This document shows positions 1 through 64,000 of a DNA stretch of 64,000 nucleotides, one piece after another. The stretch is from assembly GCA_947460345.1 (NCBI GenBank), contig CANHGM010000002.1, forward strand, positions 113,504 to 177,503. The letters are read 5' to 3'. How positions within the stretch are numbered: position 1 is the first letter of the stretch; every line of letters starts with the position of its first letter. The DNA comes from Bacteroidota bacterium (GTDB taxonomy: Bacteria > Bacteroidota > Bacteroidia > UKL13-3). Made by a program: the position numbers and the translations under genes. The notes under the pieces were generated by a model. The model ran no database searches. It was given only the letters and a program-made list of their open reading frames with translations, and was not told the DNA's origin.

Positions 1-137
1 AAGGTTTAGATACAGCTCCTGAGTCTGTAAACAACGACCCATATGGTGCAGGTTGGATGGTAAAAGTTAAAATGAATAACTTAGGCGAAGTAGATGGCTT
101 AATGTCAGCTGCTGACTATGCTTCTTCTGTAGCGTAA
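1..137 (+). CDS. gcvH: Glycine cleavage system H protein, C-terminal fragment (5' end lies outside the window)
   Basis: Reading from position 3 gives GLDTAPESVNNDPYGAGWMVKVKMNNLGEVDGLMSAADYASSVA*, which matches the conserved GcvH C-terminus (DPYGEGW..K motif). Stop codon at 135-137. Confidence 0.75.
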   Translation, partial: GLDTAPESVNNDPYGAGWMVKVKMNNLGEVDGLMSAADYASSVA

Positions 138-143
138 CCAACT

Positions 144-509
144 TTGTTCAAAACATTTATTCCCACAATACTGTGGGCTTTATTTGTATTAGTGTTGTGC
201 GGTTTCCCTGGAAACCAAATTCCAAATTTTGAATTTCTCAATCAAATATCATTTGATAAAATAATTCATATGGCCATTTTTGCAGTTCAATCATATTTGC
301 TTTTTCATGCCTTTACCTTTGAGTTTGCCAAAAGCAATTATGGGATGCTCATTTTAGATATAGCTTTATTTGGCTTATTGATAGAGTTTCTGCAGTCTTA
401 TGTTTTTGTTAATAGATATGGTGAATGGGTAGATGTGTTAGCAAACACATTAGGAGCCGCTTTGGGGGCTCTTTCTTTTTTTAAATTAAAACCAATAAAA
501 CTGAAGTAA
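144..509 (+). CDS. VanZ-like family membrane protein
   Basis: 121 aa with 4 predicted TM segments and a DKIIH motif typical of VanZ-like proteins. Immediately downstream of gcvH. Confidence 0.45.
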   Translation: MFKTFIPTILWALFVLVLCGFPGNQIPNFEFLNQISFDKIIHMAIFAVQSYLLFHAFTFEFAKSNYGMLILDIALFGLLIEFLQSYVFVNRYGEWVDVLANTLGAALGALSFFKLKPIKLK

Positions 510-512
510 ACC

Positions 513-905
513 ATGAAAAAGTTCATTGTTCAAATAGCAGGTCTTTCTATAGGTTTAATGCTTATAACCTTACTCATTCAAAAAAATACGGCATACGACC
601 TAAGCTTAACCCATTTCTCTATTATTTACTTTGCGGCACTCAACTTTTTTGTGTACTACATTAGTACTTTAGGAATCGGAAAAAGCAATAGCATGTTTAT
701 GAAAACTTTCTACACAGGATTTTATTTACAACTATTTTTAAGCATTGCGGGCATACTTATTTACCTCATTTTCAGTAAACAAAAGAGTAAGCCATTTATT
801 ATTTCCTATTTAATCTTATACATTTTCTATACAGCATTTGAAATTTACCATTTGCTTATTACCTTGCGGGCGGTTTCAAAAAATAACCAAAACATTGAAA
901 AGTAG
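513..905 (+). CDS. Small 4-TM membrane protein immediately upstream of atpB (possible AtpI/AtpZ-like accessory protein)
   Basis: 130-aa hydrophobic ORF in the position that ATP synthase protein I-like genes occupy in atp operons. No diagnostic motif recognised. Confidence 0.3.
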   Translation: MKKFIVQIAGLSIGLMLITLLIQKNTAYDLSLTHFSIIYFAALNFFVYYISTLGIGKSNSMFMKTFYTGFYLQLFLSIAGILIYLIFSKQKSKPFIISYLILYIFYTAFEIYHLLITLRAVSKNNQNIEK

Positions 906-915
906 CGTCAATACT

Positions 916-1989
916 ATGTTTGTTAATATTAAGAGTATAAAATTTTTATTCCTTGTAACGTTTTTTACGACGTTTTTTGCTTTTTCAGCATTCAGCCAAC
1001 ATGAAGAACATGCTGCTGCTACTGAGCATCATTCAGCTACTGAAAAATTCAAACCAGGTAAAATGATTCTTGAACATATCCGCGATGCTCACGATTGGCA
1101 TATTTGTGACATTGGTGGACATCCAGTTAGCGTTTCATTACCTATTATTATATATTCAGAAAAAGGCTTAGAAGTATTTTCATCAGCTAAATTTGAACAT
1201 GGTCATGCTTCTTATAATGGCTACAAATTAGTAGAAGGTGTAATTGAAGCTGAAGATGTAACGCATAAATTCTATGATTTATCTATTACTAAAAATGTAA
1301 TGGCCATGATGATTGGTTTTATATTACTCATTATCGTGATGTTATCTGTAGCTCGTTCATATAAAAATGGATTAGGAGCTCCTAAAGGTATTGGTGCTTT
1401 TGTAGAACCATTAATTGTGTTTTTACAAGATGAAGTAGTAAAGCCTTCTATTGGTAAACACTACGCCAGATACATGCCTTTATTGTTGACCATGTTTTTT
1501 GGTATATTCTTTTTAAACTTAATGGGATTAATTCCTATTATTCCGGGTGGAGCTAACGTTACCGGAAATATCGCTTTCACATTGGTACTAGCAGTAATCA
1601 CATTTATAGTGACTACCGTTACAGCTAAGAAAGACTATTGGAAACATATCTTAATGCCTGACGTTCCTGTATTGTTATACATCATTGTTATTCCAATCGA
1701 AATTATAGGTGTATTAAACAAACCCATCGTGTTAATGATACGTTTGTTTGCCAATATCACTGCAGGTCACATCATCATCTTAGGATTCTTTAGCTTAATA
1801 TTTATCTTTGGCGAAATGAGTTCAGGCTTAGGTTTAGGCGTATCAGTTTTCTCTGTGATATTCACCTTGTTTATGAGCTTTCTAGAATTATTGGTAGCTT
1901 TCTTACAAGCCTATGTATTTGTATTCTTATCATCATTGTTTTTTGGTCAAGCCATCGAAGAACACCACCACGCAGAAGCACATCACTAA
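916..1989 (+). CDS. atpB: F0F1 ATP synthase subunit a
   Basis: Start taken at ATG 916 (MFVNIKS...) rather than ORF start 838, to avoid overlap with the preceding gene. Has an N-terminal signal-like segment, multiple TM helices and the conserved C-terminal region (ITAGHIIILG...LQAYVF) of subunit a. Confidence 0.9.
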   Translation: MFVNIKSIKFLFLVTFFTTFFAFSAFSQHEEHAAATEHHSATEKFKPGKMILEHIRDAHDWHICDIGGHPVSVSLPIIIYSEKGLEVFSSAKFEHGHASYNGYKLVEGVIEAEDVTHKFYDLSITKNVMAMMIGFILLIIVMLSVARSYKNGLGAPKGIGAFVEPLIVFLQDEVVKPSIGKHYARYMPLLLTMFFGIFFLNLMGLIPIIPGGANVTGNIAFTLVLAVITFIVTTVTAKKDYWKHILMPDVPVLLYIIVIPIEIIGVLNKPIVLMIRLFANITAGHIIILGFFSLIFIFGEMSSGLGLGVSVFSVIFTLFMSFLELLVAFLQAYVFVFLSSLFFGQAIEEHHHAEAHH

Positions 1990-2028
1990 AAATCTTTTTA
2001 AATAAATTCAAATTAAAAATTCAACAAA

Positions 2029-2286
2029 ATGACTCTATTAGACATTATTCTTCAAGCTCCAGTTGAAACTGGATTCGCTAAATTAGGTGCTGGTATCGGT
2101 GCTGGTATAGCTGCCTTAGGTGCAGGTGTAGGTATCGGACGTATCGGAGGTTCAGCTCTTGAATCTATTGCACGTCAGCCAGAAGCTAGCGGCGACATTC
2201 GTACAAACATGATTCTTGCTGCAGCCCTTGTTGAAGGAGCTGTATTCTTTGGTATCGTGGTTTGTCTTTTGATTTTGTTCGTATAA
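2029..2286 (+). CDS. atpE: F0F1 ATP synthase subunit c
   Basis: 85-aa Gly/Ala-rich hairpin protein with GAGIGAGIAALGAGVGIGRIGGSALESIARQPEA, the classic c-subunit signature. Confidence 0.92.
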   Translation: MTLLDIILQAPVETGFAKLGAGIGAGIAALGAGVGIGRIGGSALESIARQPEASGDIRTNMILAAALVEGAVFFGIVVCLLILFV

Positions 2287-2326
2287 TTAGTCGACGGAAT
2301 ATCCGCACTATAAAATATTAAAGAAA

Positions 2327-2353
2327 CCTGCGACATGCTTTGTATGTCGCAGG
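2327..2353 (+). promoter_or_regulatory. Intra-operon RNA stem-loop between atpE and atpF (perfect 10-bp stem cctgcgacat/atgtcgcagg, 7-nt loop, no T-tract)
   Basis: The inverted repeat is read directly in the sequence. It lies in the 128-nt atpE-atpF spacer. Hairpins of this kind commonly stabilise the upstream c-subunit message segment or modulate read-through. Confidence 0.35.
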
Positions 2354-2414
2354 AATCTAAATATATTGTACCAATAAAATTAAATAAACACTAACTCTAA
2401 ACAACTCAAAAGAA

Positions 2415-2906
2415 ATGTTTTTAGTAAAACCCGAACTAGGCTTAATTATATGGTCATCAGTAACTTTTTTGTTGCTGTTGTTCATATTATCTAAGTTTGC
2501 CTGGAAACCAATTTTAGCCGCGTTAAAAGAACGTGAGCAAAAAATATCTGATTCATTAGAATTAGCCGAAAAAACAAAACTCGAAATGCAAGCTGTTCAA
2601 GCTGGCAACGAAAGATTGTTAAATGAAGCTCGTTTAGAACGTGATAAGATTTTGAAAGAAGCAAAAGAAATGAAAGAAAGTATTCTTAATCAAGCAAAAA
2701 AATCTGCTGAGGATGAAACTAGAAAATCTATTGCACTAGCAAAAGAAGCTATAGACAAAGAAAAGTTTGCTGCAATGTCAGAAATGAAATCTGCTGCTGC
2801 AACTTTAAGTGTTGAAATAGCTGAAAAAATATTGCGTAAAAAACTGGAAAATTCAGCTGAACAAGATAGCCTTATCAATGAATATCTTAAACAAATGAAT
2901 GCTTAA
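2415..2906 (+). CDS. atpF: F0F1 ATP synthase subunit b
   Basis: 163 aa with one N-terminal TM helix followed by a long charged helical region (KE-rich), as expected for subunit b. Correct position in the operon. Confidence 0.85.
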   Translation: MFLVKPELGLIIWSSVTFLLLLFILSKFAWKPILAALKEREQKISDSLELAEKTKLEMQAVQAGNERLLNEARLERDKILKEAKEMKESILNQAKKSAEDETRKSIALAKEAIDKEKFAAMSEMKSAAATLSVEIAEKILRKKLENSAEQDSLINEYLKQMNA

Positions 2907-2912
2907 CAAGCT

Positions 2913-3467
2913 ATGAGAGAAACTAAAGTATCATCACGTTATGCCCGTTCATTAGTTGATATGGCTTTAGCCAAAAATCAAGTTCCTCAAATCAAAACAG
3001 ATATGGACTTGGTTTTGAAAACTATCGATGACAGTCGTGAACTTGAAAATTTGTTAGCGAGTCCAATTATTAGTAGTGCAATTAAATCTACTATTATAAA
3101 ACAGGTATTTGAAGGCAAAGTAAGCAAAGACGTTTTCGATTTTATGAATCTTGTGATTAGTAAAAAAAGAGAAGGCTTGCTATTAAGCATTGCTTATGCT
3201 TTTGTTGACCAATACAATGTGATATATGATATAGTAAATGCTTCTTGTATCACAGCCCAACCAATTAATGACGATACCAAAAATATCATCAAAAAAGATC
3301 TTGAGAATAAACTCAACAAAAAAATAAACATTCAATTCAAGGTAAGTGAAGATATCATAGGCGGAATCATCATACAGTTTTCAGATAAATTGTACGATGC
3401 TTCAATAGCCCATCAATTAAAACTTATCAAAAAAGAACTTATCAATTCATACATTTCAAATAATTAA
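2913..3467 (+). CDS. atpH: F0F1 ATP synthase subunit delta
   Basis: 184 aa beginning YARSLVDMAL, the typical OSCP/delta N-terminus. Operon position between b and alpha. Confidence 0.8.
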   Translation: MRETKVSSRYARSLVDMALAKNQVPQIKTDMDLVLKTIDDSRELENLLASPIISSAIKSTIIKQVFEGKVSKDVFDFMNLVISKKREGLLLSIAYAFVDQYNVIYDIVNASCITAQPINDDTKNIIKKDLENKLNKKINIQFKVSEDIIGGIIIQFSDKLYDASIAHQLKLIKKELINSYISNN

Positions 3468-3473
3468 TTAATC

Positions 3474-5054
3474 ATGGTTAGTATCAGACCGGATGAGGTA
3501 TCAGCAATAATTCGCGAACAGCTTACAGGCTTTAAAAGCGAAGCACAACTAGAAGAAGTAGGAACAGTACTTCAAGTTGGAGACGGTATAGCACGTATTT
3601 ACGGACTCACCAAAGTTCAATCAGGTGAGTTAATTGAGTTTAGTAACGGACTAAGAGGTATCGTACTAAATCTTGAAGAAAACAACGTAGGTGCTGTGTT
3701 ATTAGGTTCTTCAGACAACGTAAAAGAAGGAGATAACGTTAAACGTACTGGAAAAATTGCCTCTATTAACGTAGGTGAAGGTATGTTAGGACGTGTAGTG
3801 AACACCCTAGGTGCTCCTATAGATGGTAAAGGACCAATTCCTGGTGAATTGTTTGAAATGCCAATTGAGCGAAAAGCTCCTGGCGTACTTTTTAGAGAGC
3901 CAGTTAAAGAACCACTTCAAACTGGTATCAAAGCTATTGATGCAATGATTCCTATTGGCCGTGGTCAAAGAGAATTAGTTATTGGTGACCGTCAAACTGG
4001 TAAATCTGCCGTTTGTATAGATACCATTATCAACCAAAAAGAATTTTTCGATGCTGGTAAACCTGTATATTGTATTTATGTGGCTATCGGTCAAAAAGCA
4101 TCTACTGTAGCTCAAGTGGTGAAAACCCTTGAAGAAAACGGTGCAATGCAATATACTGTGGTAGTAGCGGCAACCGCTGCTGACCCAGCTCCAATGCAAT
4201 TCTACGCTCCTATGGCTGGTGCTGCAATTGGTGAGTATTTCCGCGACCTTGGTAAACCTGCTTTGATTGTTTATGACGATTTGTCTAAACAAGCGGTAGC
4301 TTATCGTGAGGTGTCTTTGCTTTTGAAAAGACCTCCAGGCCGTGAGGCTTATCCAGGTGACGTGTTCTACTTACATAGCCGTTTGCTTGAGCGTTCTTGC
4401 AAATTGAATGCAAATGACGAAATCACTTCTAAAATGAACGACTTACCTGATTCTTTAAAAGGTAAAGTTAAAGGTGGTGGATCATTAACAGCTCTTCCAA
4501 TTATCGAAACTCAAGCTGGCGACGTATCTGCTTATATCCCAACCAACGTAATCTCAATTACCGATGGTCAAATATTCTTGGAGTCTAACTTATTCAACTC
4601 TGGTGTTCGTCCCGCTATCAACGTGGGTATCTCAGTAAGTCGTGTGGGTGGTAATGCTCAAATCAAGTCTATGAAAAAAGTAGCTGGTACCTTAAAACTT
4701 GACCAAGCTCAATACCGTGAACTTGAAGCATTTGCTAAATTTGGTTCTGACTTGGACGCAGCTACAAAATCAGTGTTAACTAAAGGTGCTCGTAACGTAG
4801 AAATTCTTAAACAAGCTCAATTTAGCCCACTCACAGTAGAGAAGCAAACAGCAATCATATACTTAGGTACTAAAGGTTTGTTAAACGAAGCATCTATTAA
4901 TAAAGTAAGAGACTTTGAATCTTCTTTCTTACAAGTATTAGAAACCAAACATGCCGACACTTTAGCTGCTATTAAAAAAGGAGTTATTGATGATAGCGTA
5001 ACTTCAGTTTTAGAATCAGTAGCAAAAGATTTGATTTCTAGTTATAAAGACTAA
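3474..5054 (+). CDS. atpA: F0F1 ATP synthase subunit alpha
   Basis: 526 aa with P-loop GDRQTGKS plus the highly conserved alpha-subunit blocks [18 protein letters not shown] and [29 protein letters not shown]. Confidence 0.97.
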
Positions 5055-5071
5055 TATAGTAAAGTTTATCA

Positions 5072-5956
5072 ATGGCTAATTTAAAGGAAGTAAGGATAAG
5101 AATTAAATCTGTTTCATCAACCCAACAGATTACAAAGGCAATGAAGCTTGTGAGTGCTACCAAGCTTAGAAAAGCTCAAGGTGCCATAGTGCAAATGAGG
5201 CCTTATGCCAATAAACTTAAAAGTATTATGCAAAATCTCAGTGATAGTATTGACTCTCCTGAATTAGCTGTATACTTTAACGAAAGAGATGTAAAGAATG
5301 TGTTGATGATTGTAGTAACAAGTGACAGAGGTCTTTGTGGTGCGTTTAATGCCAATGTATGCAAACTTGGTAAACTAACCATCCAAGAGCAATATTCTTC
5401 TTGCTATGAAAATGGAAATATAACTGTACTGCCAATTGGTAAAAAAGGTTTTGAATTTTTTAATAAAGATAAAAATTTAAAATTAGATACTTCTTATAGA
5501 GAATTATTCCAAAATCTGACTTCAGAAAATGTTTTTGAAGCTGGAGATAAAATAATGGAAATGTATAGAGAAGGTAAGTATGATAAAGTGGTTATAGTGT
5601 ATAATCAGTTTAAAAATGCTGCAACTCAAATATTAACAAACGAGCAATTGTTACCTGTTACTAAACCAACTGAAACTGGAGTTGTTACAACTAAAAATGA
5701 ATATATATTTGAACCTTCAAAAACAGATTTACTTAGCGATTTAATACCTCGTTCTTTAAAAACACAACTATATAAAGCATGTATTGATTCTTTTGCTTCT
5801 GAACATGGTGCTAGAATGGTAGCAATGGAAAAAGCAACAGAAAATGCTGGTGAATTGCTTAAGACATTACGTTTACAATATAACCAAGCTCGTCAAGCTG
5901 CTATTACTACTGAATTAAGTGAGATAGTAGGAGGTGCTGCAGCTATGGGTAATTAA
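5072..5956 (+). CDS. atpG: F0F1 ATP synthase subunit gamma
   Basis: 294 aa starting MANLKEVRIRIKSVSSTQQITKAMKLVSATKLRKAQ, ending with a helical C-terminus (ITTELSEIVGGAAA). Classic gamma subunit. Confidence 0.92.
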   Translation: MANLKEVRIRIKSVSSTQQITKAMKLVSATKLRKAQGAIVQMRPYANKLKSIMQNLSDSIDSPELAVYFNERDVKNVLMIVVTSDRGLCGAFNANVCKLGKLTIQEQYSSCYENGNITVLPIGKKGFEFFNKDKNLKLDTSYRELFQNLTSENVFEAGDKIMEMYREGKYDKVVIVYNQFKNAATQILTNEQLLPVTKPTETGVVTTKNEYIFEPSKTDLLSDLIPRSLKTQLYKACIDSFASEHGARMVAMEKATENAGELLKTLRLQYNQARQAAITTELSEIVGGAAAMGN

Positions 5957-5974
5957 TTTGTATCAAGATTTTTT

Positions 5975-6010
5975 AAAACCTCAGATATATATCTGAGGTT
6001 TTAATTTTTA
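5975..6010 (+). terminator. Rho-independent terminator after atpG
   Basis: Perfect hairpin aaaacctcagatat/atatctgaggtttt, followed by a T-rich tract. Confidence 0.6.
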
Positions 6011-6061
6011 TTTAATATTAAATTCTAATACTTCTTCTTTTACTTTTACTTTGCATTTCTT

Positions 6062-8527
6062 TTGAATTATAAATTATCACAAATAGCAAGCATTGTTGGA
6101 GGCGAACTAATTGGTAAAGACTATAGCATTGCTCAAGTTTTTACTGATAGCAGAACTATTTCTAATATAAACCCTGAAACAGCTCTTTTTGTTGCATTAA
6201 ATAGTCAAAGGCAAAATGGTGAAAGATATATTACAGACTTATATCAATTAGGTTTTAGATATTTCTTATCAGAAAATGTATCTGAAGCGTATACTAATAT
6301 GTCTTATATTATTGTTCAGAATAGTCTTGATGCAATTCAGAAATTAGCAACATACCACCGCAAACTATTTAGAATGCCTTTGATTGCCATTACTGGCTCA
6401 AATGGAAAAACTGTAGTAAAAGAATGGTTGTTTCAACTACTCCATTCTAGTTTTAATATAGTAAGAAGCCCAGGCAGCTACAATTCTCAACTTGGTGTAC
6501 CACTTTCGCTTTTGCAAATGGAATCATCTCATTCTCTTGCTATTATTGAAGCTGGCATTTCTAAACCAAATGAAATGCAGAAATTACAACATATTATAAA
6601 TCCTGATATGGTAATTCTTACTCATATAGGGTCTGCACATGACGAAGGCTTTGAGAATAAAGAACAAAAAATTAGAGAAAAACTTAAGCTTGCTGAAAAT
6701 GCAGATTGCTTGGTGTATAACAAAGATGACGAACAAGTAAATAAATTAGTAAGTGAGTTTCTAGCTCATCACTTTATTAAATCATATAGTTGGAGCCTTA
6801 ATTCTGATGCTACAGTAAGTGTATACAAAATAGTAAAAAACATTGACCAAACGGAAATTCATTTTTTATACAAGTCAACCTCGTTAAATTTTTGTATCCC
6901 TTTTACTGATGATGCGTCTATTGAGAATGCTCTCTCTTGTGTTTGCTCCCTTATAGCTATTGAGAGATTAGATTTGGATATTCTATTAGCATTTAGTAAG
7001 CTTGTTTCTGTTTCAGGAAGACTTGAACAAAAGAAAGGAATTAATAATAGTTTGCTAATCAATGATAGTTACAGTAATGATTTTCATTCTCTTCAAACAG
7101 GATTGAATTTTATGGATAGACAAAATCCATTACTAGCAAAAACTGTGATATTGAGCGATATGTTAGAAAGTGGTATTAGTAAAAAAGATTTATATCAAAA
7201 GATTAGTGAGCTTTTAAACAAACATAAAATAAATAAACTTATAGCTATTGGTGCTGAAATATCAGAATGTAAAAACTATTTTAAAAGCATTCCTCATTCT
7301 ATATTTTATAATTCAATTGAAGAATATTTGAATAATTTTAATAGTAGAATATTTGGTAATGAAATAATTTTACTAAAAGGAGCAAGGATGTTTCATTTTG
7401 AAAGGATACTATTATTATTAGAAAAGCAAGTTCATCAAACTGTTTTGGAAATTAATTTAGATGCAATAGTTCATAACTTAAATATTTATAAAAATCAACT
7501 GTCAAAACACACTAAATTGATGGTAATGGTAAAAGCATTTAGTTATGGTAGCGGCAGTTTTGAATTAGCTAAGTTATTACAATACCAAAGAGTAGATTAC
7601 CTAGCTGTAGCATATGAGGATGAAGGTATGACACTTAGGAATGCAGGAATTACACTTCCTATAATGGTTATGAATGCTTCTGCTAAGGCTTATAAGCTCA
7701 TGCTAGACTATGATATTGAACCTTCTATATATTCAATTGAGATGCTCAGAAGTTTGGCAAGCTTTATACAAAACTCAACTAAGGAAATTGGAGTACATTT
7801 AGAATTTGAAACGGGAATGAACAGACTTGGTATTTCAATAGATGATATTGATGAAGTCATCACAATTTTAAATTTACATCCTCAAATAGAAATAAAATCT
7901 ATATTTACACATATGGCCTCGGCAGATGATTCTTCTGATGATGAGTATACACAAAAGCAGCTTTTGTTGTTTAAAGAAGCCCATTCAAAAGTTTGCCTTT
8001 CGTTAAAGAAAAATATATTATCTCATGCTGCAAATTCTGCTGGAATTTCTAGGTTTAATGGTTATAATTTAGGAATGGCTAGACTTGGAATTGGCTTGCA
8101 TGGAATAGACCCTTCAACAGAAATTCAAAAACAATTGAAGCCAGTTTCGAAACTAAAGTCTATTATAACCCAAGTACGGTTGGTTAAAAAAGGTGAGACC
8201 ATTGGATATAATAGAAAAACCAAGGCTGAACATGATTTCAACATGGCTGTAGTTGCAATAGGCTATGCTGATGGTTTGAATAGAATGCTTAGCAACAGAA
8301 AGGGCAAACTATATGTTAATGGAGTATCTTGTGAGATTGTAGGGAATGTATGTATGGATATGTGTATGATAGATTTAGGAAATCTAATAGTATATGAAGG
8401 ACAAGAAGTTATTGTATTTGAGGACATCTGTCAATTGAATGCTTTGGCCAAATCTTGTCAGACTATTGTATATGAAGTACTAACCGGAATATCAGAAAGA
8501 ATTACAAGGGTTTATTTACAAGAATAA
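6062..8527 (+). CDS. murF: Bifunctional UDP-N-acetylmuramoyl-tripeptide--D-alanyl-D-alanine ligase (MurF) / alanine racemase (Alr) fusion
   Basis: N-terminal half has the Mur ligase features (ATP-binding ITGSNGKT, catalytic and C-terminal Mur domains). C-terminal half has alanine racemase features: PLP-lysine motif VMVKAFSYGSG (compare AVVKANAYGHG) and the C-terminal beta domain (NVCMDMCMIDLG). Single 821-aa ORF. Confidence 0.8.
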   Translation: MNYKLSQIASIVGGELIGKDYSIAQVFTDSRTISNINPETALFVALNSQRQNGERYITDLYQLGFRYFLSENVSEAYTNMSYIIVQNSLDAIQKLATYHRKLFRMPLIAITGSNGKTVVKEWLFQLLHSSFNIVRSPGSYNSQLGVPLSLLQMESSHSLAIIEAGISKPNEMQKLQHIINPDMVILTHIGSAHDEGFENKEQKIREKLKLAENADCLVYNKDDEQVNKLVSEFLAHHFIKSYSWSLNSDATVSVYKIVKNIDQTEIHFLYKSTSLNFCIPFTDDASIENALSCVCSLIAIERLDLDILLAFSKLVSVSGRLEQKKGINNSLLINDSYSNDFHSLQTGLNFMDRQNPLLAKTVILSDMLESGISKKDLYQKISELLNKHKINKLIAIGAEISECKNYFKSIPHSIFYNSIEEYLNNFNSRIFGNEIILLKGARMFHFERILLLLEKQVHQTVLEINLDAIVHNLNIYKNQLSKHTKLMVMVKAFSYGSGSFELAKLLQYQRVDYLAVAYEDEGMTLRNAGITLPIMVMNASAKAYKLMLDYDIEPSIYSIEMLRSLASFIQNSTKEIGVHLEFETGMNRLGISIDDIDEVITILNLHPQIEIKSIFTHMASADDSSDDEYTQKQLLLFKEAHSKVCLSLKKNILSHAANSAGISRFNGYNLGMARLGIGLHGIDPSTEIQKQLKPVSKLKSIITQVRLVKKGETIGYNRKTKAEHDFNMAVVAIGYADGLNRMLSNRKGKLYVNGVSCEIVGNVCMDMCMIDLGNLIVYEGQEVIVFEDICQLNALAKSCQTIVYEVLTGISERITRVYLQE

Positions 8528-8530
8528 GAA

Positions 8531-9229
8531 ATGATAAAAGGCATTTTGTATTTAGTTCCTACACCCATTGGTATTAATAGTTTGATTTCTAGTCAAACCA
8601 AGGAATTGGTATGTAAGACTCGACATTTTATTGTTGAAACAGAAAAAGATGCTAGAAGGTTTTTGAAGCTTTGTGGTTATGATTTAAAGAATCATTATCC
8701 AGAATTTTATTTATTAAATGAACACAATGCTCATATGAGCATTGAAGAATACCTAAGCCCAATAAATCAAGGTTTCAATATGGTTATCATGAGTGATGCT
8801 GGAATTCCTTGTGTGGCAGATCCCGGTTATCAAGTTGTGAAATTGTGCCATCAAAAAGGAGTAGAGGTGATTCCTGTTTCAGGTTCATCATCAATTTTTC
8901 TTGCATTAATGTCTTCAGGATTTAATGGTCAAAACTTTTCTTTTCATGGATATTTACCTATGGACAAACAAGCACGTGCAGCTAAGTTAAAAAATATAGA
9001 ATTTGATATTTTTAAAAATAATACATCACATCTGTTTATAGAGACGCCATATCGTAACAATCAATTACTAGCTGACTTGTTACTGAACCTGCCTTCAGAT
9101 AGGCTTTTGTGTATTGCAATTGATATTGAAGGAGAGCACCAAATGATTAAAACTTTATCCATAAAAACTTGGAAAACTATGTCTGTAGTATTAGATAAAA
9201 GTCCAGCAGTTTTTGTTCTGGGGAAATAA
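8531..9229 (+). CDS. SAM-dependent methyltransferase, tetrapyrrole-methylase (RsmI-like) fold
   Basis: 232 aa with an N-terminal GILYLVPTPIG motif characteristic of the tetrapyrrole methylase superfamily. The 4-nt gap from murF-alr suggests co-transcription. Confidence 0.55.
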   Translation: MIKGILYLVPTPIGINSLISSQTKELVCKTRHFIVETEKDARRFLKLCGYDLKNHYPEFYLLNEHNAHMSIEEYLSPINQGFNMVIMSDAGIPCVADPGYQVVKLCHQKGVEVIPVSGSSSIFLALMSSGFNGQNFSFHGYLPMDKQARAAKLKNIEFDIFKNNTSHLFIETPYRNNQLLADLLLNLPSDRLLCIAIDIEGEHQMIKTLSIKTWKTMSVVLDKSPAVFVLGK

Positions 9230-9279
9230 TAAATTCTAACCAAATAGTTGATCCGGATTTATTATTTTAAAGTTTATTA

Positions 9280-9996
9280 TTATTTGATACCATCAGTTTC
9301 GCTTTTAATGTTTTTGCCATTTGATGAGGCTGATAATACTTTCCATTCTTCTCTATAGCCTACTTCAAATTCTTTTAAAAAGTTGATGTTTAATGTACGA
9401 ATTGAAACTCTTTGAGCTATTTCTCCAGCATTGTTTGTTTTAAAATCTTTTATTGCATATGATCTTCCAATTTGACGAATGATCTCTTTTTCACTTAAAC
9501 TAGATGTTTTTTGTTGTAATTTAACTTGGTCTACTATGTTGCAAGCTGAAATAAATGAACGGAATTGAGTTAACATTTCGAAAGTATCAACCTCTAACTT
9601 ACACTGAAACATAATACTTTTGTCTGGGCTATAAAGATAGAGTGCTGGCATAATTAATACACCATGCTTAGCAGCCATTTGTTTACCATATTTAGTTGAA
9701 ACGTCACCATTCATACAAATGTATCTATTCCTTATCGTACCTTTTACTTTAACATGATTCATGATTTCTCTCGAGAATTTCTTACTTGATAAGCAAGTTT
9801 GAGAATGGATATATATTAAAACAGGTTTGTTTTCAGTTTGTGCAATTTCAAAAACTTTTTCTTGAGATTCTTTCATCATATATTCTAACTTACCCTGAAC
9901 AAGTTGTTGTTGTGCACTTGATTCATAGGTATTAGTAACTATAATAGCCAAGCTAAATAAAATAGCTAATAGAATTTGATTGATAAAATTTTTCAT
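9280..9996 (-). CDS. Secreted hypothetical protein with thioredoxin-like central region
   Basis: 238 aa with a signal peptide ([29 protein letters not shown]). Its 3' end is duplicated in degraded form at 10139..10265. Confidence 0.5.
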   Translation of the reverse strand: MKNFINQILLAILFSLAIIVTNTYESSAQQQLVQGKLEYMMKESQEKVFEIAQTENKPVLIYIHSQTCLSSKKFSREIMNHVKVKGTIRNRYICMNGDVSTKYGKQMAAKHGVLIMPALYLYSPDKSIMFQCKLEVDTFEMLTQFRSFISACNIVDQVKLQQKTSSLSEKEIIRQIGRSYAIKDFKTNNAGEIAQRVSIRTLNINFLKEFEVGYREEWKVLSASSNGKNIKSETDGIK

Positions 9997-10138
9997 TGTG
10001 GTATTTTTTTAGAATTGTTTCATATATCCTTATGATAGTGTAAAATGCTTATAAGAACATAAATGAAACAATGTACAAATATACGATTATCTTATTAATT
10101 TAAAAATCCAAGATATTAAGCCTAGATTTTTTTATTTT

Positions 10139-10270
10139 TTATTCTTTAATCTTATTTAATACTAGCAGCTTCGCTTGTATTGTGTTTGCCATTTGAAGCA
10201 ACCAATACGTCCATTTTTCTCTATAACCTACATCAAATTCTTTGAAAAAGTTAATATTTTTTAAATTTGT
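10139..10270 (-). pseudogene. Degraded 3' fragment of a paralog of the 9280..9996 gene (insertion scar)
   Basis: About 120 nt with roughly 75-80% identity to 9280..9420. Encodes KNINFFKEFDVGYREKWT versus LNINFLKEFEVGYREEWK in the intact gene, then a frameshift. The 5' part of the paralog is absent and the JetC-like gene begins 94 nt further on. Confidence 0.45.
10241..10269 (+). promoter_or_regulatory. Candidate Bacteroidota sigma-A type promoter (TTTG -33 element, 17-nt spacer, TAAATTTG -7 element) for the 4-gene operon
   Basis: TTTG at 10241-10244 and TAAATTTG at 10262-10269 match the Bacteroidetes consensus TTTG-N17-23-TAnnTTTG. Located about 95 nt upstream of the ATG at 10364. Confidence 0.25.
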
Positions 10271-10363
10271 TTTAAATGAAAATATAACAATTTGTGTAAA
10301 AACTGTAAGTAACATCAAGTATATAAACATTAATATCGCAAGGTTTTTATAACATTCAAAAAC

Positions 10364-13006
10364 ATGCTGAATAAAATTATTTTAATCAATACAAAGGTTT
10401 ATCAAAAAGCAGAAATAAATATAGGTGATTGCGATTCATTACAACTTGTTGGGCCTAACAACGTAGGCAAGTCTACTTTGATATATGCACTCAATTTTTT
10501 GTTTGTAATCGATGGCAACAAAATGACATTTAGTGGCCAGAGAAGAGGAGACAAAGAAACTTTACACCATTATTTTCCTTCTCCAAATCAAAGTTATATT
10601 ATGTTTGAAATATTCAAGAAAACATATTATACTATTTTAGTTAAACGTGATACTGAAAGTAATTTAGAATATTATAAAATTGACCAAGCATACAATAAAG
10701 ATTTTTTTATTGATGTAGATAGCAAATTGTTAAAGTTTGAAGAAGTCAAAGAAAATTTGCTGAAGAAAGGAATAGCACTTCATGAATATAAAGATAAACG
10801 TGAAGTGTTTATGGATGTTTATCAAAGAGGCAGAAAGAATAATGGTGTAGTATGGCTAGATGATAAAGTGAGAATGGATGGGTTAAGCAACAATTTTTCT
10901 AAAATATATCGATATTTAATTAACACCAAGCTTATCACAAACAAAAATCTAAAAGAAGCTCTTTTAGTAGCTGACAATAGAGAAGCGGAAGAGTTGAATT
11001 TTTCTCAAAAACATAAGAAAGACATCACTGATTTATCTAAAATAAACAATGAAATTAGAAATGTAAAAGCTGTAAGAACTGATTTTGAAGAGTTTAGAGA
11101 AGCAGTTAGTCAGTATGCTGCCAGAAACCAAGCAATTGGTGAATTGTATTACGCATTTAACAAACAATATGAAGATGCTTTGCCCATATTGCAAAACAGT
11201 TTGATAAAAGAGAAAAGCGAAATGGACAGAATTCGTATTCATATAAACGAAGACCTGATGCCAAAGCAAGAAGAACTAACCCGCAAACAAGGTAAGAACG
11301 AAGCAGAGATTGAGAATAAACTATTTCAATTACAAGAGAAAGAAACCAAGTTGAAAATCATTAATGGGTATGAAGGGGTTCCAATGTTAGACTCTATGCT
11401 AGCCAATTATGACAAGACTAGAAAAGAAATTGAAAGTAGAATAACAATGGTTGATATACAGAATTTGACTGTTCAATCATTAGAAAATAAAATCAAAACT
11501 GCACAAGAAAGGAAAACAATCATAGATCAACAGATTAAAAACTTCAAAAATTTGTTGATACATAATATTGCAGATAAAGAGTCAGACAGAAAGTTGTTAA
11601 ATACAATTTTTTCAGAGCAAGTTAGTAGTTTGCCTGTTGATAGAATACTGAATAAGATAAAAAAGACTTCTAAAAGATTAAACTTATTTGATGGTGAGAT
11701 AGATATTTCAGATGGTTTGGTTTTGAAAGATTTAAAAACCGTTGAAGAGTTAAAAGCTGAACTAGCAGACTTTGCTTTAGAGTTAGAGCAAAATAAAATG
11801 CTACTAAAAGTGGTTATTGACAAACAGAAAACACAAGAAGAGCTTGAGGAAATTCTGAGAAAAATTGAGGAAATCAAGTTTAAATTAGCTGAGCTTAAAA
11901 CAAGACCTAAGCTCGAAGACAGTATTAATAAACTTAAAGATGAGTCAAAAGAACTTATACAAGCTAAAAACGAGTATGAGAAACAAGCTATAGTTTTAAA
12001 GAAAGAAATTGAGCAACAGCAGTTAAGACTAGAAGAAGCAAGAAATAATAGAGATAGATTTGATAATAGATTGACGGAGTTGCAAAACGCTAAGCAAGAA
12101 TTAGAGAGTTTTGGATTAGCATGCATTGAGTCTGAAAGTGAGCTAGATTTAGACAGAATATACAAACGTATAAAATTACAAATTGAAGATAGGAACAATA
12201 TCAAGTCTAGAAAAGACCATTTGTTCCAAAAGTTAAGAGAAAAGTTATTGAGCAATTTTGCTAGTGAAAATGAATTCATCAAGTTTTACGACGAAGAAAT
12301 AGGATTGATAGAAAGCAAGGAGAGAAGTATAGAAGGTTTGTTGCAAAGTATAAGTACACAATTTGCCAATCCAGCTCATACTTTAATGAAAAGATATGAG
12401 GAGTTTAAAGAATTTGTGACCAATAACTTTAACAATAAACTTGGCAAGACACGCATATCAGACATTGAATCGTTAAGAATTGAATTGATTGATAACAAGA
12501 AGTTGATGGAAGAGTTGAAGAAGATTAGTCAAATTCAGGAAGTAAAAGGCCAATTGATGTTTGATTTTGACCAGAGCGAAAACTTGAAGATTCTGAATCA
12601 TTATTTGGATACCGCTAAGAAAATTAAGTTTGAAGACTTATTCGATATGACCTTGCATTTAACCAGAAAAGGTCAAAGCAGGCCAGTTGATTTGAGTGAG
12701 CAAATAGAGAGTGATGGAACAGATAAAATGATAAGACTTGTGATTGTGATGAATATCATTAATAGATTGGCAATAACTGATGAAGAAAACAAAATAACTT
12801 TGTTTGTGGATGAGGTAGCAACAATTGATAAACAAAATAGACCTGAGTTGGTAAGGTTTTGCAGAGAGCATCATTTTATTCCGATTTTTGCTGCACCAGA
12901 CGCAGTACCAGGTTTTGGTAAGTATTATTTTATATATCCTTCTGCTGGTAAAATAAACATTAACGAAAATCATCATGCAGTATATGCTGAAAGTTTGGCC
13001 AATTAA
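10364..13006 (+). CDS. SMC/Rad50-like ABC ATPase with long coiled coil (JetC/MksB-like, compact)
   Basis: N-terminal Walker A (GPNNVGKST, aa 30-38) and an approximately 500-aa K/E/L/Q-rich coiled-coil middle. The C-terminal head has a signature-like SDGTDK, Walker B ITLFVDEV (D816/E817), D-loop ATID and H-loop REHHF. It is the first gene of a 4-gene overlapping operon. Confidence 0.6.
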   Translation: MLNKIILINTKVYQKAEINIGDCDSLQLVGPNNVGKSTLIYALNFLFVIDGNKMTFSGQRRGDKETLHHYFPSPNQSYIMFEIFKKTYYTILVKRDTESNLEYYKIDQAYNKDFFIDVDSKLLKFEEVKENLLKKGIALHEYKDKREVFMDVYQRGRKNNGVVWLDDKVRMDGLSNNFSKIYRYLINTKLITNKNLKEALLVADNREAEELNFSQKHKKDITDLSKINNEIRNVKAVRTDFEEFREAVSQYAARNQAIGELYYAFNKQYEDALPILQNSLIKEKSEMDRIRIHINEDLMPKQEELTRKQGKNEAEIENKLFQLQEKETKLKIINGYEGVPMLDSMLANYDKTRKEIESRITMVDIQNLTVQSLENKIKTAQERKTIIDQQIKNFKNLLIHNIADKESDRKLLNTIFSEQVSSLPVDRILNKIKKTSKRLNLFDGEIDISDGLVLKDLKTVEELKAELADFALELEQNKMLLKVVIDKQKTQEELEEILRKIEEIKFKLAELKTRPKLEDSINKLKDESKELIQAKNEYEKQAIVLKKEIEQQQLRLEEARNNRDRFDNRLTELQNAKQELESFGLACIESESELDLDRIYKRIKLQIEDRNNIKSRKDHLFQKLREKLLSNFASENEFIKFYDEEIGLIESKERSIEGLLQSISTQFANPAHTLMKRYEEFKEFVTNNFNNKLGKTRISDIESLRIELIDNKKLMEELKKISQIQEVKGQLMFDFDQSENLKILNHYLDTAKKIKFEDLFDMTLHLTRKGQSRPVDLSEQIESDGTDKMIRLVIVMNIINRLAITDEENKITLFVDEVATIDKQNRPELVRFCREHHFIPIFAAPDAVPGFGKYYFIYPSAGKININENHHAVYAESLAN

Positions 13007-13018
13007 TAACGAGTTGTT

Positions 13019-13858
13019 TTGAATCAAACGGAAAAGAACATATATACAAGATTGAAAAACGGAGAAAAGATTAGTAAAACACTAATTCCTAAAACAGTCT
13101 TTAATTCTACATTTTTTGAGAATATACTCAATGTGAAATTTATCCTCCAAGAGAAATCAGGAAGAGGGAGTATATTCTTTGTCAATAAACAAAAAGAAAA
13201 AGAGTTTGAAGAGTTCTATAAAAACAAGTTTCCTGATACATTTTCTAAACCATGTCAGAACAGAATAGAATCAACTGCTCAATTTAGAAATTCAAAAACA
13301 AGAACAAAAAGCCAAGACTCTATTTTTTTCTTAAGGGGAAGACATCTAACAATTAATGGTCAAGAGGTTAGCCCTATAAGTTATGAAAAAAAGTTTGGCG
13401 TTTTTGCAGTGAACAATGCCACAATAAGTGCAGATAAAATCTGTATCGTAGAAAATTTATCTGTATTTATGAGAGCAGAATCACTTTTGGGAAATGAATT
13501 TATATATATGATGAAATACGGAAGAGTTGGAAAGAATGATTTGATGAATATAGATTCTAATGAACTTTTGGTTTTTAATGATTATGACGAAACAGGAATA
13601 ATTGAGTTTTTAAGAATCAAGGAGAATAAAAACAATGCAACGTTTTTTATACCTAAGAATTTTAATGAGCTTCATAATAAATACTCTAGTGAAATTACCA
13701 AAGATTACAGAAATTATAAGTTAATAGAAGAATTAGTTGATTCAGATTTGAAAGATATTTTATATTTGAATAAAACAACTAATAGATTCTTAGAACAAGA
13801 ATCTTTGCTTATAAATATACAAAGTCAACAACAAACAGAACAAGTACATGCAAGCTGA
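13019..13858 (+). CDS. Toprim-like nuclease-candidate protein (resembles C-terminal DUF2220-type domain of JetD/MksG)
   Basis: 279 aa with a TTG start 12 nt after the upstream stop. Motifs ICIVENLSVF (E145) and LLVFNDYDETGIIEF (D188, D190) fit the Toprim E...DxD arrangement seen in Wadjet JetD. The N-terminal roughly 130 aa are basic. There is an 11-nt overlap with the next gene. Confidence 0.45.
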   Translation: MNQTEKNIYTRLKNGEKISKTLIPKTVFNSTFFENILNVKFILQEKSGRGSIFFVNKQKEKEFEEFYKNKFPDTFSKPCQNRIESTAQFRNSKTRTKSQDSIFFLRGRHLTINGQEVSPISYEKKFGVFAVNNATISADKICIVENLSVFMRAESLLGNEFIYMMKYGRVGKNDLMNIDSNELLVFNDYDETGIIEFLRIKENKNNATFFIPKNFNELHNKYSSEITKDYRNYKLIEELVDSDLKDILYLNKTTNRFLEQESLLINIQSQQQTEQVHAS

Positions 13859-15038
13859 ACCTAAAACCATACTCAATTTCTTAGCCACTCACTTTGATGC
13901 ATTGGTGTTTTTGTTTGAAAAGCAAAACAATGAAGGTAGTATTCATCTTAGAACTTTCAGAGAGTTTGAGGAAGAATTTGGACATATAGAGCAACAACTT
14001 TTTAGTTATAAGATATTACGTAAAATAGGTGAAGATGCTGAGTTCAGCGGTGAGATATATAACTTATTTCAATTTGTATTGAAGGAGTTTAAACCTATGT
14101 TGCCTGAAACTATTGAGAAATACAATAGCAGTATCAGTAATTTGTTTAGGTTGATTAGAGATGGCATTAATGGTGATAAACTAATATTGGCAAAACGAAT
14201 AGATGAACTATATAGCGAAGCTTTTTCTTTTGTTGAATCAGTGGAGAAAAACACGCTGAGATTGTTGGCTGAAACCAGAGAACTTAAATCAAATGTCACA
14301 AAAATTGACTATAAACAAAAAGTAGAGAAAGCATCTTTTTGGATTGATTATTATATACAACCTTTAAATAATATATTAGACATTAGTCATGCTCAAAGTA
14401 TAGTAAACAAACTGTTAGATATTTCAAATTTCATCAATATCAAGCGTTTAAATTTCCATGACGAAACCATTAGAAAGCAATTTGAAAAGTTGTATTTTTT
14501 TCTTATACAATCAAACCATGATTTGTTGTATCAATCAAAAATATTGACCAATGAGCTTTTACCGTTAATTGAACGTATCAGAACAGAGAGCTTGATACTT
14601 ACAGGATGGATTGAGTTTTTAAAAATACCAAATAAAGTTGAGGTTCCTAAACTTCTTAAAGTGTTAAGAGACAACCCATATAGCGATGAAATGTACTACC
14701 ATGCTAAAGATTTTGTGATGCAGTTTCAGAATATTGAAGACATTATAATTTCTGAAGAATTAGTTGAAACAGATATGTGGATTTTTAATAAAGAAAAATA
14801 TAAAGAAGATTTATTAAATAAAATGCCTGTGAACGACTTTTTTGAATGGGCTATAGAATCGTTGAACAAAGAATATAAAATGGCTGAAACAGAGAAGTTG
14901 TTTTCTTTAACATCACTATTGTTTGAAGATGATTTTGATAAAGAGTTTGATCCAATGAATAAACATGTATTCATTCAAACAACCCAGTTAAAACTAAAAG
15001 TACCTAAAATAAAAATATATAAACATGGAATATCCTAA
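13848..15038 (+). CDS. Hypothetical protein, candidate kleisin-like (JetA/MksF-position) subunit
   Basis: 396-aa helical protein whose start overlaps the preceding stop (ATG 13848, stop 13856-13858) and whose end overlaps the next start. No catalytic motif is evident, so the assignment rests on operon context only. Confidence 0.3.
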   Translation: MQAEPKTILNFLATHFDALVFLFEKQNNEGSIHLRTFREFEEEFGHIEQQLFSYKILRKIGEDAEFSGEIYNLFQFVLKEFKPMLPETIEKYNSSISNLFRLIRDGINGDKLILAKRIDELYSEAFSFVESVEKNTLRLLAETRELKSNVTKIDYKQKVEKASFWIDYYIQPLNNILDISHAQSIVNKLLDISNFINIKRLNFHDETIRKQFEKLYFFLIQSNHDLLYQSKILTNELLPLIERIRTESLILTGWIEFLKIPNKVEVPKLLKVLRDNPYSDEMYYHAKDFVMQFQNIEDIIISEELVETDMWIFNKEKYKEDLLNKMPVNDFFEWAIESLNKEYKMAETEKLFSLTSLLFEDDFDKEFDPMNKHVFIQTTQLKLKVPKIKIYKHGIS

Positions 15039-15585
15039 ACAGCATAAAGATATAGTTTCAGATTTGATGGCAGGAAAATTCTTGCTTCGCAATGATTTTA
15101 ATTTTGATATTTTAAAACAAAATAAAGATTTTTACACTAGTTTTTTTAAAGAGAGTTTTAACTATGGATTGCAGCTAGAATCTGAGTTTGCTTACCTTAT
15201 AAGTTTTGAAACTAAAGAACAACTTTCTAGAGATATATGCATACTGATTGCGTTACTAAGTTATGAGCTAGACAAAGACGGAAAAAACTTCATGGACCAA
15301 TTGAGTTATGCTTTGTTTGAGTATGACCAGATTGATAAATATTTCGAAGGCTCGTCCTATCAAGAACTGATTAAGTCTAATAAACAATTAAAAGATGTTG
15401 AGTCTAGACGAATGTTCTATAGAACTTTATCTAACAGGAATATCATTGAAAAAGAAGGTGAAAATCAATTTAGATTTACATCAGCAATTAAAGTTTTTAT
15501 AGATTTTGCAGTTGATTTTGCACAAGGTAAACTTGAGCAAGCAACAGTATCAATTGATGAAGACACAAGTTCTATTGACGAGTAA
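15025..15585 (+). CDS. JetB/MksE-like (DUF4194-like) small acidic protein
   Basis: 186 aa. The segment LMAGKFLLRNDFNFDILKQNKDFYTSFFKESFNYGLQLESEFAYLISFE resembles the DUF4194 consensus block (..LLkG.l.r......w..L......i.dYfa.lGLeL.lDEaeGyAfLr). Acidic C-terminus. Last gene of the operon. Confidence 0.4.
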   Translation: MEYPKQHKDIVSDLMAGKFLLRNDFNFDILKQNKDFYTSFFKESFNYGLQLESEFAYLISFETKEQLSRDICILIALLSYELDKDGKNFMDQLSYALFEYDQIDKYFEGSSYQELIKSNKQLKDVESRRMFYRTLSNRNIIEKEGENQFRFTSAIKVFIDFAVDFAQGKLEQATVSIDEDTSSIDE

Positions 15586-15590
15586 AGTTC

Positions 15591-16787
15591 TTAAACTTTT
15601 TCGTATATAATTGCCATTCCTTGACCTACGCCTACACACATGGTTGCTAAACCATATTTGATATTTTGTTTATGCATAGCATGAATTAAAGTTGTAGAAA
15701 TACGTGCTCCACTACAACCCAGCGGGTGACCAATAGCTATAGCACCACCATTAATATTTATTGTATCAGGGTTTAGTTCTAAATCTTGAATACAAGCCAA
15801 ACTTTGACTAGCAAAAGCTTCATTTAGTTCTATTAGGCCTAAATCTTTAATTGATATACCAGCACGTTTTAATGCTTTGTTGGTAGCAGGTACAGGCCCT
15901 ATACCCATAATGGCTGGGTCAACCCCTGCAGAGGCAGCAGAAACTACTCGAGCTAGTGGTTTTAAGTTGTGTTTTTTGACAAAATCTTCAGAAGCTAAAA
16001 TCAATGCTGATGCACCATCGTTAACCCCTGATGAATTGCCTGCGGTAACAGAACCATCTTTAGCAAAAGCAGGCTTCAATGCTGAAAGGGCTTCAAGCGT
16101 TGTTTCTCTTGGATGCTCATCTTTAGTAAATATCATAGGGTCACCTTTCTTTTGAGGTATTGAGACTTCCACTATTTCATTTTTAAAGTTGTTTTGACTG
16201 TGAGCAATTGCATATTTAAGTTGAGAACTTAAAGCAAATTTGTCTTGCATCTCACGTGAAATGGCATATTTTTTTGCGACATTTTCAGCTGTTTCGCCCA
16301 TGCTGTATGGATGATATAATTCAGCAAGTTTTTTGTTTGTAAATCTCCAGCCAATAGTGGTATCAAATATTTCAGGAGCTCTTGAAAAAGCAGCATCAGC
16401 TTTGGCCATAACAAATGGTGCCCTTGTCATACTTTCAGTACCTCCAGCTATATATAAGTCGCCTTCACCCATAGCAATAGCTCTATAAGCATCTGTGATG
16501 GCTTGAAGACCCGATGCACAAAGTCTGTTTACTGTATTACCACCTATGTTTATAGGCAATCCTGCTAACAACAAAGCCATCCTAGCTACATCTCTATTGT
16601 CTTCGCCTGCTTGGTTTGCGGCTCCTAAAATTACATCTTCAGTAAGTGAAAAATCAATGTTTGGGTTTCTAGCAACCAATGCTTTTAATACTACTGCTGC
16701 TAAGTCGTCGGGTCTTACTTGTGCTAAAGATCCACCATATCTTCCTACCGGAGTTCTTACAGCATCAATTATATATACTTGTTTCAT
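15591..16787 (-). CDS. Acetyl-CoA C-acetyltransferase (thiolase family)
   Basis: 398 aa beginning MKQVYIIDAVRTPVGRYGGSL with the active-site Cys region NRLCASGLQAI and the C-terminal GLATMCVGVGQG thiolase signature. Confidence 0.92.
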   Translation of the reverse strand: MKQVYIIDAVRTPVGRYGGSLAQVRPDDLAAVVLKALVARNPNIDFSLTEDVILGAANQAGEDNRDVARMALLLAGLPINIGGNTVNRLCASGLQAITDAYRAIAMGEGDLYIAGGTESMTRAPFVMAKADAAFSRAPEIFDTTIGWRFTNKKLAELYHPYSMGETAENVAKKYAISREMQDKFALSSQLKYAIAHSQNNFKNEIVEVSIPQKKGDPMIFTKDEHPRETTLEALSALKPAFAKDGSVTAGNSSGVNDGASALILASEDFVKKHNLKPLARVVSAASAGVDPAIMGIGPVPATNKALKRAGISIKDLGLIELNEAFASQSLACIQDLELNPDTININGGAIAIGHPLGCSGARISTTLIHAMHKQNIKYGLATMCVGVGQGMAIIYEKV

Positions 16788-16866
16788 TAGGTAACAAAGG
16801 TAAAAACTTTATGAACTAAATTGGTTAAAATATTAATTTTGAGTCTACACTCTTATTTTTGCAGAT

Positions 16867-17379
16867 ATGTTTACAAACAAATTGATAAGTTTATGTTTTA
16901 GTGTTGTGTTTTACTTAAATATACATGCACAAAATAATGCTATTCAAGGTATTGGAGGATCTTTCTTTGTTTTACCTAAAGGCAAAGCTTTAGCTATAAA
17001 TTATTCTTATAGAAATAACTTTAAAGACGTCGGAAATGGGAATAGTATTTCATTAACAATAGCACCTAGTGTTGCATTTCATTATGATTTTGTTAGCAGA
17101 GAACAATTTTTAATAGAAGCTCCAATTTTATTTTCATATAATGTGGGATATATGTCTACATCAAGTTCGAAAAACGATTTAGGTTTTTTTATTGGAGCAG
17201 GAGCAGGGTTGCATTATTTACAACATTATGGTTTGGGTTACGGCCCTGAATATTTTATAGGCATTAGAGGTGAACTTGCTAATAAACCTATTGAATTAAG
17301 AGCTAATTACCATCAAGATTTATTTTCAGTAACTTCAGATTTAATTTCTGTCCATCTTAATTTTTTACTCACTAGATAA
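16867..17379 (+). CDS. Hypothetical secreted/outer-membrane protein
   Basis: 170 aa with a signal peptide (MFTNKLISLCFSVVFYLNIHAQ). Alternating hydrophobic pattern and a C-terminal aromatic residue suggest a small beta-barrel. Confidence 0.35.
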   Translation: MFTNKLISLCFSVVFYLNIHAQNNAIQGIGGSFFVLPKGKALAINYSYRNNFKDVGNGNSISLTIAPSVAFHYDFVSREQFLIEAPILFSYNVGYMSTSSSKNDLGFFIGAGAGLHYLQHYGLGYGPEYFIGIRGELANKPIELRANYHQDLFSVTSDLISVHLNFLLTR

Positions 17380-17405
17380 CCTAAATAGTTTTATATTTGC
17401 AACCC

Positions 17406-17436
17406 TTCAGTCATATTCATTGACTGAATTTTATTT
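17406..17436 (+). terminator. Rho-independent terminator
   Basis: Hairpin ttcagtca-tattcat-tgactgaa, followed by ttttattt. Confidence 0.5.
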
Positions 17437-17561
17437 ACCATTAAACAAGTACGATATAGCAATAAAATTTACTTTTAATAGTTATTTAGGTTTTACAGGC
17501 ATTATTTTATATTTTTGCTAGAAATTAGTAAAAGCATAAATTATTTGCTAAGCAATAATAT

Positions 17562-18155
17562 ATGATAGCACACTTAGAAGGAAAATTTGAACAAATTACA
17601 CCAACCTTTATGGTTGTAGATTGCAATGGAGTTGGATATGGCATCCATATTTCTCTTAGTACATATGAAAAGTTAAAAGGTCAAAAATCAGGAAGAGTTC
17701 TTACTCATTTGTCTATAAGAGAAGATGATCACGTTTTGTTTGGGTTTGCTGATGAAACAGAAAGAGGTTTATTTAGACATTTAATTTCAGTCACAGGAAT
17801 AGGTCCTTCATCAGCAAGGATGATGTTGTCTAGTTTGTCTCCCAAAGAGCTTTTTTCAGTTATAGCCAATGGAAATGTAGGCTTGTTAAAAACAGTTAAA
17901 GGTATAGGCGATAAAACAGCACAACGTATTATTCTTGAATTGCAAAGCAAGTTGCAAAAGGAAGCAACTTCATCTACCTCAATTTTACCAGGGTTTGCAA
18001 ATATACATGGAGCCCAACAAGAAGCATCTGATGCTTTGGTAACATTAGGATTCAATAGAGCTTCTGTAGAAAAAGCATTAGCTAAAATTGCACAATCTAA
18101 TGGTAACAATCAGAGTATAGAAGATATGGTTAAACAAGCATTGAAAGTACTGTGA
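17562..18155 (+). CDS. ruvA: Holliday junction branch migration protein RuvA
   Basis: 197 aa beginning MIAHLEGKF. Contains the helix-hairpin-helix blocks LISVTGIGPSSARMMLS and LKTVKGIGDKTAQRIILEL, and a C-terminal RuvB-interacting domain. Confidence 0.92.
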   Translation: MIAHLEGKFEQITPTFMVVDCNGVGYGIHISLSTYEKLKGQKSGRVLTHLSIREDDHVLFGFADETERGLFRHLISVTGIGPSSARMMLSSLSPKELFSVIANGNVGLLKTVKGIGDKTAQRIILELQSKLQKEATSSTSILPGFANIHGAQQEASDALVTLGFNRASVEKALAKIAQSNGNNQSIEDMVKQALKVL

Positions 18156-21100
18156 TTAAAAGTTCTTTTATAAACTCAAATAGATTTTTTATATTGCTTA
18201 TAATTTTTGTAAGTGTAAAGACTATTTCTTGGACTTCACCTGTAGTATTTAAATCTAAATCAAATACTATAATTGTTCCTGGTGACTCATCAAAATCTGA
18301 TACTTCAAAGTTTAAAGTGAATCCTCAATGGTTTAAGAAGTATAAAAATCCAATAAGTTTAAAAGATCCTTCAAATTTGAAAACTAGTTTTGAATTCGAT
18401 ACTGCTTCAAATAAAGGATATATAAAAAAAACACAATTAGGTAATACTAAAATAAAAGCCAACGAAGAATTAAGCATTGACGAATACAGAAAACAACAAG
18501 AAGATAAGGCAAACAAAGAGTATTTTAAAAAAAGATCTCAAGCTCAAAATTTTGTTAAAAGCGGTGGAGGTTTTTTAGACAAATTCAAACTTGATACTAA
18601 TGATTTATTTAAGAAAATATTAGGTAAAGTAGAAATAAAACCATCTGGTTCGGCTGAGTTAACTTTTGGTGGGAACTTTAATACAGTTAGAAATCCACAA
18701 TTTACAGCTCGTCAACAAAAAAATGGACAGTTTGTCTTTAATCAAAAAATTCAACTAAATGTAACAGGAAGTATTGGTGATCAATTTAAAATTAACACCA
18801 ATTATAATACCGACGCCATTTTTGATTTTGAGAATTTAATGAAAGTGAATTGGCAGGGTAAACCTGACCAAATAGTAAAAAGTGTAGAAGTTGGAAATGT
18901 AAGTATGCCATTGAATGGAACATTGATTCAGGGCGGTATGAATTTGTTTGGTGCAAAAGTGAAATTGCAATTTGGGAAACTGACAACAACTGTTTTGTTT
19001 TCTCAACAAAAAGGTAAGTCACAAGAAGTAGAGCTTCAAGGAGGAGCACAAGTTACACCATTTGATATTCAATGTGATCAATATGACCCCAACAGGCACT
19101 ATTTTCTTACACAGTATTTTAGAGATAACTATGAGACTTGGTTGTCTAGACCACCTTTGGTTCAGAGTCCCATTCAGATAACAAGAATAGAGGTATGGGT
19201 AACCAATAGAACAGGAGCATTTGAAAATGCGAGAGATGTTATAGGTTTTATGGATTTGGGCGAAAATAAAGACGCTTATATATATCGTAAAAATGTAGTA
19301 TCAGCTACCAACACTTTTCCTTCACCAGCCAATGAAGCCAATACACTTTTTGGAAAACTTCAAAATAATTCAAATTTAAGATCAACTTTTTCATGTATAA
19401 AAGAATTAGAAAATAATTTTCAATTTACTGGAGCAAAACAAATAGAAGACTATCAACTGGTAAACTATGCAAGGCAACTTAATGCTTCAGAGTATAGTTT
19501 AAATAGCAGGTTAGGCTATATATCATTAAATCAAGCTTTAAACAATGATGAGGTTTTAGCAGTTGCTTTTGAATATACCATTAATGGCCAAGTGTTTCAA
19601 GTTGGAGAATTTGCGAGAGACCAACCAGCAAATATTCAGAACCCCAATGTCTTGTTTTTGAAATTATTAAAAACTGTTTCAATTAGACCTGATTTGCCAA
19701 GTTGGAAGCTGATGATGAAAAATATATATTCTATTGGAAGCTATCAAATGCAGTCGACCAACTTTAAGTTGCAAGTTGTATATGCTGATGATCCATCAAA
19801 TGCTGATTTGCCATATATTCCTGCTGAAAATGAACCAAACGTAGGAAAGAAAAACTTAGTTCAAGTATTAAACTTAGATAGAATAAATACACAAAACGAA
19901 TTGCAGCCCGATGGACAATTTGACTGGTTAGAAGGTATAACAGTCAATGCACAACAAGGCAGGATTATATTGCCAATGCTAGAACCTTTCGGTGATTTTT
20001 TAAGAAGTAAATTTAAAGAACCCAATGGAACTAATGCTGATTATTACGCCTTTGATGCATTATATGATTCGACTAGATGGGCTGCTCAGCAGCAAGCCCT
20101 TAAGAATAAATTTTTCTTAAGAGGAAGTTTCCAGGGTACTGCAACCAATGAAATTTCTTTAAATGCATTTAATATTCCTAAAGGCTCTGTTAGAGTTACT
20201 TATAATGGCACCCCGTTAAAAGAAGGTGAAGATTACCAAGTTGACTATAGCATTGGTAGAGTAAAAATATTAAATACAGGAATATTAAACAGTGGAGGTA
20301 CTATTAAAGCAAGTTTTGAAAACAATACTGCACTAAGTATTCAACAAAAAACTTTATATGGAACAAGGTTAGACTATAAAATAAATAATGACTTTTTAAT
20401 AGGAAGTACCCTATTACACTTAAGAGAAAGACCGCTTATTCCTAAAGTTGGTTTAGGTGATGAGCCTTTGAGCAATACTGTTATTGGTTTTGATGGGACA
20501 TATAAAACAGAAAGCAGATGGTTGACTAAGATGATAGACAGACTGCCTTTTTTAGCAACCAAAGAAATGAGCAATTTGATGGTTACTGGTGAGTTTGCTA
20601 AAATAATTCCAGGAGTATCTCCAGCTATTAAGCGTTCTTTAGACCCAACTGGTGTTTCATATTTAGATGACTTTGAAGCAAGCGAAACTCCATATGATTT
20701 AAGAGTTCCTCAACAAAGCTGGTTTTTAGCTTCCACGCCTCAAGGAGATATTATTCAAAACAATATATTCAAAGGAGGAGACAAAAAGAATGAGTTGGAA
20801 TTTAGAAACTATGTTGGTAAGCTATCATGGTATACTTTAGATCCGTTGTTTTATAGAGGTGATAATTTAACGCCAACACATATAAAAAATGATGTTGATC
20901 AATTATCAAATCATTATGTAAGAGAAGTAAGAGCAAATGAAGTATATCCCAACAAACAAATACAACAAGGTTACCCTCAAACACTTCCTACTTTTGACCT
21001 ATCATATTTCCCCAATCAAAGAGGACCATACAATTTTAGGGTAAACGATTTAAATGCAGATGGTACTTTTAAAGACCCTCAAAACAATTGGGCGGGTATC

Positions 21101-24100
21101 ATGAGAAAAATTGACAACAATGATTTTGAACAAGCCAATATAGATTATATAGAAATTTGGCTTATGGACCCATTTATAAAAGGTCACAGTAATAATATTA
21201 ATAACAAAGGACAATTATATTTACATTTAGGTAATGTTTCAGAAGATGTATTAAAAGACTCTAGAAAAAGTTTTGAAAATGGGCTTCCATTTGATAAAGG
21301 TAATATAGTTAATGTTGATACCACAAATTGGGGTAGAGTTCCTAGTTTACCAACTATTAATACCAATTTCAATAACGATCCCAATGCTCGATATACTCAA
21401 GATGTGGGCTATGATGGATTTAATGATATTGAAGAAAGACTTTTTCGTAAGAAAAACTATTTAGATACATTAGAAAAATTATTTGGAAACAATTCTACAG
21501 CTTTTCAAAATGCTAATAATGATCCCTCATCTGATAATTATCATTACTATAGGGGAAGAGATTACGATTCAGCTAAAGTAAATATAATCCAAAGACAAAA
21601 GTTTTTAAATGGCCCAGACGGAAATTCACCATCACCTAATGCAGCTCCAGTTCATCAGCCACAAGAATCATATCCTGTAGGCATAACCATGCAACCTAAT
21701 GATGAAGATATCAATAGAGACTTTACATTAAATGAAGTAGAAGAATATTACCAATATAGAATTGATATAGATAAAGGAAGATTAAGGGTTGGCGAAAATT
21801 ATGTAACAGATAGTGTAACATCATCAGTTTCTCTTAAAAATGGTAATAAAGAAGATGTGACTTGGTATCAGTTTAAAATTCCAATTAGGTCATATGAAAA
21901 AAAAGTAGGTCAGATTCCAGATTTTAAATCAATTCGATTTATAAGACTTGCTGCATCTGGCTTTAGTGATAGCATTATCATGAGGTTTGGAGCCCTTCAA
22001 CTTGTGAGGGCTGATTGGAGAAAGTATTTATTTTCACTTGCAACCCCAGGTGATGTGAATCCAATAGACCCAGTTGATAATACATCATATATTGTTTCAA
22101 CAGTTAATATAGAAAAGAATGGAAGAAGACAACCAATTCCATATGTTTTACCTCCTAAAATATTTAGAACAATTGACCCAACTACACCCAATCCTGTTCA
22201 ACAAAATGAACAATCATTGTCTCTTGCCGTATGCGGGTTGAAAGATGGAGATGCTAGAGCAGCATTTAAAAACACCAAATTTGATATAAGAAATTATAAT
22301 AAATTTAAATTGTTTATTCATGCAGAAGCATTTAGGAACGAAGTATTAAATGATGGTGACTTGTCAGCTTTTGTAAGAATGGGAACAGACTTTACTAATA
22401 ATTATTATGAAATTGAAATCCCTTTAAAGTTAACTAATCCTGGTTCTACTAACGAAAATGATATTTGGCCAGCAGCTAACGAATTAGATATAGATATTCA
22501 AGAGTTTGTTCAGTTGAAATTAGATAGGATAAGAGTAAATGCTGGCAATAGTGTTTTTTATGAAAAAATACTACCAGATGGAAAACGAATATCTGTTATT
22601 GGAATTCCTGATATGAGCAATCTTAGAGTGATGATGTTGGGGATAAGAAATCCTAAAAAAACAGATGCTGCAAGTAGTGATGATGGTTTATCAAAATGTG
22701 GTGAAGTTTGGTTTAATGAAATGAGGGTAAGTGGTTTTGATAATCCTGGAGGGTGGGCAGCTACTGGCAGAATGACAAGCAAATTAGCAGATCTTGGTAA
22801 TTTCAATATGTCTGGAAGTATTACAACAGTTGGATATGGCGGTATTGATAAAAAACTAAATGAAAGAGCCAGGAATAATACCATGATTTTTGATGTGAAC
22901 ACCAATCTTGAATTAGGCAAGTTTTTCCCACAAAAGTCAGGTGTTAGCATACCGTTTTTTTATGGATATACTCAAACGATTTTAAGACCTCATTTCTATC
23001 CTTTGAATCCAGATGTACCTATGGATTCTATTTTAGCTGTATCATCTGCTGCTGATGGCAATTTAGCAAAACAAAGTGCTGATGATTTTACATCAAGAAG
23101 AAGTTGGAATTTGACCAATGTACGTAAAAATAAAACGGGTACTAAAAAGACAATGCCTTGGGATTTACCTAATTTTAATTTTACTTATGCTTTTAATGAG
23201 TACAATAAACGAAACCAAAATATAGCATATAATAAAATTAAAACGTATCAATTTGTAGTAAATTGGGTGTATCAGCTGCCAGTAAAGAAAGGCATTGAAC
23301 CATTTAAATGGGTAGGTAAAAGTAAATGGCTACAGTTAATTCATGATTTTAATTTTATGCCAATTCCGCAATCATATAGTATCATTACGCAAACAGATAG
23401 GCGATATGCTGAATTACAAAACAGGGCAAATGATGATGTAGCAGCTCAAAAATTTATAGATACATTGTATGATAAAAATTTTACCAATAAACGTATTTAT
23501 GATATCAAATGGGATTTGACAAAAGCACTTAAAATTACATATAATGCAATAGTTCAAGCTAGAATAGATGAGCCAATTGGTGTTATATATACCCGTTCAG
23601 GTGAAGGTCATGATTCGATATTAAAGAATATTAAAAATGGAGGAAGGATAACAGATTATAATCAACAAACCAACATAAGCTATACTGTACCTTTTAATAA
23701 ATTCCCGTTAACCAATTGGATAACAACAGGCGTAAACTATGGTGTTAACTACGCTTGGAAAACGGCTCCACCGGCATTGGGAGATACAGTGGGAAATTCA
23801 ATCTCAAACTCACAAAATGTTAGTTTGAATGGACAGTTTAATTTTATTCAACTATACAGTAAATTAAAAATACTTGATGAAATCAACAAAGGAACGTGGC
23901 TTAAGAAGCCAAAAGCAACTGCAAAACCAAATGGAAATAATAGACCTAATAAAAAAACATTTGAAAAGAACCCTAAAAAAGGTGATGAAAAAGAAGAAGC
24001 TATAGACGGAGGTGAAGAAGAAAAGGTAGAAGAACCTAAACCATCATTTGGCAAGAAAATATTGAATCATTCTATCAGGTTTTTATTGATGGCTAAGAAT

Positions 24101-25423
24101 GTTACATTTACATATTCTGAAACCAATGCAACCAACTTACCAGGCTTTAAACCTAAACCAAAATACTTAGGACAAGACTTTGATTTATCAGCACCAGGAT
24201 TAGATTTTATATTTGGAAGTCAAGATACAAAAGTTAAAAACAGAGCTGCAGAAAATGGTTGGCTTACCAACAGTTCAAATATGTTTAATCAATATATGAG
24301 TGCAAGTACAAAAAACTTTAGAGCCAATGCCACATTAGAGCCATTTCCCGATTTTAGAATCCAAATGAATTGGGATAGAAGCTACTCAAATTCATTTACG
24401 AGTTTCTTTAAGTATGATGACACCACCCATACTTTCAGAGATTTCACTCCTATGCAAACAGGTTCATTTTCTACAACTTATTTTGCATGGCCCACAGCAT
24501 TTAAAAAATCTGATACTGCAAGCAGTGAAGTCTTTAACACTATGGAAGCAAATAGGATAGTAATAGCTAAAGAACTGCAAAGACAAGACGATAGGTCTAG
24601 AGGATTAGGAAACGATACAAACAATTATCCTCTAGGATATGGACCATTGCAACAAGATGTTCTTGTAAATTCATTTATAGCTGCTTACAGTGGTAAAGAT
24701 GTAAATAAATACAAATCAGATTTGTTTCCCAAAATGCCAGCCCCTAATTGGAGAATTACTTGGAATGGTTTAACAAAAATTAAAAAAATAGGAGAAATAT
24801 TTAGCAATATTAGTATTAGCCATGGTTACACATCTAAATATACTGTTGGAGCATATAGCAGTAGCTTGAAATATAACCAAAGTGTATCAGCAGTGAAAGG
24901 AAGTCCACTTGAGCCACAGATAATAATGCAAAGTATAACTATATCAGAACAATTTTCACCACTGATAGGCATTGATATTGCAACCAAAAAGAACTTTACT
25001 ACTAAGTTTGAATATAAGAAAGATAGAACGATGAATTTACTTACTGGGAATGCACAATTAACAGAACAAAAAAACAGTGAGTTTGTCTTTGGAGTTGGTT
25101 ATAGAAAAAAAGGGTTTAAAATACCATTCATCGTAGTTCAAGGTGGAAGAAGGTTAGTATTAGAAAATGAAATAACTTTTAGATTCGATTTTTCTATACG
25201 TGACCAATGGACAACAATTAGAAAATTTGACATAGCTAATGGATCAATACCCACAGCAGGCTCAAAAATAATGAAAATAAAGCCTGAGATTAATTATAAT
25301 ATAAATGACCACATGACGCTTAGGATATTTTATGATAGAACGGTTACAAAGCCTTATACCTCAAATTCATTTCCAACGGCTATTACTCAATTTGGAATTA
25401 CAATTAGGTATACTTTGCAATAG
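18152..25423 (+). CDS. sprA: Cell-surface gliding motility / type IX secretion protein SprA
   Basis: 2423-aa ORF with an N-terminal signal-like segment and a beta-rich composition. The conserved ruvA-sprA synteny and size (about 2400 aa) match Flavobacterium SprA. GTG start overlaps the ruvA TGA (GTGA). Confidence 0.75.
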   Translation: MIKSSFINSNRFFILLIIFVSVKTISWTSPVVFKSKSNTIIVPGDSSKSDTSKFKVNPQWFKKYKNPISLKDPSNLKTSFEFDTASNKGYIKKTQLGNTKIKANEELSIDEYRKQQEDKANKEYFKKRSQAQNFVKSGGGFLDKFKLDTNDLFKKILGKVEIKPSGSAELTFGGNFNTVRNPQFTARQQKNGQFVFNQKIQLNVTGSIGDQFKINTNYNTDAIFDFENLMKVNWQGKPDQIVKSVEVGNVSMPLNGTLIQGGMNLFGAKVKLQFGKLTTTVLFSQQKGKSQEVELQGGAQVTPFDIQCDQYDPNRHYFLTQYFRDNYETWLSRPPLVQSPIQITRIEVWVTNRTGAFENARDVIGFMDLGENKDAYIYRKNVVSATNTFPSPANEANTLFGKLQNNSNLRSTFSCIKELENNFQFTGAKQIEDYQLVNYARQLNASEYSLNSRLGYISLNQALNNDEVLAVAFEYTINGQVFQVGEFARDQPANIQNPNVLFLKLLKTVSIRPDLPSWKLMMKNIYSIGSYQMQSTNFKLQVVYADDPSNADLPYIPAENEPNVGKKNLVQVLNLDRINTQNELQPDGQFDWLEGITVNAQQGRIILPMLEPFGDFLRSKFKEPNGTNADYYAFDALYDSTRWAAQQQALKNKFFLRGSFQGTATNEISLNAFNIPKGSVRVTYNGTPLKEGEDYQVDYSIGRVKILNTGILNSGGTIKASFENNTALSIQQKTLYGTRLDYKINNDFLIGSTLLHLRERPLIPKVGLGDEPLSNTVIGFDGTYKTESRWLTKMIDRLPFLATKEMSNLMVTGEFAKIIPGVSPAIKRSLDPTGVSYLDDFEASETPYDLRVPQQSWFLASTPQGDIIQNNIFKGGDKKNELEFRNYVGKLSWYTLDPLFYRGDNLTPTHIKNDVDQLSNHYVREVRANEVYPNKQIQQGYPQTLPTFDLSYFPNQRGPYNFRVNDLNADGTFKDPQNNWAGIMRKIDNNDFEQANIDYIEIWLMDPFIKGHSNNINNKGQLYLHLGNVSEDVLKDSRKSFENGLPFDKGNIVNVDTTNWGRVPSLPTINTNFNNDPNARYTQDVGYDGFNDIEERLFRKKNYLDTLEKLFGNNSTAFQNANNDPSSDNYHYYRGRDYDSAKVNIIQRQKFLNGPDGNSPSPNAAPVHQPQESYPVGITMQPNDEDINRDFTLNEVEEYYQYRIDIDKGRLRVGENYVTDSVTSSVSLKNGNKEDVTWYQFKIPIRSYEKKVGQIPDFKSIRFIRLAASGFSDSIIMRFGALQLVRADWRKYLFSLATPGDVNPIDPVDNTSYIVSTVNIEKNGRRQPIPYVLPPKIFRTIDPTTPNPVQQNEQSLSLAVCGLKDGDARAAFKNTKFDIRNYNKFKLFIHAEAFRNEVLNDGDLSAFVRMGTDFTNNYYEIEIPLKLTNPGSTNENDIWPAANELDIDIQEFVQLKLDRIRVNAGNSVFYEKILPDGKRISVIGIPDMSNLRVMMLGIRNPKKTDAASSDDGLSKCGEVWFNEMRVSGFDNPGGWAATGRMTSKLADLGNFNMSGSITTVGYGGIDKKLNERARNNTMIFDVNTNLELGKFFPQKSGVSIPFFYGYTQTILRPHFYPLNPDVPMDSILAVSSAADGNLAKQSADDFTSRRSWNLTNVRKNKTGTKKTMPWDLPNFNFTYAFNEYNKRNQNIAYNKIKTYQFVVNWVYQLPVKKGIEPFKWVGKSKWLQLIHDFNFMPIPQSYSIITQTDRRYAELQNRANDDVAAQKFIDTLYDKNFTNKRIYDIKWDLTKALKITYNAIVQARIDEPIGVIYTRSGEGHDSILKNIKNGGRITDYNQQTNISYTVPFNKFPLTNWITTGVNYGVNYAWKTAPPALGDTVGNSISNSQNVSLNGQFNFIQLYSKLKILDEINKGTWLKKPKATAKPNGNNRPNKKTFEKNPKKGDEKEEAIDGGEEEKVEEPKPSFGKKILNHSIRFLLMAKNVTFTYSETNATNLPGFKPKPKYLGQDFDLSAPGLDFIFGSQDTKVKNRAAENGWLTNSSNMFNQYMSASTKNFRANATLEPFPDFRIQMNWDRSYSNSFTSFFKYDDTTHTFRDFTPMQTGSFSTTYFAWPTAFKKSDTASSEVFNTMEANRIVIAKELQRQDDRSRGLGNDTNNYPLGYGPLQQDVLVNSFIAAYSGKDVNKYKSDLFPKMPAPNWRITWNGLTKIKKIGEIFSNISISHGYTSKYTVGAYSSSLKYNQSVSAVKGSPLEPQIIMQSITISEQFSPLIGIDIATKKNFTTKFEYKKDRTMNLLTGNAQLTEQKNSEFVFGVGYRKKGFKIPFIVVQGGRRLVLENEITFRFDFSIRDQWTTIRKFDIANGSIPTAGSKIMKIKPEINYNINDHMTLRIFYDRTVTKPYTSNSFPTAITQFGITIRYTLQ

Positions 25424-25438
25424 ATATATATATATATA
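25424..25438. repeat. (AT)7 dinucleotide microsatellite immediately after the sprA stop
   Basis: atatatatatatata read directly from the sequence. Confidence 0.6.
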
Positions 25439-25647
25439 GTTCATTAAATGAGCTGTATACCAATGTTTATATTCTTTTTGCTTCTAGCTTTTTTTATATT
25501 TAGTTTGAATAGATTTAGATGTGTTTTATTGTAATTTCGCTGTAAAATAAATAAGTATCAAAACACTCTTAACCTTTTGATAATATATAGATAAGGTTTA
25601 TGTTACAGTATAATAAGATTATTGTGTCAAAATAAAATATAAATTGA

Positions 25648-26331
25648 ATGATGGATTTTCAGGGTAATAAAATATTGATTGTAGATGATGAACCAGATAT
25701 CATTGAGTTCATAAGCTATAATTTAAAGAAAGAGGGGTTCAAAATAAATCATGCATCAAATGGTAAAGAAGCTTTAGAAAAAATTTCTTCTTTTAAGCCA
25801 GATTTAGTTTTATTAGATGTAATGATGCCAATAATGGATGGTATTGAAGCTTGTAAGCAAATGCGAACAATGCCTGAAATGAAAGAGTCGTTTATAGTTT
25901 TTTTAACAGCAAGAAGTGAAGAGTATAGCGAGATTAATGGTTTTAATGCTGGAGCAGATGATTATATCGCAAAACCTATTAAACCTCAATTGTTGATGAG
26001 TAGAATTAAAGCTATTTTAAGAAGAAAAAATGGTGATGAAGATCAACAATCATTAAATGTATCAAATATTATTATAGATAGAGAATCTTATTTAGTATAT
26101 AGAGGAGAAGAAAAAATACAACTTGCTCGAAAAGAATTTGAACTGTTGTTTTTATTAGCAAGTAAACCCGGAAAAGTATTTAATAGAGATTATATTTTAG
26201 AAAAAGTTTGGGGAGAGGATGTGCTAGTAGTAGATAGAACAATTGATGTTCATATTAGAAAAATCAGAGAAAAATTAGGTGACGATTATATAGTTACAGT
26301 TAAAGGAGTAGGATATAAGTTTAATAAATAA
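25648..26331 (+). CDS. OmpR/PhoB-family two-component response regulator (receiver + winged-helix DNA-binding)
   Basis: Receiver motifs: ILIVDDEPDI, the phospho-acceptor D in LVLLDVMMP, and the K-box. The C-terminal winged helix has LTxKEFELL and TVKGVGYKF. Confidence 0.88.
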   Translation: MMDFQGNKILIVDDEPDIIEFISYNLKKEGFKINHASNGKEALEKISSFKPDLVLLDVMMPIMDGIEACKQMRTMPEMKESFIVFLTARSEEYSEINGFNAGADDYIAKPIKPQLLMSRIKAILRRKNGDEDQQSLNVSNIIIDRESYLVYRGEEKIQLARKEFELLFLLASKPGKVFNRDYILEKVWGEDVLVVDRTIDVHIRKIREKLGDDYIVTVKGVGYKFNK

Positions 26332-26339
26332 ACTTTCTA

Positions 26340-28211
26340 TTAACTATTCATAGTCATTAAAAACTCATTGTTAGTTTGAGTTCCATTCATATGTTTCTTT
26401 AATGTTTCCATAGCTTCCTCAGGGTTCATGTCTGATAGGTATTTACGCAATATCCAAATCTTTTGTAAAGTTGACTTATCTATCAATAAATCTTCTCTTC
26501 TAGTTCCAGATGCTAGTATGTCAATAGCTGGGAATACACGTTTGTTTGATAATTTTCTATCAAGTTGAAGCTCCATATTTCCAGTACCTTTAAATTCTTC
26601 AAAGATAACTTCATCCATTTTTGATCCAGTATCAACCAAAGCTGTTGCAATAATTGTTAATGAACCACCATTTTCAATTTTTCTAGCTGCACCAAAAAAA
26701 CGTTTAGGTTTTTGAAGAGCATTGGCTTCAACTCCTCCACTAAGTACTTTGCCTGATGAAGGTGCAACAGTGTTGTATGCTCTAGCTAAACGTGTAATCG
26801 AATCAAGCAATATAACTACATCATGACCGCATTCTACAAGTCTTTTAGCTTTTTCGTGTACCATATTGGCTAATTTTACATGTTTTTCAGCAGGCTCATC
26901 AAAAGTAGATGCAACAACTTCAGCTTTAACACTCCTAGCCATATCGGTTACCTCTTCAGGTCTTTCGTCTACAAGTAATATAATTAAATAACATTCAGGA
27001 TGATTTTCAGCTATAGCATTTGCAATATCCTTTAAAAGCATGGTTTTCCCGGTCTTGGGTTGAGCTACTATCAATCCTCTTTGCCCTTTACCTATGGGTG
27101 CTAATAAGTCTATTATTCTAGTTGAAATATTGTTTGGTTTGTTGCTTAATATTAATTGTTCGTCAGGAAACAAGGGAGTTAAATGTTCAAATGCGACTCT
27201 GTCTCTAACGTCTGCTGGGTTTTTACCATTTATAGCATCAATTTTTGTTAATGCAAAATATTTTTCGCCTTCTTTAGGAGGTCTAACCATGCCTAAAACA
27301 GTATCACCTGTTTTAAGGCCAAAAGTTTTAATTTGATTGGGTGCTACATATATATCATCAGGAGATGGCATATAATTATAATCAGGTGAGCGTAAAAACC
27401 CAAAACCATCTGTCATCATTTCTAAGACGCCTGTTGCTGCAATAATGCCTTCAAGTTCCATTAACCCCGCTTGAATCATTTCGCGTTGTTGTTGGCGTTG
27501 TTGATTTTGCAATTGTTGTTGCTGATTGGGTTGAGGAGGTGTATGAATTGGTTTGTTTATAACGGGTTGGTTGCTATTAGATTGAGTAGTGTTTGGGGCT
27601 AAAGGTTGGTTTACTGGTCTTGCTTGTTGGTTGCTTGTATTAGGGTTAGCTTGTTGGTTTTTATTGTTAGGGTTAAAAACTGGTTTTTGTGATTGAGTAG
27701 ATGGTTGATTTTGATCGGTTTTTTTCTCCCAACGGTTAGGTCTTTCAAATCTTGGCTTCAAATGTGGATTGTTGATTTGAGTTTCAGCTTTCTCTTCTAA
27801 TTTGCTTTCTGTTATAGTTCTTGTAGCATTAGATTCTTCTGTTTTTATTTCAGGTATATCTAGTTTTACGGGTACATTTTCAATCACTTTTTTCTTTCTA
27901 ACTAGCTTAGGTTTTGCATCAACTTTTAGGTTTTCATTAATAGTTGAGTTATCTATTGAATCATTAATTGATTTAACTTCATTTTTGTCATTCAAAGTCT
28001 TAGGTTTTCTAACTTTTTTAGGTTTTAAATCATCTAACTTTAATGGGTTTTCTTTTTCAATTTTCGAATCAGGCATTAAAGCTTGTTTTTCAATTATTTT
28101 ATAAATCAAATCTTGCTTGCTTAGAGCTTCAGTATTAGTTATTTGAAGAGTTTGGGCGATGTCTTTCAAATCTGACACAAATAGATTGTTTAAATAAGCT
28201 ATATCTAACAT
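26340..28211 (-). CDS. rho: Transcription termination factor Rho with large N-terminal insertion domain
   Basis: 623 aa. The C-terminal RecA-like core has Walker [23 protein letters not shown] and the conserved Rho C-terminus. The N-terminus has an extra region of about 250 aa that includes a Q/N/P-rich low-complexity tract. Confidence 0.95.
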
Positions 28212-28439
28212 GAATATTTTTCCGATAAATTAAAGTTGAAACGAAAGGCAACCAAATTGGCGAAATGTATTTTTACAAAGCCCTTCGTATTATTTTGATA
28301 CTGCAATTATAATGATGAATTACATTGAAAAAAAATTAATTTATATGAATGTTTATTCAAAGTGTTGTTATTTGTATAAAAATATCAGACACATTTAAAC
28401 CTTTTAATATTTAATGTCTCTATTGTTTAATTAGAAAGT

Positions 28440-28991
28440 ATGAATGAAGAAATTGAAGATATTGAAATTTTAGCTTTGTTTAAAGATGAATCCACCAAAG
28501 AAAAAGGGTTCAAATTGCTATTGAAAAAATATCAGAAACGTATATATTGGCATATTAGAAAAATACTGGTTAGCCATGATGATACAGACGATGTAACACA
28601 AAACACTTTCGTGAAAGTTTACTATTCATTAGATGGATTTAGAGAAGAATCTAAATTATATACATGGATTTATAGAATAGCAACTAATGAATCTCTTTCT
28701 TTTATTAAGAAGAAAAAAGAATCGTTATATGCCGATTGGGATAGTGTAGAATTTGCCTTAAGTGAAAGTTTAGTAGGTGATACTTATTTTGATGGAAATC
28801 AAATTCAGTTAAAGCTTCAGCAGGCTTTGTTAACATTACCTGAAAAGCAAAGAATAGTTTTCAATATGAAGTATTTTGATCAAATTAAGTATGAAGACAT
28901 GAGTGAGATTTTAGACACTTCAGTTGGTGCTCTAAAAGCTTCATATCACCATGCAGTGAAAAAAATAGAAAAATATTTTGGACTTAATTAA
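28440..28991 (+). CDS. RNA polymerase sigma-70 family factor, ECF subfamily
   Basis: 183 aa. Region-2-like block (VTQNTFVKVYYSL..YTWIYRIATNESL) and region-4 HTH (LPEKQRIVFNMKYFDQIKYEDMSEIL). Confidence 0.8.
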   Translation: MNEEIEDIEILALFKDESTKEKGFKLLLKKYQKRIYWHIRKILVSHDDTDDVTQNTFVKVYYSLDGFREESKLYTWIYRIATNESLSFIKKKKESLYADWDSVEFALSESLVGDTYFDGNQIQLKLQQALLTLPEKQRIVFNMKYFDQIKYEDMSEILDTSVGALKASYHHAVKKIEKYFGLN

Positions 28992-29024
28992 ACCTATATA
29001 AATTAAAGATATCATATAAGAGTA

Positions 29025-29750
29025 ATGAACGAAGAAGATATATATATTGATTCAGCTTTGAAATTGAAAATAGGTGTAGAAACTGGTTTTATTTCTCCAA
29101 TTGGATATTTTAATGAACTAGATAATAGTATTGAGCTATCTCTAAATCAATCGTATATTCAAGAATTATCAGTGGTTCCTTTCTCAGAATCTGGTTTTGT
29201 GGCACCCGTAGGTTACTTCGAAGCTTTATCAAAAACAATTCAAGATAAAGTTGTTAACAAAGAAAATATACATAGTATTCAACCTGAAGTTGGTTCAGGA
29301 TTAAAAGTATCTGATGAATATTTTGCAAAATCATATGAAAACATTTTGCAACAAACTGTATACGCTAAACAAACTAGTAAATTAGTAAAACTTCAAACGT
29401 ATCAAAGATATATCACAAAATGGACTTCTATTGCTGCAGTTTTAATTATTGGTTTGTCAGTGTATTTTATAGTTCTGAATAATAAAATTAAACCACTTGA
29501 TGATTCAAATATTAGTTCAAGCAATTCTTTGCCTTCGTTAGAGAATGTTAATGATAGCGAAATTATAGAAACTTTAAGTGATGAAGATATTGGCGAAGAT
29601 GTTTATCAGTTGGCAGATTACCAAGAATATAAGTCAAACAAAAACACCAAAGAGGGTTTGCCTATTAAAAACTTAACTGATTCAAACAAAGCTGATCAAG
29701 AGATTGAAAAATATTTATTAGATAACATAGAAGAAATTGAAGAAATATAA
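29025..29750 (+). CDS. Single-pass membrane protein downstream of ECF sigma (putative anti-sigma factor)
   Basis: 241 aa with one TM helix (WTSIAAVLIIGLSVYFIVL) and an internal duplicated motif GFISPIGYFNEL / GFVAPVGYFEAL. Gene position suggests a sigma/anti-sigma pair. Confidence 0.3.
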   Translation: MNEEDIYIDSALKLKIGVETGFISPIGYFNELDNSIELSLNQSYIQELSVVPFSESGFVAPVGYFEALSKTIQDKVVNKENIHSIQPEVGSGLKVSDEYFAKSYENILQQTVYAKQTSKLVKLQTYQRYITKWTSIAAVLIIGLSVYFIVLNNKIKPLDDSNISSSNSLPSLENVNDSEIIETLSDEDIGEDVYQLADYQEYKSNKNTKEGLPIKNLTDSNKADQEIEKYLLDNIEEIEEI

Positions 29751-29751
29751 C

Positions 29752-30201
29752 ATGAAAAAATTAATTATTATATATATATTGAGTTTGTTGTATACATTAA
29801 ATATATATGCTCAAGAAAATAAAATTGAGTCGTTGCGTATAGCATATTTAACTAAGAGACTGTCTTTGTCTCCTGATGAAGCCAAATTGTTTTGGCCTTT
29901 ATATGATCAATATAAAAAAGAAAATCAAGATTTACGCATTAAGTATAAATATGCTTTGAAACTAGAACCTGAAGAATTAGCTTTAAAAAGTGAAGCCGAA
30001 GCAGCTAAGATTATTACAGAAATTATTTCATTTAAACAGGCTCAAATAGACTTAACTAAAAGGTATGTTATAGAGTTTAATAAGGCTATTTCGAAGAAAA
30101 AAATTGCATTGTTATATAAAGCAGAAGAAGATTTTAAGAAAGAGCTAATCAAAAGACTTCAAAAAAACGGTAAAACAAAACCTAGTATAGGGGAGGATTA
30201 A
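29752..30201 (+). CDS. Secreted helical periplasmic protein (Spy/CpxP-like LTxxQ-type stress protein candidate)
   Basis: Start taken at ATG 29752. Signal peptide MKKLIIIYILSLLYTLNIYAQ, followed by a K/E-rich helical region with a LTKRLSLSPDEAKLFWPLYDQY motif. Confidence 0.35.
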   Translation: MKKLIIIYILSLLYTLNIYAQENKIESLRIAYLTKRLSLSPDEAKLFWPLYDQYKKENQDLRIKYKYALKLEPEELALKSEAEAAKIITEIISFKQAQIDLTKRYVIEFNKAISKKKIALLYKAEEDFKKELIKRLQKNGKTKPSIGED

Positions 30202-30488
30202 TTTTGGTTAAATACGGCTACTTTTCTGTTTATATATTTCCCGTTTAGATAGATATTTAGAGTATATATGCATCTTGAGACATCAACTGAATTCATTCGA
30301 AATGGAAGACTTCTTTCCATAGGCCTGCTTACCCAACCTCCAGTTTTAGTTACATCATATCTTCCGGTGTCTGATAGCGTTAATAATTTAGTTGATATTA
30401 CAATATATATTAGCACTTAGTAAGAATTTTGAATCTTTTGTTTATTAAAAACAAAATAGAATTACTTTTGCGACAGTATAAAATTATC

Positions 30489-31691
30489 ATGTTAGAAAAC
30501 GAATTGTTATTACAAATAGCCAAAGACTATGGGACTCCGGTTTATGTATATGAGTCTGAAAAAATTATTCATCAATACCAAACCCTTAAAAATGCTTTTA
30601 GTGAAGTTGATGTCCAAATCAAATATGCATGTAAGGCTCTTAATAATCTCAATATTCTAAAGCTATTGAAACAACAAGGAGCAGGGCTTGATGTGGTTTC
30701 TATTGAAGAAGCTGAGCTTGGCTTAATGGCTGGGTTTACTGCTGAAGAAATCTTATTTACCCCAAATTGTGTTTCATTTGATGAAATTAAAAAAGGGGTT
30801 GAGATGGGTATCTCTATTAATCTTGATAATATAAGTATGCTTGAGCAATTTGGGAATGAATATGGTAATTCTGTGCCATGTTGCATTAGACTTAACCCGC
30901 ATATAGTTGCTGGTGGGAATAAAAATATTCAAACAGGACATATAGATTCTAAGTTTGGAATTTCTATTTACCAACTTCGTCATATACTTAGGGTGGTTAA
31001 ATCGGCTAACATACATGTCAATGGTCTGCATATGCATACAGGTAGTGATATTTTAGATGCAGATGTGTTTTTAAGAGGAGCCGAGCTTTTGTTTGATGCT
31101 GCTGTTGATTTTCCTGATTTGGAATTTATTGATTTTGGAAGTGGTTTTAAAGTAGCCTATAAAGAAGGCGATGTAACTACAGATATTGAAGCATTAGGCA
31201 AAGCACTTTCTTCTAGATTTCTATCTTTTTGTAAACAATATGGAAAACCTTTGCAATTGTGGTTTGAACCAGGTAAATATATAGTTAGTGAGTGCGGTGT
31301 TTTATTGGTTAAAGTTAATGTATTGAAACAAACTACTGCAACTGTATTCGCAGGTGTAGATTCAGGTCAGAACCACCTAATTAGACCTATGTTTTATGAT
31401 GCATGGCATGATATAGTTAATATTTCAAACCCTGATGGTACACCACGTATATATACAGTTGTGGGTTATATATGCGAAACCGATACTTTTGGATGGGATA
31501 GAAAAATTACTGAAATAAAAGAAGGTGATGTGTTGGCTATTAAAAATGCAGGAGCCTATGGTTACACCATGAGCAATAATTATAATGCTCGTTTCAGACC
31601 AGCCGAAGTTTTAGTGGAAAATGGAAAATACCGTTTAATCAGAAAGCGTGAAGATATAAGTGATTTGATTAGAAACGTAGTGATGGATTAA
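30489..31691 (+). CDS. lysA: Diaminopimelate decarboxylase
   Basis: Start at ATG 30489 (MLENELL...). Fold-III PLP decarboxylase blocks: GTPVYVYE, KYACKALNN, HMHTGSDI, GYICETD, EPGKY, and the C-terminal AGAYGYTMSNNYN. Confidence 0.85.
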   Translation: MLENELLLQIAKDYGTPVYVYESEKIIHQYQTLKNAFSEVDVQIKYACKALNNLNILKLLKQQGAGLDVVSIEEAELGLMAGFTAEEILFTPNCVSFDEIKKGVEMGISINLDNISMLEQFGNEYGNSVPCCIRLNPHIVAGGNKNIQTGHIDSKFGISIYQLRHILRVVKSANIHVNGLHMHTGSDILDADVFLRGAELLFDAAVDFPDLEFIDFGSGFKVAYKEGDVTTDIEALGKALSSRFLSFCKQYGKPLQLWFEPGKYIVSECGVLLVKVNVLKQTTATVFAGVDSGQNHLIRPMFYDAWHDIVNISNPDGTPRIYTVVGYICETDTFGWDRKITEIKEGDVLAIKNAGAYGYTMSNNYNARFRPAEVLVENGKYRLIRKREDISDLIRNVVMD

Positions 31692-32107
31692 TCATACTTT
31701 TTAGTATAAATCATCCCATCGAATTTAATTTTTTGCTTTTCTATTTCTAATTCACTTTTTGTGAATGGACCTGACACATCTTCATTGTTCAAGCTTGTTT
31801 CTTTTTTCATATCAACAATATAGTATGCTATGCTGTCATAGTTTGGTTTATCCATTTCAAATTCGTAAAACACTCTTTTAACTATTATATATCTATAATT
31901 ATATTTAATTTCAGAAACAAAAGGTTCTATTTTTATATGACCACCAGTTTCCCAGTTATTATCAGCGTAACAAAGTTTTCTGTTAAAATTTTGGTCAATC
32001 CAAATAATATTGTATCTACCTCTTATGGTTTCTCCTCCGCTATCAAATACGTTGCATGAATTTTGAAAAACAATACATGTTGCAATGTATAAAAATAGTT
32101 TTCTCAT
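31688..32107 (-). CDS. Hypothetical lipoprotein
   Basis: 139 aa with a signal peptide ending in a Cys (MRKLFLYIATCIVFQNSC). Converges on lysA with a 4-nt overlap. Confidence 0.35.
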   Translation of the reverse strand: MRKLFLYIATCIVFQNSCNVFDSGGETIRGRYNIIWIDQNFNRKLCYADNNWETGGHIKIEPFVSEIKYNYRYIIVKRVFYEFEMDKPNYDSIAYYIVDMKKETSLNNEDVSGPFTKSELEIEKQKIKFDGMIYTKKYD

Positions 32108-32218
32108 TAATCAGGTTAGATACATCAAATATAATCTAAAATATTTCAAACGCACATTGCTCATTTCAACTTTTTCATTCATGTTTATTGCTTAACTTCG
32201 CAGCCATTTTTATAACAT

Positions 32219-32569
32219 ATGTATATTTCAGTATTAAAGTCTAAAATTCACCGCGTTAAGCTTACTCAAACCGAACTTCATTACGTAGGTAGTATTACCA
32301 TAGACGAAGATTTAATGGATGCTGCGGGCATTATAGAAAACGAAAAAGTACAGGTACTTAACGTAAACAATGGTGAACGCTTAGAAACTTATGTCATTAA
32401 AGGTATTCGTAAATCAGGGCAAGTTTGTTTAAACGGACCAGCTGCAAGAATGGCTGCTGTAGGCGATGTAGTTATTGTAATTTCATATGCAATGATGAGT
32501 ATAGAAGAAGCAAAAGCTTTTAAACCCATTGCAATTTTTCCTGATGAACAAAACAAACTTATAGGTTGA
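32219..32569 (+). CDS. panD: Aspartate 1-decarboxylase
   Basis: 116 aa beginning [38 protein letters not shown], including the self-cleavage Gly-Ser (YVGSIT) site. Classic PanD. Confidence 0.92.
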
Positions 32570-33564
32570 ATAAATCTGTAAAGAATACCATTAAATATAT
32601 AATATTTCTCTTATTAGGGATTTTATTGGTTTGGTTGGTTTTTAGAAATCAAAACAAAGAAGAAATGCTGAATGGCATTAAAAATACGAATTGGTTTTGG
32701 ATTTTATTTTCTATGTTTTTTGGAGTACTTAGTGTTTGGCTCAGAGCTAAAAGATGGTTACAAATGTTAAAACCTATGGGTTATGAGCCATCTGTCTCAA
32801 ATGCATTTTATAGTGTTGCTATAGGTTACTTTGTAAACTATGGCGTGCCCAGGGCTGGAGAGTTAAGTAGATGTGCTACTTTGCTTAAAACAGATGATGT
32901 GCCTGCTGAGAAGTCGCTTGGCACCGTGGTGGCCGAAAGGATTATTGATTTAATTATATTAATGGCATTAGTGCTCATTGCCTTTATACTTCAATTTGAT
33001 CAATTAACACAGCTGTTTAAAGACCTTCAAAACAATGGCAGTAACAATACGCAATCATCTAGTTTGAGTATTTATATATATATAAGTTTGGGATTGTTGG
33101 TGTTGACTATAATGATGTTTATTGTATTTAGAAAACGTTTGACACAATTACACTTAGTACAAAAAATAATTGCTATGTTTAAAGGCTTTGTTAGTGGACT
33201 ATCAAGCATTTCAAAAGTAGAAAACAAATGGTCATTTGCCTTATATAGTATATCTATTTGGGGTTGTTATTTGTTGATGATGTATACCTCTTTTTTAAGT
33301 TATCCTGCAACTTCGCACTTAGGTTTTGCCGAAGCTATAACTACACAAGCAGTAGGCACTTTTGGAATTGTTGTGCCAGTTCCTGGTGGTGGGGCAGGGG
33401 CGTTTCATTATTTTATTTCACAAGGATTAACTATATTTGGCGTACCTGAAACTGAAGGTAAAATATTTGCAACAATTGTTCACGCATCACAAATGTTGAT
33501 GTTTGTTGTTGTTGGCATATTTAGTTTTATTATGATTAACAGAAGTACAAAAAAAACTGTATGA
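32566..33564 (+). CDS. Lysylphosphatidylglycerol-synthase-like transmembrane-domain (UPF0104) membrane protein
   Basis: 332 aa with about 8 TM helices. The panD-adjacent position is typical for this family in Bacteroidota. Confidence 0.45.
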
Positions 33565-34052
33565 TTGCTCAAGACATTCTTTTAAAAATAAGAAATAAAC
33601 AAACTATACTTCCTTTGATTTCAATATGGAATCAAGAACATAAAAAAATTGTATTTACGAATGGTTGCTTTGATTTGATACACAGGGGGCATGTGGACTA
33701 TCTAGCTAAAGCCAGAGACATGGGTGATAAGTTAATAGTGGCTTTAAACACAGACAAATCGGTAAGTGATATTAAAGGACCCAATAGACCACTTCAAGAT
33801 GAACAATCACGTTTACAAATTATGGCATCCTTTCAGTTTGTTGATGCGGTTTTGTTGTTTGATGAGCCAACTCCTTATAACGTCATACAATTAATTCAGC
33901 CTGATATATTAGTCAAAGGGGCTGATTATATACCTGAAAACATTGTAGGATACGATATAGTTATGGCAAAAGGCGGTGAAGTTAAAACCATAGAATTTTT
34001 GCCCGGATATTCTACATCTTTAATAGAACAGAAAATTAAAAGCCAACAATAA
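33561..34052 (+). CDS. D-glycero-beta-D-manno-heptose 1-phosphate adenylyltransferase (RfaE domain II-type cytidylyltransferase)
   Basis: 163 aa with the nucleotidyltransferase motif VFTNGCFDLIHRGHVDYL and the downstream VDAVLLFDEPTP block. Confidence 0.7.
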   Translation: MIAQDILLKIRNKQTILPLISIWNQEHKKIVFTNGCFDLIHRGHVDYLAKARDMGDKLIVALNTDKSVSDIKGPNRPLQDEQSRLQIMASFQFVDAVLLFDEPTPYNVIQLIQPDILVKGADYIPENIVGYDIVMAKGGEVKTIEFLPGYSTSLIEQKIKSQQ

Positions 34053-35170
34053 TGGTTATAGCTGTCAATTGCAGACTTCTATTGCACAATAAGCTCGAAG
34101 GCATTGGGCGTTATATGCATGAGACGTTGCAATTATTGGTAAAGCAGAACCCGCAACATCAATTTGTATTTATTTTCGACAGACCTTGGCATCAGCAATT
34201 TATTTATGCTGATAATGTTATTCCAGTTAGTGTTTTTCCACAAGCTAGGCATCCTTTATTATACTATTGGTGGTTTAATTTTAGTATTCCAAAAATACTA
34301 GAAAAATATAACGCTGATATTTTTTTATCGCCTGATGGATATTTAAGCTTACGCACTTCAATTCCACAAATCCCCATTATTCACGATCTGGCATTCGAAC
34401 ATTTTCCTGATGGGATAAGTAAAAGTGAATTGTTTTATTATAAAACATTTTTTCCAAGATATGCTCAGTTGGCTAGAAAAATTATTACAGTTTCAGAATT
34501 TAGCAAATCTGATATTCAAAAATTATATAAGATTGAGGGATCAAAAATTTTAGTTTCATGTAACGCTGCTTCTCAATCTTTTAAATTAATAGATCAAATA
34601 AGTGTTAAAAAAGTAAGAGATAAATACACTGCTGGGCAACCATATTTTTTATTTGTGGGAGCACTGCATCCACGAAAAAATTTGAGCAATTTGTTGCTTG
34701 CTTTCGATTATATAAAGAGACAATATAAAATCCCTCACAAACTAGTAGTTGTTGGTAGAGCAGCCTGGAAAACAGGGCCTATGAAAGATATATATAACGA
34801 AATGCAATCTAAATCAGATGTGGTGTTTACAGGAAGGTTAAGTGAACAAGAATTATGTGAGGTTACAGCTGCTGCATTTGTCATGTGTTATGTGTCATTA
34901 TTCGAAGGATTTGGTATACCTATTTTAGAAGCTATGCAATGTGGAGTGCCTGTTATCACTTCTAATACCAGCTCGATGCCTGAAGTGGCAGGAGATGCTG
35001 CACTTGTAGCTGATCCAATATCACCAACACAAATTGGAGAGGCTATGCTCAAATTGATTAATGATGACACATTAAGAGCTAATTTAATTACCAAAGGCTT
35101 TGAAAGAGCCAAAATATATACTTGGGAAAGAGCAACAAAAGTGATTGAAGAGGCTTTGTCTTTACGTTAG
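34052..35170 (+). CDS. Glycosyltransferase family 4 (GT-B) protein
   Basis: 372 aa with a C-terminal GT1/GT4 domain carrying the EGFGIPILEAMQCGVPVI motif. Confidence 0.75.
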   Translation: MVIAVNCRLLLHNKLEGIGRYMHETLQLLVKQNPQHQFVFIFDRPWHQQFIYADNVIPVSVFPQARHPLLYYWWFNFSIPKILEKYNADIFLSPDGYLSLRTSIPQIPIIHDLAFEHFPDGISKSELFYYKTFFPRYAQLARKIITVSEFSKSDIQKLYKIEGSKILVSCNAASQSFKLIDQISVKKVRDKYTAGQPYFLFVGALHPRKNLSNLLLAFDYIKRQYKIPHKLVVVGRAAWKTGPMKDIYNEMQSKSDVVFTGRLSEQELCEVTAAAFVMCYVSLFEGFGIPILEAMQCGVPVITSNTSSMPEVAGDAALVADPISPTQIGEAMLKLINDDTLRANLITKGFERAKIYTWERATKVIEEALSLR

Positions 35171-36343
35171 TATTTTATTTTTTGTTAAAATTGAATGAAG
35201 TGTATATACAAATGCCATCACGATAAAAGGGCTCACTGGTGCTATATATCTGCATATAGAAAATGAAACAGTAGCAATAAGGTTAAAGTATAATATAACA
35301 CAACAAATTATCAATAGGTTTGCATTTATACTTCTTTTAAAAGTTTGATATATTAGTTGAAAAATAAAGGTCAATAGGAATAATACATTAAAAATAAGTA
35401 TATATATATCATACACTCCACTGTCTGTTTTATACCAACTTTCTATGAATTTTTGACTATATAATTTAATAGTAGAAAAAGGCAAATGTATCAAATTGTT
35501 ATACATTTCTTTTATATATACAAATGTAAAATCGCTTTTTACTTGTGCGGTATGTGCAATTAGATATTGTGCTGATTCATTGTCTGCATGTCTTTTGAGC
35601 CCATCAATTGTAGTTCTTTGTAAATAATATTCATTTACAGATGAATTGCTTAATAAATATATAAATGCAAACCCTGAGAAACTGATTGCAATAATATATA
35701 TTAATTGTTTCCAAGGAGTTTTGTTATATGCAAATGGAAGAATGAGAAATGGGGTGATATATAAACTAAGCATGCGAGTCTCAGTACTTAGCAGAATTAA
35801 AATGATACTTATTAAATAGTATAGATATGAGAATGATTTGAAACTTATTAAATAGAAATACATCCCCGCTATAAAAAACAAACTAAACAAACTCTCGGCC
35901 CCATAGGTAGCAGGCATTAAAACAAACAGAGGATAAAAAATCAAGATCCATAAAGAAATATAGTGGATTTGTTTTTTAGTAGAAATGAGTTCAAATATTT
36001 TTTTTGAGAAATACAATACTGCAATAAGCAATATTGTGTTAATCATAAAAACCCAAGCTTGATTACCACCCAAAAAAACAATAAAAGCCAATACATATAT
36101 ATACAGTGGAGGCATGGTGCCAAATCTGTTTATTAGCCCGTCAGGTATAAACGCTATCGGATTATGTAAGGCAAAAAAAGTGGTGTTTTTAGACTGAATA
36201 TTAAGAGCATTTGGCCAATATACTTTTTCAAAATCTACAGATGGTTTGGGTTTGAATCCACAATAAATAAAAATTTGGACAAGTATAAAGGCAAAAATAA
36301 TAACTTTAAACTGGTATATATATTTTAGTAAAAAATGATACAT
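35162..36343 (-). CDS. Polytopic membrane protein, putative GT-C type (ArnT/PMT-like) glycosyltransferase
   Basis: About 393 aa from ATG 36343, an internal start chosen to avoid overlap with lysS. More than 10 TM helices. Part of the glycosyltransferase cluster. Confidence 0.35.
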   Translation of the reverse strand: MYHFLLKYIYQFKVIIFAFILVQIFIYCGFKPKPSVDFEKVYWPNALNIQSKNTTFFALHNPIAFIPDGLINRFGTMPPLYIYVLAFIVFLGGNQAWVFMINTILLIAVLYFSKKIFELISTKKQIHYISLWILIFYPLFVLMPATYGAESLFSLFFIAGMYFYLISFKSFSYLYYLISIILILLSTETRMLSLYITPFLILPFAYNKTPWKQLIYIIAISFSGFAFIYLLSNSSVNEYYLQRTTIDGLKRHADNESAQYLIAHTAQVKSDFTFVYIKEMYNNLIHLPFSTIKLYSQKFIESWYKTDSGVYDIYILIFNVLFLLTFIFQLIYQTFKRSINANLLIICCVILYFNLIATVSFSICRYIAPVSPFIVMAFVYTLHSILTKNKILT

Positions 36344-36360
36344 ACGCCAGACATATAATG

Positions 36361-37866
36361 TTATTGTTCTGCTTTCATTTGAGGGAAGAACAACACATCT
36401 TGTATAGAAGGTTGATTGGTCATGATCATGCAAAGTCTATCAATACCAATTCCTAAGCCAGCTGTTGGTGGCATGCCATATTCTAAAGCTCTTAAGAAAT
36501 CTTCATCAAGAACCATTGCTTCATCATCACCACGTTTTCCAAGTTCTAGTTGCTCAGCAAAACGTTCACGTTGATCGATTGGGTCGTTTAATTCGCTAAA
36601 CGCATTGCAAATTTCTTTTCCATTACAAATAGCCTCAAAACGTTCAACTAAACCTGGTTTGCTTCTGTGCTTTTTAGCCAACGGACTCATCTCTACAGGA
36701 TAATCAGTGATAAAAGTTGGTTGTATAAGTTTTGGTTCACAATGCTCACCAAAAATTTCATCTATAATCTTACCTCTTCCCATGGTTGGGTCAACACCTA
36801 CTTTCAGAGTTTTACAAGCTTCACGCATTTGTTCTTCATTCATTTCACTGATATCTATTCCAGTAAAATGTTCAATGGCTTCATACATGGTATATCTTTT
36901 CCATGGGCGTTGAAAGTTGATGATGTTTTCACCTACTTGCACTTCAGTGGTTCCATGTATATCTATAGCCACTTTCTCTACCATGGTTTCTACTAGATCC
37001 ATCATCCATTCATAATCTTTGTAGGCTACATATAATTCTATTTGAGTAAATTCAGGATTGTGAAAACGACTCATACCTTCGTTTCTAAAATCTTTAGAGA
37101 ATTCATATACCCCATCAAATCCACCAACAATCAATCTTTTAAGATAAAGTTCGTTTGCTATACGTAGATATAAAGTCATATCTAGGGTATTGTGATGCGT
37201 TTTAAACGGACGAGCAGCAGCTCCACCATACAACGGTTGAAGGATAGGAGTTTCAACTTCTAAATAGCCTTTGTCATTTAAGTAATTACGCATGCTATTC
37301 ACTAAAGTTGTACGTTTTCTAAATACTTCTCTTATATGAGGATTCACAATCAAATCGGCATAACGTTGACGGTATCTAAATTCAGAATCAGTAACAGCGT
37401 CAAATGTTTCACCTTCTTTTTCTTTTACAATTGGAAGCGGTTTTAAAGCTTTAGAAAGCACTTTAAATTCAGTAACATGAATTGAAGTTTCACCGGTTTG
37501 AGTAGTGAATACGTAGCCTTTTACACCAACTATATCGCCGATGTCTAGTAATTTTTTAAAAACTGTATTATATAAAGTTTTGTCTTCACCAGGGCAAATC
37601 TCATCACGTTTTATATATATCTGAATCTTTTCTGAAGCATCTTGTAACACTGCAAATGCGGCTGAACCCATGATCCTTATAGTCATGATTCTACCAGCAA
37701 TACTTACATTTTTATAGTCAATTTTATTGTTTTCGTAATTGGTGTTTATATCGGCAGCACTCACATTCACTTCCCATAACTCAGCAGGGTATGGGTTGAT
37801 GCCTAATTTGTGAAATTCTTCTAGTTTCTGTCTTCTAACAATTTCTTGTTCTGATAATTGATGCAT
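36361..37866 (-). CDS. lysS: Lysine--tRNA ligase (class II)
   Basis: 501 aa. Has the N-terminal OB anticodon-binding domain and the class II motifs [20 protein letters not shown] and [19 protein letters not shown]. Confidence 0.95.
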
Positions 37867-38001
37867 AAAAGTAAAGTGTAATTTTGTAAAGCAGCAAATA
37901 TAAGGTTTATGAATTATTGATAAGAATGAAAGAAAAAATAGAAGACAAGTACTAAAATATTGTTAAAAAGTTTTAGGAATACTGAAGTAAGCGTATATAT
38001 A

Positions 38002-39306
38002 CTAAGGGTTTAGGGCTTTTTTATATACAACCAAACATCTATCTCTACTTGACTTTAAATCAACAATTGGACTTGTGTAATTTTTAGTGCCAAATTCAGG
38101 GACCCATTTTTTTATATAAACCTGTTGTGGGTCAAATTTCTCAGCTTGAAGTATTGGATTAAAAACCCTGAAATATGGTGCTGCATCTGTTCCACATCCT
38201 GCAGCCCATTGCCAACCACCATTGTTACTGGCTAACTCAAAGTCTAATAGTTTTTGAGCAAAATAGGCTTCACCCCATCGCCAATCTATTAAAAGGTTTT
38301 TAGTTAAAAAAGAAGCAACTATCATTCTTACTCTGTTGTGCATATAACCAGTTTGGTTAAGTTCTCGCATACCCGCATCTATAATCGGAATTCCAGTTTG
38401 CCCTTCACACCATTTAGTGAAGTCATGTTCATTATTTATCCATTCTATATTGTCATAATTGGGCTTGAAACTTTGAGTAACTACTTGAGGAAAATGCCAA
38501 AGAATTTGCATATAGAATTCACGCCAAATCAATTCATTTAAATATGTTTGATTTACTTGAAGAGCAGCCTGTGCCTTTTGCCTGATAGAAATTGTTCCAA
38601 ATCTGAAATGAATACCAAGCCTTGAAGTTCCTAAAATTGCTGGGTAGTCTCTAGTTTCAGTATAGTTTTTAATGATACTTTTGGCAACTACTACCGATGG
38701 GAATTTAATTAGGCTAGGTTCAAATCCAATTGTTTTGAGTTCTATATTGGGTAAAGGTAATGTTTTGTGAAAGTTAGATTTATATAAATTAGTTGGATAT
38801 GATTTTAAAAAGAAATTGTTAAGTGTGGCTTTCCATTTTTTACTATAAGGAGTATAAATTGTATAAGGTTTTCCATCATCTTTTATTATTTCATCTTTTT
38901 CAAAAATTACTTGGTCTTTATAGCTGTAAAATGGAATTTGTATTTTATTTAGTTTGTTCTGGATATGCGTATCTCTTTGTATGGCATAGGGCTCATAGTC
39001 GTGATTTGTATATACTGCTTTAATATTATACAAGTGAGAAAGGTGGTCAAAGGCTGAGTCAGGTGAGCCATAAAAAATATATAACGAGCTTCCCAACTTC
39101 TCAAGTTCTTTTTTAAGTTCGTGAACTGTTTGCCAAATAAAATCTACTCTTGCATCATTCTTATTTTCAATATTATCTAATATATGTTTATCAAAAATAA
39201 ATATAGGTAAAACTGGTAACTTACTTTTTAGAGCATGATAAAGAGCTGCGTTATCTTCAAGTCTTAAGTCTCGTCTAAACCAATGTATAGCAATTCTATC
39301 ATCCAT
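38002..39306 (-). CDS. Deoxyribodipyrimidine photolyase / cryptochrome family protein (DASH-like)
   Basis: 434 aa. N-terminal alpha/beta domain (IHWFRRDLRLEDNAAL) and an FAD-binding C-terminal domain (WREFY..., NNGGWQWAAGCGTDAAPYFRVFNP). Confidence 0.85.
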   Translation of the reverse strand: MDDRIAIHWFRRDLRLEDNAALYHALKSKLPVLPIFIFDKHILDNIENKNDARVDFIWQTVHELKKELEKLGSSLYIFYGSPDSAFDHLSHLYNIKAVYTNHDYEPYAIQRDTHIQNKLNKIQIPFYSYKDQVIFEKDEIIKDDGKPYTIYTPYSKKWKATLNNFFLKSYPTNLYKSNFHKTLPLPNIELKTIGFEPSLIKFPSVVVAKSIIKNYTETRDYPAILGTSRLGIHFRFGTISIRQKAQAALQVNQTYLNELIWREFYMQILWHFPQVVTQSFKPNYDNIEWINNEHDFTKWCEGQTGIPIIDAGMRELNQTGYMHNRVRMIVASFLTKNLLIDWRWGEAYFAQKLLDFELASNNGGWQWAAGCGTDAAPYFRVFNPILQAEKFDPQQVYIKKWVPEFGTKNYTSPIVDLKSSRDRCLVVYKKALNP

Positions 39307-39377
39307 AAATTCAAAACAAAAAAGATAAACAAAAGTTTAAGTTTGTTTTTTTACTATGGGAAATTGTATATGAATCT

Positions 39378-41693
39378 TTACTTATGAAGAACTAGTCTTT
39401 TTGTTTCTACATGTTGTTTTTGGTCATATATTTTTAAAAAATAGGTACCATTAGTATATGAAGAAAGGTCTAATTGCTTTGAGTATTCAGTATGAATTAA
39501 TTGTCCCATAACAGTATATATTTCAACTTTATCAAAATATAACAATGATATATTTACTATACCTGAAGTTGGGTTTGGGTATACTTTTAAATGATTTATA
39601 GATACATCATTAATTCCAACTTTATACCATGATATAGCATGTTCAGTTTCTATGGCATTTAATACTTCTTTTGTTGAAGCATCAGATACTAGACCTACAA
39701 TATGTATTTCATCTGCATCAAAAGAATCAGGTACTATATAGGTATATTTTTTTGAGTATGATGTTCCGTCAGTTACAGAAGTAGGGATAATACCAGAAGC
39801 ACCTAAGAATCCGTCCATAATTTTTCTAGCTACAAAATCATAGTGCATATCTATAGCCGGAATCGGATTAGACTTGTTTTCAAAACCGCCCATTGGTCCG
39901 TATTTCCCACCTGAATAATAATTATGTTGCTGATATAATGTAGAATCAATTGGTTTATTCCAAGTAACATCATTTTCATATATAACGCTGTTGAAATTCC
40001 AATTAACATTTATACTAACAGCAGGCATTGCATTTACACTATAATCTAGACGTCGTGTAGCTGGATCAAAATATATATTAGTTATACTCACATCTACCGG
40101 TGTTGGTTCGTCAATTCTCTTTTTGAAGTAAGATTCAACAACATCTGGATCAACCCCTCTTGCAGAAGCTTGACGATCTACAGCAATTCCAGGAAAACTC
40201 CCGAATTTATGATTAATCATTCCATTTGCATACATGGTATCTTTCATTGGCTCCGGTACGCTTCCTCCATGCACCGCAACTCCTATAAACGTTGTAGGGT
40301 ATTTTGATTTCATACTGTCCATATAAACCGTTCCTCTTGGGCACCATGAGCACCAAGTTCCAGTTCCTTCTTCTGCGAAAACTCTTTTGGTAGGCAAACT
40401 AGAAAGTGCAATCACATTTTTAGAAACTTTATTGTCATTTAAGAAACCATCGGTTCCTCCATTTACATTAGTAATATTAACTGAAATGGTATGTGAACCT
40501 ACGGCCAAATTGGCTGGAATATTGTGAACAAAATCTATGGTTGAGCCGTAAGGAATATTAATACCCGTTACTGAATATATTGGCGAAGTAAGACCTCCAT
40601 CAACATTGTAGGTTACATCATACGAAGTCATAGGATACAAGCTATTATTCTTTATTGAACCTGTAATATCAGTATTTCCTTTGGCTACATACTTCAAAGT
40701 GTTTATCGTTAAAACTGATGCATCAATTGCATGCCTTGCTACAATGGTTTTGGCTAAGGTGTCATCAGAGTAATTATTATCCATTCCTCCATTTATATTG
40801 CTAATGGCAACTTTTATATAATTCAAACCTGCTGTGAGATTTTTAGGTACATTATGTGTGAAACTATAAAATGCCCCTGGGGCTATATTTACTCCGGTGA
40901 CAGAGTATATAGCAGATGCTGTTGAATTTTGAATATAGGTTACATCAAAAGAAACAATATTTGTAGTTCCATTGTTCTGGATTTTACCGTTTATATCAGT
41001 GTTGCCAACCGGCACCAAATCAGGGGTTGAAATTTGCTGCAAGGTGGCATTAAGAGTGTAGGTAGTATCTGTAACAACACCATTATATACTTTCAGATTT
41101 TTCCACCATCCTTTAAATGTTTTGGTAGAAGCAGTATTTTGAGAATATATCGCATTGGCTGTTGCTCCGCCATTTCTGTTAACGATGAGCACCGGCAAAT
41201 CAACCGCAAATACATTGTCGATATATAAAGATAATTTTGTTCTATCATAATTCAATTTTGCATGATACCAAGTATTCGGATTAATTGTGGTGGTTGAGGT
41301 TGCATTTACAGCATTATCATTTGCGAAAACACCCGCCTTCATGGTTGAGCCATTTGATACAATAGTAAATGCCGCCAATCTATTTCCACCATCTACGAAT
41401 ACCGGATAAGTTCCATTTGAAAACGTTCCATCAATTTTAAAATCGATGGAAATAGAGAAAGGCATGCTTTTTAGTCCCTCGATTTCATTGGTTACCCCAT
41501 AACTCACTTGATAGGTCCCATCAAAGTAAACACCATCATTACCAAAAACTCCTTTGTTTATTGTAACAAAATTACCATTTCCAGTGGTATCATTTCCATT
41601 TGCTGCTAAAGGAAAATGTGCCAATAACGACTGAGCCTCAAGATTTAACCCGATTAGAATGGTTAAAAATAAAAGCGTAAATTTATTTTTCAT
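39378..41693 (-). CDS. T9SS type A C-terminal sorting-domain cargo protein with CxxC thioredoxin-like/Omp28-related central region
   Basis: 771 aa with a signal peptide, a WCSWCP motif, and a C-terminal roughly 80-aa Por-secretion tail (VYPNPTSGIVNISL...GTYFLKIYD). Confidence 0.55.
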   Translation of the reverse strand: MKNKFTLLFLTILIGLNLEAQSLLAHFPLAANGNDTTGNGNFVTINKGVFGNDGVYFDGTYQVSYGVTNEIEGLKSMPFSISIDFKIDGTFSNGTYPVFVDGGNRLAAFTIVSNGSTMKAGVFANDNAVNATSTTTINPNTWYHAKLNYDRTKLSLYIDNVFAVDLPVLIVNRNGGATANAIYSQNTASTKTFKGWWKNLKVYNGVVTDTTYTLNATLQQISTPDLVPVGNTDINGKIQNNGTTNIVSFDVTYIQNSTASAIYSVTGVNIAPGAFYSFTHNVPKNLTAGLNYIKVAISNINGGMDNNYSDDTLAKTIVARHAIDASVLTINTLKYVAKGNTDITGSIKNNSLYPMTSYDVTYNVDGGLTSPIYSVTGINIPYGSTIDFVHNIPANLAVGSHTISVNITNVNGGTDGFLNDNKVSKNVIALSSLPTKRVFAEEGTGTWCSWCPRGTVYMDSMKSKYPTTFIGVAVHGGSVPEPMKDTMYANGMINHKFGSFPGIAVDRQASARGVDPDVVESYFKKRIDEPTPVDVSITNIYFDPATRRLDYSVNAMPAVSINVNWNFNSVIYENDVTWNKPIDSTLYQQHNYYSGGKYGPMGGFENKSNPIPAIDMHYDFVARKIMDGFLGASGIIPTSVTDGTSYSKKYTYIVPDSFDADEIHIVGLVSDASTKEVLNAIETEHAISWYKVGINDVSINHLKVYPNPTSGIVNISLLYFDKVEIYTVMGQLIHTEYSKQLDLSSYTNGTYFLKIYDQKQHVETKRLVLHK

Positions 41694-41904
41694 ATATTAT
41701 ATGCGTAGTCGCCACATTAATTGTTAAAGTTGTTAAATATTAAGAAAAAAACTATGCAAATATAAACCTTCAATTGGCATTGTGCTAAAATTGCAGTTTA
41801 TTAAATGAGAAAGATACAGTATGATAAAGAATATCAGATATTTATTTATTCTTAAGCAGTTTAAATCATCTCAAATTTGAGAATATCTACTTATAAGTAC
41901 TGAC

Positions 41905-42822
41905 TTATTTAACAATATATCCTATATTCACAAGTCCATTTATTTGTTGAATAGTTTGAGAAGTATATGTATTAAATGTATATGGTTGTTTTAAAGTAGC
42001 TGAAACAAAAAACGAATTGATAAACCAATCAATACCAATATTGAAAGAGGCTGTCTTAGAGCCAGATTGCAAGTTAGTTATGCTGTATGATTTATCTTTT
42101 TGTACAGAGATATATTCTAAACTGATATGGGGTAACACATAATTACTACATCCTTTTCTTGTTTGATAATATAATTGTATTTGAGAGCTCAAAACATTGC
42201 CCATTTGAAAGTCGAGTTCGTTTTTAAAATTCATCATATATTGTGTAACAGAGTTTAGAATGAATTTGTCCTTTTTATAAGTTAGTTGATTATTCAAATA
42301 CACAGCATAGGCTCCATTTCCAGTTTGCAGACCTACGGGATACATGGTTTTATCAATATTTCGTTGTTGGTATTTACCCGTGTTCAATTTCAAACCCGTA
42401 CCAATCCACCACATTAATTTTTGACTTGACGAATCGTTGATTTTAATTGCAGAATAATTTACAAAAATATTGGCATCCCCTAAGCCATTTATTATATTGC
42501 TTGTGTTGCTTTGTTCTCTTATGATGTTTTTATATGGCAGTGTTAAAATGGTTTGTATACGCTTGTTTGGATAATACCTAAACCATGCGTCGTAGCTGTA
42601 GTAATGGTCTTTTAGAACTCTTTCGTTGCCGATATAATTGTCAGGAGTATTTGGATGTTTAAACGAATTATATGAGAACCTGAACCCATATATATTTTTA
42701 TTGAATTGTGGTAGAATTCCATTGATATTAGAACCTGCTATTCCACAACCACATATATCACAAGCTGAAATATTGATACTAAAGAAACTTATATATATTA
42801 GTATTAGAATTTTTATTTTCAT
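41905..42822 (-). CDS. Hypothetical outer-membrane protein; mature N-terminus begins CDICGCG
   Basis: 305 aa with a signal peptide and a beta-rich sequence ending in aromatic residues. The last gene of the peroxidase cluster, with a 4-nt overlap with the upstream gene. Confidence 0.3.
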   Translation of the reverse strand: MKIKILILIYISFFSINISACDICGCGIAGSNINGILPQFNKNIYGFRFSYNSFKHPNTPDNYIGNERVLKDHYYSYDAWFRYYPNKRIQTILTLPYKNIIREQSNTSNIINGLGDANIFVNYSAIKINDSSSQKLMWWIGTGLKLNTGKYQQRNIDKTMYPVGLQTGNGAYAVYLNNQLTYKKDKFILNSVTQYMMNFKNELDFQMGNVLSSQIQLYYQTRKGCSNYVLPHISLEYISVQKDKSYSITNLQSGSKTASFNIGIDWFINSFFVSATLKQPYTFNTYTSQTIQQINGLVNIGYIVK

Positions 42823-43832
42823 GGTTTGTTGTAAATTTTATTTTGAATAAACTCAAAGTCAGTTAAGGTGTTTAAAAACGCTTGTAACTCTTGTTTTTCC
42901 TTGGCATTTAATTGGATTTTTTTTCTGAGTCTCGTATCTAAGTTAGGTACTTGTAGAATATTCTCTGAGTAGTGTTCGATAACTTTTTCTAAAGTACTAA
43001 ATCTACCATCATGCATATATGGAAACGTTAATGCAATATTTCTTAAACTTGGTATTTTAAATTTGCCTTCATCATTGGGGTCTAAAGTTATTAAATATCT
43101 TCCTTTGTCTGCGTATATACTATCAATTCCGTTATTGGCAAATTCAAAATTGCTAAATAGTGGCTCAGTGTGGCATTGTTGACAATGTTTTTTAAATAAC
43201 ATATATCCATTATTCTCTTCACTAGAATATAAAGTTTTAACTTGTCTAACTTTGTCGTATTTAGAACTGAAAGATTGAAGATTGCCAATAAACTGAGCTA
43301 AGGCATAAAAAAGTTTCTGGTCATTTATACTATCAATTTTGAAAGTAGTTTTAAACTTTTCTCTATATGTTTTGTTCCTATTTAGTTTTTCTATCACATG
43401 CATCATGTTTTCATTCATTTCAAGATGGTTGGTAATAGGTGCTAAAGGCATAGTCTCTATGTGATTTATACCACCATCCCACATAAAACTTGAATTCCAT
43501 GATAAGTTAAATAAAGCTGGTGAATTTCTTTTGCCAATTAAATTGTTAACGCCTTTGCTAAATGCTAAATTTTGATCAGCAAAAGCATGAGATTGGAAAT
43601 GACAACTTGCACATGATATGCTGCTATCAGATGATAAAATTGGGTCATAAAACAACAGCTTGCCTAACTCAAACCCATTTTGTGTAAGTGGATTGTTTGT
43701 GAATTCGTATATAGGTTTTGGAATATAGCTAGGCGTCTCAAACTTGAAGGTGTTATCTGACGGAATTGTCGTTTCATCTTTATTGCATGAAAATATAACC
43801 AATGAAAGGAATAGAAGAACTATTCCTTTCAT
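42819..43832 (-). CDS. Di-haem cytochrome c peroxidase (CCP/MauG/MbnH family)
   Basis: Start taken at ATG 43832 (lipoprotein signal MKGIVLLFLSLVIFSC). Two haem-binding motifs CASCH and CQQCH with the expected spacing, plus a conserved distal Trp/Met region. Confidence 0.8.
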   Translation of the reverse strand: MKGIVLLFLSLVIFSCNKDETTIPSDNTFKFETPSYIPKPIYEFTNNPLTQNGFELGKLLFYDPILSSDSSISCASCHFQSHAFADQNLAFSKGVNNLIGKRNSPALFNLSWNSSFMWDGGINHIETMPLAPITNHLEMNENMMHVIEKLNRNKTYREKFKTTFKIDSINDQKLFYALAQFIGNLQSFSSKYDKVRQVKTLYSSEENNGYMLFKKHCQQCHTEPLFSNFEFANNGIDSIYADKGRYLITLDPNDEGKFKIPSLRNIALTFPYMHDGRFSTLEKVIEHYSENILQVPNLDTRLRKKIQLNAKEKQELQAFLNTLTDFEFIQNKIYNKP

Positions 43833-43854
43833 TGATACATATCTATACATAATT

Positions 43855-44637
43855 TTATGGATGCAAATGCTCAAAATTAAAGCTGTTATAAAAGTCTGTT
43901 GCAGCCTGTTTAGCATCAGCTCCAGGCATCATAATTTTACTTTTGGTAGTAACACCTTCAATTGTATGCCATAATTTGGCAGGATTAGCAGACATATGTA
44001 TTTGAGGTGTAGCACTTGGATTTACATTTAAAGTTGCTCCACCAAAATTTGTCGATTTTTCAGTTACCACATTATTAGCACCTTTAAATCCTCCCAAATG
44101 CAAAGCAAAATCTCCAGTGCTTGAATTTGGTGATTTGCCTTCTGCTTTTATCATGATATAGCCACTATTCCAAGACCAAAACATATTGTTTGTAGTTGAT
44201 AATGCACCTGTTTGTGCACCAGAAACATTTCTCAAACTATCTACACCCAATGTGTATTTCATTTCGGTATATGTAGCAGTTGGGACATTGTTAACAGTTA
44301 ATATAAGACTTGTAGGGTTTGATACGTCTACTAAAAAATAGCTTTCAGGTTGAGACCACCAAGTTCCATCTGATTTTTTAAACTTAATATTGCTCACATA
44401 ATATTTAAATGTTGTAAAAAACATTTTCTCATTTTTCATAGGGTGTAATAAAGTATCATTTAATTTAAACTCAGCACCACTCATTGCCCAAAGGTGCTCA
44501 AATTCAACTTTTACCGAACCAAAAGTCGCACTATTGTTATTGTTATTATTGTTATTATCTGGGTCTTTTTTGCAAGAATTTAAACTTGTCATTAAAACCA
44601 TAGCATATATAAATGCGATATATAATTTATTGTTCAT
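43855..44637 (-). CDS. Lipoprotein, MbnP-like putative copper-binding partner of the peroxidase; contains N8 poly-Asn tract
   Basis: 260 aa with a lipobox (LNSCKKD) and an NNNNNNNN tract after the Cys. Size and placement directly upstream of a MauG/MbnH-type di-haem peroxidase fit MbnP/MbnH pairs. Confidence 0.35.
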   Translation of the reverse strand: MNNKLYIAFIYAMVLMTSLNSCKKDPDNNNNNNNNSATFGSVKVEFEHLWAMSGAEFKLNDTLLHPMKNEKMFFTTFKYYVSNIKFKKSDGTWWSQPESYFLVDVSNPTSLILTVNNVPTATYTEMKYTLGVDSLRNVSGAQTGALSTTNNMFWSWNSGYIMIKAEGKSPNSSTGDFALHLGGFKGANNVVTEKSTNFGGATLNVNPSATPQIHMSANPAKLWHTIEGVTTKSKIMMPGADAKQAATDFYNSFNFEHLHP

Positions 44638-44768
44638 TGTTGTTTTTTTTGTAAATTATTAAAATATTTTTATATAATAAATACCATCAATAAATAGTAC
44701 TTATATTCCAATCACTTATTTATAAAATCAACTGTTTTTAGTGAAAATATTTATAAATGAAAGGTTTT

Positions 44769-44796
44769 AACATATATTTTTTTAGACATATATGTT
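44769..44796. promoter_or_regulatory. Perfect 9-bp inverted repeat aacatatat-N10-atatatgtt upstream of the MbnP-like/peroxidase operon (candidate operator)
   Basis: The palindrome is read directly in the sequence. It lies about 130-160 nt upstream of the 44637 start codon, in the spacer between divergent/tandem minus-strand genes. Confidence 0.3.
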
Positions 44797-44876
44797 AGCA
44801 TCATTCAACACAAAGCATGTTAAAAATGATGAATTAAAAAATTCAATAGCATAATTCTATTGATAAAAAAACAAAA

Positions 44877-45248
44877 TTATTGAGGTGGTTTGAAAATGTC
44901 TTCTACAAATGTGGGTAATAGTATATTTTGATTGTTCAACACTTTAGAAATTGTTGAAGATATTTGAAGAAGGTCGAAATGGTATTGTGGTATTTTTTGA
45001 AAAAATAATATATCTATAGGTAATTTCAAAATAGAAGGTAACTGTTTAGGTGTTTCTTCTTCATCTTGTTCAAGTTGTTTTTTTAGATGGCAGCAACCTT
45101 GACAAGTATTGTTTTCAATATTTCTTTTGATACATAAATTCTTAGCTATCTCAGCTTGGTTAATTTTAAAAGAAACATATATCCATACTTTGCTAAATTG
45201 TTGTGTGAAAACAAGCAGAACTAACCATATGGTGACAACCTTTTTCAA
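44877..45248 (-). CDS. Hypothetical small membrane-anchored protein with Cys cluster (C..C-x-G-C-C-H)
   Basis: 123 aa with an N-terminal TM/signal helix and a CIKRNIENNTCQGCCH cluster. Confidence 0.3.
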   Translation of the reverse strand: MKKVVTIWLVLLVFTQQFSKVWIYVSFKINQAEIAKNLCIKRNIENNTCQGCCHLKKQLEQDEEETPKQLPSILKLPIDILFFQKIPQYHFDLLQISSTISKVLNNQNILLPTFVEDIFKPPQ

Positions 45249-45429
45249 ATTTCAAATTCTTCTTTTTATAGCAATGTATATCTAATCAAGGGCAAAGATA
45301 TGAATTTATATAGTTTAAATTTATGATTCTGGTCACTTTTTTAATTAAAACATTTTAACAATAAAATTACTGTTTAATTAATTTCCTTTTCTCCCTACTT
45401 TTGTGGCTCAAAAATCAAAATTAAATCAA

Positions 45430-46542
45430 ATGATTATAGGCGTTCCTAAAGAAATTAAAAACAACGAAAATAGAGTTGCAGTTACTCCAGCTGGAGTTTC
45501 AGAATTTGTAAAAAATGGACATACAGTGTATGTGCAAGCTACTGCAGGTTTAGGCAGTGGTTTCAGCGACGAAGAATATATAGGAGCTGGAGCTAAAATG
45601 TTACCAACTATTGAAGAAACTTATACAATCGCAGATATGATTGTGAAAGTTAAAGAGCCTATCGAAAGCGAATATAAATTAATTAAAAAAGGTCAACTGT
45701 TGTTTACTTATTTTCACTTTGCTAGTTATGAGCCACTTACTCATGCTATGATAGCTAGTGGAGCTACTTGTCTTGCATATGAGACTGTAGAAAGAGATCG
45801 TAAATTGCCTCTTCTTATTCCTATGAGTGAGGTAGCTGGTAGAATGAGTGTACAAGAAGGTGCTAAATATCTTGAAAAACCAATGGGTGGACGTGGTATT
45901 TTACTTGGAGGTGTTCCGGGTGTGAAGCCAGCTGAAGTAGTAGTCTTAGGTGGTGGTATTGTGGGTACTCAAGCAGCATACATGGCTGCTGGTTTAGGAG
46001 CAAGAGTTACTATTATGGATATTTCATTGCCTCGTTTACGTGAATTAGATGATATAATGCCTGCTAACGTAGTAACTGAATATAGCAACGAGTACAATAT
46101 TCGCAATGCCATAAAAACAGCAGACTTAGTTATTGGTGGTGTTTTAATTCCAGGTGCTAAAGCTCCACATTTAATAACAAAAGCTATGTTGCCATCCATG
46201 AAGAAAGGTTCTGTAATAGTTGACGTTGCAATTGACCAAGGTGGTTGTTTCGAAACTTCTAAACCAACTACACATGCCGACCCCATTTATGTTATAGATG
46301 ATGTAGTTCATTACTGTGTAGCCAATATGCCAGGTGCTGTTCCTTATACGTCTACACTTGCATTAACCAATGCTACATTGCCATATGCTATTCAACTCGC
46401 TAACAAAGGTTGGAAAGTAGCTTGTAGTCAAATGCCCGACTTGAAATTAGGATTGAATATAATTGATGGTCAAATTGTATACAAAGGGGTATCTGATGCA
46501 TTTAATATGCCTTTAAAAAACGTAGACGATTTTTTAGCATAA
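45430..46542 (+). CDS. ald: Alanine dehydrogenase
   Basis: Start at ATG 45430 (MIIGVPKEIKNNENRVAVTPAGV). NAD-binding VVLGGGIVGTQAA, about 371 aa, with the conserved Ald C-terminus. Confidence 0.92.
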   Translation: MIIGVPKEIKNNENRVAVTPAGVSEFVKNGHTVYVQATAGLGSGFSDEEYIGAGAKMLPTIEETYTIADMIVKVKEPIESEYKLIKKGQLLFTYFHFASYEPLTHAMIASGATCLAYETVERDRKLPLLIPMSEVAGRMSVQEGAKYLEKPMGGRGILLGGVPGVKPAEVVVLGGGIVGTQAAYMAAGLGARVTIMDISLPRLRELDDIMPANVVTEYSNEYNIRNAIKTADLVIGGVLIPGAKAPHLITKAMLPSMKKGSVIVDVAIDQGGCFETSKPTTHADPIYVIDDVVHYCVANMPGAVPYTSTLALTNATLPYAIQLANKGWKVACSQMPDLKLGLNIIDGQIVYKGVSDAFNMPLKNVDDFLA

Positions 46543-46570
46543 TCATAAATTTATAATAACAAACCCCTTT

Positions 46571-46612
46571 GTTTAATAGCCAATTACAAAGGGGTTTTTT
46601 ATTTCCATTTTT
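46571..46612 (+). terminator. Rho-independent terminator after ald
   Basis: Hairpin aaacccctttgt...acaaaggggttt, followed by tttttt. Confidence 0.65.
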
Positions 46613-46735
46613 TAAGGTTTGCATACCTCGATTGATAGGCTTATATTTGCCCCCTCTTAAAAAAAAGAGTTAGTTTAATTATTATTTAAATCTAAAAATC
46701 AACATATTACAAAAAGAACTCGACATTAATCAGAT

Positions 46736-49609
46736 ATGAAAAATAAAGGTGCCATTAGGCTTTTTGCCATTTTACTCGCTGTTGTTTGTTTAATACAGCT
46801 CTCTTTTACTCTTATTACTTATTTAACAGAACAAGATGCAATTGATTTTGCTTCAAAAGGTAAAACAGTTGAAGAAAAGAAAAAACTTGAAAAAGAGTTT
46901 ATTGACTCTGTTAAAAACGAAGAAGCATATCCTATATTAGGGTTTACTTATAAAGAGTGTAAAGACCGTGAGATCAACTTAGGTCTTGACTTAAAAGGAG
47001 GAATGAACGTAACTCTAGAAGTTTCTATTCCTGAGTTAATTCAAAACTTATCTAAAAACAACCAAACACCATCTTTCTTAAACGCCTTGAAAGCTGCTAC
47101 TTTAGCCGCTGAAAACAGTCAAGAAGATTATGTTACTTTGTTTGAAAGAGCTTTTAAACAAGGTTCACCTAATGATAAATTGGCTGCTATTTTTGCTAAT
47201 AGCGATAACAAAGACGTTAAACCAACTTCAACTAACGAAGAAGTTATTGTATTTGTTCGTAAAGAAGCCCAACAAGCTATTGATCGTTCATTTCAAATAT
47301 TACGTTCTCGTATAGACAAATTTGGAACTTCTCAACCTAAAATTCAGAAATTAGGTAGCAGTGGTCGTATATTAGTAGAATTGCCTGGTGTTGATGATCC
47401 AGCTCGTGTTCGTAAATTATTACAAGGTACTGCAAAACTAGAATTCTTCCAATGCTACGAAAACAAAGAGTTTAAAGACTACTTTGATAAAATGAACGTG
47501 TTTTTAAGAAACAACAACGCCAGTTCAACTGACACTACTTTATCTAAAGACACTTCAAGCAATGCTGTAAAAGCTAAGCAATTCTATGATTCTTTACCAC
47601 TTTTCCGTTACTTACAACCAAATGCAAGTGATAAAGGCGAGTTAGGCAAAGGACCAATTATTGGTTATACTACAATCAAAGATTCATCAAGATTAAATTC
47701 ATACTTTAATGCTGTAAAAGCTGCAGGTGTTGTTCCTGCTGATATGGCATTTATGTACGATGCTAAAACACTTAAAAATTCTCCTTCAGTAATTCAAATC
47801 TATGCTATCAAAACAGGTAGAGATGGAAAAGCTTTATTAACAGGCGAAAAAGTAATTGATGCCTATAAAGACTTAAACCAAACTGGTGCAATTGAAGTGG
47901 GAATGACAATGAACCCTGAAGGTGCTAAAGAATGGGCTAGAATTACTGCAGCTAATATTGGAAAGTGTATAGCTATTGTGCTAGATAATGTGGTATATAC
48001 TGCACCAGTTATTAATAATGAAATCACAGGAGGTCGTTCTTCTATATCAGGTAGCTTTGACCAAAACGAAGCAGCTGACTTAGCAAATATTTTAAAAGCA
48101 GGTAAACTTCCAGCTCCAGCTCGTATTGTTGAAGAAGCAGTAGTTGGTCCAACTTTAGGTGCTGATAATATCACATCTGGACTTTTATCTTTTGTTATAG
48201 CATTAGCTTTAATCTTAGTATTTATGGTATTCTATTACAGCAATGCAGGTTTGGTTGCCAATATTGCATTATTCTGTAACGTATTCTTCATCATGGGAGT
48301 ACTAGCGTCATTAAACGCGGTATTGACTATGGCTGGTATTGCAGGTATCGTTCTTACCATTGGTTTATCAGTAGATGCTAACATTTTAATATTTGAAAGA
48401 ATAAGAGAAGAACTACACTCAGGTAAGTCTAAAACTTTGGCTATCAGAGATGGTTATAAAGGGGCAATGAGTTCTATTTTAGATTCTAACTTTACGACTT
48501 TATTATTAGGAATAATTTTATATATTTTTGGAACTGGTCCCGTACAAGGATTTGCTACTACACTTATCATTGGTATTCTTACTTCTCTTTTCTCTGCTAT
48601 CTTTATCACTCGTTTAATATTCGAACGTTGGATTGATCAAAATAAAGACATCAGATTTTGGACTCCTTCTACTGAAAATATGTTCAAAAAAATCAATTTT
48701 GACTGGGTTGGGAACAGAAAAAAATACTATATTTTCTCTAGCGTTATTATAGCTTGTGGTATTGCATCATATGCTATCAAAGGTTTTAATTATGGAGTAA
48801 GTTTTGAAGGTGGAAGAAGCTATACTATTGAGTTTAGCCAATCAATAGGGAATAATGAAATTCGTGATGGTTTGAAACCTTTCTTTAATAACGAAGCACC
48901 TGAAGTAAAAACTTTTGGTACTGACAATCAAAAGAAAATCACGACTACTTATTTAATCAAAAGTCAAGATTTGAAAGCAGATTCAGTTGCTGAATATCAA
49001 TTAGAACAAGGTTTAAATAAATTAGCTCCCCAAGGATATAAGTTGGTGCGTCAACAAAAAGTTGGTCCAACTATAGCTGATGATATCAAACAAAATGCTG
49101 TATTCTCTATATTATTTGCTTGTTTGCTTATGTTCTTGTTCATCTTAATCAGATTTAATAAATGGCAATATGGTTTGGGAGCAACAGCTGCATTGTTGCA
49201 TGACGTGTTGATTATTCTTTCTTTCTTTACAATTTTAAAAGGAATTGTGCCATTCTCATTAGAAATAGATGAAGACTTTATTGCAGCGATACTTACAGTT
49301 ATGGGATACTCTATGACTGATACTGTGGTGGTATTTGATAGAATTCGTGAATTCTTAACTCACCACAAAAAGAAAGACCTTGAAGGAGCTGAAAGAATTA
49401 CAGTTATCAATACCGCATTAAACAATACATTAAGTCGTACCTTAATTACTTCATTAACCATATTTATGGTTATCTTATCAATCTTTATATTTGGTGGTGA
49501 AACCATTCGTGGATTCTCTTTCTCATTGTTGATTGGTATCGTTATCGGTACATATTCTTCAATTTGTATTGCTACTCCAATTGTGGTAGACTTTGACAAA
49601 GAAAAATAA
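46736..49609 (+). CDS. secDF: Protein translocase subunit SecDF (fused)
   Basis: 957 aa with an N-terminal TM helix, a large periplasmic domain and two 6-TM bundles. Carries the conserved SecD (GLDLKGGM) and SecF regions. Confidence 0.9.
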   Translation: MKNKGAIRLFAILLAVVCLIQLSFTLITYLTEQDAIDFASKGKTVEEKKKLEKEFIDSVKNEEAYPILGFTYKECKDREINLGLDLKGGMNVTLEVSIPELIQNLSKNNQTPSFLNALKAATLAAENSQEDYVTLFERAFKQGSPNDKLAAIFANSDNKDVKPTSTNEEVIVFVRKEAQQAIDRSFQILRSRIDKFGTSQPKIQKLGSSGRILVELPGVDDPARVRKLLQGTAKLEFFQCYENKEFKDYFDKMNVFLRNNNASSTDTTLSKDTSSNAVKAKQFYDSLPLFRYLQPNASDKGELGKGPIIGYTTIKDSSRLNSYFNAVKAAGVVPADMAFMYDAKTLKNSPSVIQIYAIKTGRDGKALLTGEKVIDAYKDLNQTGAIEVGMTMNPEGAKEWARITAANIGKCIAIVLDNVVYTAPVINNEITGGRSSISGSFDQNEAADLANILKAGKLPAPARIVEEAVVGPTLGADNITSGLLSFVIALALILVFMVFYYSNAGLVANIALFCNVFFIMGVLASLNAVLTMAGIAGIVLTIGLSVDANILIFERIREELHSGKSKTLAIRDGYKGAMSSILDSNFTTLLLGIILYIFGTGPVQGFATTLIIGILTSLFSAIFITRLIFERWIDQNKDIRFWTPSTENMFKKINFDWVGNRKKYYIFSSVIIACGIASYAIKGFNYGVSFEGGRSYTIEFSQSIGNNEIRDGLKPFFNNEAPEVKTFGTDNQKKITTTYLIKSQDLKADSVAEYQLEQGLNKLAPQGYKLVRQQKVGPTIADDIKQNAVFSILFACLLMFLFILIRFNKWQYGLGATAALLHDVLIILSFFTILKGIVPFSLEIDEDFIAAILTVMGYSMTDTVVVFDRIREFLTHHKKKDLEGAERITVINTALNNTLSRTLITSLTIFMVILSIFIFGGETIRGFSFSLLIGIVIGTYSSICIATPIVVDFDKEK

Positions 49610-49631
49610 TTTCAATTTTAAATTATATAAA

Positions 49632-49660
49632 AAACCCGTCAAAAATGGCGGGTTTTTTTA
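49632..49660 (+). terminator. Rho-independent terminator after secDF
   Basis: Hairpin aacccgtcaaaaatggcgggtt, followed by ttttt. Confidence 0.6.
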
Positions 49661-49696
49661 TGAATCATTTAATCTCATATATACCAGTACTAATTA

Positions 49697-50566
49697 ATGT
49701 TATACTTAATTGTTTGCATATTGGCTTCGGCAGGAATGACTTTATTGTTTAAAGTATTCGAACTCAAAAAAATCAATAACCTTCAAGCTATTTTAGCCAA
49801 TTATTTAACTGCTTCTTTTTGTTGTAATATGGCTTGTAAAGAAGGTCCAGTTATACTTACAAATTTTTGGCAAAATGATTGGTTTGTTTTCTCAGTTTTT
49901 TTAGGTGTTTTTTTTATAGTTGTTTTTTATGCTATGGCTATGACAGCTCAAAAAGTAGCTGTATCGGTAAGTATAGTAGCTAGTAAAATGTCGTTAGTTA
50001 TAACATTGTTTTTCCTTTATATATATTATCAAGAAGCTATGAATATTTATAAATGGTTATCCATAGGAGGGGCTTTGTTTGCTGTTTACCTCACTACTAA
50101 GCGTGAAGAAAAAACAAAACTCTCTGGTCATTGGGCATATATATATCCATTAATGGTTTTCATTGGAAGTGGTATTGTGGATTCGTCTTTGAAATATTTA
50201 GAAATTACATTTTTTAAAACAGCTGACGTGAACGCTCCGTTAGGTATGATATTCTTTTTTGCAGGGATTTCCGGTTTAGTGGTATATCTTCTTAATCAAA
50301 CGAAAGAACGCAATCCTATTCAATTAAAATCAATCATTGGCGGAATATGTTTGGGCTTGCTTAACTATATATCAACATACACATTGCTAAAAACTTTAAG
50401 TGATAAAATCTTAACTGATTCAGTTATTTTTCCAATTATAAATATTGGTGTGGTTATAGTTGCCTCGGTTGTAGCTATGGTTTTTTTTAAGGAGCATTTA
50501 AGTAAAAAAAACTTTGTTGGAATAGCTTTAGCAGTTTTAAGTATTTTTATTTTAGCCATAAGTTAA
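49697..50566 (+). CDS. Polytopic membrane protein (DMT/EamA-like permease candidate)
   Basis: 289 aa with about 10 TM helices. No diagnostic motif recognised. Confidence 0.35.
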   Translation: MLYLIVCILASAGMTLLFKVFELKKINNLQAILANYLTASFCCNMACKEGPVILTNFWQNDWFVFSVFLGVFFIVVFYAMAMTAQKVAVSVSIVASKMSLVITLFFLYIYYQEAMNIYKWLSIGGALFAVYLTTKREEKTKLSGHWAYIYPLMVFIGSGIVDSSLKYLEITFFKTADVNAPLGMIFFFAGISGLVVYLLNQTKERNPIQLKSIIGGICLGLLNYISTYTLLKTLSDKILTDSVIFPIINIGVVIVASVVAMVFFKEHLSKKNFVGIALAVLSIFILAIS

Positions 50567-50571
50567 TTGAT

Positions 50572-51180
50572 ATGTTTTTTGGTGATACATATAAAACAAT
50601 AAAGATTGCTACAGAGAGTCAGCTTAGAGAAAAAGCCAGCAAGTTTTTTGGCTTTGCATATCCAATTAAAAATGAACAAGAAGCCAAAGAAATAATACAG
50701 TCACTAAAAAAAAAGTATCCCGATGCTTCACATCATTGTTATGCATATATACTTGGTTTAAATAAAGATATATTTAGAGCCAATGATGATGGTGAACCAG
50801 CAAATACAGCCGGCAAGCCAATTCATAGAGCTATTCAATCATTAGGTGTTACTGATGTGTTAGTGGTTGTTGTGAGATATTTTGGAGGCACGCTTTTAGG
50901 AGTACCAGGGTTAATTAATGCATATGGTAATAGTGCCAAACAAACTCTTGAAATGGCTGAAATAGTTGACAAGACAGTTGAAGAAACATATGAAGTGAAT
51001 TGTACTTACGAACAAGAGAATGAGGTTTTTAAAATATTAAAACAACACGAGGCTGTAATGGTTGGAATAGAAAAGACATCTGAAGTTAAAATAACATTTA
51101 CTGTTAGAAAATCAGCAGCAAATGATATATATGAAAAAGTTATAAAAAATACAAATGCTAAAATTGCATTTATAAAGTGA
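50572..51180 (+). CDS. YigZ / IMPACT family protein
   Basis: 202 aa with the IMPACT core HHCYAYILG...NDDGEPANTAGKPI. Confidence 0.75.
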   Translation: MFFGDTYKTIKIATESQLREKASKFFGFAYPIKNEQEAKEIIQSLKKKYPDASHHCYAYILGLNKDIFRANDDGEPANTAGKPIHRAIQSLGVTDVLVVVVRYFGGTLLGVPGLINAYGNSAKQTLEMAEIVDKTVEETYEVNCTYEQENEVFKILKQHEAVMVGIEKTSEVKITFTVRKSAANDIYEKVIKNTNAKIAFIK

Positions 51181-52333
51181 TTCCAGTTTTTAATCCAACA
51201 AAATATAGGTGTTCTTTGGCAGGATATGCTTTGATATATGTAGATGTAATTTGATATCTAAGCTCTATTCCTGTGTTAAATTGGGTACCAAGAAACTGAT
51301 ATGTAATAGAAGGGGTAGCTTGAATCGTTACATTGATTAGTTTAGTTTTACCATTCCATACAGCATATTCTCTTCCGAGCAAGCCTGCAGATTCTGGTGT
51401 AGATTCATATATTCGTGTTGAAAGCGTTGCTCCTCCATCTAAATTTAATTTATAAGACGAGAATTTTTTGCTAGATCCGATTAAGAAAGGTGTTTCTAAA
51501 TAACAGATTCGGTATGCTGATCTAACTTCTTGCTGATTTGCATCTACCTTATTCATAACACTAGTGGTGTTGTATGTAGTGAATTTATTTTTTATATCAT
51601 AACCACCTATATATACTTGAACGCCTGATTTTAAATAAAATTTGTTTCTCACATATTTAGATCCAGAAATACCAAATAACACACCAGCTATTGCTTGATG
51701 CTGCTTCCAATCAAAACCATCGGTGTTTGTAAAGCTATTGGGGTTGTTTATATTATTAGATACATAATTTAGTTTTCTAAAAGAATAACCCGTTGACGCA
51801 AAAATATTCCAATTAATTGATGAAGGCTTGGCTGTTTTTAATTTTAAAACATGAGGGGATTTAATAGACTGCTTTATAGGTTTTAGAGCAATATCTTTAA
51901 CATGTATTTGAATAGGGTTTATTTCTTCTGTTGGGGTTGTCGGGTTACTGTATAAACTTAAATCTATATTGTTTTGTTTGAAAGAAACAAAAGAATATAA
52001 TTGATATGAAGGTTGTTTTGTTAAAAAGGTGTTCGATGAAAAGTTACTCGTCGAAAAGATGGAAGGAGCTAAATCTATTGAATGTCTTTTGATAAAATTT
52101 GAATGCATATAAGACTTTGGATTGGGTTTGTTTTTATTGGCTAAATGCCACGAAAAATATAATACTGAAACCACTGCACAAAACGCGAAAATATTTTGAT
52201 AACGTTTTGTTTTTTGATATGATTTAATGCCATTAGCAACTACCCCAAATGATGTTTTTCTAGGACTGATATTAAAACTATCAGCACCCGATTTTAAAAT
52301 ACCGTCAAACTCATCTAGGTTCTTTATTGACAT
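51170..52333 (-). CDS. Single-pass membrane protein downstream of ECF sigma (putative anti-sigma factor with beta-rich periplasmic domain)
   Basis: 387 aa with a cytoplasmic N-terminal segment of about 45 aa, one TM helix (IFAFCAVVSVLYFSWHL), and a beta-rich C-terminal region. Confidence 0.35.
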   Translation of the reverse strand: MSIKNLDEFDGILKSGADSFNISPRKTSFGVVANGIKSYQKTKRYQNIFAFCAVVSVLYFSWHLANKNKPNPKSYMHSNFIKRHSIDLAPSIFSTSNFSSNTFLTKQPSYQLYSFVSFKQNNIDLSLYSNPTTPTEEINPIQIHVKDIALKPIKQSIKSPHVLKLKTAKPSSINWNIFASTGYSFRKLNYVSNNINNPNSFTNTDGFDWKQHQAIAGVLFGISGSKYVRNKFYLKSGVQVYIGGYDIKNKFTTYNTTSVMNKVDANQQEVRSAYRICYLETPFLIGSSKKFSSYKLNLDGGATLSTRIYESTPESAGLLGREYAVWNGKTKLINVTIQATPSITYQFLGTQFNTGIELRYQITSTYIKAYPAKEHLYFVGLKTGITL

Positions 52334-52335
52334 AC

Positions 52336-52498
52336 TTATTTTTCAGTATTTTTAGGTTGGGTAGTTTCAGTAGATTGCTTTTCAGTTTCTTTTATCTCCT
52401 CAGACTCTTTAGACCAATTTTTTTTTGGGCTAGCCACAATGTTATCACTGCTTTTTTTGAGCATTTCGTCAAACAAATCTCTTTCTAACTCTTCTGAC
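52336..52498 (-). CDS. Unannotated 54-aa acidic small ORF between the sigma factor and the anti-sigma candidate
   Basis: MSEELERDLFDEMLKKSSDNIVASPKKNWSKESEEIKETEKQSTETTQPKNTEK*, read from the minus strand. Its stop lies 2 nt before the next ATG, which suggests translational coupling. It is below the 60-aa ORF-track cutoff. Confidence 0.25.
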
Positions 52499-52504
52499 AT
52501 TTGA

Positions 52505-53071
52505 TTATATTTTTACTGTTTCGTTACCTATACTTTGAATTCGGCCTTTGGCACTAAGTATTCTAGCAATTAACATTCTACCTCTTACATATTGCGATCT
52601 GCTTACACTCTCTGAGATTTGTAGCATTAATGATATTTCTTTATGAGAATAGCCATCTATACTATATAAATTAAGAACTGTTCTAAATCCTATGGGTAAA
52701 GATTTAAGTGTTTCAATTATATCTTTTGCATTTAAATTAGCATCTGCTTCTATAGGTTCATAAGATAAATCTTCAGCTTGAGATTTGTCAACTATATGGG
52801 TTAAATCGTTTTTTTGTTTTACATAATCTACAGCAAAAGTAACCATAGTTTGACATAGCCATTTTTCTAAACTTATTTCAGTTGTATATCGATGAAATTC
52901 TGTAAATATTTTAACAAAGGCTCGCTGCAATAAAAACTCTGCTTCATTAATATTACCCAAGTATCTATAACAAATCCCCAACATTTTTGAAGCATATATG
53001 TCATAAATTGCCTGCTGAGACTGAAAGTCCTGGTTTAAGCAACCTTTGATGAGATCTTTTTCTAGAGTCAT
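52505..53071 (-). CDS. RNA polymerase sigma-70 family factor, ECF subfamily
   Basis: 188 aa with region 2 (QQAIYDIYASKMLGICYRYL..AEFLLQRAFVKIF) and region 4 HTH (LPIGFRTVLNLYSIDGYSHKEISLML). Confidence 0.75.
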   Translation of the reverse strand: MTLEKDLIKGCLNQDFQSQQAIYDIYASKMLGICYRYLGNINEAEFLLQRAFVKIFTEFHRYTTEISLEKWLCQTMVTFAVDYVKQKNDLTHIVDKSQAEDLSYEPIEADANLNAKDIIETLKSLPIGFRTVLNLYSIDGYSHKEISLMLQISESVSRSQYVRGRMLIARILSAKGRIQSIGNETVKI

Positions 53072-53176
53072 ATTTGACTGATGTTTAACTAAATGTTACT
53101 GCAAATATGAACAATATATTTGAAATTTAAACACAAAATAATATCCTTACACATTTATTACTAATCATTTGTATCA

Positions 53177-54601
53177 TTGCACAAACAAATGGAATTTAAT
53201 TCTCTACTTTTTTTATTGTTTTTTGGTTTAGTAACACTTTTGTATCATCAATTTGGCAAAAGTCTAAAGCCTTATTTTCTGTTGATTGTCAGTTGTTTTT
53301 TTTACATGGCTTTTAAGCCTGTATATATACTTATTTTAGTTTTAACTATTGCAGTAGATTATTATGCAGCCATAAAAATACAGCAACATACTGGGACATT
53401 AAAAAAAAGGTGGTATATATTTAGCATTGTTATTACTTGTGCTATCTTGTTTGTTTTTAAGTATTTTAACTTTTTTACTTTAAATATAATAGCATTGGCC
53501 GATGTTTTTCATATTCAAAAACCTTGGACATTAATGTATATTTTGCTACCTATTGGCCTGTCATTTCATACTTTTCAAAGTTTAAGTTATGTAAGCGAAG
53601 TATATTATGGAGGATACAAACCTGAAAGAAATTTTTGGATATATAGTTTGTATGTGATGTTCTATCCGCAATTGGTAGCAGGCCCTATAGAAAGACCTCA
53701 AGGATTGCTGGATCAACTAAAAAACCAACCCAAAACTACAGCCAATGATATATACTCTGGTTTACTTTTAATGCTCTGGGGGTTTTTTAAGAAACTTTGT
53801 ATAGCTGATAGACTAGCCGATTTTGTAAATCTAACCTATGCTAACCCAAATAAACACAACAGTATCGAAATTGCATTAGCAATTATATTTTTTGGTATAC
53901 AAATATATTGCGATTTTTCAGCATATAGTGATATAGCTATCGGTTCAGCCAGAACTATGGGGTATAAATTAAATATAAATTTTAACAGACCATATATAGC
54001 CCATTCATTTGCTGATTTTTGGCACCGTTGGCATATAAGTTTATCTACTTGGTTTAGAGATTATGTATATATACCTATGGGTGGAAATAGAGGGTCTAAG
54101 TTTAAAAAAAATATAAATATATTAACCACCTTTACTATCAGTGGGTTGTGGCATGGGGCAAATTTTACATTTGTGTTGTGGGGATTTATTCACGGGTTGT
54201 TTTTAGCTATAGAAAAAGAGTATATTGAGAAAATTAAATATAGCTTTTCTAAAAAAATATATACCGTATTAGTGTTTATCACTGTAAGTCTGTTATGGGT
54301 TTTATTTAGAGCTGAAAATTTCACAAAAGCCATACAAATATATAAAGGCTTGTTTTTAAAAATAAAGTTTGCCATTCCATTCGGAAGTGGTTTTGAAAAA
54401 GTCTCGTCATTAGCAATTGTTCCTTTTGTGTTAGTATTAATGTTTTATATGGAAAAAAGAGGCGGATTGCATCCTTTGTATCATTTTACACAACATAAAT
54501 CATTTGCTTTTCAAACGGTGTTTATATTGGCTTTCATATTCGTTATTTTGTCGTTTGGTGCATTCATTTCTCCATCTTCATTTATATATTTCCAGTTTTA
54601 A
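53177..54601 (+). CDS. MBOAT family O-acyltransferase (AlgI/DltB-like)
   Basis: 474 aa, polytopic. Carries the conserved catalytic His region FWHRWHISLSTWFRDYVYIPMGGNRG. Confidence 0.8.
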   Translation: MHKQMEFNSLLFLLFFGLVTLLYHQFGKSLKPYFLLIVSCFFYMAFKPVYILILVLTIAVDYYAAIKIQQHTGTLKKRWYIFSIVITCAILFVFKYFNFFTLNIIALADVFHIQKPWTLMYILLPIGLSFHTFQSLSYVSEVYYGGYKPERNFWIYSLYVMFYPQLVAGPIERPQGLLDQLKNQPKTTANDIYSGLLLMLWGFFKKLCIADRLADFVNLTYANPNKHNSIEIALAIIFFGIQIYCDFSAYSDIAIGSARTMGYKLNINFNRPYIAHSFADFWHRWHISLSTWFRDYVYIPMGGNRGSKFKKNINILTTFTISGLWHGANFTFVLWGFIHGLFLAIEKEYIEKIKYSFSKKIYTVLVFITVSLLWVLFRAENFTKAIQIYKGLFLKIKFAIPFGSGFEKVSSLAIVPFVLVLMFYMEKRGGLHPLYHFTQHKSFAFQTVFILAFIFVILSFGAFISPSSFIYFQF

Positions 54602-55332
54602 AAATCTATACAACCCATTATTATTCCTTGGTATCTCCATTTTCTTAACCACATTTGATAGGTTTGGTTATTTTTAAATATATACTCTTTACTAGCTTTA
54701 TAATATATTGTCTTTTTAAGTTTCGTTTCGAAAGTGATTCTAATTTTTGTGTTTTCATATTTCTTATCAAAATATACTTCATAATATTTGTCAGAAATAC
54801 GGGTAATTTTTAAAGGAAAAATTTCTTTGTTGTCAATTTCAAAAAACAAATCACCATCATGGTCATCATGAAAAGGATGGCCAAAGAAATTAATTTTTAT
54901 GTTGAAAGCAGTATCTTCTTTTGCTTCAGGGTTTGCATTTTTTGAGTTTTTTTCTGAGGTTGTGGTTATATAATCATCTGCGTTATTTGGTATCATCCGA
55001 ATTTGGCTATGGCTTATGTTAATGCTTAAAGCCAAAGTTGCAGCAATGGATGTAAGCCCTTTCCAATAATTTGCCAATACCCAAGTGTTTGGTTTTTCTA
55101 TTACGTAAGTTATATTCAGTTGCCCAGCTTTAAACCTACCACAAAAACCTTTTGGGGTGTTTTTAAAAAAATCAATAAGTTGTTCGTCACTGTATTGCGT
55201 AAAGTCTATAATGTTTGTTTGACAACTACTGCAAAATTTTCCTGTTTCTGAAAGTTTCATTTTTTGCCAATTCTCATTACAAGGATTATTGATTGTAGGA
55301 TGAATATATGCTGGCATACACACAAGACACAA
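54598..55332 (-). CDS. Hypothetical protein with N-terminal C-x2-C...C-x2-C zinc-ribbon-like segment
   Basis: 244-aa ORF (start uncertain; an internal MKLSETGKFCSSCQ is also possible), with a possible TM segment around WVLANYWKGLTSIAATLAL. Confidence 0.25.
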   Translation of the reverse strand: MCLVCMPAYIHPTINNPCNENWQKMKLSETGKFCSSCQTNIIDFTQYSDEQLIDFFKNTPKGFCGRFKAGQLNITYVIEKPNTWVLANYWKGLTSIAATLALSINISHSQIRMIPNNADDYITTTSEKNSKNANPEAKEDTAFNIKINFFGHPFHDDHDGDLFFEIDNKEIFPLKITRISDKYYEVYFDKKYENTKIRITFETKLKKTIYYKASKEYIFKNNQTYQMWLRKWRYQGIIMGCIDF

Positions 55333-55522
55333 ATAAATACAACTAGGTTAACTTTAACTTTTGAATTTTTAAAAACAATTTCGTTTGAATTGTGAAATTC
55401 TGTCAGATTTTGTCGCAGTTTTAGAAAGCTGTTTTAGGTGATATAAGCCAAGTTATGCCAATTTGAATGTGAAAATATTTGGCAAAATGCTTGATAACCA
55501 TGAGTAAAGAAAAAAATAAAAC

Positions 55523-57421
55523 ATGGCAAAAATTATAGGAATTGACCTCGGAACAACTAACTCTTGCGTATCAGTAATGGAAGGCAATGAGCCAGTAGTT
55601 ATCGCAAACAGTGAAGGTAAAAGAACTACTCCCTCTATTGTTGCATTTTTAAAAGATGGTGAACGTAAAATTGGAGACCCTGCTAAACGTCAGGCTATTA
55701 CAAATCCAAAAAATACTATTTCATCAATCAAAAGATTTATGGGGAACACCTTTGACCAAGTAGAATTGGAAAGAGGTCGTATGCCATACGAAGTTGTTAA
55801 AGGAGATAATAATACTCCAAGAGTAAAAATTGACGAGAGATTATATTCACCTCAAGAAATCAGTGCAATGATTCTTCAAAAAATGAAGAAAACTGCTGAA
55901 GACTTTCTAGGTTATGAAGTGAAAGAAGCTGTAATCACAGTACCTGCATATTTTAACGATGCACAAAGACAAGCTACCAAAGAAGCTGGTGAGATTGCTG
56001 GACTTACAGTTAAACGTATCATCAACGAACCAACTGCTGCAGCATTAGCTTATGGTTTAGACAAGAAAAATATAGATCAAAAAATAGTGGTGTTTGATTG
56101 TGGTGGAGGAACCCACGATGTATCAGTACTTGAATTGGGCGAAGGCGTATTTGAAGTAAAATCAACTGATGGTGATACTCACCTTGGTGGTGACGACTTT
56201 GACCAACGTATCATCGATTGGTTGGTTCAAGAGTTTAAAGATGAAAACAGTGGATTAGATTTGAGCAAAGACCCAATGGCTTTGCAACGTTTGAAAGAAG
56301 CTGCTGAAAAAGCTAAGATTGAATTATCAAGTTCTTCTGTTTCAGAAATAAACTTACCATATATCATGCCAGTAGATGGCATACCTAAGCACTTAGTACG
56401 CTCATTAAGCAGAGCTAAGTTTGAACAATTGGTTGACGATTTAATTCAACGTACCATCGAGCCATGTAAATCAGCACTTAAAAATGCAGGGTATACAATT
56501 GGTGATATAGATGAAATAATCATGGTGGGTGGCTCTACTCGTATTCCGGCTATTCAAGCAGCTGTTGAGAAGTTCTTTGGTAAAACTCCAAACAAAGGTG
56601 TAAACCCAGATGAGGTTGTTGCGATTGGTGCTGCTATTCAAGGAGGCGTGTTGACAGGTGAAGTGAAAGATGTATTGTTGTTAGATGTAACGCCACTTTC
56701 ATTAGGAATTGAAACCATGGGAGGTGTGATGACTAAATTAATAGAGTCTAACACTACTATTCCAACTAAAAAATCAGAAGTGTTCTCTACAGCAAGCGAT
56801 AACCAACCGTCAGTAGAGATTCATATATTACAAGGTGAAAGACCAATGGCTAATCAAAACAGAACCATTGGAAGATTTCATTTAGACAGTATTCCGCCAG
56901 CACAACGTGGAGTGCCTCAAATTGAAGTAACATTTGATATAGATGCAAATGGTATCTTAAATGTGAGTGCTAAAGACAAAGGAACTGGTAAAGAGCAAAA
57001 AATTAGAATTGAAGCTTCAAGTGGATTGAGTGACGCAGATATCAAACGCATGAAAGACGAAGCAACTGCTAATGCAGAAACAGACAGAAAAGCCAAAGAA
57101 GAAGTAGATAAATTAAACACCGCTGACACTTTAGTTTTCAGTACTGAAAAGCAATTGAAAGAATATGGTGATAAAATTCCAGCTGAGAAAAAACAAGCCA
57201 TTGAAGATGCTTGTAACCAATTGAAAACAGCACAACAAAACAAAGATTTTGCAGCCATTGATACAGCTAGTGAAGCTTTGAACAACGCATGGCAAGCAGC
57301 ATCACAAGATATGTATAATGCAACACAAGGTGAGCAACAACCAGGTGCTGAAGGTCAAGCTAATCAAGAGACTCCTAAAGACAAAGAAGTTACGGATGTT
57401 GACTTTGAAGAAGTAAAATAA
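55523..57421 (+). CDS. dnaK: Molecular chaperone DnaK (Hsp70)
   Basis: 632 aa with all the canonical Hsp70 blocks: [31 protein letters not shown], and the C-terminal EEVK. Confidence 0.97.
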
Positions 57422-57444
57422 TAAACCTATTTAATAAGTATATA

Positions 57445-57477
57445 AAACCCTGACCTTAATTGGTTGGGGTTTTTTGT
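57445..57477 (+). terminator. Rho-independent terminator after dnaK
   Basis: Hairpin aaaaccctgacc / ggttggggtttt (with G-U wobbles), followed by a T-run. Confidence 0.5.
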
Positions 57478-57553
57478 TTAGTCAAATTAAAATATATTGT
57501 TCATATACTTTTGTTTTTCATATTTTTGCGTAAACTAAATACAATATAATTTT

Positions 57554-58012
57554 ATGGGAGACAATACTTTAAAAGTACTATTAGTTGCAATAACTATTGT
57601 TGCAGCTGTTGAAGGCGTTATGCTTGCATCTGGTGGAAATACACCAACCCAAACTTCATGTGATGATTCTCAAAGATATCCATCTGAGATTATTGCTGAT
57701 AATGATGGAGGTGTAAATATAGACATCAAAACAAAAGAAGCTCAAATTACTGCTTATACTGATTTAGTAAAAGAAGATTCAAGTGCTTTTAGGTTTTGTA
57801 TCATCAGCAAAAAAGCCATCGATTCAATATTTTCAAGCGATGCAAAACATAATGCTTTGATTTGTGAAATGGCAATGAACGAAGATAATACGGCTAAAAC
57901 CATAATTTTCTCTGGCTTAACATCTAAACATTTTGAAATAACAGACAATATCGCCAATTCAAAAAACTTTGCGTCTAGATATTATTGCCCAAGAAGATGC
58001 CAAGTTGATTGA
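57554..58012 (+). CDS. Hypothetical protein with N-terminal hydrophobic anchor
   Basis: 152-aa ORF with no recognised domain. Confidence 0.3.
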   Translation: MGDNTLKVLLVAITIVAAVEGVMLASGGNTPTQTSCDDSQRYPSEIIADNDGGVNIDIKTKEAQITAYTDLVKEDSSAFRFCIISKKAIDSIFSSDAKHNALICEMAMNEDNTAKTIIFSGLTSKHFEITDNIANSKNFASRYYCPRRCQVD

Positions 58013-58031
58013 GCATTATAATGGTTGAATT

Positions 58032-59537
58032 ATGAAAAAATGCTTTTTTGTCTTTTTTTCTATTCTGACAAGTTATAGTCAGTTGATGGCTAGTGATGCT
58101 TATTTAGAGATAATTTCAAAGCTTAAAAAAGCAACTCAAGTAGATACAGGTTTAATAAATTTAGCCAATGCTGAGGCTTTAGATTTAGCCCTAAATGGCC
58201 AATATAAAAAAGCAGAACAAATTAGTGCTTTAACCTATAGTCAAAGTAAAAAAGATAATTATAAAAGAGGCCAAGCGGCATCTTTATATACATATTCAAT
58301 TATAAAACTTGGAAAAGGTGATGTAGAAAATGGTTTGAACCATTTAGTTGAATCAAGAGTGATATATGAATCAATAAATGATTCTAATGGAATTGTAAAA
58401 TGTTATGTAGAGTCTGGAATTACATATTTTACTCAAAAAGAATTTAAAGATGCTTTAAGGGAATTTGAAAATTGTTATAAATTTATTCAAATTAAAGAAG
58501 AAAATAAAATAGCTTTAAATAGGTATTTATCTGGTTTGTGTTTGATAGAGTTGAATTTATATGAGCGAGCAGAGTTATATTTAAAACAGGCTGAACAATT
58601 ATATATTAAAAACAACCTGATTTTTAATACACATGAATGTTATACAGGTTTAGCAGAGTTATATTTTAAAAGAAAAGAACTTGCTTTGGCTAAAAAATAC
58701 TATGAAAAGAACATAGATTATTTCTTAGATGAAAAAGAGTACACAGGTTTGGCTATAAATACTTTTGGTTTAGGTAATATATATAATTTACAAAACAACT
58801 ATAAAGAGGCTAAAAAGTATTATTTAAATGCATATAACTATAGTCTGCTTTCGGGTGAATTGTATAGAAAAGATGAATATGCTAAAGCTTTGTCAGCGTT
58901 ATATTTGAAAGAAAAAGATTATAAGAATGCATATACATATAACGAAATTTTTCATGCGGCACATGATACTTTTTACAACAGTGAAAACTCAAAAGCAGTA
59001 AATACGCTTCAATCAAAGTTGAAAATTGCAAGAAAGCAATATGAAAACGATTTGTTAAAGAAACAACAGATTGCTAAAGATCAAATTATAGCTGCTCAGA
59101 CTAATTTTTTATATGTAGTGGTAGGAGCATCAGCTTTGCTTTTAATATTTGCAATATATGCTTATGTTCAATTTCAAAACAAAAAACGTTTAAGCAAAGA
59201 ATTGCTCAGACTGAATAGCGATATTTTATTGTTATCTAAAGAAATTGAAGAAAAAAACAAATTATTAGAGAAAGACAATTATAAAAAAGCCATCAATATT
59301 CAAGCAAAAGAGAAGAGGATTTTAGATTTTGCTTTTTTTAATGCTCATGAGTTGAGAGCAGCTGTGGCCCGTATTCTAGGCCTAGTAAATGTTTTTAAAC
59401 ATAGTTATTATAACCAAGAAGATTTATCGACTATAGTCGAGATGGTTGAGAAATCAACACTAGGATTAGATGATATGGTTAAAGATTTTGGGAACAGACT
59501 CATTGTGATTGAAGAAGAAGAAAACAAAAGTGAGTAG
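58032..59537 (+). CDS. TPR-repeat membrane protein with C-terminal HisKA-like H-box but no ATPase domain
   Basis: 501 aa with a signal peptide, about 300 aa of TPR-like repeats, one TM helix (FLYVVVGASALLLIFAIYAYV), a coiled coil, and then FFNAHELRAAVARILGLVNV (H-box like sHELRtPL). The protein ends about 70 aa later without N/G1/G2 boxes. Confidence 0.5.
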   Translation: MKKCFFVFFSILTSYSQLMASDAYLEIISKLKKATQVDTGLINLANAEALDLALNGQYKKAEQISALTYSQSKKDNYKRGQAASLYTYSIIKLGKGDVENGLNHLVESRVIYESINDSNGIVKCYVESGITYFTQKEFKDALREFENCYKFIQIKEENKIALNRYLSGLCLIELNLYERAELYLKQAEQLYIKNNLIFNTHECYTGLAELYFKRKELALAKKYYEKNIDYFLDEKEYTGLAINTFGLGNIYNLQNNYKEAKKYYLNAYNYSLLSGELYRKDEYAKALSALYLKEKDYKNAYTYNEIFHAAHDTFYNSENSKAVNTLQSKLKIARKQYENDLLKKQQIAKDQIIAAQTNFLYVVVGASALLLIFAIYAYVQFQNKKRLSKELLRLNSDILLLSKEIEEKNKLLEKDNYKKAINIQAKEKRILDFAFFNAHELRAAVARILGLVNVFKHSYYNQEDLSTIVEMVEKSTLGLDDMVKDFGNRLIVIEEEENKSE

Positions 59538-59570
59538 GCGAAAAATGATTGAATTGAAGAATAAATAAAG

Positions 59571-60851
59571 ATGTATCACAATAAAATGGTAACAGCAGAA
59601 GAAGCTGTAAAATTAGTTAAGTCACACCACAGTATATTTATACATAGTGCCGCAGCTGCTCCGCTGTCTCTCATACAAGCCTTGGTAGACAGAGCAGATG
59701 AACTAGAGAAAGTGAAGATTAATCATATACATGTTGAAGGAGAGATAGGTTATTTTGATCCTAAATATAGCGAAAATTTCAGGGTGAACAATTTGTTTAC
59801 GGGCCCTAATGCAAGGCAAGCAGTAGCTGAAGGTAGAGCAGATTATGTACCTGTTTTTTTAAGTGAAGTTCCTTTGCTTTTTAAAAGAGGTATTTTGCCT
59901 ATTGATGTTGCTTTTCTTCAGCTTTCTATGCCTGATAAGCATGGATATTGTAGCTTTGGAACTTCAGTTGACGTAAGCATTTCAGCTTCTAAAGTAGCAA
60001 AAGTAATTATTGCTGAAATAAACCATCAAATGCCACGAACTTTTGGTGATGGAATTATACATATAAGTCAGGTTGATAAAATTGTAGAAGTAAACAGGCC
60101 ATTACCAGTTCACCCTATAGTTATTCCAAATGAAGTAGAAACTATCATTGGTAAATATATAGCTGAGTTGGTTGATGACCGAGCAACAATACAAATGGGC
60201 ATAGGTGTAATACCTGATGCTGCATTGGCCTCTCTCATCCATCACAAAGGACTTGGTGTTCATTCTGAAATGTTTTCGGATATGCTAATGCCATTAATTG
60301 AGTCTGGAGTAGTTACAAATGAATTTAAAAAGAAACACAGAGGTAGTGTTGTTTCAAGTTTTGTTGTGGGTTCTAAAAAATTGTTTGATTTTATAGATGA
60401 TAATCCGATTATAAGAATGTTGGATATGGAATATGTAAACAATGCCAACGTGATTAGACAAAATCCCAAAGTAACCGCCATCAATAGCGCTATAGAAGTG
60501 GATATCACTGGTCAAGTTTGCTCAGATTCTATTGGTTCAAAAATATATTCAGGGGTTGGTGGCCAAATGGATTTTATTAGAGGGGCATCACTTTCAGAAG
60601 GTGGCAAACCCATTATAGCTTTACCTTCTACTACATCAAATGGTATTAGCAGAATTGTGAGTTTTTTAAAACAAGGTGCAGGTGTGGTTACTACTAGGGC
60701 TCATGTTCATTTCGTGGTCACAGAATATGGGATAGCAAACTTATATGGCCAAAACCTTAGAACTAGGGCTACAGAAATGATAAAGATTGCACACCCCATG
60801 CATAGAGAACAATTAGAAAAAGAAGCATATACTTTTTTAAAACATATATAA
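59571..60851 (+). CDS. Acetyl-CoA hydrolase/transferase family protein (4-hydroxybutyrate/succinyl-CoA:acetate CoA-transferase-like)
   Basis: 426 aa with conserved family blocks (GVHSEMFSD, SGVGGQMDFIRGA). Confidence 0.8.
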   Translation: MYHNKMVTAEEAVKLVKSHHSIFIHSAAAAPLSLIQALVDRADELEKVKINHIHVEGEIGYFDPKYSENFRVNNLFTGPNARQAVAEGRADYVPVFLSEVPLLFKRGILPIDVAFLQLSMPDKHGYCSFGTSVDVSISASKVAKVIIAEINHQMPRTFGDGIIHISQVDKIVEVNRPLPVHPIVIPNEVETIIGKYIAELVDDRATIQMGIGVIPDAALASLIHHKGLGVHSEMFSDMLMPLIESGVVTNEFKKKHRGSVVSSFVVGSKKLFDFIDDNPIIRMLDMEYVNNANVIRQNPKVTAINSAIEVDITGQVCSDSIGSKIYSGVGGQMDFIRGASLSEGGKPIIALPSTTSNGISRIVSFLKQGAGVVTTRAHVHFVVTEYGIANLYGQNLRTRATEMIKIAHPMHREQLEKEAYTFLKHI

Positions 60852-60854
60852 ATA

Positions 60855-60887
60855 AAAAGAGCTGACAATTAATTGCCAGCTCTTTTT
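60855..60887. terminator. Bidirectional terminator hairpin between convergent genes
   Basis: Near-perfect palindrome aaaaagagctgacaatt/aattgccagctcttttt, flanked by A-runs and T-runs. Confidence 0.5.
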
Positions 60888-60899
60888 AAGTTAGATTGA

Positions 60900-63251
60900 T
60901 TAGTTTTTCTGTATGATGATTTTCTTAGTTATGATATCTTGTGAAGTTTGAATTCTAATGAAATAAACGCCTTCAGGATATTTGCTCAAATCAATAGACT
61001 GCTTACCTTGATTCAATTTGCCAGTTAACACTTGTTGACCAGAAATATTAACTATATAATAATTGCTGTTTTCTATAGCCCAATCAATGGTTACTGATTC
61101 GTTTGCTGGGTTTGGATATATGTCTATATTGCTTTCGTTTATGCTGTTATTAATACCATTAAAGCAGTTAATAGTTTTTGTAAAGCAATATATTGTATCA
61201 CACAACTTACAAGTATCAGTTACTTTAACACATATATCATATGTTCCATTTTGAGTAATAGGGTAGTATATAGCCATTCCTTTACCTGCAAAGTTGTTGT
61301 TTACTTTCCATTCATATCTTAAGCAACTTGAACCTGAATTAAATGATATATATGCATTCACTGTTTTCTTAGTGGCATTACATGAATCCCAAACCATATT
61401 ATTCATTTGTCTATTACTCCAATTGCATCCGTTGCTACCACCTGAAAAACAAGTAATAGTTTTAGTACTACAAAAAACAGTATCACAGTTATTACAAGTA
61501 TCTGTTACTTTCACACAAATATTATAGCTGCCATTTTGTGTGATAGGATAATATATATATTGAGTTCCATTTCCAACTTTAATACCATTAATTGTAAATT
61601 GATATTTGTAACATTTAGCATTAGGTGAGTTGAAAGATACATAACCGTTTAATGTTTTTGAAGTATTGGTGCATGAGTCCCAGAATTTAGTATTAGGATA
61701 TCTGCTACTCCAGTTACAAGTATTGTTGTTTGAGATGCATGTTATAACTCTTTGACTACAGAATATAGTATCACAATTATTACATGTATCTGTTACTTTC
61801 ACACACACGCTGTAAGTGTCGTTTTTAGTAATATTATATTTGAATAAATTAGAGTTGATATTGGTAGGTACACCGTTTACTGTCCATTTATATATCAAAC
61901 AACTGGTATTAGAATTAAAAACTATATATGCATTTAGTGAATTTACTCCCACTTTACATGAATCCCAGAAAGTACTCCCAGGTCTTTTACTTTGCCAATT
62001 ACATGGAGTGCTATTAGAGAAACAACTAACAGTTCTTGTACTACAAAAAACTGTATCACAATTGTTGCAAGTGTCTGTTACTTTCACACATAAATTGTAA
62101 CTTCCATTTTGTGTTACAGGGTAATATATATTGTTTTTGTTGCTGCCAACATTGTTCCCATTTACAGTCCATTCATATCTGAAACAACTAGTTCCATAAT
62201 TGAATGGAATATAACCATTGATGGTTTTGGATGTTGTTGTACAAGAATCCCAAAATTTAGGAGTTGGGTATCTTGATTTCCAATTACAAGGGGTGTTATT
62301 AGAGAAACATGTAACAGATCTAGAACTACAAAATACTGTATCGCAATTATTACAAGTATCAATAACTTTTACACATAAGTTGTAATTTCCATTTTGTGTT
62401 ACAGGATAATTTATATATTGAGAATTATTTCCTACTTTAACACCATTCACAGCCCATTGATATATACAACAGCTTGCAAATGAAGCGTCAATTGTTATAA
62501 TGCCATTGATCGATTTTGAGGTATTTGTACATGAATCCCAAAAGCTTGCACTTGTTTTTCTACTTTTCCAATTACAAGTATTCCCGTTTGAAAAACATGT
62601 AACAGATCTAGAACTACAAAAAACTGTATCACAATTGTTGCAAGTGTCTGTTACTTTCACACATAAATTGTAACTTCCATTTTGTGTTACAGGGTAATAT
62701 ATATTGTTTTTGTTGCTGCCAACATTGTTTCCATTTACAGTCCATTGGTATTTGAAACAGCTAGTTCCATAATTGAATGGAATATAACCATTGATGGTTT
62801 TGGATGTTGTTGTACAAGAATCCCAAAATTTAGGAGTTGGGTATCTTGATTTCCAAATACATCCACTATTGCCACTTGAAATGCAAGTAATAATTCTTTG
62901 ACTACAGAAAATAGTATCACAATTGTTACAAGTGTCAATCACTTTTACACACACAATATATGTATCATTTTTGGTTATATTGTATTTGAAGATGTTTGAA
63001 GTATTGCTAGTAATAACTCCATTTACTGTCCATTTATATTTAAAACAGCTAGTACTTGTTTTAAAAGCTATATATGCGTTTAAAGAATTTGCTCCTACTT
63101 TACAAGAGTCCCAAAAGTTTGTTCCAATGCCTCGGCTTTTCCAATTGCATTGGGCTTCAGCAGGATTGTAGCTGGCAAAAGCTAACATTCCTAACAGTAG
63201 TAATAGTAAACATTTTTTCATTTTCGTATTTAGTTGATTGATCAATAACAA
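60900..63251 (-). CDS. T9SS type A C-terminal-domain cargo protein composed of seven tandem approximately 95-aa Cys-rich (PKD-like) repeats
   Basis: 783 aa with a signal peptide, then 7 repeats each containing CNW.SR...FWDSC...C.Y.W.VNG...Y.(P)(V)TQNG.Y.(L)CVKVTDTCNNCDT(V)FCS..., then a Por-secretion tail (IDIYPNPANESVTIDW...GVYFIRIQT). Confidence 0.7.
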   Translation of the reverse strand: MLLINQLNTKMKKCLLLLLLGMLAFASYNPAEAQCNWKSRGIGTNFWDSCKVGANSLNAYIAFKTSTSCFKYKWTVNGVITSNTSNIFKYNITKNDTYIVCVKVIDTCNNCDTIFCSQRIITCISSGNSGCIWKSRYPTPKFWDSCTTTSKTINGYIPFNYGTSCFKYQWTVNGNNVGSNKNNIYYPVTQNGSYNLCVKVTDTCNNCDTVFCSSRSVTCFSNGNTCNWKSRKTSASFWDSCTNTSKSINGIITIDASFASCCIYQWAVNGVKVGNNSQYINYPVTQNGNYNLCVKVIDTCNNCDTVFCSSRSVTCFSNNTPCNWKSRYPTPKFWDSCTTTSKTINGYIPFNYGTSCFRYEWTVNGNNVGSNKNNIYYPVTQNGSYNLCVKVTDTCNNCDTVFCSTRTVSCFSNSTPCNWQSKRPGSTFWDSCKVGVNSLNAYIVFNSNTSCLIYKWTVNGVPTNINSNLFKYNITKNDTYSVCVKVTDTCNNCDTIFCSQRVITCISNNNTCNWSSRYPNTKFWDSCTNTSKTLNGYVSFNSPNAKCYKYQFTINGIKVGNGTQYIYYPITQNGSYNICVKVTDTCNNCDTVFCSTKTITCFSGGSNGCNWSNRQMNNMVWDSCNATKKTVNAYISFNSGSSCLRYEWKVNNNFAGKGMAIYYPITQNGTYDICVKVTDTCKLCDTIYCFTKTINCFNGINNSINESNIDIYPNPANESVTIDWAIENSNYYIVNISGQQVLTGKLNQGKQSIDLSKYPEGVYFIRIQTSQDIITKKIIIQKN
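61130..63150. repeat. Intragenic tandem repeat array, period about 285-288 bp x 7, copies up to about 95% identical
   Basis: Near-identical shadow ORFs at 62162..62362 and 62735..62938 on the minus strand, and repeated QLLQVSVTFT-containing ORFs on the plus strand, show the DNA-level periodicity. Protein repeats 2 and 4 are nearly identical. Confidence 0.7.
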
Positions 63252-63360
63252 GACACAATAATAAGTTGAAGGTTGATAAAAATAATCAATAAAACTTTTA
63301 AAATGATTGAATTACAAATAAAACCTCATTAAAACAAGGCATTAGCGAATGGTAAAATTT

Positions 63361-64000
63361 TTATCTAATTAAAGTTGCAGTTCCAATAGTTGTAAAAGTT
63401 CCATTGGGCATTTTTTTGCCAGGCCAAATACTCCCGTCTATAAAAGTAGCATCAATTTTCCAAACATATACATCTTGTTTGCATGGATGCCCTTTCCAAG
63501 TTCCATCCCATCCATATTTGGGTCTGGTGTTTTCAAGTTCAGTGCTTTCCCATATGAGTTCACCCCATGTGGTAAATATTCTTATATGATAGGTCATCAA
63601 CCCAATACCTTTTGGTAAAAACAACCTAGAATCTCCCGTATTATCTTCAGGGGTAAAAGCATTAGGGACAAACAGACCTTTCATCAAATCTATGTGTAAA
63701 GGATGTTCTATAGTATCTGTACAATTTTTATCGCTAAATGCAAAAAGTTTTACAAAATAATCACCATGAAGATCATATCTATGCATAGGGTTGGTATCTG
63801 TGCTTAATTTTCCATCATCAAAATTCCAAAGGTATCTATCACTATAACTACTTACATTAGCAAATTGCACCATACCAGCATTTACTGTGCCTACAAAATT
63901 CCAATTAAATTCAGCTATAGGTTTTTGCCAAACATCAATATTTATTGTTTGAATGGTATCTCTACAGTTGCCATTTTCAATGGCTAATGTCACTTGATGT
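63361..64000 (-). CDS. T9SS type B (gliding-motility-associated) C-terminal sorting-domain protein, 3' portion (5' end lies outside the window)
   Basis: The C-terminal roughly 100 aa match the type B CTD consensus (FVPNAFTPEDNTGDSRLF...YHIRIFTTWGELIW). The preceding region is PKD/Ig-like. The ORF runs off the window edge. Confidence 0.6.
   Translation of the reverse strand, partial: HQVTLAIENGNCRDTIQTINIDVWQKPIAEFNWNFVGTVNAGMVQFANVSSYSDRYLWNFDDGKLSTDTNPMHRYDLHGDYFVKLFAFSDKNCTDTIEHPLHIDLMKGLFVPNAFTPEDNTGDSRLFLPKGIGLMTYHIRIFTTWGELIWESTELENTRPKYGWDGTWKGHPCKQDVYVWKIDATFIDGSIWPGKKMPNGTFTTIGTATLIR

Follow-up and report, generated by a model that had tools for sequence, protein, structure and literature searches.

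Does a broken gene copy lying against the upstream region of a defence-like operon record the arrival of that operon, or did the gene decay beside an operon that was already there? The question arises in a Bacteroidota genome (GenBank assembly GCA_947460345.1, contig CANHGM010000002.1), of which a stretch of 64,000 nucleotides, here called the window, was analysed. An earlier note on this DNA had described a truncated, frameshifted paralog of a 238-aa gene upstream of an SMC-like gene, and had taken it as the boundary left by an insertion or replacement event in a tandem paralog pair, and hence as the left edge of an acquired block of ~5.3 kb. Here, we compare the locus with itself and with its relatives, and weigh an insertion against a deletion and other accounts of the fragment. 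The features concerned are collected in Table 1.

Table 1 Features of the locus, with positions in the window
Feature	Position	Strand	Remarks
Intact proximal copy, 238-aa thioredoxin-like	9280..9996	-	ORF; Pfam Thioredoxin_7 9.3e-11, 42.2 bits (cut-off 27)
TATATTTG, Bacteroidota-type −7-like box	10076..10083	-	79 nt from box to ATG of intact copy
Weak terminator-like hairpin of remnant	10102..10131	-	RNA fold −8.4 kcal/mol, z = −2.2
Distal paralog remnant	10130..10259 (possibly to 10293)	-	last ~35-50 codons, stop codon and start of 3′ flank
63-aa ORF	10139..10330	-	spans operon upstream DNA, junction and frameshifted remnant; called as a gene in five public assemblies
Candidate Bacteroidota-type operon promoter, TTTG-N17-TAAATTTG	10241..10269	+	last base 95 nt before SMC ATG
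Putative deletion junction zone	10260..10293	.	34 AT-rich bases; weak alignment to paralog and to L006 SMC upstream region
Native SMC upstream region, probably retained after deletion	10294..10363	+	homologous to L006 1448-1520
SMC/JetC-like ATPase, 880 aa	10364..13006	+	Walker A GPNNVGKS at residue 30, Walker B LFVDE at residue 813
Compact JetD-like Toprim, 279 aa	13019..13858	+	family-level matches; window protein itself sub-threshold
396-aa protein in kleisin (JetA/MksF) position	13848..15038	+	putative role, from conserved operon position only
MksE/JetB-like KITE subunit, 186 aa	15025..15585	+	Pfam PF21980 MksE 3.1e-19, 70.4 bits (cut-off 27)

A decayed paralog beside an intact thioredoxin-like gene

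The intact copy encodes a thioredoxin-like protein whose N-terminus resembles a signal peptide, and lies downstream of a MurF-alanine racemase fusion (MurF-Alr) and an RsmI-like methyltransferase gene. Its family is tiny, with ten 90%-identity clusters among 5.8 billion protein clusters, and the alignment of its members has an invariant C68 and S71, which form a CxxS motif. The TATATTTG box upstream of the gene is, judged by its sequence, likely the promoter of the intact copy. A metagenome-assembled scaffold has the same sequence as the window, the arrangement of which is shared by four further assemblies.

Local alignment of 9260-10000 against 10100-10363 paired 9260-9391 with 10133-10259 at a score of 117, compared with 23.75 ± 2.49 and a maximum of 35 in 300 shuffles, and a repeat search recovered two collinear direct-repeat blocks, one between 9258-9324 and 10130-10196 (78%) and one between 9342-9391 and 10210-10259 (88%). 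The similarity of ~120 nt to the 3′ end of the 238-aa gene, which the earlier note had illustrated with strings that are indeed present in the sequence, is thereby borne out. Of 108 positions aligned within the coding region, 89 are identical (82% at the nucleotide level), 24 of 35 residues agree at the protein level, and the similarity reaches into the 3′ flank beyond the stop codon. When set against the intact copy, the remnant has undergone an in-frame loss of 3 nt and a loss of 1 nt at ~10208/10209, the latter breaking the frame after KEFDVGYREKW, just where the break had been reported; past the frameshift, the original frame resumes in the +2 frame as VLVASNGKHNTSEAASIK, followed by the stop codon. 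The start codon and the 5′ part of the gene are absent. Solid homology to the paralog stops at 10259, with a weaker, gapped continuation possible to ~10293, which agrees with the previously proposed end at about 10265, and the SMC-like reading frame starts at the position given before. Taken on these alignments, the remnant is the 3′ end, decayed and presumably non-functional, of what was once a second thioredoxin-like gene.

The same SMC-like gene beside an intact tandem pair in a relative

The sole informative relative is L006, a 12-kb MAG contig of GCA_016197355.1, which carries in order MurF-Alr, the methyltransferase gene, two tandem 234-aa thioredoxin-like genes, a T9SS-cargo gene and, on the opposite strand, an SMC-like gene. 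The contig stops within the SMC gene, and the comparison covers MurF-Alr through the SMC start. Amino acid identity to the window is 72% for MurF-Alr, 82% for the methyltransferase and 90% for the first 482 codons of the SMC-like gene, measured against the 880-aa protein of the window, and homology extends to the DNA ahead of that gene (window 10420-10289 against L006 1391-1520, 83%). The shared genes are alike in order and orientation. Both 234-aa copies are intact, each with its own terminator and its own promoter-like box, GTTAATTTGTACCATTG, which is related to TATATTTG of the window and whose presence upstream of both copies indicates that the duplicated unit included the promoter. The intact copy of the window is the positional equivalent of the proximal copy of L006, and the T9SS-cargo gene encodes 482 aa with X25, CBM20 and Por_Secre_tail domains.

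As the same SMC gene stands beside the intact pair in L006, the operon did not truncate the distal copy; and since a truncated gene cannot be rebuilt, the distal copy was still complete in the ancestor, where the operon already lay near it, and was truncated later. This argument leans on a MAG contig, which may be misassembled, but MurF-Alr, the methyltransferase, the thioredoxin-like genes and the SMC start all lie there in the order and orientation of the window, which speaks against a misassembly.

The earlier note had expected syntenic relatives to lack the operon; the one found carries two intact copies together with the SMC-like gene. It thus confirms that a tandem paralog pair once stood here, and contradicts the reading of the remnant as an insertion boundary. 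No genome with an empty site, that is, the order methyltransferase, thioredoxin-like, thioredoxin-like, thiolase, was found among the relatives, the others of which lie on contigs that are too short (L087 and L088) or show no synteny, as around the more distant homologs of the thioredoxin-like and methyltransferase genes (L007-L010). A genome-contig scan with the 238-aa protein yielded no relative, a metagenome-contig scan with a 9-sequence alignment of the thioredoxin-like family yielded nothing, and a metagenome-contig scan with the SMC protein added no contig.

Age and origin of the second copy

The L006 copies share 72% identity with each other in protein and 74% in DNA, and for each a closer relative exists in another sample (P0002 at 74%, P0004 at 91%), which indicates that the duplication is old. 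The divergence between the remnant and its neighbour is about as large as that between the two L006 copies.

The remnant might instead never have been a full gene, having arisen in the lineage of the window by duplication of no more than the 3′ end of its neighbour. Such an origin would explain why the remnant is closest in nucleotide sequence to its own neighbour, at 82% as against 66-73% to the L006 copies, but this within-genome similarity is also explicable by gene conversion or a shared AT drift, and a divergence of 18% fits an old paralog. Several further features argue against a partial duplication. A full second copy occupies exactly this position in L006, and the remnant has a terminator relic of its own, a weak hairpin whose counterpart in the alignment is the strong terminator (−20.6 kcal/mol) of the proximal copy in L006. 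In addition, the frameshift-corrected tail of the remnant, SNGKHNTSEAASIK before the stop codon, is typical of the family and nearer to the family consensus (ending in SNGKHKNSEAASIK in P0002) than that of the neighbour, which ends in SSNGKNIKSETDGIK. We therefore regard a partial duplication as very improbable. The assignment of the remnant to a distal-type or proximal-type lineage is equivocal, as it matches all closer copies at 20-25 of 35 residues, with mixed nucleotide scores.

Divergence of the operon and its flanks

Had the operon been inserted into the tandem pair or replaced part of it, by itself or within a larger block, the remnant would be the left insertion scar. The remnant does adjoin the upstream region of the operon, and homologs of the operon occur in differing neighbourhoods elsewhere, as would be expected of a cassette that has moved over evolutionary time. 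However, besides the same SMC gene, upstream DNA and orientation beside an intact pair in L006, the divergence of the locus speaks against an arrival that produced the remnant. Between the window and L006, synonymous divergence (pS) reaches 0.84 in the SMC gene, 0.81 in MurF-Alr and 0.74 in the methyltransferase, all saturated, which indicates that the operon diverged together with its flanks. The SMC gene evolves more slowly at the protein level (dN 0.068, against 0.206 for MurF-Alr), and its high protein identity reflects this strong purifying selection; recent horizontal transfer as the source of the 90% identity was considered and ruled out by the saturated synonymous sites.

The GC content of the operon (0.28-0.33) is that of its flanks, the two borders of the block share no k-mer of 10 nt or longer that could represent border repeats or target-site duplications, and no integrase, transposase or other mobility gene was found among the ORFs of 6000-18000. 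A partial gene copy at the edge of a defence-like block resembles the scars of genomic islands, but these differ from the present locus, where an integrase, att-like direct repeats and a composition shift are all missing, and where the block is as diverged as its flanks and coexists with the intact target in L006. Taken together, these observations make an insertion scar highly unlikely; the proposed left edge of an acquired block is not supported, and nothing here points to a recent arrival of the operon.

On a longer time scale, homologs of the operon at 60-82% SMC identity lie in unrelated neighbourhoods, and a thiolase, thioredoxin-like or methyltransferase gene was found near the operon in none of 70 GTDB-species loci. 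The unrelated neighbourhoods imply rearrangement over long times, either of the cassette itself or of the genomes that surround it, and it is possible that the operon was acquired at this locus in an older event unrelated to the remnant.

A deletion model for the remnant

We consider it very likely that the remnant is the leftover of a deletion that took place in the lineage of the window, later than the presence of the operon. In the proposed ancestor, a tandem pair of thioredoxin-like genes would have stood beside the RsmI-like methyltransferase gene, with a repeat unit of ~0.9 kb and a promoter and terminator for each copy, and the Wadjet-like SMC operon would already have lain further along in its present orientation. 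A single deletion would then have taken the first ~590 nt of the distal copy, its promoter and the DNA up to the upstream region of the operon, which in L006 is occupied by the 482-aa T9SS-cargo gene. On the coordinates of L006, such a deletion would run from ~1521-1548 to ~3890-3925, a size of ~2.4 kb, and would have left the remnant fused to DNA that lies 70-100 nt before the SMC start codon; the 1-nt loss would have shifted the frame of the remnant at that time or earlier. The junction is placed within 10260-10293, and no more finely, because this DNA is AT-rich.

We infer the single event, the exact size of the deletion and the ancestral presence of the T9SS-cargo gene from the comparison with L006. 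The T9SS-cargo gene may also have been gained later, within the L006 lineage, in which case the deletion would have been smaller. A T9SS-cargo gene lies upstream of the thioredoxin-like gene in L088 as well; it has only the sorting domain in common with the L006 gene, and was for this reason dropped as a sign of the ancestry of the latter.

The remnant left by the proposed deletion resembles pseudogene relics known from tandem paralog arrays, with which it shares the 5′ truncation, the loss of promoter and start codon, the frameshift, the decaying terminator and the full-length counterpart kept at the equivalent position in a relative. It differs from them in nothing unusual except that it adjoins DNA upstream of a Wadjet-like operon, and is an ordinary deletion relic of a known kind.

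The 63-aa ORF and a candidate operon promoter

The remnant DNA might nevertheless have a function, either in a small protein encoded by the 63-aa ORF or as a promoter recruited by the operon. Gene callers have annotated the ORF in five assemblies, but it combines intergenic DNA with the frameshifted remnant, it has no Pfam match, and the sole strain difference inside it, at 10232, is non-synonymous. From this composition, the 63-aa ORF is most simply read as a chimeric pseudo-ORF.

As for a promoter, the TTTG-N17-TAAATTTG motif that had been pointed out as a candidate is present, with its −33 TTTG within the remnant and its −7 box at the junction. Motifs of this type number 8 in the window, where shuffles give 4.05 ± 1.8, and three of them closely precede long genes, which would favour a recruited promoter. 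However, L006 has a near-identical box, TAAATTTA, at an equal distance from the SMC gene (90 nt before the ATG) with no remnant nearby, so that the −7 element may be native. The N17 spacer is shorter than usual for Bacteroidetes promoters. A scan of 9150-10450 for sigma-70 promoters, the scope of which leaves out Bacteroidota promoter types, returned 10 sites against 9.8 ± 3.1 expected, the level of chance, and the same promoter/terminator scan returned no terminators.

The deletion may have rebuilt the predicted promoter of the operon from remnant DNA, in which case the −7-like box may be native and the −33 TTTG may be all that the remnant supplied. Overall, we hold a functional role for the ORF or the remnant DNA to be improbable.

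A divergent Wadjet-like operon next to the remnant

The operon had been called defence-like, and its genes support this description, with an SMC-like ATPase followed by a JetD-like protein, a protein in kleisin position and an MksE-like subunit. In the 880-aa SMC-like protein, the Walker A and B motifs lie ~780 residues apart, and its family matches are weak and N-terminal (DUF3584 at 2.9e-07 and 28.9 bits, below the cut-off of 31; PADLOC JetC1 at 6.5e-06). The 279-aa protein belongs to a family with 117 representative clusters, and E145, D188, D190 and G193 are invariant in 60 aligned homologs, the pattern of a Toprim E and DxD. Among these 60 homologs, 32 match Pfam PF09983 JetD_C (best 1.5e-10) and 23 match PADLOC JetD1 (best 1.9e-12), and with a single exception the PADLOC families matched are JetD models. 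At the level of its family, the 279-aa protein thus appears to be a JetD-like Toprim with the catalytic E and DxD, and a predicted nuclease.

The 396-aa protein had no Pfam, PADLOC or PDB match in a scan of 30 family members. Searches of the PDB by sequence and by profile with the 279-aa and 396-aa proteins gave chance matches or none, and single-sequence AF2 models of the two were unusable (pLDDT 33 and 42, respectively). The L015 ortholog of the MksE-like protein has a weak JetB match.

Bacteroidota account for most of the at least 70 species that carry the operon. With the JetD-like protein as query, 70 GTDB-species loci were found, and 68 of them have the order SMC, JetD-like, 396-aa and MksE as far as the contig reaches; in each of the two exceptions, L036 and L084, one component went undetected. 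A three-gene version that lacks the JetD-like gene exists in close relatives at 77-82% SMC identity and in one at 60%.

Based on its predicted proteins, the operon is a divergent Wadjet-like system, for which plasmid restriction is a predicted role. With Wadjet/JetABCD systems (MksBEFG, EptABCD; anti-plasmid SMC systems of types I-III), it shares the MksE/JetB KITE subunit and, at the level of the family, the JetD-like Toprim, beside an SMC-like ATPase with Walker motifs but weak JetC/DUF3584 matches and a fourth protein in the kleisin position. The canonical Wadjet order is A-B-C-D, as the JetABCD naming implies, and the operon of the window differs from it in running C-D-A-B. It also has a short SMC protein of 880 aa, a compact JetD-like protein of 279 aa and a putative kleisin that sequence comparison fails to recognise, and the A, B and D proteins of the window are called by no PADLOC (v2) model, all of which sets the operon apart from known systems, as do the close relatives that have a three-gene version minus the JetD-like gene. 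Wadjet systems have been reviewed, and their three types differ in operon organisation (PMC10586767; bioRxiv 10.1101/2025.03.10.642339).

Discussion

The reading from which this analysis set out has been upheld in part: a 5′-truncated, frameshifted paralog remnant does lie upstream of the SMC-like gene, but its reading as the boundary of an inserted block is contradicted by L006 and by the analyses of divergence, composition and borders. A single relative sufficed to reverse the inferred event, from an insertion to a deletion; where a truncated paralog adjoins a defence-like operon, relatives should accordingly be compared before an insertion scar is inferred. The remnant itself is a routine gene relic of little significance; what it offers is a correction of annotation, as the 63-aa "gene" of five public assemblies is probably a chimeric pseudo-ORF.

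Of the two, the neighbouring operon holds more interest. It is conceivable, though on balance doubtful, that it represents an undescribed Wadjet-like lineage, found mainly in Bacteroidota and marked by the order C-D-A-B, a compact Toprim, a family-less protein in kleisin position, an SMC protein under housekeeping-grade selection, and forms with and without the nuclease. If such a lineage exists, its forms with and without the nuclease would match a shift between a role in plasmid defence and an MksBEF-like one at the chromosome.

The Trx-like family and the remnant beside the operon

The Trx-like family represented by the intact gene beside the operon is very small, comprising ten clusters within a 5.8-billion-cluster database. 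An alignment of the family (A3) revealed a CxxS motif, invariant across its members, in place of CxxC, an N-terminus that appears signal-peptide-like, and a conserved C-terminal extension of ~100 residues that matches no known domain. Next to the intact gene lies the remnant, the decayed 3′ end of a distal Trx-like paralog, over which five public assemblies annotate a 63-aa ORF as a gene. This ORF is a chimera that joins DNA upstream of the operon, across the deletion junction, to the frameshifted remnant.

A strain variant of the window (L005) shares 99.77% identity with it across 14 kb, with 20 of the 32 differences concentrated in the methyltransferase gene, the Trx gene and the remnant, corresponding to a density of about 1.1% in this cluster versus about 0.1% in the operon. 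The cluster may represent a recombination tract or may reflect relaxed constraint. One of the changes, at position 10232, converts a D codon of the remnant into an E codon, as in the intact Trx copy, a possible hint of gene conversion.

Features discussed in the text, with their coordinates
Feature	Contig or locus	Position	Length or strand
MurF (Mur ligase)-alanine racemase fusion	window	6062-8527	821 aa
Cluster of strain differences	window	8479-10232	
Trx-like gene	window	9280-9996	
63-aa ORF	window	10139-10330	minus strand
Wadjet-like four-gene operon	window	10364-15585	
JetD-like Toprim gene	window	13019-13858	279 aa
Gene for the 396-aa protein	window	13848-15038	
MksE-like and thiolase gene ends	window	15585-15591	
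Region just past MurF-alanine racemase	L006	9245-11895	
T9SS-cargo and Trx-like genes	L088	2-3140	

Neighbouring genes

The MurF-alanine racemase fusion is identical in length in the relative's contig L006, and is 824 aa long in locus L087. Just past it, L006 contains a 158-aa fragment of an IS1-family transposase and two 235-aa genes separated by one 97-aa gene, which suggests local rearrangement activity in this lineage. In a more distant relative (L088), a T9SS-cargo gene is located immediately upstream of the Trx-like gene on the same strand, and its product has only the sorting domain in common with the T9SS-cargo protein of L006. At the other end of the operon, the stop codons of the MksE-like gene and the convergent thiolase gene are 5 nt apart, a gap too small for a terminator.

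Composition and spread of the Wadjet-like operon

The operon encodes, in order, SMC, JetD-like Toprim, the 396-aa protein and MksE, and this order is kept in 68 of the 70 GTDB-species loci (L017-L086) found with the JetD-like query, the hosts of which are mostly Bacteroidota, together with Sulfurimonas, Sulfurovum and one Muiribacteriota MAG. Three of the four operon proteins of the window were not recognized by PADLOC v2 models. Sequence comparisons with Pfam, PADLOC and the PDB yielded no match for the 396-aa protein, which occupies the kleisin position, even with 30 homologs included in the scan, and a single-sequence AF2 model predicted an all-helical structure with low confidence.

A three-gene version of the operon without the JetD-like gene, packed tightly between housekeeping genes, was found in L011, L012, L014, L015, L016, L090 and L091, where SMC identity to the window is 77-82% in close relatives and 60% in one carrier. 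Hundreds of full-length homologs are ~60% identical to the window SMC. Given that the JetD-like gene is absent from the three-gene versions of relatives, the nuclease subunit seems to have been repeatedly gained or lost, while the SMC core remained highly conserved.

Follow-up and report, generated by a model that had tools for sequence, protein, structure and literature searches.

A compact, re-ordered relative of Wadjet/MksBEFG systems in Bacteroidota pairs an MksBEF-like backbone with a winged-helix/Toprim protein

Results

A four-gene operon of SMC, Toprim, kleisin and KITE type

We describe an operon that is related to the plasmid-cutting Wadjet/MksBEFG systems, though divergent from them and differently ordered. 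It occupies positions 10364-15585 of the window (the whole 64,000-nucleotide stretch of DNA analysed here), and its four co-directional, tightly coupled genes encode an SMC-like ATPase (g1), a Toprim protein with a winged helix and a complete metal-binding triad (g2), a kleisin-like protein (g3) and a KITE subunit (g4; Table 1). The four genes make up a single unit, which travels from genome to genome as a whole. On balance we favour the view that this unit is a Wadjet-like restriction machine for foreign circular DNA, assembled on an MksBEF-type backbone.

Table 1. Coordinates of the operon, its principal motifs and its border (positions in the window; residues numbered within each protein)
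Feature	Position	Strand	Description
Remnant ORF	10139..10330	-	63 aa; border feature, outside the machine
g1	10364..13006	+	880 aa, ATG; SMC-like ABC ATPase, MksB/JetC position
g1 Walker A	10451..10477	+	GPNNVGKST, residues 30-38
g1 C-terminal head motifs	12707..12817	+	signature-like ESDGTD 782-787, Walker B LFVDEV 813-818; D-loop D822 just beyond
g1-g2 gap			12 nt, TAACGAGTTGTT
g2	13019..13858	+	279 aa, TTG start; winged helix + Toprim, putative nuclease, MksG/JetD position
g2 catalytic core	13451..13588	+	E145 13451-13453, Y167 13517-13519, D188-Y-D190 13580-13588
g3	13848..15038	+	396 aa; kleisin-like, MksF/JetA/MukF position; 11-nt overlap with g2
g4	15025..15585	+	186 aa; KITE subunit, MksE family; 14-nt overlap with g3

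Homologues of all four proteins, 34-58% identical, recur in an unchanged order in 45 species-level genomes, which shows that these are real genes and not chance ORFs. The ORF coordinates confirm the spacing given in a preliminary description of this DNA (a 12-nt gap followed by overlaps of 11 and 14 nt), and both of the border features that it reported are present. Downstream of g4, a convergent thiolase gene ends at 15591, 5 nt from the operon. On the other side there is a genuine gene remnant: an ORF that copies the C-terminal motif of the adjacent 238-aa thioredoxin-like gene (13/16 residues; E 7e-09), which suggests that a tandem paralogue once stood here and was largely replaced by the cassette. 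The operon's neighbours within the window are housekeeping genes.

The ATPase, kleisin-like and KITE proteins

g1 carries the motif set of an SMC-like ABC ATPase: Walker A, Q-loop, a variant signature (ESDGTD), Walker B and D-loop. Each of these contains residues that are invariant in 19 family sequences (G30, P31, N32, N33, G35, K36, S37 and T38; Q154; E782, S783, G785, T786 and D787; D816 and E817; D822). The preliminary description had listed the Walker motifs, signature and D-loop correctly, but its H-loop does not stand: residue 836 is His in 13 of the 19 sequences and Asn in six, and at position 847, after the last head strand, His is found in 11 of the 19 homologues and Ala in the window. 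Pfam models DUF3584 and AAA_29 match the N-terminal head (across the family, DUF3584 matches 9/19 members, with a best E of 9.3e-18, and AAA_29 matches 18/19); by these matches, g1 belongs, as had been proposed, with SMC-type ATPases of the MukB/JetC/MksB kind. The conservation profile places the two halves of the head at approximately residues 1-215 and 680-880. The intervening ~465 aa comprise two coiled-coil-like stretches, recognised by coiled-coil-type matches, around a better-conserved centre of ~70 aa (~395-470) that may be a small hinge.

The assignment of g3 to the kleisin slot is upheld by its anatomy, which is that of a MukF/JetA-type kleisin: an N-terminal winged helix (residues 5-66) with a helical bundle (68-259), a flexible, disordered linker (263-311) and a C-terminal winged helix (315-392). 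MukF and JetA are the top fold matches in two programs. In kleisins of this type, the C-terminal winged helix binds the SMC head. As for g4, which had been likened to JetB/DUF4194, it is indeed a KITE protein, but its strong Pfam match is to MksE (PF21980; 3.1e-19, 70.4 bits against a cut-off of 27), a model that matches all 19 family members tested, whereas its similarity to DUF4194/JetB is weak (E 0.027).

The winged-helix/Toprim protein

The start of g2 aligns with the MNQT... start of its homologues, and the protein comprises a winged helix (approximately residues 1-70) and a Toprim domain (~130-265) in a confident AF2 fold. The best structural match is the MksG nuclease, and the protein has a Toprim domain of Topo VI-A/MksG type, not of OLD type. 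The catalytic arrangement VENLSVF...FNDYDETG, recognised earlier, is fully conserved: E145 (in IVENLSV), Y167, and D188 and D190 (in FNDYDETG) are invariant in 30 sequences, giving the conserved Glu and DxD metal site, on a Toprim fold, of a Toprim nuclease. The spacings from Glu to Tyr (22) and from Glu to the first Asp (43) are the same as those separating E236, Y258 and D279 in MksG, and from this equality we infer that E145, Y167 and D188 are their counterparts. Nuclease activity of MksG requires E236 and D279, and Y258 is its proposed catalytic tyrosine (PMC10123090).

It had also been claimed that g2 lacks the N-terminal domain of JetD/MksG. This is correct for the DUF3322 arm, which is absent from g2 and its 30 homologues, but a ~70-aa winged helix does precede the Toprim domain; matches of JetD_C to g2 are weak. 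In Topo VI-A, the catalytic tyrosine sits in the 5Y-CAP; none could be placed in the winged-helix domain of g2.

Spread and context of the four-gene form

When the C-D-A-B arrangement (g1-g2-g3-g4) was sought in related genomes, as the preliminary description had advised, the same order, with conserved overlaps, was found in all 45 Bacteroidota species-level genomes recovered. These 45 matches are scattered among 185,579 species genomes, a number that is an undercount since the scan responds to just two short peptide patterns. Flanking regions are for the most part unrelated between the 45 genomes and are unique in 11/11 four-gene loci from metagenomes; even close relatives (70-82% identical) lie at differing chromosomal sites. 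Several of the sampled neighbours are defence genes, including BrxC, a GajA/GajB-like pair, a ResIII-PLD restriction enzyme and AbiEii, and HNH_2 endonucleases are present in five loci. The viral contigs and the plasmid collection gave no match to the cassette.

Relatives without the nuclease gene

A search seeded with g3 returned 85 loci, 63 of which have three genes and no Toprim gene, while 13 have the nuclease. The three-gene loci tend toward conserved synteny and housekeeping surroundings; their prevalence and synteny indicate that the B-F-E core works without cutting DNA. With the nuclease gene missing in most of the closest relatives, a defence role can less readily be assumed for the whole family, which seems to record a switch between DNA defence and chromosome folding.

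These relatives bear on the main competing explanation, in which the operon encodes an MksBEF-type chromosome-organising condensin, and the Toprim protein is a housekeeping helper, such as a topoisomerase-like or break-making factor that aids the resolution of entangled or dimeric chromosomes. We consider this unlikely, but it draws on several observations: g4 falls in Pfam MksE; more remote relatives match the NCBI "Mks condensin" models, albeit at 31-324 bits against cut-offs of 400-1900 for the intermediate ones; most close relatives are three-gene loci in housekeeping synteny; the window's own flanks are housekeeping genes; and MksBEF of Pseudomonas aeruginosa supports chromosome segregation (bioRxiv 10.1101/2020.05.18.101659). 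On the other hand, unshared flanks and defence-gene neighbours belong to the nuclease-bearing form in particular, the spread of which is sporadic in the two-pattern scan, an undercount; g2 is structurally most similar to a nuclease with a proven role in plasmid defence; and gain, loss and swapping of the gene among close relatives would not be expected of a housekeeping accessory.

The window copy could also be a decaying intermediate, its backbone working as in the three-gene relatives and its g2 non-functional and heading for deletion. The two closest relatives (75-82% identical) lack g2, and such loss does happen: in one three-gene locus (L060), the final codons of g2 persist as the scar of a deletion. 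Moreover, the window's g2 is unusually divergent: its identity to any other g2 is just 31-42%, including cases in which the backbones share 60-72%, and relaxed constraint could be the cause. We nevertheless regard decay as improbable, given that the ORF is intact, translational coupling to its neighbours is kept, the predicted fold is confident, further assemblies of this organism carry the protein at 99% identity, and every family-invariant residue is held (E145, Y167, D188, D190, the SGRG wing and the C-terminal RFLEQ).

Least probable is an abortive-infection or anti-phage system of ABC ATPase and Toprim (OLD/Gabija/PARIS), or a Lamassu/Rad50-like sensor, in which the ATPase would respond to phage DNA or proteins by releasing the nuclease: related loci do lie in defence islands, and there are weak PADLOC matches of the g1 P-loop region to AriA and AbiLi and a weak match of one remote relative's ATPase to LmuB over its coiled coil, but the AriA and AbiLi matches cover only the P-loop or short segments, the g2 Toprim domain is of the wrong type, and OLD, Gabija, PARIS and Lamassu have neither the kleisin nor the KITE protein that is conserved here.

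Discussion

A proposed restriction mechanism

Our preference for restriction of circular DNA is supported by the identities of the components, the invariant catalytic and ATPase residues, the conserved operon overlaps, the mobile and defence-linked context of the four-gene form, the truncated paralogue at the border of the window's cassette, and published mechanism: in MksBEFG the nuclease is MksG, and JetABCD extrudes loops before it cuts circular plasmids (PMC10123090; PMC10586767; bioRxiv 10.1101/2025.03.10.642339). It is weakened by a backbone that is nearer to MksBEF, which organises the chromosome in P. aeruginosa, by the 63/85 nuclease-less and often syntenic relatives, by the housekeeping neighbours in the window and the lack of a viral-contig or plasmid-collection match, and by the divergence of the window's g2.

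By analogy with these systems, two g1 molecules would dimerise via the small central segment, and g3 would bridge their heads and carry a g4 dimer, with its N-terminal winged helix pairing two motors. The complex would load on DNA and extrude loops, powered by ATP; when the two motors meet on a small DNA circle they would stall, and this stalled state may recruit or unlock a g2 dimer, whose Toprim sites (E145, D188, D190 and perhaps Y167) would then cut the DNA. The host chromosome would be spared because extrusion never completes there. In type I Wadjet, the DUF3322/aCAP arm shields the active site and contacts JetB; since g2 has no such arm, its gating must differ, and the small winged-helix domain, whose SGRG wing is invariant, might provide it.

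Comparison with known systems

No classified system with this architecture was found in PADLOC, NCBIfam or the literature searched, and no paper in that literature describes the window's system. At E<=1, the PADLOC Wadjet (Jet) models find nothing in g2, g3 or g4, and g1 gives only weak, partial JetC matches (6.5e-06 over residues 2-56); likewise NF040857, NF040858 and NF040859 of NCBIfam do not match the window's proteins at E<=1.

Among known systems, topoisomerase VI subunit A/Spo11 is set apart by its partners, for here there is no B subunit and the partners are SMC-type proteins. MukBEF of E. coli has no nuclease, much longer coiled coils, another gene order and no detectable sequence similarity. 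Wadjet, or JetABCD, also named MksBEFG and EptABCD (types I-III, Doron 2018; MksBEFG of C. glutamicum, PMC10123090), has the same four roles of SMC-like ATPase, kleisin, KITE and Topo VI-A-like Toprim nuclease, with remote homology and fold agreement for all four; it too is a single operon, often in defence islands, and its Toprim E...DxD triad is kept with the spacing of the MksG catalytic residues. Yet Wadjet runs A-B-C-D (F-E-B-G), as opposed to C-D-A-B in the window and the 45 Bacteroidota genomes; its JetD (~400 aa) joins a DUF3322 arm to a DUF2220/JetD_C Toprim domain, where the 279-aa g2 has a small winged helix instead; its KITE protein is DUF4194, not Pfam MksE; and JetC has ~1100 aa compared with 880 in g1.

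The MksBEF condensin branch (Petrushenko 2011) stands nearer to the backbone than Wadjet types I-III do. The proteins are in the same size class (412/232/926 aa in the three NCBIfam models), the shorter coiled coil of g1 is already known from MksB, and g4 has the KITE hallmark, MksE (PF21980). The small proteins are thus normal for this branch and no new minimisation: of the distinct, minimised and re-ordered Wadjet-like lineage first suggested, the constant C-D-A-B order stands and the minimisation does not. MksBEF differs in having three genes, ordered F-E-B, at a fixed chromosomal locus, whereas the window reads B-(G)-F-E, with the Toprim gene between B and F, and the four-gene form occupies mobile and defence contexts; the nuclease-less state of MksBEF fits most relatives (63/85 loci) but not the window.

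The nearest relatives outside Bacteroidota are compact F-E-B-G operons with a small DUF7281/JetD_C-like Toprim protein, annotated as hypothetical proteins, on plasmids or megaplasmids of Salinibacter ruber (pSR76), Pseudomonas sp. Leaf58 (pBASL58), Neptuniibacter (pLMG25378) and Ralstonia (a megaplasmid). Profile comparison or Pfam shows homology to the window's proteins for all four Salinibacter proteins (98.3% for the ATPase), although the Salinibacter Toprim protein has no N-terminal winged helix, unlike g2. The Neptuniibacter ATPase is homologous to g1 over its full length (98.9%, hhalign), and the order and sizes of the four genes match, as they do in Ralstonia; pBASL58 encodes MksE and a DUF7281 protein. 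Intermediate relatives connect both g3 (A2 to A7, 99.5%; A7 to a 436-aa Pseudomonas protein, 99.1%) and g1 (by its matches to the Neptuniibacter and Salinibacter ATPases) to the NCBI Mks models, and both are homologous to the proteins in the same positions of Mks operons. Identity to the window's proteins is 17-25%, and these operons keep the canonical order, of which C-D-A-B is a cyclic permutation.

Results

The cassette comprises four co-directional ORFs (g1-g4) that encode an SMC-like ABC ATPase, a winged-helix/Toprim putative nuclease, a kleisin-like protein and a KITE subunit; the successive junctions are a 12-nt gap, an 11-nt overlap and a 14-nt overlap, the spacing reported in the preliminary description. 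A convergent thiolase gene terminates 5 nt past g4, and other neighbours encode ATP synthase, a MurF-Alr fusion, RuvA and SprA, which assign the organism to Bacteroidota. The fusion joins a MurF-like Mur ligase to alanine racemase; Pfam Mur_ligase_M and Ala_racemase_N/C were matched in an identical gene at another locus (L003). Three other assemblies, among them GCA_044350015.1, contain the identical sequence with identical flanks. The gene remnant that had been described beside the operon is indeed there: a short ORF shares NINF(F/L)KEF(D/E)VGYRE(K/E)W with the near-C-terminal part of its thioredoxin-like neighbour (13/16 residues identical), which suggests a tandem paralogue that the arriving cassette truncated, leaving its 3' end. 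A repeat search at the cassette flanks gave no convincing direct or inverted repeats marking an insertion. An island call from base composition was dropped: GC contents of 0.299 (cassette) and 0.319 (window) are too close, the difference being small and unremarkable. Scans for sigma-70-type promoters and terminators returned chance level only; the Bacteroidota -7 motif TAnnTTTG is present, its count in the window being at chance level.

Coordinates of the cassette genes, of nearby features and of features in related loci
Sequence	Feature	Positions	Strand	Length and remarks
Window	Mur ligase-alanine racemase fusion	6062-8527	+	821 aa
Window	Thioredoxin-like gene	9280-9996
Window	Remnant ORF	10139-10330	-	63 aa; between thioredoxin-like gene and g1
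Window	-7 motif	10262-10269
Window	g1	10364-13006	+	880 aa
Window	g2	13019-13858	+	279 aa; TTG start
Window	g3	13848-15038	+	396 aa
Window	g4	15025-15585	+	186 aa
L014	HNH_2 gene	4550-5329
L026	HNH_2 gene	3433-4404
L033	HNH_2 gene	4463-5308
L034	HNH_2 gene
L046	HNH_2 gene
L050	ATPase gene	9241-11880		Salinibacter ruber pSR76
L051	Fifth gene	12533-13732
L052	Fifth gene	12989-14158
L052	Genes with MksB/MksF names	6688-12100
L060	Gap before g3-type gene	5883-6000		118 nt
L103	Extradiol-dioxygenase-like gene	3812-4732	-	306 aa

The N-terminal head of g1 matches Pfam DUF3584 (a MukB/JetC-type family) and AAA_29, which were also found in 9/19 (best E 9.3e-18) and 18/19 of its homologues, respectively. 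Invariant in this family are the Walker A motif GPNNVGKST, Q154, a signature-like ESDGTD, the Walker B motif LFVDEV and D822; the Walker motifs, variant signature and D-loop assigned earlier are thereby upheld, but the proposed H-loop histidine is not conserved among the homologues. Approximately 465 residues lie between the two head halves. By its composition this intervening stretch yields matches of coiled-coil type, and a segment of ~70 residues midway is better conserved, from which we infer coiled-coil arms and a small hinge. MksB is already known to have a shorter coiled coil (PMC4255302).

By itself g2 has no significant Pfam match; among 30 homologues, JetD_C was matched weakly in 26 and DUF7281 in 27. 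The AlphaFold2 model (pLDDT 81.8) predicts a winged helix (~1-70) joined to a Toprim domain by a linker that contains short strands. Four residues do not vary among g2 homologues (E145, Y167, D188 and D190), and the spacing (E to Y, 22; E to D, 43) is that of E236, Y258 and D279 in MksG, of which E236 and D279 are required for nuclease activity (PMC10123090). The Toprim-type arrangement first recognized in the sequence is thus substantiated. The accompanying statement that g2 lacks an N-terminal domain holds for the DUF3322 arm, which defines JetD/MksG and is absent here, but not for the winged helix; the latter, whose SGRG wing is invariant, may contact DNA or a partner.

Neither Pfam, NCBIfam, PADLOC nor PDB sequence profiles match g3, and Pfam searches with g3, its 23 homologues and 20 remote relatives gave no consistent family. 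Its AlphaFold2 model (pLDDT 74.8) begins with a winged helix, continues with a long helical bundle and a disordered stretch (263-311), and closes with a second winged helix at the C-terminus, a predicted layout that is kleisin anatomy. Independently, the top four Foldseek matches were MukF, JetA (8q72_E), MukF and MukF, none below E 1e-3. Both lines agree with the kleisin slot proposed for g3. The assignment of g4 is clear: it belongs to Pfam MksE (70.4 bits; 19/19 homologues match), which specifies the JetB/MksE-type role envisaged for it. Sequence searches of PDB chains with g1-g4, as single proteins and as family profiles, yielded nothing useful: g1 drew P-loop/coiled-coil noise only, and g3 serpin noise.

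A scan of one genome per species, seeded with g2 and so able to find four-gene loci only, returned 45 loci, nearly all labelled Bacteroidota; they span Flavobacteriia, Cytophagia, Chitinophagia, Saprospiria and some Bacteroidia, and three are MAGs with another or no phylum label. Every complete locus has the order g1-g2-g3-g4 (~886/264/403/175 aa) with overlapping junctions, so that the C-D-A-B arrangement of the preliminary description (in Wadjet letters) is constant across these loci. No copy of the Bacteroidota cassette was found by tblastn of g3 against 72,556 plasmids or by a pattern scan of viral contigs. A g3 profile had only 115 matches among 1.84 billion representative proteins, of which those that are remote but of full length proved to be genuine homologues (hhalign 99.5%). 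These reside in four-gene plasmid operons of Salinibacter ruber, Pseudomonas sp. Leaf58, Neptuniibacter halophilus and Ralstonia solanacearum that encode, in the canonical F-E-B-G order, a kleisin-like protein (404-441 aa), MksE (185-238 aa), an ATPase (879-942 aa) and a small Toprim protein (231-336 aa; assigned to DUF7281/JetD_C in the two operons that a Pfam scan covered). Homology of the ATPase to g1 (Salinibacter, Neptuniibacter) and of the Toprim protein to g2 (Salinibacter) was found in the comparisons made. Since the remote relatives keep F-E-B-G, the Bacteroidota order is a cyclic permutation of the canonical one.

Some of these operons have peculiarities of their own. The annotated Salinibacter ATPase lacks the Walker A region because it begins at the equivalent of g1 residue 103 (NCBIfam model position 91), after a 333-nt unannotated gap; either the annotation is wrong or the gene is disrupted. 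L051 and L052, operons of the Pseudomonas megaplasmid type, have a fifth gene (389-399 aa) in overlap with the 3' end of the small Toprim gene; the L052 copy has an AcrVA2-like Pfam annotation, and L052 has an additional 118-aa gene between MksE and the ATPase.

NCBI uses the name "condensin complex protein MksE" for a Pseudomonas MksE that shares 55% identity with its Leaf58 counterpart. The neighbours of this MksE belong to newer Pfam families, PF28010 and PF28007, and match the NCBIfam "Mks condensin complex" models NF040857-NF040859, far under the cut-offs; the remote g3 group has a homologue in the kleisin-position protein at this locus (99.1%). Because of these links to Mks names and models, and of this homology, the window backbone (g1/g3/g4) belongs on the MksBEF side of the MukBEF/MksBEF/Wadjet superfamily. 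We also noted at L052 that the names of NF040857/NF040859 and PF28010/PF28007 look swapped: NCBIfam and the newer Pfam call the kleisin-position protein (~412-436 aa) 'MksB' and the ATPase (~926-949 aa) 'MksF', the reverse of Petrushenko 2011 and the C. glutamicum papers, in which MksB is the SMC-like ATPase. This is a likely source of annotation confusion.

Another key observation is that g2 is not always present. In a large protein collection we counted 924 relatives of g3 versus 128 of g2, a shortfall due to three-gene relatives (ATPase, kleisin-like protein and MksE), including g3 relatives 57-59% identical to that of the window. When metagenomes were scanned with g3 as seed, 63 of 85 classified loci had three genes and 13 had four (two of them cut by contig ends); 3 had a longer gap without g2, and 6 were left unassigned to a class. 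The closest relatives of the window, L061 (g1/g3/g4 82/79/80% identical) and L056 (77/75/78%), both lack g2; the next-closest, L057 (71/72/70%), has one that is only 41% identical. In the three-gene locus L060, NNKNRFLEQEALFI and a stop codon are readable in the gap just before the g3-type gene; the same remnant, KNRFLEQEALFI with that stop, corresponds to the last ~12 codons of the Toprim gene. It is a g2 deletion scar, since it is the conserved g2 C-terminal motif. The direction of change, gain or loss of g2, would be indicated by this one scar and by identity patterns. In the three loci with gaps of 506-1259 nt no g2 remnant was found. At L103, the only long gap examined, a gene unrelated to g2 (extradiol-dioxygenase-like, as read from its translation) splits the three-gene operon, separating the ATPase gene from the kleisin-like one and lying on the other strand; L108, which has the same downstream flanks, probably carries this insertion too.

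In other clades, g2 identity follows backbone identity. In the window's clade, backbones are 70-72% identical and g2 genes only 36-42%, a pattern that suggests that the nuclease gene was replaced or swapped, was acquired independently or evolved fast. Compared with L057, L080, L002 and L078, the Toprim proteins are mutually 31-42% identical and the other three proteins 54-72%. Among flavobacterial cassettes, L037 and L048 have g2 genes 98% identical versus 85% (g1) and 91% (g3), and in L012, L016, L022, L035 and L040 the Toprim gene is likewise closer to that of L048 than the backbone is. These values hint that recombination moves the nuclease gene between flavobacterial cassettes.

Furthermore, three-gene loci form groups with common flanks (e.g., signal peptidase upstream, chorismate synthase downstream), an apparent synteny that is inflated by metagenome contigs of related populations; four-gene metagenome loci have unique flanks in 11/11 cases, and the 45 genomic four-gene loci have almost no flanks in common. 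Neighbours of the latter include BrxC, a GajA/GajB-like pair, a ResIII-PLD enzyme, HNH_2 endonucleases (5 loci) and AbiEii. The HNH_2 gene (259-323 aa) adjoins the cassette in loci that are unrelated in other respects, and usually precedes it directly and in the same orientation; the gene could be an accessory, or a hitch-hiker of the homing type.

Discussion

The cassette has the parts of a Wadjet-like machine, coupled in one operon and with conserved catalytic residues, and its four-gene form is mobile. By analogy, we consider it rather likely that it acts in restriction as described for JetABCD/MksBEFG-type systems. If published work on these is a guide, an SMC dimer would be closed by the kleisin and carry a KITE dimer, the kleisin N-terminus would pair such complexes, and the assembly would extrude DNA loops; a stall on small circular DNA would then license a Toprim dimer to cut. 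Type I shielding and JetB docking cannot apply as such, because the aCAP/DUF3322 arm is missing. This raises the question of how cleavage is licensed without a shielding arm.

It is unlikely, although the MksBEF affinity of the backbone and the syntenic three-gene majority would suit it, that the cassette is instead a condensin with a housekeeping Toprim accessory: it is the nuclease-bearing form in particular that is mobile and has defence-gene neighbours. That the window holds a decaying copy is improbable, given the intact invariant residues and the confident AlphaFold2 fold of g2. An OLD/PARIS/Gabija- or Lamassu-like system is highly improbable, as those lack kleisin and KITE proteins; the presence of both here likewise led us to reject Rad50/SbcC, Lamassu and OLD/PARIS-type readings.

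Beyond the Wadjet-like restriction machine itself, we tentatively propose a fourth, undescribed Wadjet-like immunity class inside the MksBEF branch, in which the nuclease may be an optional module. Its minimal winged-helix/Toprim gene would have been inserted between those for the ATPase and the kleisin, repeatedly lost (one scar) and possibly re-acquired or swapped, the losers settling in fixed chromosomal loci as condensins. Were this true, the family would directly show the domestication of Wadjet into MksBEF/MukBEF-type chromosome organisers, and nuclease gating would differ, since g2 has no aCAP arm. SMC researchers have suggested that nuclease loss turned Wadjet into MksBEF and MukBEF (bioRxiv 10.1101/2025.03.10.642339). 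The polymorphism in nuclease presence among close relatives, one with a deletion scar, bears on this proposal, and is for us the most interesting aspect of the family. The nuclease-free form tends to conserved synteny and the nuclease-bearing form to unshared sites, several sampled cases adjoining defence genes; with such close pairs, the scar and the contrasting synteny, the domestication hypothesis is therefore directly testable on natural pairs.

Wadjet, the main known plasmid-uptake barrier that senses DNA shape and size, is counted by type I-III models. The present lineage would go uncounted in model-based censuses because PADLOC v2.0.0 misses it and its proteins are annotated as hypothetical; this may affect how readily Flavobacteriia, Cytophagia and Chitinophagia can be manipulated genetically. 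An 880-aa SMC protein and a 279-aa nuclease without shielding arm are also small, which may make structural studies easier.

As to known systems, the cassette resembles Wadjet in its presumed function, but it departs from types I-III, the only types recognised in reviews, in profile models, JetD architecture and gene order; PADLOC Jet models gave at most weak partial matches to the window proteins and to the compact F-E-B-G relatives. NCBIfam and PADLOC made no Mks or Jet assignment for the window proteins, and our literature search returned no mention of DUF7281, a type IV (fourth) Wadjet or a mini-Wadjet, in keeping with the earlier idea of a distinct, unclassified lineage. Compared with MksBEF, the equivalog (NCBIfam) models fail and the Pfam MksE model matches. 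Because the Wadjet I-III and MksBEF equivalog comparisons fail and that with MksE succeeds, we file the cassette as a Wadjet-like system of the MksBEF branch whose nuclease is minimal and whose gene order is permuted.
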